DNA from: an uncultured virus (IMG/VR IMGVR_UViG_3300025108_000038)
Taxonomy: Duplodnaviria; Heunggongvirae; Uroviricota; Caudoviricetes; Crassvirales
Virus record (IMG/VR): IMGVR_UViG_3300025108_000038
Strand: one strand, 5' to 3'
DNA length: 20,000 nucleotides
Each line of letters opens with the position of its first letter. Position 1 is the stretch's first letter. The position numbers and the translations under genes are program-made. The notes under the pieces are model-generated. The model worked only from the letters and a program-made list of their open reading frames with translations. It was not told the DNA's origin and did no database searches. Below are positions 1-20,000 of the stretch, in pieces.

Positions 1-1
1 A

Positions 2-325
2 GTAGTGGCAATAGACAGTTCTACTATATTAGAAGTAAGTGCTGACATATTTACTTCTCCAGAATCTTATAAAATATTTTTAGGCGGCCCTAATGGCTCT
101 TCAAGAATAGATTCTTCTGAAGGATGCTTGTTATACGTAGGAAGCAATGAAGGAGTTATGGATGTAGCAAAATCATTTGTAACTGTAAGAGTAAAAACAG
201 TAGCTGGAAGTATAGTTATATTTAGTAATTTCCCAGTAGGTGAGTATTTACCAGTTCAAGTATTACAATTGTATACTACTGGTACGGATGCAGCCGCTGA
301 AAATAGTTGCGTAGCAATTTGGTAA
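2..325 (+). CDS. 5'-partial virion protein with a C-terminal spike-base-like domain (RcGTA Rcc01079-like)
   Basis: The frame is open from position 2, so the true start probably lies upstream of the window. The C-terminal pattern LYVG...VRVKTVAG..VIFSNFPVG.YLPVQV..LYTTGT.A...VAIW matches my recollection of the Rcc01079 head-spike-base family. Confidence 0.55.
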   Translation, partial: VVAIDSSTILEVSADIFTSPESYKIFLGGPNGSSRIDSSEGCLLYVGSNEGVMDVAKSFVTVRVKTVAGSIVIFSNFPVGEYLPVQVLQLYTTGTDAAAENSCVAIW

Positions 326-326
326 T

Positions 327-494
327 ATGAACTTCGATATGTCAGATATAAAATTATACGCTTTAAACGCAACGTCTCTTGTTGTATCTTTTTCACAAAT
401 TGATATGGCTTTAAAAATAATTTTGCTCGCACTAAGTGTTGGGTATACCGCTCAAAAGTGGTACTTATTAAATAAAGAAAGAAAGAACAAATAG
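327..494 (+). CDS. 55-aa small membrane protein, putative holin or antiholin (not in ORF track)
   Basis: ATG327 to TAG494 gives MNFDMSDIKLYALNATSLVVSFSQIDMALKIILLALSVGYTAQKWYLLNKERKNK. It has hydrophobic segments, a basic C-terminal tail and two nearby Met (1 and 5), and lies just upstream of the amidase. Confidence 0.7.
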   Translation: MNFDMSDIKLYALNATSLVVSFSQIDMALKIILLALSVGYTAQKWYLLNKERKNK

Positions 495-527
495 TAAAAG
501 TTCTAAAATCTTAATTAAAAACATAAG

Positions 528-554
528 AGGCACAGAACGACTGTGTCTTTTTTT
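528..554 (+). terminator. Rho-independent terminator
   Basis: AGGCACAG-aacga-CTGTGTCT hairpin (one G-U pair) followed by a T run. Confidence 0.65.
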
Positions 555-565
555 ATATATAAAAT

Positions 566-994
566 ATGAAAAAAGTTGAAAAAATCATTATTCATTGTTC
601 TGCAACAAGGGAGGGTGATGACTCTATTAACGCCGAGGTTATTGATCGCTGGCATAAAAAAAGAGGATGGAAAGGAATAGGATATCATTTTTTAGTTTTA
701 ATAGACGGATCTATTGAACCTGGAAGAATGATAAATAAGTGCGGTGCGCATACAAAGGGTTTGAATTGCAGTTCTATCTCGATTTGTTATGTTGGAGGAG
801 TAGAATCTGAAAAGGATTCAAAAGGAAAATATCCTGCAAAAGACACAAGAACACCAGAGCAAAAGGAAACATTGTTGGACTTATTACGTGTATTACGTAA
901 AATGTATCCAGAAGCAAAAATTCATTCCCATCGAGACTTTGCTGCTAAGGCGTGTCCAAGCTTTGACGCAACTACAGAATATTGTAATATTTAA
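566..994 (+). CDS. N-acetylmuramoyl-L-alanine amidase endolysin (Amidase_2, T7-lysozyme-like)
   Basis: Motifs IIIHCSAT, GWKGIGYHF, GAH, ISICYVGG and HRDFAAKACPSF, giving the His/His/Cys Zn ligands of T7 lysozyme-type amidases. Confidence 0.93.
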   Translation: MKKVEKIIIHCSATREGDDSINAEVIDRWHKKRGWKGIGYHFLVLIDGSIEPGRMINKCGAHTKGLNCSSISICYVGGVESEKDSKGKYPAKDTRTPEQKETLLDLLRVLRKMYPEAKIHSHRDFAAKACPSFDATTEYCNI

Positions 995-1006
995 AAATAA
1001 ATACTT

Positions 1007-1165
1007 ATGGCGAAAAAAGGTAGAACTAAAGGAAATAAAATTTGTGCAGCAGGAATCTCCTGGGCCAAAAGAACTTTTGATAAATACCCAAGTGCATATG
1101 CGAATATGGCGGCAAGCAAATATTGTAAAGATCCTAATTACGGAAAAGGTAAAAAGAAAAAATAA
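1007..1165 (+). CDS. 52-aa highly basic protein with a YPSAYAN motif (not in ORF track)
   Basis: MAKKGRTKGNKICAAGISWAKRTFDKYPSAYANMAASKYCKDPNYGKGKKKK; 15 K/R and 2 Cys. Its TAA overlaps the next ATG (TAATG). The PSAYAN motif is one I recall from uncharacterised aquatic-virus proteins (DUF5872-like). Confidence 0.8.
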   Translation: MAKKGRTKGNKICAAGISWAKRTFDKYPSAYANMAASKYCKDPNYGKGKKKK

Positions 1166-1395
1166 TGGGAGAGCTAAAGAAATGGCGTGAGCAGAATTGG
1201 GTTAGAATAGGCACTGATGGAAAAATCAAAGGCAAGTGTGGCACTTCTAAAAATAAGAAGAATCCAGATAGATGTTTGCCATTATCAAAAGCCAGAAGAT
1301 TATCGAAAAGTAAACTTAGAGCTACTGCGAAAAAAAAGAAAAGAGAAGGAGCTAAAGGAAAACAGTTTGTTAGAAACGTAAAAGGAGTAAGGTAA
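1165..1395 (+). CDS. 76-aa highly basic protein (LKKW..Q.W...CG...RCLP; DUF5872-like)
   Basis: 27 K/R and 2 Cys; TAATG coupling at both ends. Confidence 0.8.
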   Translation: MGELKKWREQNWVRIGTDGKIKGKCGTSKNKKNPDRCLPLSKARRLSKSKLRATAKKKKREGAKGKQFVRNVKGVR

Positions 1396-1676
1396 TGGCA
1401 ATAAGAAAAACTACAAAAGGTAAAAACGCTAATTATAGAGCTACTAAAAAAGGTGCAGGCATGACTAAAAAAGGAGTTGCCGCGTACAGAAGAGCTAATC
1501 CAGGCAGTAAGTTAAAAACCGCTGTTACTGGAAAAGTAAAGCCTGGGAGTAAAAGAGCTAAAAGAAGAAAATCTTATTGCGCAAGATCATTAGGTCAACT
1601 AAAAAGATCAAGCGCTAAAACACAAAATGATCCTAACTCAAGAATAAGACAAGCAAGAAAACGCTGGAAGTGCTAA
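1395..1676 (+). CDS. 93-aa highly basic protein (NPGSKLKT...RRKSYCAR...DPNSR...RWKC; DUF6321-like)
   Basis: 31 K/R, one Asp and 2 Cys. The motif is one I recall from many marine phage hypothetical proteins; the family name is from memory. Confidence 0.8.
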   Translation: MAIRKTTKGKNANYRATKKGAGMTKKGVAAYRRANPGSKLKTAVTGKVKPGSKRAKRRKSYCARSLGQLKRSSAKTQNDPNSRIRQARKRWKC

Positions 1677-1692
1677 CTTAAAACATATAAAA

Positions 1693-2088
1693 ATGAAAAA
1701 AATATTAAACTGGTTTGGTAGTAATGTTCTAAAAGATTTATTAGGAGGTTTAGACAAGTTATTTACTTCTAAAGAAGAAAAGATTAAAGCGGAAGCATTA
1801 ATAAAAGAAATTATTTTAAGTAAGCAATTAGAGCTACAAAGAATGCAAGCTGATATTATTATTGCAGAAGCAAAGGGTAATTGGCTTCAAAGAAGCTGGA
1901 GACCTGTTCTTATGTTGTGTTTTGGTTTTATAGTTATGTATGTAAAGTTTTTTGCACCTTTATTTGGGTGGCAAATTCCTGAGTTAGAAAATGAATTTTG
2001 GAACTTGCTACAATTAGGTATAGGAGGTTATGTTGTTGGTAGAAGTGCTGAAAAAATATCTAAGAATATCACCATTTCTAAAAAATAA
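1693..2088 (+). CDS. Holin of the 3TM (GTA holin-like) family
   Basis: N-terminal amphipathic helix and coiled coil, WLQRSWRP followed by a hydrophobic TM segment, then LLQLGIGGYVVGRSAEK. These are signature motifs of the GTA_holin_3TM family. Confidence 0.8.
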   Translation: MKKILNWFGSNVLKDLLGGLDKLFTSKEEKIKAEALIKEIILSKQLELQRMQADIIIAEAKGNWLQRSWRPVLMLCFGFIVMYVKFFAPLFGWQIPELENEFWNLLQLGIGGYVVGRSAEKISKNITISKK

Positions 2089-2106
2089 ACATAGAAAAAA
2101 AAAGAT

Positions 2107-2114
2107 TAACTTTG
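2107..2114 (+). promoter_or_regulatory. Bacteroidota sigma70 -7 element TAACTTTG
   Basis: TAnnTTTG consensus, intergenic, 24 nt upstream of ATG2139. Confidence 0.7.
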
Positions 2115-2138
2115 TATTTGTAAAAACAAGCAAATTAA

Positions 2139-2849
2139 ATGGCAAGAATAAGTACATACGGAAATGACACCAATGTTGTAGGGGCTGATAAATGGATTGG
2201 ATCTGACTCTCAGAACAACATGGAGACTAAGAATTTTACTGCTCAAGCTGTTGCTGATTTTATTAATAAAACTGGAGGACAAGCTCAAAATCTTCGATAT
2301 ACTTATAATGACACAACAGGATATGAAACAGGAACTCTTTCTTTTGTAAATGGAGGAGCTGCGGATGTTTTATTAAGTAGTATTACTACTATAGAGGCAG
2401 GTATATACGATCAGAGAAGTGAAACATTAGATATATCTGAATTTATAACAGGAGCATTAGATCAGTCTGAAATATTATTAACTGATTGTACAGATATAGC
2501 TAACTGGGCAATATATGCTGTTACTTCTGCTGTAAAAGGCGCAAATTTTAAAGTGACTTTAGATTTAACATTTAAGGCAGGGGGTGGGAGCTTAATCGCA
2601 AATAAAGATTATTTCATATCTTTGCTAAAGTATGATAATATTGGTGGTGGAGATTTAAATTTCACAGTAGGAATACCTGGAAACAGTCTCACTTATTTAA
2701 TAACTCATAATTTAAATAAATTCCCAGCAGTTTCTGTTTTTGAAGACGGAACTCAAAAGGAAATATTTGGAGAAGTAACATATAATAATTTAAACCAGTG
2801 TACTTTAACTTTTACAAGTTTAGTTACTGGAACAGCAACATTTAATTAA
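2139..2849 (+). CDS. Virion fibre-associated structural protein
   Basis: T/G/N-rich, beta-type composition. It shares an N-terminal MARIS...D..IGSD..NN..TK motif with 8536..9069 and a C-terminal THNL.K.P.VSV domain with 2861..5407. Confidence 0.65.
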   Translation: MARISTYGNDTNVVGADKWIGSDSQNNMETKNFTAQAVADFINKTGGQAQNLRYTYNDTTGYETGTLSFVNGGAADVLLSSITTIEAGIYDQRSETLDISEFITGALDQSEILLTDCTDIANWAIYAVTSAVKGANFKVTLDLTFKAGGGSLIANKDYFISLLKYDNIGGGDLNFTVGIPGNSLTYLITHNLNKFPAVSVFEDGTQKEIFGEVTYNNLNQCTLTFTSLVTGTATFN

Positions 2850-2860
2850 AAAAAAGAATT

Positions 2861-5407
2861 ATGGCAATAGGGTATTTAACTAACATTGATCTTAACAATA
2901 ATCAGGTCAAAGATTTTAAGATCGACAACGTAACCTCAGATCCAACAGGATTAGCTGGTGAAGGACAAATGATATATAGAACTGATACTAATCAGATGAA
3001 GTATCATACAGGTTCTAATAACTGGGTGGCGTTTGGAACAAGCGGAGGTACAGTTACTTCTATTAATTTAGGGAGTAGTACATCTACAATTAGTGTATCT
3101 GGAGGCCCTATTACTACAAGTGGAACTATACAAGTTAATTTACCAACTTCTGGAGTTACAGCAGGATCATATACAAGCGCTGACATTACAGTTAATGCTT
3201 ATGGTATAATCACCGCTGCTTCTGATGGTGGAGCAGGAACAATGAGTAACTGGTCATTAACAGCTGATTCAGGAGGAACTGCTACAATATCAGATGGTGA
3301 TACAGTTGATATTTCTGGTAGCACTTATATAACTACACTAAGAAGTGGAGACAATGTAAGTATAGCTCATGATGCTACTTCAAGATCAAATACAACGTCT
3401 ACTGGCGCGCCAGCTGCTGGAGCAACTTTTACTGCAATTGATTCTGTAGTCACAAACTCAACAGGTCACGTAACTGGTGTTAATACAAAAACAGTTACTA
3501 TGCCAGCTGATCAACAAGGAGTTACTTCTGTTGCAACTGGGAACGGAATATCAGGTGGAACAATAACCTCAACAGGTACTTTAACTGTTGGAGCTGGAGC
3601 TGGTTTATCACAATCATCTACAGGATTATTAGTAGACTATTTAGGAACTGATAATGTTATATTATCTGCTGCTGATGGTGTTACAACACCAATAACTGTA
3701 GCCGCTGGAGATAGAATAATGATAAGTGACGCTACGGATAACAATGTTAAATATGTAAACATATCACAATTAACCGCAGCTGTTGGTGGAGGTACAGTTA
3801 CTTCTGTAAATGTAAAAACAGATGGTACTTCTTTAAATGTTGCGTCTAATAGTATTACTTCGAGCGGAACAATGACAATGGTTTGGCAAGGTAGCACTTC
3901 TCAGTATGTTAATGGTGCTGGAGATTTAGTAACTTTCCCATCTATTCCAACAGTAGGGAATGGAACGCTAACAGTACAAGGTACAGGAGCATTAGGTGGT
4001 TCTGGAACATTTACAGCTAATCAATCAGGTAATACAACTATATCTGTAACTCATGACAATTTTACAGATACAGAAACTACAGACACTGCTGCTTTATCAT
4101 TTGGGGGAACATTTGATGCGTATACAGAAGTAACAACTAATGCAACAGGACACGTTACAGGACATGAGGTAACAACATTTACACTTCCTGCTAATCCAAA
4201 TGTAAATACAACTTCTTTACCAGTTAAAAATAGTGGAGGAACTACACAGTTTACATCTACTGAAACAACAGGTGTTAGATTTGCAGGTTCAGGCGCTACA
4301 TCAGTAGCATTTGCTCCTGGAACTCAAAAAGTTACAATCAGTTCAACTGACAATAACGAAACATATACTTTACCAGTTGCTTCTGGTGGTAGCAACTCTG
4401 CTGCAATACAATTAACAGCTGGTGGTACTGGTTCAGGTGTAAAATCAACTGTTACATTTAATGGTACTACAAACGAAATACAGGTTACGGAATCTACTGG
4501 AAATAATGGTAGTGTTACTATTGGTTTACCAAATGACGTTACAATCACTTCTGACTTAACGGTTGGAGATAATTTAACGCTAACAAGTGGTAACTTAAGT
4601 GTTACAGGTACAGGTTCTTTTACAGGACAAGTAACAATTCCTGTGACTCCAACAGCATCAGCTCACGCAGCTTCTAAGAGTTATGTAGACTCTACGCTGG
4701 CAGGTTCAGGAGCTTTAATATTCCAAGGTGGATATAACGCAGCAACTAACACGCCTGATTTAGATGTTTCTCCAAGTGCATCTATTAAACAAGGTTGGAC
4801 ATATGCAGTAACAGCAGCTGGTAACTTTTTTGGAGAAGCAGTTGAAGATGGTGATTTACTTATTGCAGAATCAGACTCTCCAACAGCATTATCTGATTGG
4901 ACAGTTGTTCAGAATAATATTGGCGTTGCAACCGATGGGGCTACAGACGGAGGAACAACTAAAGGTATAGCAGGATTTGATAGCGGAAGTTTTGGAGTTA
5001 GTACAAATGGATGGGTAACATTAAAACCTCGAAGCACGTCAGGTACTTACGGAGATGCTAACGAAACAGTAACTCTTACAGTTAATAACGCTGGTATTAT
5101 TACTTCAGCTTCAGAACAAGCAATTGCAATAACAGCATCTCAGGTAACTGATTTCTGTAATGCAGTCGATACTTGTGTTGCTGATAACGGAGTAACTGCA
5201 AATATTGGAGACGGAACTGCTGTTGCTTACCAAATAAATCATAACTTAGGCACAAGAAATGTAATTGTTTCATGCTACAGAAACTCTGCGCCATACGATA
5301 CAGTAATGTTAGATGTTGAGAGAACAAGTACAAATCAGGTTACTTTAAGAACAACAACTGCTTTAGCTTCTAACGCTGTTTCAGTTATTATTACAAAAGT
5401 AACATAG
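2861..5407 (+). CDS. Long G/T/S-rich tail or head fibre protein
   Basis: 848 aa with repeated GTVTSV, TGHVTG and ITVNxxGIIT segments, an AASKSYVD motif, an FQGGYNAATNTP domain and a C-terminal HNLG domain. Confidence 0.8.
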   Translation: MAIGYLTNIDLNNNQVKDFKIDNVTSDPTGLAGEGQMIYRTDTNQMKYHTGSNNWVAFGTSGGTVTSINLGSSTSTISVSGGPITTSGTIQVNLPTSGVTAGSYTSADITVNAYGIITAASDGGAGTMSNWSLTADSGGTATISDGDTVDISGSTYITTLRSGDNVSIAHDATSRSNTTSTGAPAAGATFTAIDSVVTNSTGHVTGVNTKTVTMPADQQGVTSVATGNGISGGTITSTGTLTVGAGAGLSQSSTGLLVDYLGTDNVILSAADGVTTPITVAAGDRIMISDATDNNVKYVNISQLTAAVGGGTVTSVNVKTDGTSLNVASNSITSSGTMTMVWQGSTSQYVNGAGDLVTFPSIPTVGNGTLTVQGTGALGGSGTFTANQSGNTTISVTHDNFTDTETTDTAALSFGGTFDAYTEVTTNATGHVTGHEVTTFTLPANPNVNTTSLPVKNSGGTTQFTSTETTGVRFAGSGATSVAFAPGTQKVTISSTDNNETYTLPVASGGSNSAAIQLTAGGTGSGVKSTVTFNGTTNEIQVTESTGNNGSVTIGLPNDVTITSDLTVGDNLTLTSGNLSVTGTGSFTGQVTIPVTPTASAHAASKSYVDSTLAGSGALIFQGGYNAATNTPDLDVSPSASIKQGWTYAVTAAGNFFGEAVEDGDLLIAESDSPTALSDWTVVQNNIGVATDGATDGGTTKGIAGFDSGSFGVSTNGWVTLKPRSTSGTYGDANETVTLTVNNAGIITSASEQAIAITASQVTDFCNAVDTCVADNGVTANIGDGTAVAYQINHNLGTRNVIVSCYRNSAPYDTVMLDVERTSTNQVTLRTTTALASNAVSVIITKVT
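3044..3805 (+). repeat. Exact 18-bp direct repeat GGAGGTACAGTTACTTCT (3044-3061 and 3788-3805)
   Basis: Read directly. Both copies encode GGTVTS at module junctions of the fibre. Confidence 0.85.
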
Positions 5408-5440
5408 TAGTATGTAACCTTTTAAAATAAATTCAATAAT

Positions 5441-8224
5441 ATGGCCATTAGTTTTTTAACAGGCGAATCTGTAGATGGATTAATAACAGCCAATGAAGGT
5501 GTTCAGTTTTCTGGCGGTTCTATTGGCACAGCAAAGACTGTCTTACACACAAATAATGTGATATATTCACGAGGTGGTAGTGGGGGTATGTTCTTACAAA
5601 ACTCAGACGGTAGCGATGGTATATTTATAGCAAACGATCACGTTAGGGTTGAAACAAATAGTTCAGAACGATTACGCATTGACAATTCAGGTGATTCAAC
5701 TTTTACAGGAAATGTAAACGTTGGTGGTGATGCGACTTTTAATGCTGGTGTTGTTAAGAAAGGTTCGGGTGGATATTACTTGCAAACAAGCGGTGGTGCT
5801 TTTAGAGCTGCTTTTTGGGATAATGGTAGTGAAACAGCCATTTTTGCAGATGGTAATGGTTCAACAGCTGCTTTAGTAATAAATGATAATAATACAACTT
5901 TTGCAGGTGATATTACAGTATCTGGCGGTGATATTGTCTTAGGTGGTACAGGAAGAATACAAGGAGTAGATACAGTAAGTGCTAATACAGATGCAGCGAA
6001 CAAGCTGTACGTTGATAACGCTATAGCAGGTACATCGCAAGGTACTGTAACAAGTGTAACTGCAGGTGATGGTATGACACAAAGTGGTACTTCAACTGTT
6101 AATCCAACATTAAATGTTGTTGGAGGTGATGGTATAACCGCTAATGCAAACGATGTTGAAATAACGCCTGCTCAAACAACTATAACAAGTATACACAACA
6201 CTGGTTTAGAAATTGGTGGCGCTACTGGTGTAAACGAGATTAGTTTTGGTGCAGGAAAAATAGCATTTTCAGCTAATAGTACCAACGTATACCATGTATA
6301 TAGTGGTGGTGTTAGACCTTCTTCAAATAACACAATGACACTTGGTACGTCTGGGCAGAAGTGGTCATCAGTATACGCAACAACATTTTTAGGTTCTTTA
6401 AATGGTACGATAAATACTGCTACGACAGGAGTAACACAATCACAAGGAAATAATAGCACGAAAATAGCTACAACCGCTTATGTAGACAGTTATAATAGTG
6501 GAGTGCAAACTATCAATGAAGGAGTTGGTATAAAAAAATCAGGTACAGCTTCAAGTGTTACTATTTCTGCAAATTACGATTCTGGAGATACTGATAATTT
6601 AATATTTGGAGCTAACTTTTATGCGTCTGCTGTTGGAGCAAAACCATATACTCCATATATAATAGCCTCAGAATCTAATCCTGGAGTTACCTTCGGAGAG
6701 GTTAAAAACATTAGACTACAAGCTATACCTTTAGATCGCTTTGGAGATGCTACAAGCACTATCGACATGGGAGGAAATAAAATCCTTGATGTCGCTAATC
6801 CAACTTCAGCTCAAGACGCAGCTACAAAAGCATACGTAGATGCAAACTCAGGTTCAGGTACTGTAACAGGGACTGGATCAAATACTCGTGTAGCTTTTTG
6901 GAGTAGCAGTTCAGCCTTAACGTCTGATGCAGATTTAACATTTGCTACTGCAACCAATAGATTATCTTCAGGTAGTTATATAATAAAAAACAATGGTAGT
7001 TATTTAGGAACAGATACAAGTGGTTCAGCAAGAACATTAATTACGTTAGACAACAGCAATAATGTTGAAGTTTCACACTCAGCTTTATCGTTAAATTCTG
7101 ATACTAATATATATTTTGGAGATAATTTTAGGGTAAAAGATGGAGGTAATACTCGACTTTTAATACAGTCAAATGGTACTATGTCTAACGGAGGAAATAC
7201 ATTTAATTGTGGCCCAATAAATTTAGAGGAAGACAATAAAATTACATTTGATGATGATGGTGATCAATGGAATTGGATTCAGGCTACAGGCGGCGAAATG
7301 GAAATGGCAGTTGGTCAAACGCTAACATTAACAAACGAAGAAGAAAATCTGTATGGTGAAATAGCAGTACAGCACCTAAACACCATTATTGGTGATAATA
7401 TAACTAATAGTAATGCTACATACCTACCTGTTTATACAGACTCAGCGAGTACCACAACTCCAAGAAGAGAAAGGATTCAAACACCAAGCACATTTTTAGC
7501 AAATGCAGGGGGTGTAACAGGTAATGGGACAAGCGGAAGGGTAGCTTTTTTTACAGCAGGCAGAAACATCAATTCTGATACTTTATATTGGAACTCAAGC
7601 ACTAATGTTTTAGGTATAAACTACAGTGGATCTACATTTAATCAAGGAGCATTGCAAATACAAGGGCCTACATCAAACACAGGTCAAATAGGTTTACAAA
7701 TATATAATTCTACATTCGGTTCACCTTATGGCTCGCATGGTATATTTGTTAATGGGCCAAGATATGGAAACGCTGGTATATCTATTAAAAATCCAAATGT
7801 AGGAACTACATTCATGAGGTTTTACAATAGTTCTGGATCTACTTGTGGTACTATAACTCAAAACGGAACTTCAAGCACGTCTTTTAATACAAGTTCTGAT
7901 TATAGGTTAAAGGAGAATATTATACCTATGACTGGTTCAATAGACAGATTAAAGCAGTTAAAGCCATCTAAGTTTAATTTTATTAATAAGGATAATTTAA
8001 CTAAGGAAGCAACTCCAACTGTTGACGGATTTATAGCTCATGAGGTTTCTGATATTATTCCAGAGGCTATTACAGGAGAAAAAGACGGATTAGATTATGA
8101 AGGTAATCCTGAGTATCAATCAATTGATCAATCAAAAATAGTTCCTTTATTAACAGGAGCATTACAAGAAGCTATATCTAAAATAGAATCTTTAGAAGCA
8201 AGAATAAAAGCATTGGAATCATAA
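5441..8224 (+). CDS. Tail fibre / receptor-binding protein with C-terminal peptidase S74 intramolecular chaperone
   Basis: SSDYRLKENI (Ser codon at 7895), GFIAHEV, IPEAITGEKD, IDQSKIVPLL and a terminal coiled coil define the S74 autocleaving chaperone. The body carries ERLRIDNSG and several A.xK.YVD motifs typical of fibres. Confidence 0.9.
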   Translation: MAISFLTGESVDGLITANEGVQFSGGSIGTAKTVLHTNNVIYSRGGSGGMFLQNSDGSDGIFIANDHVRVETNSSERLRIDNSGDSTFTGNVNVGGDATFNAGVVKKGSGGYYLQTSGGAFRAAFWDNGSETAIFADGNGSTAALVINDNNTTFAGDITVSGGDIVLGGTGRIQGVDTVSANTDAANKLYVDNAIAGTSQGTVTSVTAGDGMTQSGTSTVNPTLNVVGGDGITANANDVEITPAQTTITSIHNTGLEIGGATGVNEISFGAGKIAFSANSTNVYHVYSGGVRPSSNNTMTLGTSGQKWSSVYATTFLGSLNGTINTATTGVTQSQGNNSTKIATTAYVDSYNSGVQTINEGVGIKKSGTASSVTISANYDSGDTDNLIFGANFYASAVGAKPYTPYIIASESNPGVTFGEVKNIRLQAIPLDRFGDATSTIDMGGNKILDVANPTSAQDAATKAYVDANSGSGTVTGTGSNTRVAFWSSSSALTSDADLTFATATNRLSSGSYIIKNNGSYLGTDTSGSARTLITLDNSNNVEVSHSALSLNSDTNIYFGDNFRVKDGGNTRLLIQSNGTMSNGGNTFNCGPINLEEDNKITFDDDGDQWNWIQATGGEMEMAVGQTLTLTNEEENLYGEIAVQHLNTIIGDNITNSNATYLPVYTDSASTTTPRRERIQTPSTFLANAGGVTGNGTSGRVAFFTAGRNINSDTLYWNSSTNVLGINYSGSTFNQGALQIQGPTSNTGQIGLQIYNSTFGSPYGSHGIFVNGPRYGNAGISIKNPNVGTTFMRFYNSSGSTCGTITQNGTSSTSFNTSSDYRLKENIIPMTGSIDRLKQLKPSKFNFINKDNLTKEATPTVDGFIAHEVSDIIPEAITGEKDGLDYEGNPEYQSIDQSKIVPLLTGALQEAISKIESLEARIKALES

Positions 8225-8236
8225 GAAAAATATTCT

Positions 8237-8244
8237 TATATTTG
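8237..8244 (+). promoter_or_regulatory. Bacteroidota -7 element TATATTTG
   Basis: TAnnTTTG, intergenic, 30 nt upstream of ATG8275. Confidence 0.7.
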
Positions 8245-8274
8245 TGTTAAGTTTAATAAATAAAATATAATCAA

Positions 8275-8529
8275 ATGTCAAAGCAATTAAGTAAAGAGCA
8301 ATTAGAATTATTACAAGGTTTACAAAAACAATTTAATGATTCAAAATTTGAAATCGCAGATTTAGAAATTAAAAAAGCTGAACTTGTTTCAGGTATAGCT
8401 GATATTAAGGCAAAGTTTGCTGAACAAGAAAAATCTTTAATGGAAGAATTTGGTCAGAATGCAGTTATAAACCTGCAAACTGGAGAAGTTAAAGAACCAG
8501 AAGAAAAACCTTTAGAGGTAGCAGAATAA
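8275..8529 (+). CDS. Small coiled-coil protein (ending FG...INLQTGE); possible fibre assembly helper
   Basis: Heptad-rich helix, located directly after the fibre genes. The function is inferred from position only. Confidence 0.6.
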   Translation: MSKQLSKEQLELLQGLQKQFNDSKFEIADLEIKKAELVSGIADIKAKFAEQEKSLMEEFGQNAVINLQTGEVKEPEEKPLEVAE

Positions 8530-8535
8530 AAAAAC

Positions 8536-9069
8536 ATGGCAAAAATAAGCAACACATCAGCGTATCCTAATATTAGTAATATTGATGTAGCAGATTATTT
8601 AATTATAACTGATGCAGAAAATAACTTAATGACTAAAACTTGCACTATATCGCAGTTACAGTCTAATTTTGGGGTTGACACGCTTGTTGCTCATATGGAA
8701 GTCACAGCAGCAGGACTGCAAAGTTTAGCTACAGGTTATAAAATAATTGAAGCTCAAGGAGCTAATAAGGTTATAGATGTAATATCTATTGCTGTGTATG
8801 GTCAATTCGGTTCTGCGGCTTATGATTTTAGCGATGACTTAGAGTTTGATTGTAATTCTACTGTTTATGCAACTTTAGCAGCTGTAACTGCAAATGGTAG
8901 TGCAGATTATTCAATGAAACTTAAAGTAGGCGGAGGATCTGGAAATTCTTTAGCTCTTTCTGCTAATCAACCTCTTAGTTTATTTTCCAGTTCTAATCCA
9001 ACGCAAGGTGATGGTAAATTATTTGTCAATGTGTTTTATAGAGTCCTAACATTAGGGCCAGCATTTTAA
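8536..9069 (+). CDS. Putative virion protein with the shared N-terminal fibre motif
   Basis: MAKIS...DYLIITDAENNLMTKTCTISQL resembles the N-terminus of 2139..2849; the C-terminal domain is beta-rich. Confidence 0.6.
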   Translation: MAKISNTSAYPNISNIDVADYLIITDAENNLMTKTCTISQLQSNFGVDTLVAHMEVTAAGLQSLATGYKIIEAQGANKVIDVISIAVYGQFGSAAYDFSDDLEFDCNSTVYATLAAVTANGSADYSMKLKVGGGSGNSLALSANQPLSLFSSSNPTQGDGKLFVNVFYRVLTLGPAF

Positions 9070-9074
9070 ATTAA

Positions 9075-9299
9075 ATGGACATAAGAAAAATTTCAATCGG
9101 AGCAGATTATAAGTCTGGCGCTATGCATTATATAGTCGGTCAAGATGTTTTAGGTGGAAGCTACGGAATACATCTTATACAACATGACATTCAAGCTAAG
9201 TCTTATAAAATCTGGATTATGAAGCAGAATGAAGTTTTGCTTTGGAAAGAATTTAAGTGTACCTTACCTATATCTTTAGAATATAATATAAATTTTTAA
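9075..9299 (+). CDS. Hypothetical protein (IRKISIG.DYK..AMHY.VGQ)
   Basis: Clean ORF with an AATTAAATG start context, coupled by TAATG to the GroES-like gene. Confidence 0.75.
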   Translation: MDIRKISIGADYKSGAMHYIVGQDVLGGSYGIHLIQHDIQAKSYKIWIMKQNEVLLWKEFKCTLPISLEYNINF

Positions 9300-9862
9300 T
9301 GAAATCTCCTTATTCGTTTATCGTAAAGCCTTATAATAATAAGAGATACGATAATACAAAAGCTTATGGTGATATAAATTTCATTGTAAGCACCTCAGAA
9401 GAAGACCATAGCGCCTCTAATCGCTATGCGGTAGTAGTATCTACTCCTATAAACTATAAAGGGCCTGTAAAAGAAGGTGATATGCTTTTAGTTCATCATA
9501 ATGTTTTTAAGTTTTACTACGATATGTATGGTCGAAGAAAAAGTGGAAAAAGTTTTTTTATGGAAGACTTGTTCCTTGTTGATCCAGATCAATTTTTTTT
9601 ATATAAACAAAATGGAGAATGGAAAGGATATAATAAGTATTGTTTTATAAAACCATCTCCAACTAAAAAATCTTTTATAAAAAAATCAATTACAGAAGAG
9701 CCTTTGTTTGGAACAATAAAATACATTAACGATCAGTTGTTAAGTATGGGCTTGAAAGTTGGCGATGAAATATCTTATCAGCCAGATAGTGAATATGAGT
9801 TTAATATTGACGGAGAAAGACTCTACAGAATGTTTACCAATAATATAACTTTTTCTTTATGA
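9299..9862 (+). CDS. GroES/Cpn10-like co-chaperonin, apparently two tandem domains
   Basis: Domain 1: FIVKP...AVVVSTP...VKEGDMLLV. Domain 2: CFIKP...GTIKY...LKVGDEISY...EFNIDGERLYRM...I. Both follow the GroES pattern (V.VK...G.V.AV...VKVGD.V...E...DG..Y..M....I). Confidence 0.7.
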   Translation: MKSPYSFIVKPYNNKRYDNTKAYGDINFIVSTSEEDHSASNRYAVVVSTPINYKGPVKEGDMLLVHHNVFKFYYDMYGRRKSGKSFFMEDLFLVDPDQFFLYKQNGEWKGYNKYCFIKPSPTKKSFIKKSITEEPLFGTIKYINDQLLSMGLKVGDEISYQPDSEYEFNIDGERLYRMFTNNITFSL

Positions 9863-10443
9863 TTTATATATTAGATGACTTTGTAGAAAAAAGTTTATTT
9901 AAAATAGCTAATGACTATTTAGATAAAAATACTTTTAATAAAATAAAAGCAGGAGATAAAGATTTTCATATACAGCAATCAAATAAAGAGTTTGATAAAT
10001 ATGTAACCTCCAGGCTATCCATGGTAGAGGGTAAAGAAATAAAAAATATTTTAAGTTTTTTTAGAATATCTACAGACTCCTTAGATGTTTCTTGGAGGAT
10101 TCATTCTGATTTAAATATTAATGGCGAAAAACCAGACAGAGCTTTAGTGCTTTATTTATCTCCAAGGGAAAAAGAAGATCTTCATGGTACTGCTTTATGG
10201 GAACACGATATATATGGAAGGGAGATTCCTAAAGAAATAACTGATGAAGATTACGATAAAATGATTAAATTAGATGCTAATAACTTAGACAGGTGGAGAT
10301 TAAGCACAGTAGTTGGTTATGAAGAAAATAGATTAGTTTCTTACCCTTCAAGTTATTTTCATAGCAAATACCCAAATATATCATGGAAAGAAGGAAGAAA
10401 AGTTTTTGTTATGTTTTATAAAGTTTCTGATTATGAAGAATAA
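9859..10443 (+). CDS. 2OG-Fe(II) dioxygenase-like protein
   Basis: YILDDF start, IHSD (HxD), ALVLYL, GT, NRLVSYPSSYFH (distal His) and GRKVFVMFY (2OG-binding Arg). ATGA overlap with the upstream gene. Confidence 0.85.
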   Translation: MIYILDDFVEKSLFKIANDYLDKNTFNKIKAGDKDFHIQQSNKEFDKYVTSRLSMVEGKEIKNILSFFRISTDSLDVSWRIHSDLNINGEKPDRALVLYLSPREKEDLHGTALWEHDIYGREIPKEITDEDYDKMIKLDANNLDRWRLSTVVGYEENRLVSYPSSYFHSKYPNISWKEGRKVFVMFYKVSDYEE

Positions 10444-10561
10444 AAAAGTTGAAAAAAACAACACTGAATGGTATGAGAAGATAGATAAATTAAAACTTAA
10501 ATATAATCGAAATAAAGATGGATATAAAAAACATAAAAAAAGAGATTATAAAAGCTGGTGA
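10433..10561 (+). CDS. Possible 42-aa basic peptide (not in ORF track)
   Basis: MKNKKVEKNNTEWYEKIDKLKLKYNRNKDGYKKHKKRDYKSW fills the 10444-10517 gap but overlaps the next gene by 44 nt. Confidence 0.35.
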   Translation: MKNKKVEKNNTEWYEKIDKLKLKYNRNKDGYKKHKKRDYKSW

Positions 10562-10793
10562 GTCAGCTGTTTTGCAATTAATAAAAGTTGCAAAAGAAGA
10601 TATTATTAAGTATGATAAAGATGATGAGCTGGCTGCTGATAGATTGAAAAATGCAGCTGCTACAAAAAAACTTTGTATTATGGATGCTTTTGAAATACTG
10701 AAAAAAATTCAAGAAGAAAAAGATCAAATAGAAGGAATAGATACTAAAAAAAATAATACACCAAAAGGATTTGCAGAGTCAAGATCAAAATAA
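10518..10793 (+). CDS. Putative terminase small subunit
   Basis: 91-aa helical protein immediately upstream of and overlapping terL. The call is positional. Confidence 0.55.
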   Translation: MDIKNIKKEIIKAGESAVLQLIKVAKEDIIKYDKDDELAADRLKNAAATKKLCIMDAFEILKKIQEEKDQIEGIDTKKNNTPKGFAESRSK

Positions 10794-13020
10794 ATTATAC
10801 ACTGAACTTAAAAATATAGTTCCTAAAAATGTTTTGTCAATAAAAAACAAGTCTAAGTCATGGGCTTATGGGTATAATGAAAAATACAATTTTGTTGTTA
10901 TATCAAAAACAGGTCAAATTGATCAAGTAATAAATATTAGTGGCCTCAATATAGCTCTTCCAAAACTTTCAAAAGATATAATTAAAAGATCAAAAAAAAA
11001 AGAAGATCAATTCTGGGAATCTAAAGAGCTACCTAAACAATTAAAAAAAATAAAGTCTATTTTTCAATGGCATGAAGCTCCTTTAAGTTTTAAAAATGAG
11101 TGGATTGATTATATTGAAAATGAATTTAATTACAGAGAATTAGGGTGTTGGTTTTACAACAATGGAGTTCCTACTTACATTACAGGAACTCATTATATGT
11201 ATCTTCAATGGACAAAGATAGATGTAGGTCTTCCTGACTACAGGGAAGCTAATAGAGTTTTTTATATATTTTGGGAAGCCTGTAAAGCAGATAAAAGAAG
11301 TTTTGGAATGGATTATTTAAAAATTAGGCGTTCAGGATTTTCTTTTATGGCTTCATGTGAAGGAGTAAATACTGGTACAATTACAAAAGATGCTCGTATT
11401 GGAGTTTTATCTAAAACAGGATCTGATGCCAAAAAAATGTTTACTGACAAAATAGTTCCTATATCAAACAACTACCCTTTCTTTTTTAAGCCCATACAAG
11501 ATGGTATGGATAAACCAAAAACAGAATTAGCCTATAGAGTACCTGCTTCAAAAATTACTAAAAAAAATATGTATTTAACTGAAGACCAGGAACTTGAAGG
11601 TCTTGATACTACTATTGACTGGAAAAATACTGGAGATAACAGTTATGATGGTGAAAAATTACAATTGTTACTACATGATGAAAGTGGAAAGTGGGAAAAG
11701 CCTGATAACATTTTAAACAACTGGAGGGTTACTAAAACCTGTCTTAGATTAGGTAGTAAAGTTATTGGTAAATGTATGATGGGATCTACATCAAATGCTC
11801 TTGACAAGGGTGGTAGTAATTTTAAAAAATTATACATTGATTCTGATTGTGGAAAACGAAACTCAAATGGTCAAACTAAAAGTGGGTTATATTCACTTTT
11901 CATCCCTATGGAATGGAATATGGAGGGCTTTATTGACAGATATGGAATGCCTGTTTTTAGGTCTCCTGATTCGCCAATACTTGGTATTGATGGAGAGATG
12001 ATAAGTCAAGGAGCTTTAGATTACTGGGAAAATGAAGTTGATTCATTGAAGCAAGATCCTGATGCTCTAAATGAGTTTTACAGACAATTTCCAAGATCAG
12101 AATCTCACGCTTTTAGAGATGAAAGCAAACAGTCTATATTTAATTTAACTAAAATATATCAGCAAATTGACTACAATGATTCTTTAATTACAGCCAGATA
12201 TGTAACTCAAGGATCTTTTTCTTGGGAGAACGGAATTAAAGATACCAGGGTTATTTGGTCACCTAATAAAAGAGGAAGATTTTTTGTAACTTGGTTACCA
12301 GAAAAAGCATTGCAAAATAATGTTATAACAAAAAATGGAGTAAAATACCCAGGGAATGAACACGTAGGTACATTTGGGTGTGATTCATACGACATATCAG
12401 GTGTTGTTGTTGGAAAAGGATCTAATGGTTCTTTACATGGATTAACAAAATTTAATATGGATAACGCTCCAAGCAATGAGTTTTTTTTAGAATACATAGC
12501 TCGTCCTCAAACTGCTGAGTTGTTTTTTGAAGATGTTTTAATGGCTATGGTGTTTTATGGAATGCCTATTTTGTGTGAAAATAATAAACCTCGTTTATTA
12601 TATCACTTAAAAAACAGGGGTTACAGACAATTTAGTTTAAATAGACCTGACAAAAGGTTTAACAAATTGTCTAAAACAGAAAAAGAATTGGGAGGAATAC
12701 CAAATTCAAGTGAAGACGTAAAACAATCTCACGCCTCTGCTATAGAGTCTTACATAGAAAAGTATGTTGGATTAGATATGCAGGGTTCGTACAGAGATAA
12801 AGACGATATGGGTATAATGCATTTTCAAAGAACTTTAGAGGATTGGGCTAAGTTTGATATAAGTAACAGAACTAAATTTGATGCGTCTATTAGTTCAGGT
12901 TTAGCTATAATGGCAAATCAAAAACACCTATACACTCCGTCTAAACAAAAATCGAAAATAAGCATTAACTTTGCAAGATATAATAACACAGCTTCGGTTA
13001 GTCAATTAATTAATAAATGA
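10771..13020 (+). CDS. terL: Terminase large subunit
   Basis: YLKIRRSGFS (Walker A variant), LLLHDESGKW (Walker B), MMGSTSN (coupling motif), FGCDSYD and CENNK (RNase H-like nuclease). The start is TTG and uncertain. Confidence 0.92.
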   Translation: MQSQDQNKLYTELKNIVPKNVLSIKNKSKSWAYGYNEKYNFVVISKTGQIDQVINISGLNIALPKLSKDIIKRSKKKEDQFWESKELPKQLKKIKSIFQWHEAPLSFKNEWIDYIENEFNYRELGCWFYNNGVPTYITGTHYMYLQWTKIDVGLPDYREANRVFYIFWEACKADKRSFGMDYLKIRRSGFSFMASCEGVNTGTITKDARIGVLSKTGSDAKKMFTDKIVPISNNYPFFFKPIQDGMDKPKTELAYRVPASKITKKNMYLTEDQELEGLDTTIDWKNTGDNSYDGEKLQLLLHDESGKWEKPDNILNNWRVTKTCLRLGSKVIGKCMMGSTSNALDKGGSNFKKLYIDSDCGKRNSNGQTKSGLYSLFIPMEWNMEGFIDRYGMPVFRSPDSPILGIDGEMISQGALDYWENEVDSLKQDPDALNEFYRQFPRSESHAFRDESKQSIFNLTKIYQQIDYNDSLITARYVTQGSFSWENGIKDTRVIWSPNKRGRFFVTWLPEKALQNNVITKNGVKYPGNEHVGTFGCDSYDISGVVVGKGSNGSLHGLTKFNMDNAPSNEFFLEYIARPQTAELFFEDVLMAMVFYGMPILCENNKPRLLYHLKNRGYRQFSLNRPDKRFNKLSKTEKELGGIPNSSEDVKQSHASAIESYIEKYVGLDMQGSYRDKDDMGIMHFQRTLEDWAKFDISNRTKFDASISSGLAIMANQKHLYTPSKQKSKISINFARYNNTASVSQLINK

Positions 13021-15452
13021 AAGATGTAAAAATACAAGTTAACTCGGCTGCTTTTCCTGATCAATTTGAATCAGATTCTGTTAAAGACACAATGGAGTTT
13101 GGCTTACAAGTAGGTCAAGCAATTCAGTATGAGTGGTTTAGAAAAGATAGTGGTTCGTGTAGGTTTTATAATCAATGGGCTGACTTTAATAGACTAAGGC
13201 TATACGCAAGAGGAGAGCAGTCTATAAGTAAATATAAAAACGAAATAGCAGTAGATGGAGATTTAAGTCACTTAAATTTAGATTGGACTCCAGTTCCTAT
13301 AATACCTAAGTTTGTAGACATAGTTGTAAACGGAATGTCTGACAGGCTTTTTAAAATAAAAACATACGCTCAAGACGCTATGTCTGCTGAAAAACGTAGT
13401 ATTTTTCAAGACATGGTTCAGGCTGATATGGTAGCAGCGCCAGTGTTAAGGCAGTTAGAAAAAGATTTTGAAATACCTGTTTTTAGTGTTGCTGAAGAAG
13501 AACTTCCTGGAAGTGATGAAGAGCTTGAGTTGTATATGCAAATGAAGTACAAGCCAGCTATTGAGATTGCTCAAGAAGTTGGAATAAATACTTTGTTAGA
13601 TGAAAATCATTACCAAGATATAAGGAAAAGAGTTGACTACGATCAAACTGTTTTAGGCATAGGAATGTGTAAGCATATGTTCTTGCCTGGAACTGGAGTT
13701 AAAGTTGAGTATGTAGATCCAGCAAATGTAGTTTATAGTTACACTGAAGATCCTTATTTTAAAGATAATTTTTATTGGGGAGAAATAAAAACAGTTCCTA
13801 TTGGGGAGCTAATTAAAATAGATCCAGATTTAACTCTTTCTGATTTAGATGAAATTTCTAAATATAGTCAATCTTGGTATCAATATTATAATAATGCTCA
13901 GGCTTATAACAATAGTATGTTTCACAGAGACACTGCTACATTGTTATACTTTAATTACAAGTCTACTCACTCTTTTGTTTATAAAAAGAAAAGAATGTCA
14001 GATGGAAGTTTTAAAACTGTACAGAAGGATGATCAATTTAATCCTCCTGTTGAAATGCAGAAAGAAGGTAATTTTGAAAAAGTTACAAAAAGAATTGATG
14101 TTTGGTATGATGGAGTAATGGTCATGGGTACTAACATAATGCTTCAGTGGAAACTAAGTGAAAATATGGTTAGACCTAAATCTGCTAATCAATACGCAAG
14201 GCCCAACTACATAGCTTGCGCTCCAAGGATGTATAAAGGTTCTGTTGAATCTTTAGTAAGAAGGATGATTCCGTTTGCTGATTTAATTCAAATGACTCAT
14301 TTAAAAATACAGCAAGTAGTTTCAAGGGTAGTTCCTGATGGAGTTTTTATTGATGCTGATGGATTAAACGAAGTGGATTTAGGTACTGGAAGTGCTTATA
14401 ATCCAGAAGATGCTTTAAGACTTTACTTCCAAACAGGTAGTGTTATTGGTAGAAGTTTTACTCAAGATGGAGAGTTTAATAATGCTAAAGTACCTATAAC
14501 TCAGTTAACTGCTTCAAGCGGAGCAGGTAAAATGCAAATGCTTATAGGTAATTATAATCACTATTTAGATATGATCAGGGCAGTGACTGGGCTTAACGAA
14601 GCTCGTGATGGTTCAAGTCCAGATCCAAATTCTTTAGTTGGCGTAAATAAATTAGCAGCATTAAATTCCAATACAGCAACAAGACATATTTTACAAGCAA
14701 GTTTATATATGACTCGAAGTTTAGCGGAGTGCTTATCAATAAGAATGGCAGATATATTAGAATATTCTGATTTTAAAGATGAGTTTGCTATGCAAATCGG
14801 TAAATATAATTTACAGATTATTGATGAAATAAAAAGTCTTTATATATATGATTTTGGAATATTTATAGAAATGTCTCCAGATGAAGAGGAAAAAGCTATG
14901 CTTGAACAAAATATTCAAATGGCTTTATCTAAAGAAAATATAAGTCTTGAGGATGCTATAGATATTAGGGAAATACATAATCTAAAGATGGCTAATCAAT
15001 TGCTTAAATTAAAGCGTAAGCAAAAGCAAGACAGAGAGCAGCAGATGCAAATGCAACAACAAGAAATGCAAGCTCAACAGCAAATGCAAGCTCAAGAAGC
15101 CGCGGCTCAACAGCAAATGCAAATAACTCAACAATCAGCTGCCACTAAAATGGAAACAATGACAGCTGAATCTCAAATGGCAATTCAAAAAATGCAAATG
15201 GAAGCTCAGTTAAAAACTAAATTAATGGAGGTTGAGTTTAATTATCAAATGCAATTAAAAGGGCTTGAGCAGTCTCAAATAGATCAAAGAGAAAAAAACA
15301 GAGAGTCTGAAAAAAATAAAAGAATAAACCAACAATCTTCTAATCAATCTAAAATGATTGAACAACGAAAACGTAATTTACCTTCTATTAATTTTGAATC
15401 AAATGAGGATAGTTTAGATGGTTTTGATTTTTCTGAGTTTAACCCAAGATAA
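13017..15452 (+). CDS. Portal protein
   Basis: 811 aa directly after terL (ATGA overlap), with PIIPKFVDIVV and TGLNEARDG motifs and a Q/M-rich C-terminal coiled coil. Confidence 0.88.
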   Translation: MKDVKIQVNSAAFPDQFESDSVKDTMEFGLQVGQAIQYEWFRKDSGSCRFYNQWADFNRLRLYARGEQSISKYKNEIAVDGDLSHLNLDWTPVPIIPKFVDIVVNGMSDRLFKIKTYAQDAMSAEKRSIFQDMVQADMVAAPVLRQLEKDFEIPVFSVAEEELPGSDEELELYMQMKYKPAIEIAQEVGINTLLDENHYQDIRKRVDYDQTVLGIGMCKHMFLPGTGVKVEYVDPANVVYSYTEDPYFKDNFYWGEIKTVPIGELIKIDPDLTLSDLDEISKYSQSWYQYYNNAQAYNNSMFHRDTATLLYFNYKSTHSFVYKKKRMSDGSFKTVQKDDQFNPPVEMQKEGNFEKVTKRIDVWYDGVMVMGTNIMLQWKLSENMVRPKSANQYARPNYIACAPRMYKGSVESLVRRMIPFADLIQMTHLKIQQVVSRVVPDGVFIDADGLNEVDLGTGSAYNPEDALRLYFQTGSVIGRSFTQDGEFNNAKVPITQLTASSGAGKMQMLIGNYNHYLDMIRAVTGLNEARDGSSPDPNSLVGVNKLAALNSNTATRHILQASLYMTRSLAECLSIRMADILEYSDFKDEFAMQIGKYNLQIIDEIKSLYIYDFGIFIEMSPDEEEKAMLEQNIQMALSKENISLEDAIDIREIHNLKMANQLLKLKRKQKQDREQQMQMQQQEMQAQQQMQAQEAAAQQQMQITQQSAATKMETMTAESQMAIQKMQMEAQLKTKLMEVEFNYQMQLKGLEQSQIDQREKNRESEKNKRINQQSSNQSKMIEQRKRNLPSINFESNEDSLDGFDFSEFNPR
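15040..15135 (+). repeat. Gln/Met-rich coding low-complexity repeat, including 18-bp GCTCAACAGCAAATGCAA twice (15072-15089, 15105-15122)
   Basis: Read directly; encodes QQMQMQQQEMQAQQQMQAQEAAAQQQMQ. Confidence 0.8.
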
Positions 15453-15460
15453 ATAAAGTA

Positions 15461-15595
15461 ATGATAGAAAAAACATCAGGGCCACAATTGAATCAAGTAA
15501 GATCTGATTTTAATAAAAGAGTCACAAAAAAAGCTATGTTAGGCAAGACTAAAAAAATACAATGGGAAGCCAGACGAAGGTTTTCTAATATTTAA
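15461..15595 (+). CDS. 44-aa basic peptide between portal and scaffold (not in ORF track)
   Basis: MIEKTSGPQLNQVRSDFNKRVTKKAMLGKTKKIQWEARRRFSNI starts 8 nt after the portal stop and ends before the next promoter, filling the gap. Confidence 0.6.
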   Translation: MIEKTSGPQLNQVRSDFNKRVTKKAMLGKTKKIQWEARRRFSNI

Positions 15596-15625
15596 AACCG
15601 CCTAAAATATAATTAAAATAAGTAT

Positions 15626-15633
15626 TAACTTTG
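15626..15633 (+). promoter_or_regulatory. Bacteroidota -7 element TAACTTTG, upstream of scaffold and capsid genes
   Basis: TAnnTTTG, intergenic, 16 nt upstream of ATG15650. Confidence 0.7.
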
Positions 15634-15649
15634 TTAAAAATAAAATCAA

Positions 15650-16807
15650 ATGGAATTTAAAGTAAAAGCAGTAGACGGAAATGTCGAAGAAAAATCAAGA
15701 GCGCAAGTTGAAGAAGCTTTATTAAAAGAACACGCTGAACAATTTGAACAACAAAACACAGAAAAACCTATCGATAAGATAGATTTATCTGGAAAAGAAA
15801 ATTCACCTGTCGAAGAACAGCCAAAGGAAGCGTTAAAAGAGGCTGCTGCTGATTTTTCAAAAGAAACAGAGGTAAAAGAAGAAGATGTTCTTGGTTATAT
15901 TAAGAACAGATATGATAAGAATATATCATCAGTAGATGAATTATTTTCTGAAAAAGAACTAAATGATGAGCTACCTGAAGATGTTTCTAAGTATTTAAAA
16001 TATAAACAGGAAACTGGACGTGGTATTAATGACTTTTATAAATTACAAAAAGACATTGATAGTATGGAGGATGATACCATACTTGCTAATTATTATGAAT
16101 CGACTGAAGATGGTTTAGACTCAGAAGATATTCAAGATATTATTGCAGACAAATTTTCTTATGATGAAGATTTAGATGATGAAAAAGATATTAGAAAAAT
16201 AAAATTAGCTAAAAAAAGAGAACTTTCTAAAGCAAAGAAATTTCTTAATGAACAGAAAGATAAATATAAAGTTCCTCTTGAGTCAAGTGGGGGCGGATTG
16301 TCCGAAGATCAGCAAGATGATTTAGATGCATATAAAAAGTATATAGAGGAATCTAAAAGTATTGAAGAAGTAAATAGGAAGAGATACAATTATTTCTTAG
16401 ATAAAACCGAGTCGGTTTTTAACAACGAGTTCAAAGGTTTTGAATTTTCAGTTGGTGATAAAAATATTTCTTTTAAACCAGGAGACGCACAAGAGCTAAA
16501 AAATGTCCAATCTGACGTTAACAATTTCGTTAACAAATTTATGGATAAAGATGGTTTAATTAACGATCCTGTAGGATATCATAAAGCCTTTTCGGTTGCT
16601 ATGAATCCTGATAAATTTGCTAAACACTTTTATGACCAGGGTGTTGCCGCAGCTGTAGATAATGTTTCAAGAAAATCTAAAAACATAAATATGGATGTAA
16701 GACAACAATCTCAATCGGTTTCTAAAAACGGAATCACGATTAGACCTATGAATGTAAGTAATGATAGTGGAAGAGGACTCAAAATTAAAAGTAGAAAAAA
16801 TAATTAA
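15650..16807 (+). CDS. Putative capsid scaffolding / assembly protein
   Basis: Very acidic, helical 385-aa protein with a basic extreme C-terminus, located between portal and major capsid protein. Confidence 0.7.
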   Translation: MEFKVKAVDGNVEEKSRAQVEEALLKEHAEQFEQQNTEKPIDKIDLSGKENSPVEEQPKEALKEAAADFSKETEVKEEDVLGYIKNRYDKNISSVDELFSEKELNDELPEDVSKYLKYKQETGRGINDFYKLQKDIDSMEDDTILANYYESTEDGLDSEDIQDIIADKFSYDEDLDDEKDIRKIKLAKKRELSKAKKFLNEQKDKYKVPLESSGGGLSEDQQDDLDAYKKYIEESKSIEEVNRKRYNYFLDKTESVFNNEFKGFEFSVGDKNISFKPGDAQELKNVQSDVNNFVNKFMDKDGLINDPVGYHKAFSVAMNPDKFAKHFYDQGVAAAVDNVSRKSKNINMDVRQQSQSVSKNGITIRPMNVSNDSGRGLKIKSRKNN

Positions 16808-16822
16808 TAAAAAAACAAAATT

Positions 16823-18283
16823 ATGGCAGTAAATGTAACTCCAGGATTTGACTTGCAGCCAAGTGCGCAGCAAACTCCTTTATCAACAAACTACATAACT
16901 AACTTTGACTTCTTGAATCAGTATCTTCCTGATACTTATGAAAAGGAATTTGAGCGTTATGGAAATAGAACAGTAGCTTCATTCTTAAGAATGGTAGGTG
17001 CTGAAATGCCTTCTAACTCTGACCTTATCAAGTGGGCAGAACAAGGAAGATTACACACTAAATATCAAGCTTGTACATCTGCAGCAGCAGCAGGAGCTGA
17101 TGATGGTGTTTGGACTATTCCAAATAACATTACTAACTTTAACCCAGCTTTAGGTGGAACATCAAGTCAAGCAGCTTTAAGAGCTGGACAGACTGTAATG
17201 ATCTCTGACAACACAGCAGGTTCAACTTTACAAAACAAAGGTATTATTACTGTAGCTCCAACAGCTGCTAATCCAAACCAAGTTACAATTGCTTATTATG
17301 AAGCGGCTGGACAATCTATGGCAGCAGCAACATCATGTGATATATTTGTATATGGTTCTGAATTTGCAAAAGGAGTAAGCGGAATGCAAGGTTCTTTAGA
17401 ATCTGATGATTTTATCTTCCAAAACAAACCAATCATTATCAAAGACAAATATTCTGTTTCTGGTTCTGATATGGCTCAAATTGGATGGGTAGAAGTTACA
17501 TCTGAAAATGGTGCATCTGGATACTTATGGTATTTAAAATCTGAACACGACACAAGATTACGTTTTGAAGATTACTTAGAAACAGCAATGATTGAAGCAG
17601 TACCAGCAGCAGCAGGTTCTGGTGCAGGAGACTACTTACAAGGTACAGCAGCAGGTGCTTCTGTAGCAGGAGAGTCTGGATCTGAAGGAATTTTCTATGT
17701 AGTTGGACAAAGAGGTAATGTATTTGGTGGAGGAAATCCAACAACTTTAGCTCAGTTTGACAACATTATTCAAAGACTTGACAAGCAAGGATCTATTGAA
17801 GAGAATGTTATTTTTGTAGATCGTCAGTTTTCATTTGACATTGATGACATGTTAGCAGTACAAAACTCTTACGGAGCAGGTGGTACTTCTTACGGTTTAT
17901 TTGACAATGACAAAGACATGGCTTTAAACTTAGGTTTCACAGGATTCCGTAGAGGATATGACTTTTACAAGTCTGACTGGAAATACTTAAATGATCCTAC
18001 AATGAGAGGTGGTCTTAATGCAGGTAAAGTCAATGGACTTTTAGTTCCAGCTGGATCTACAACTGTATACGATCAAATTTTAGGCAAGAACGCAAAGCGT
18101 CCTTTCTTACACGTTCGTTACAGAGCTTCAGAGACTGAAGACAGACGTTACAAATCTTGGATTACTGGTTCAGCTGGTGGAGCAAGAACAAGTGACTTAG
18201 ATGCAATGGAAGTAAACTTCTTGAGTGAAAGAGCTGTATGTACTTTAGGTGCAAACAACTTCTTCCTATTTCAAGATTCATAG
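16823..18283 (+). CDS. Major capsid protein
   Basis: 486 aa after the scaffold, with biased codon use (TTC, AAC, GAC, CGT) suggesting high expression and a strong terminator downstream. Motifs include WAEQGRLH, GFRRGYDFY and FLSER..C.LGANNF. Confidence 0.85.
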   Translation: MAVNVTPGFDLQPSAQQTPLSTNYITNFDFLNQYLPDTYEKEFERYGNRTVASFLRMVGAEMPSNSDLIKWAEQGRLHTKYQACTSAAAAGADDGVWTIPNNITNFNPALGGTSSQAALRAGQTVMISDNTAGSTLQNKGIITVAPTAANPNQVTIAYYEAAGQSMAAATSCDIFVYGSEFAKGVSGMQGSLESDDFIFQNKPIIIKDKYSVSGSDMAQIGWVEVTSENGASGYLWYLKSEHDTRLRFEDYLETAMIEAVPAAAGSGAGDYLQGTAAGASVAGESGSEGIFYVVGQRGNVFGGGNPTTLAQFDNIIQRLDKQGSIEENVIFVDRQFSFDIDDMLAVQNSYGAGGTSYGLFDNDKDMALNLGFTGFRRGYDFYKSDWKYLNDPTMRGGLNAGKVNGLLVPAGSTTVYDQILGKNAKRPFLHVRYRASETEDRRYKSWITGSAGGARTSDLDAMEVNFLSERAVCTLGANNFFLFQDS

Positions 18284-18299
18284 TAAATAGTAGTAATAT

Positions 18300-18337
18300 T
18301 TACCCTCGTTATAATGACGAGGGTAATTATTTTTTTT
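18300..18337 (+). terminator. Rho-independent terminator after the capsid gene
   Basis: TTACCCTCGT-tataatg-ACGAGGGTAA perfect 10-bp stem followed by TTATTTTTTTT. Confidence 0.88.
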
Positions 18338-18362
18338 AAAAATCAAATTAAATTATATTATA

Positions 18363-19118
18363 ATGAAATCAAAAAAAGAACAGTACAAAGCGAAAGCTTA
18401 TCGATTAAAAGGAGATAAATCTCCTCTATCTTACATGTTGTCTTCAAGACACTCACAAAGATCACCCTTATTACATTTTGACGAAGAACAAGGAAATAAC
18501 AGACCTTTACGTTATGCTCGTAATCAAAAGTCACCTTTTGAAGATGAACAGGATGGTAATGCTATCTTAGAACCTATTGTGTTTGAAGATGGAATGCTTT
18601 CAGTTTCAAAAGAAAATCAAGTTTTACAAAAATTTTTAGAACTACATCCAAGTAATGGATATGTATTTGAGGAAATAAACCATGAACGTGATGCTGCTGT
18701 TGAATTAGAGTGGGTTGAGTTTGAGTTGGAAGCTCAAATAGAAGCTAAAAAAATAACTAAAGATATTTCTAAACTTACACAAATATGCAGAGTATTAATG
18801 GGTAACGCTGTAGAAAAAATGACAACAGCTGAATTAAAAAGAGACATATTAGTTTATTCTAAAAATAATCCTCATGACTTTTTAGATACTGTAAACGATC
18901 CTATGTTAGAGCTTATGGATGATGTTTACCAATTTTTTAATTTATCCTTTTTAACTTTAAGAAATAATGGAAAGGATGTATATTACAATCTTCCAAACAA
19001 TAAAAAGAAAATGCTAACAGTTCCTTTTGGAGAAGATAAAAACTTTATTGTAGCATCTTTCATGAAAAGCGATGATGGTTTAGAAGTTTATAAACTATTA
19101 AAAAATAAATTAAAATAA
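18363..19118 (+). CDS. Hypothetical protein following the capsid gene (probable virion or assembly protein)
   Basis: 251-aa clean ORF (LRYARNQKSPFEDEQ, FEDG.L.V, LQKFL.LHP). Function inferred from position. Confidence 0.7.
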   Translation: MKSKKEQYKAKAYRLKGDKSPLSYMLSSRHSQRSPLLHFDEEQGNNRPLRYARNQKSPFEDEQDGNAILEPIVFEDGMLSVSKENQVLQKFLELHPSNGYVFEEINHERDAAVELEWVEFELEAQIEAKKITKDISKLTQICRVLMGNAVEKMTTAELKRDILVYSKNNPHDFLDTVNDPMLELMDDVYQFFNLSFLTLRNNGKDVYYNLPNNKKKMLTVPFGEDKNFIVASFMKSDDGLEVYKLLKNKLK

Positions 19119-19138
19119 AACTAACTAACCAGAAAGAG

Positions 19139-19168
19139 AAAGTCGCCTAATAAGGTGACTTTTTTTTT
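19139..19168 (+). terminator. Rho-independent terminator
   Basis: AAAGTCGCC-taataa-GGTGACTTT stem (one G-U pair) plus T run. Confidence 0.8.
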
Positions 19169-19170
19169 AC

Positions 19171-19178
19171 TATCTTTG
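19171..19178 (+). promoter_or_regulatory. Bacteroidota -7 element TATCTTTG
   Basis: TAnnTTTG directly after the terminator T run, 33 nt upstream of ATG19212. Confidence 0.7.
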
Positions 19179-19211
19179 TACTTTATTAACCCATTAAAAA
19201 CTTTTTATAAA

Positions 19212-19490
19212 ATGGCAAAATTTCTTAAAATTTCGAATGCTCCTATTACTGGTCAATTAATCAGTCTTGACGGAGTCAAAGCTATTGCTACAGCAACAGC
19301 AACAGCTACAGCAGTTACAATTGATTATGTTGATGGAACTACTACTACAGTAACAACAGCGGCTCAAGTAGGGCATGATGTTTACAATTCTATATTAGAT
19401 AATATGGAAGTAGCATTAGCTACATCTTGGCAAAAACCTTACTTTGAGGTTTTATTACCGAAAGCTGTTACAAGTATTGTTAATGCTTAA
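19212..19490 (+). CDS. 92-aa T/A/V-rich protein, possible virion decoration protein
   Basis: Start moved from GTG19155, which lies inside the terminator, to ATG19212 (MAKFLKISNAP...). It has its own promoter box and terminator. Confidence 0.75.
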   Translation: MAKFLKISNAPITGQLISLDGVKAIATATATATAVTIDYVDGTTTTVTTAAQVGHDVYNSILDNMEVALATSWQKPYFEVLLPKAVTSIVNA

Positions 19491-19516
19491 TAAGCAAATT
19501 AACTAACCAATACCTT

Positions 19517-19551
19517 AAGAGGCTACAAAAAAAAGTAGCCTCTTTTTTTTT
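19517..19551 (+). terminator. Rho-independent terminator
   Basis: AAGAGGCTAC-A8-GTAGCCTCTT perfect 10-bp stem plus T run. Confidence 0.88.
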
Positions 19552-19553
19552 GC

Positions 19554-19561
19554 TATCTTTG
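19554..19561 (+). promoter_or_regulatory. Bacteroidota -7 element TATCTTTG
   Basis: TAnnTTTG directly after the terminator, 15 nt upstream of ATG19577. Confidence 0.7.
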
Positions 19562-19576
19562 TAAAAAGAATTAATT

Positions 19577-20000
19577 ATGCCTATAAATGAAGTACGAAAT
19601 ACTGTATTAGCAATAGCCAATAAAAATAATTACGGATATATATCACCATCAGATTTTAATCTTTATGCTGGTCAAGCACAAATGGATATGTTTGAAGATT
19701 ATTTTTATCAATACAATAATCAATTAATAAAAGAAAACCAAAGAACTTCTGGCACTGGTTACGCAGATATTACTAAAGGTTTAGCAGAAGTTATTGATAC
19801 TTTTTATGTAAACACACCTTTATTAAATTCAGCAACAACACAGCTGGGTGGTATACAAACTAATTTGTATACACTGCCTTCTGATTATTATTTAATTAAT
19901 AAAATGATGGTATATACAAAAGAGTTAGCTGCAGGTACTACAACCTCAACCAATGGTGGCAGTGTGGCTGTAAACGACACTACAGCAGATTTTATTGCAG
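19577..20000 (+). CDS. 3'-partial structural protein, probable head-tail adaptor / ring protein (not in ORF track)
   Basis: MPINEVRNTVLAIANKNNYGYISPSDFNLYAGQAQMDMFEDYF...YTLPSDYY... is open to the window end. The N-terminal helices with AQ and the Y.LP.D motif resemble adaptor/ring proteins. Confidence 0.7.
   Translation, partial: MPINEVRNTVLAIANKNNYGYISPSDFNLYAGQAQMDMFEDYFYQYNNQLIKENQRTSGTGYADITKGLAEVIDTFYVNTPLLNSATTQLGGIQTNLYTLPSDYYLINKMMVYTKELAAGTTTSTNGGSVAVNDTTADFIA

What the first reader, a model, noticed from the sequence alone, without database searches (positions are those of the whole stretch)
1007..1676. Triplet of translationally coupled, extremely basic mini-proteins, each with exactly two Cys, inside the lysis cassette
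Seen: three ORFs (52, 76 and 93 aa) chained by TAATG overlaps between the amidase and the 3TM holin. K/R counts are 15/52, 27/76 and 31/93, and the Cys pairs are C13/C40, C25/C37 and C62/C93. The first ORF is missing from the ORF track. No Rz/Rz1 or u-spanin lipoprotein (signal peptide plus lipobox) is visible in the cassette. Known: Gram-negative lysis needs an outer-membrane step, and phage phiKT gp28 is a cationic peptide that replaces spanins. From memory, these motifs resemble DUF5872/DUF6321-type families of unknown function. Inference: the three form a stoichiometric module. Candidate roles are holin-released, disulfide-stabilised cationic outer-membrane disruptors, or protamine-like / RNA-binding proteins that condense the genome or bind ribosomes.
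Basis: partly seen in the sequence, partly recalled or inferred. Interest (0 to 1): 0.8.

Follow-up and report, generated by a model that had tools for sequence, protein, structure and literature searches.

The report
Three-part basic viral mini-protein kit
Three tiny, strongly positively charged phage proteins are real, but they form a widespread kit that many unrelated ocean viruses share and probably pack into the virus head with the DNA; their place between the cell-bursting genes here looks incidental.

Summary
The three ORFs (A, B, C) are real, conserved genes of a marine flavobacterial phage. The lysis reading is not supported. An endolysin is adjacent in 3 of 189 related loci. The proteins lack the amphipathic helix of phiKT gp28. 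Relatives occur alongside spanin-like lipoproteins and in viruses whose hosts have no outer membrane. The module idea holds, in changed form. A and B behave as the two halves of a split DUF5872 (A before B in 150 of 150 loci). C is DUF6321 and fills a third slot that a DUF5754-like protein fills instead (0 of 117 loci had both). Natural fusions join all three. In long polyproteins, an L/I-x-E motif, the T4 prohead-protease cut site, precedes the modules. Two cyanophage homologues are listed as virion proteins, on thin evidence. Best reading (0.5): head-internal, DNA-binding cargo, working like T4 internal proteins. No function has been tested. This scan noted similar basic cassettes before on other DNA (two earlier notes). 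The three-slot rule was not in those notes as shown to me, and the paper searches found no function for these families.

The parts
327..494 (+). 55-aa ORF with one hydrophobic stretch; putative holin or antiholin (inferred)
   Evidence: No Pfam or PHROG hit; peak hydropathy 1.93; relatives sit just upstream of the endolysin in many flavophage loci
525..551 (+). Terminator-like hairpin between the 55-aa ORF and the amidase
   Evidence: Pattern match only; function not tested
566..994 (+). Endolysin, N-acetylmuramoyl-L-alanine amidase
   Evidence: Pfam Amidase_2 E 9e-13; phrog_822
1007..1165 (+). ORF A, 52 aa, net +13, PSAYA core; N-terminal half of a split DUF5872-like unit
   Evidence: phrog_27331; 9 of 37 aligned relatives match DUF5872, within positions 1-51 in the members checked; Atlas DUF5872 cluster score 0.90
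1165..1395 (+). ORF B, 76 aa, net +22; C-terminal half of the split DUF5872-like unit; TAATG overlap with A
   Evidence: phrog_23735; 17 of 77 aligned relatives match DUF5872, positions about 50-110 in the members checked; AF2 model pLDDT 83, hairpin plus helices
1395..1676 (+). ORF C, 93 aa, net +30, DUF6321; third-slot protein, exchangeable with a DUF5754-like protein; TAATG overlap with B
   Evidence: Pfam DUF6321 above cut-off; 91% identical to HTVC100P gp24; exclusivity; AF2 pLDDT 80
1693..2088 (+). Holin of the GTA 3TM family
   Evidence: Pfam GTA_holin_3TM E 2.6e-9; phrog_3427 holin

Best explanation
A, B and C are a three-slot kit (A + B + either C or a DUF5754-like protein) of small, folded, very basic proteins. 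They are made late, packed inside the phage head and bind the packaged DNA, neutralising charge or organising it, and may leave with it on ejection. In T4-like phages the same modules are built into one polyprotein, often with acidic spacers, and the prohead protease would free them. In this podovirus-like phage they are separate, translationally coupled genes. Their place inside the lysis cassette is a lineage-specific relocation within the late operon. SHOWN: genes, families, order rule, third-slot exclusivity, fusions, motif enrichment. FROM RECORDS AND PAPERS: two cyanophage homologues listed as virion proteins. INFERRED: internal location, cleavage, DNA binding, any complex, and that this phage packages them.
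For: (1) A precedes B in 150 of 150 non-redundant loci holding both, and they map to the two halves of DUF5872. (2) C and the DUF5754-like family: 47 C only, 54 other only, 0 both, 16 neither, of 117 loci. The rule holds in 4+4 near-complete genomes with controls, with 11 swaps by parsimony and at least 3 forced. (3) Fusions: S-SCSM1 gp29 holds A, B and C; 31 of 120 long third-slot hits also hold A and B; B-C fusions occur. (4) L/I-x-E lies within 15 aa upstream of A in 53 of 77 and of B in 34 of 52 long proteins, against shuffle means 18.7 and 15.8, maxima 30 and 24. L/I-X-E is the T4 gp21 site (PMC9026906 passages). (5) S-SCSM1 gp29 is labelled 'virion protein'. S-CREM2 ORF137 has 4 peptides and 4.1% coverage, close to its protease (4, 9.9%) and scaffold (7, 16.2%). 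(6) A head gene is adjacent in 23 and within three genes in 52 of 189 loci; the layouts portal-A-B-scaffold and scaffold..C..A-B-capsid recur. (7) The third-slot family matches phrog_220 'minor head protein and DNA pilot', and one relative follows Arg/Ser repeats. (8) DUF5872 and DUF5754 are listed in algal virus CpV-BQ1.
Against: No data on these proteins themselves. The virion evidence is thin. I did not see the S-SCSM1 table row or any peptide positions. S-CREM1 and S-SCSM2R could not be scored. The S-SCSM1 authors warn that highly expressed proteins can co-purify with virions. Most long polyproteins are unnamed metagenomic sequences, and I did not show that they come from T4-like phages. 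The window's ORFs carry no cut sites or targeting signal. Holin-like genes lie within three genes in 40 of 189 loci, close to the 52 for head genes. HTVC010P, HTVC100P and elemoE lack A and B, so the kit is dispensable. Conservation is higher than plain charge neutralisation would need. None of the 120 long third-slot hits carried a minor-head Pfam domain.
Confidence: 0.5

Rival explanations
1. Packaged and ejected host-directed effectors, as T4 IPI is: they act on a conserved host target (a restriction nuclease, ribosomal RNA, the nucleoid) in the first minutes of infection rather than on the phage's own DNA.
For: Same packaging clues as the best explanation. Very high sequence conservation with near-saturated synonymous sites across phages of different host phyla suggests a specific conserved partner. 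Presence is patchy, as for accessory genes. T4 IPI inhibits type IV restriction enzymes.
Against: Anti-defence proteins usually vary quickly (own knowledge). Relatives in viruses of bacteria, algae and apparently archaea would need a target common to all. No fold match to a known inhibitor.
Confidence: 0.2
2. Non-virion late proteins that act in the infected cell (RNA or ribosome binding, DNA handling during packaging, chaperonin-linked assembly aid).
For: A GroEL or GroES gene lies within three genes in 35 of 189 loci. Composition resembles small ribosomal proteins (own knowledge). Virion detection may be carry-over.
Against: Protease-type motifs placed directly before each module point to the prohead. 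No sequence or fold match to ribosomal proteins.
Confidence: 0.12
3. Outer capsid or tail decoration proteins, stabilised by disulfides, that bind anionic cell surfaces.
For: Cys pairs are kept in B (at least 90% of 77) and C (invariant in 30); they lie in the structural operon; virion listing of homologues.
Against: T4's outer proteins Hoc and Soc are not cut by gp21 (table), whereas these modules follow cut-type motifs. A loses both Cys in 7 of 37 rows.
Confidence: 0.1
4. Disruptin-like outer-membrane disruptors that replace spanins.
For: Same endolysin-X-holin layout as phiKT genes 27-28-29. No lipobox in the window. One complete relative (G005) has the same layout and no lipoprotein gene in its cassette. 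Pelagiphage homologues lie 1-2 kb downstream of an M15 endolysin. Very cationic peptides often harm membranes in vitro (own knowledge).
Against: An endolysin is adjacent in 3 of 189 loci, and endolysin and holin sit together without these genes in 29 of 32 flavophage loci. gp28: hydrophobic moment 0.68 (3 of 300 shuffles as high), 36% large hydrophobic residues, no Cys. A, B, C: 0.46-0.47 (67, 190, 194 of 300 shuffles as high), 15-20%. Complete genomes G003 and G006 have the kit and also a lipoprotein gene between endolysin and holin; elemoE has neither A/B nor a lipobox hit. The families occur in an algal virus and an archaeal-type spindle virus.
Confidence: 0.08

Closest known systems
DUF6321 (PF19846), DUF5872 (PF19197), DUF5754 (PF19058)
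   Same: C is DUF6321. Relatives of A and B match the two halves of DUF5872. The alternative third protein matches DUF5754 weakly, below cut-off.
   Different: No function is attached to these families. Here DUF5872 is split into two genes too divergent to hit the model directly. The third-slot exchange was not found in the papers searched.
Basic-module virion polyproteins of T4-like cyanophages (S-SCSM1 gp29, S-CREM2 ORF137)
   Same: Same A, B and C modules (gp29) or C module (ORF137); listed as virion proteins.
   Different: There they are fused, with spacers and L/I-x-E-type motifs; here they are three free genes in a flavobacterial phage.
Phage T4 internal proteins IPI-IPIII and core proteins cut by gp21
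   Same: Small head-internal proteins released by the prohead protease at L/I-X-E (PMC9026906); this is what the fused forms most likely work like.
   Different: No sequence or fold relation found; no capsid-targeting sequence in the window's ORFs; this phage is not T4-like.
Ascovirus P64 / virus-specific 2-cysteine adaptor (PF08793) and protamine-like viral core proteins
   Same: Very basic virion proteins with repeated two-Cys modules that bind and condense DNA (PMC6163548 passages).
   Different: No PF08793 match; no Arg/Ser repeats in A, B or C; different hosts.
phiKT gp28 disruptin
   Same: Small cationic protein encoded between endolysin and holin in a cassette without lipobox.
   Different: gp28 is amphipathic, net +7, has no Cys and almost no homologues. 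A, B and C are hydrophilic, net +13 to +30, widespread and mostly away from lysis genes.

Membership tests
DUF6321 (ORF C) | Score above the Pfam gathering cut-off | tested here: met
   46.5 bits against 28.5, model positions 5-72 of 72
DUF5872 (ORFs A and B) | Score above the Pfam gathering cut-off for the window's own proteins | tested here: not met
   No hit at E <= 0.1
DUF5872 (ORFs A and B) | Homology through relatives to the two halves of the model | tested here: met
   9 of 37 A-type and 17 of 77 B-type members match; positions 1-51 and about 50-110 in those inspected
Disruptin (phiKT gp28 type) | Small cationic protein between endolysin and holin, no lipobox gene nearby | tested here: met
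   (20 kb window only; the rest of the genome is not held)
Disruptin (phiKT gp28 type) | Predicted amphipathic helix with substantial hydrophobic face | tested here: not met
   Moment 0.46-0.47, not above shuffles, against 0.68 for gp28
   only amidase and M15 endolysins were counted, and the lipoproteins are spanin-like by inference
Disruptin (phiKT gp28 type) | Complements a lambda spanin mutant and binds membranes | not testable with these tools
   Bench test
T4-type internal head proteins | Prohead-protease motif L/I-X-E before the mature part | tested here: inconclusive
   Enriched in fused relatives (53 of 77, 34 of 52); absent from the window's free ORFs; cleavage itself not shown
T4-type internal head proteins | Present in purified virions | tested here: inconclusive
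   Two homologues listed; two further proteomes could not be scored; nothing for this phage
T4-type internal head proteins | Sequence or fold homology to IPI, IPII or IPIII | tested here: inconclusive
   Sequence and fold searches of PDB gave nothing significant; A was not folded alone
2-cysteine adaptor / P64-like condensing proteins | Match to PF08793 | tested here: not met
   Not among Pfam hits of the window proteins or of 37 A-type and 77 B-type members
2-cysteine adaptor / P64-like condensing proteins | Binds and condenses DNA | not testable with these tools
   Bench test

The most novel reading that the evidence does not exclude
A + B + (C or its DUF5754-like substitute) is a conserved, folded nucleoprotein kit, a kind of viral chromatin. 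It is shared by tailed phages of Bacteroidota, SAR11 and cyanobacteria, by algal giant viruses and, in part, by archaeal spindle viruses. It is delivered as free genes or as a protease-released polyprotein, and trypsin proteomics has missed it because it yields almost no detectable peptides (B none, C one, A two).
Probability: 0.25. Interest if true: 0.85.

Novelty: new variant of a known kind. Interest (0 to 1): 0.55.

Why it matters
How small marine phages neutralise and organise their packed DNA, and what they inject with it, is little known (own knowledge). These genes occur in very abundant ocean viruses: C has an 81% identical relative in HTVC010P, and the fused S-SCSM1 protein matches 498 phage records, mostly cyanophages. 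Linking three orphan families into one kit, with a swap rule and a predicted protease release, gives sharp tests in cultured phages (S-SCSM1, HTVC023P, C75C1, elemo). As a lysis finding it is ordinary: a late-operon insertion.

Tried and rejected
Complex prediction of A with B gave no verdict (score 0.01, controls not folded); it counts neither for nor against binding. Fold searches: Foldseek against PDB gave no match for C; VIA-align best Z was 2.8 for B and 5.3 for C, both within the range of common arrangements; the viral library returned 5 matches at E <= 0.001, all DUF6321-type or unnamed, including S-SCSM1 gp29. PDB sequence searches gave nothing below E 0.1. Disulfide or zinc geometry could not be read from the models. 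C against the DUF5754-like family by profile comparison gave probability 40%, E 3e-4: a shared RRKS-x-x-AR motif, homology likely but unproven. The promoter scan was at chance level (7 against 6.6). Contigs from two RNA libraries cover parts of the cassette, but transcription is not shown. Median identities of A, B and C against flanking genes were not used, because loci were chosen by likeness to A, B and C. The careful tree did not finish; the quick tree was used. Mimicin (bioRxiv 10.64898/2026.09.16.751764, passages) has no Cys and is restricted to mimiviruses; not pursued. A search for pelagiphage virion proteomics found 0 papers. The window's whole genome is not held and the nearest record covers only 9101-15566, so spanins elsewhere in this genome remain untested.

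Full report
Observation. The three ORFs, their K/R counts, Cys positions and TAATG overlaps are as described. They lie between an Amidase_2 endolysin and a GTA-type 3TM holin. No lipobox occurs in any frame of the window. The major virion protein is 46% identical to that of Flavobacterium elemo phages, and terminase, portal and GroES-like genes follow. The window is therefore most likely a phage of marine Flavobacteriia (inference). Its whole genome is not held.

They are real genes. A is 100% identical to the copy in G002 at pS 0.63, while terminase and portal DNA of that pair is about 72% identical. C is 91% identical to pelagiphage HTVC100P gp24 (pS 0.72) and 81% to HTVC010P. This is strong purifying selection across phages of different host phyla.

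Families. C is DUF6321. A and B do not hit Pfam themselves. Nine of 37 A-type relatives match DUF5872 (positions 1-51 in those inspected) and 17 of 77 B-type relatives match it (about 50-110), so A + B behave as a split DUF5872. The A-type members inspected that hit Pfam belong to a subtype without the core Cys, linked to the window's A by the PSAYA core. Cys are invariant in C (30 rows), at least 90% kept in B (77 rows), and both lost in 7 of 37 A rows. Full-text searches found DUF6321 in 0 papers, DUF5872 in 1 and DUF5754 in 2. The one passage read is a gene table of algal virus CpV-BQ1 that lists both DUF5872 and DUF5754.

Neighbourhoods. The 238 loci were gene-called, clustered, labelled with PHROGs and reduced to 189 non-redundant loci, leaving out the window and five annotated records. 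They fall into flavophage-like (84), HTVC023P-like (61), T7-like (26), HTVC010P-like (6) and unassigned (12) groups by my own marker choice. A and B co-occur in 150, always A first, adjacent in 84. All three occur in 83, but as a contiguous A-B-C run in only 11; C precedes A in 51. An endolysin (amidase or M15 families only; others may be missed) is seen in 38 loci and is adjacent in 3. Of 32 flavophage loci showing endolysin and 3TM holin, 3 have any of the genes between them and 29 do not. A head gene is adjacent in 23 and within three genes in 52. Holin-like genes, two families of which are holin-like only by my inference, are adjacent in 11 and within three genes in 40. Another small basic ORF lies within three genes in 172. 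The commonest flavophage position is an island of small basic genes after GroEL/GroES; a second is between portal and scaffold. A near-identical strain carries about 370 extra nt between B and C (run X12). The place in the lysis cassette and the exact overlap chain are thus labile.

A third slot. Among 117 non-redundant loci found through A or B, 47 have C, 54 have a DUF5754-like basic protein, none has both and 16 neither. Four C-bearing and four substitute-bearing near-complete genomes keep the rule, with positive controls. On a quick tree of 101 B proteins the label changes 11 times, at least 3 forced by strong branches. None of 445 long proteins held both modules, though that set is biased by my queries. 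The two share an RRKS-x-x-AR motif; profile comparison gives probability 40%. The third slot can stand alone: HTVC010P and HTVC100P have C only, elemoE has the substitute only (controls 105, 106). The substitute also occurs in a Nitrosopumilaceae spindle-shaped virus record.

Fusions and processing. S-SCSM1 gp29 (517 aa) holds B-, A- and C-type modules and matches 498 phage records, mostly cyanophages. Among 120 long third-slot hits, 31 also hold A and B. In the 63 of 150 scored long proteins with acidic spacers, spacers average net charge -0.06 per residue and modules +0.21. Over all non-redundant long proteins with at least 40 residues upstream, strict L/I-x-E lies within 15 residues before A in 53 of 77 and before B in 34 of 52, against shuffle maxima of 30 and 24. 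T4 gp21 cuts head proteins after L/I-X-E (PMC9026906, passages). I infer that these polyproteins enter the prohead and are cut to free the basic modules. Neither the cleavage nor the T4-like origin of the unnamed proteins was shown.

Virion evidence. GenBank labels S-SCSM1 gp29 'virion protein'. The paper reports 45 proteins by mass spectrometry (PMC9602691, passages), but a search of its one held supplement did not show the row. S-CREM2 ORF137, which ends in a C-type module, has 4 peptides and 4.1% coverage, close to the protease and scaffold (PMC10665884, passages and section 18). S-CREM1 and S-SCSM2R could not be scored from passages and supplement searches (PMC9964418, PMC12801897); their detected proteins are marked in figures that I cannot see. 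In silico, trypsin gives B no peptide of 7-35 residues, C one and A two, so standard proteomics would tend to miss the free proteins.

Lysis test. But gp28 is amphipathic (moment 0.68, 3 of 300 shuffles as high; 36% large hydrophobic residues), and A, B and C are not (0.46-0.47; 15-20%). Complete genomes G003 and G006 carry the kit and a lipoprotein gene between endolysin and holin; G002 and elemoE show no lipobox; G005, with the window's layout, has two hits away from the cassette; 8 of 84 flavophage loci show a small lipoprotein gene. There is no anti-correlation, and lack of a recognisable spanin is common in this lineage with or without A and B.

Structure. AlphaFold2 models reach pLDDT 80 (C) and 83 (B), suggesting small folds rather than disordered protamines. 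No known fold matched.

Verdict. A real, conserved three-slot kit of basic mini-proteins, most likely head-internal and DNA-binding (0.5). Rivals: ejected host-directed effectors (0.2), non-virion late function (0.12), outer decoration (0.1), disruptin (0.08). It works like T4 internal proteins or two-Cys viral condensing proteins such as ascovirus P64 (PMC6163548, passages), but membership of neither family is shown. Two earlier notes of this scan describe similar cassettes on other genomes; one gave the S-CREM2 lead, which I checked. A word search of the notes found nothing more.

Noticed in passing
window 15461-15595: A 44-aa basic ORF lies between portal and scaffold, the slot where A and B sit in several relatives such as L013, L019 and L020.
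   Followed up: no
window 888-1190: A 100-aa GTG frame overlaps the amidase end and all of A; probably a shadow frame.
   Followed up: no
L239 4986-5153 (phage C75C1): GenBank annotates an overlapping frame (4972-5160) and misses the true A gene.
   Followed up: yes
L021 4342-4975; also L052, L055, L162: A one-TM coiled-coil gene followed by a lipoprotein gene: a candidate two-component spanin of flavobacterial phages.
   Followed up: partly
L113 7589-7948; also L009, L121: A lipoprotein gene between M15 endolysin and 3TM holin; candidate spanin-like protein.
   Followed up: partly
L001-L238, around the matches: About twenty further families of 35-100 aa basic ORFs form a variable island; HTVC023P-like loci add Lys/Met-GG repeat proteins.
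   Followed up: no
P0102, P0257, P0280: Polyproteins in which a nucleotidyltransferase-like domain accompanies the basic modules, between B and A in P0102.
   Followed up: no
P0349, P0359, P0362: Proteins of 1156-2154 aa without Pfam hits carry a B module near the end, directly after a GG motif.
   Followed up: no
P0481: The third-slot module follows Arg/Ser protamine-like repeats in a protein from a 442-kb contig.
   Followed up: no
L249 3959-4210: The third-slot substitute occurs in a Nitrosopumilaceae spindle-shaped virus record, flanked by two more small basic ORFs.
   Followed up: partly
window 9299-10443: A GroES-like gene (phrog_13932) and a gene with a weak DUF6445 hit lie before the terminase.
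   Followed up: no
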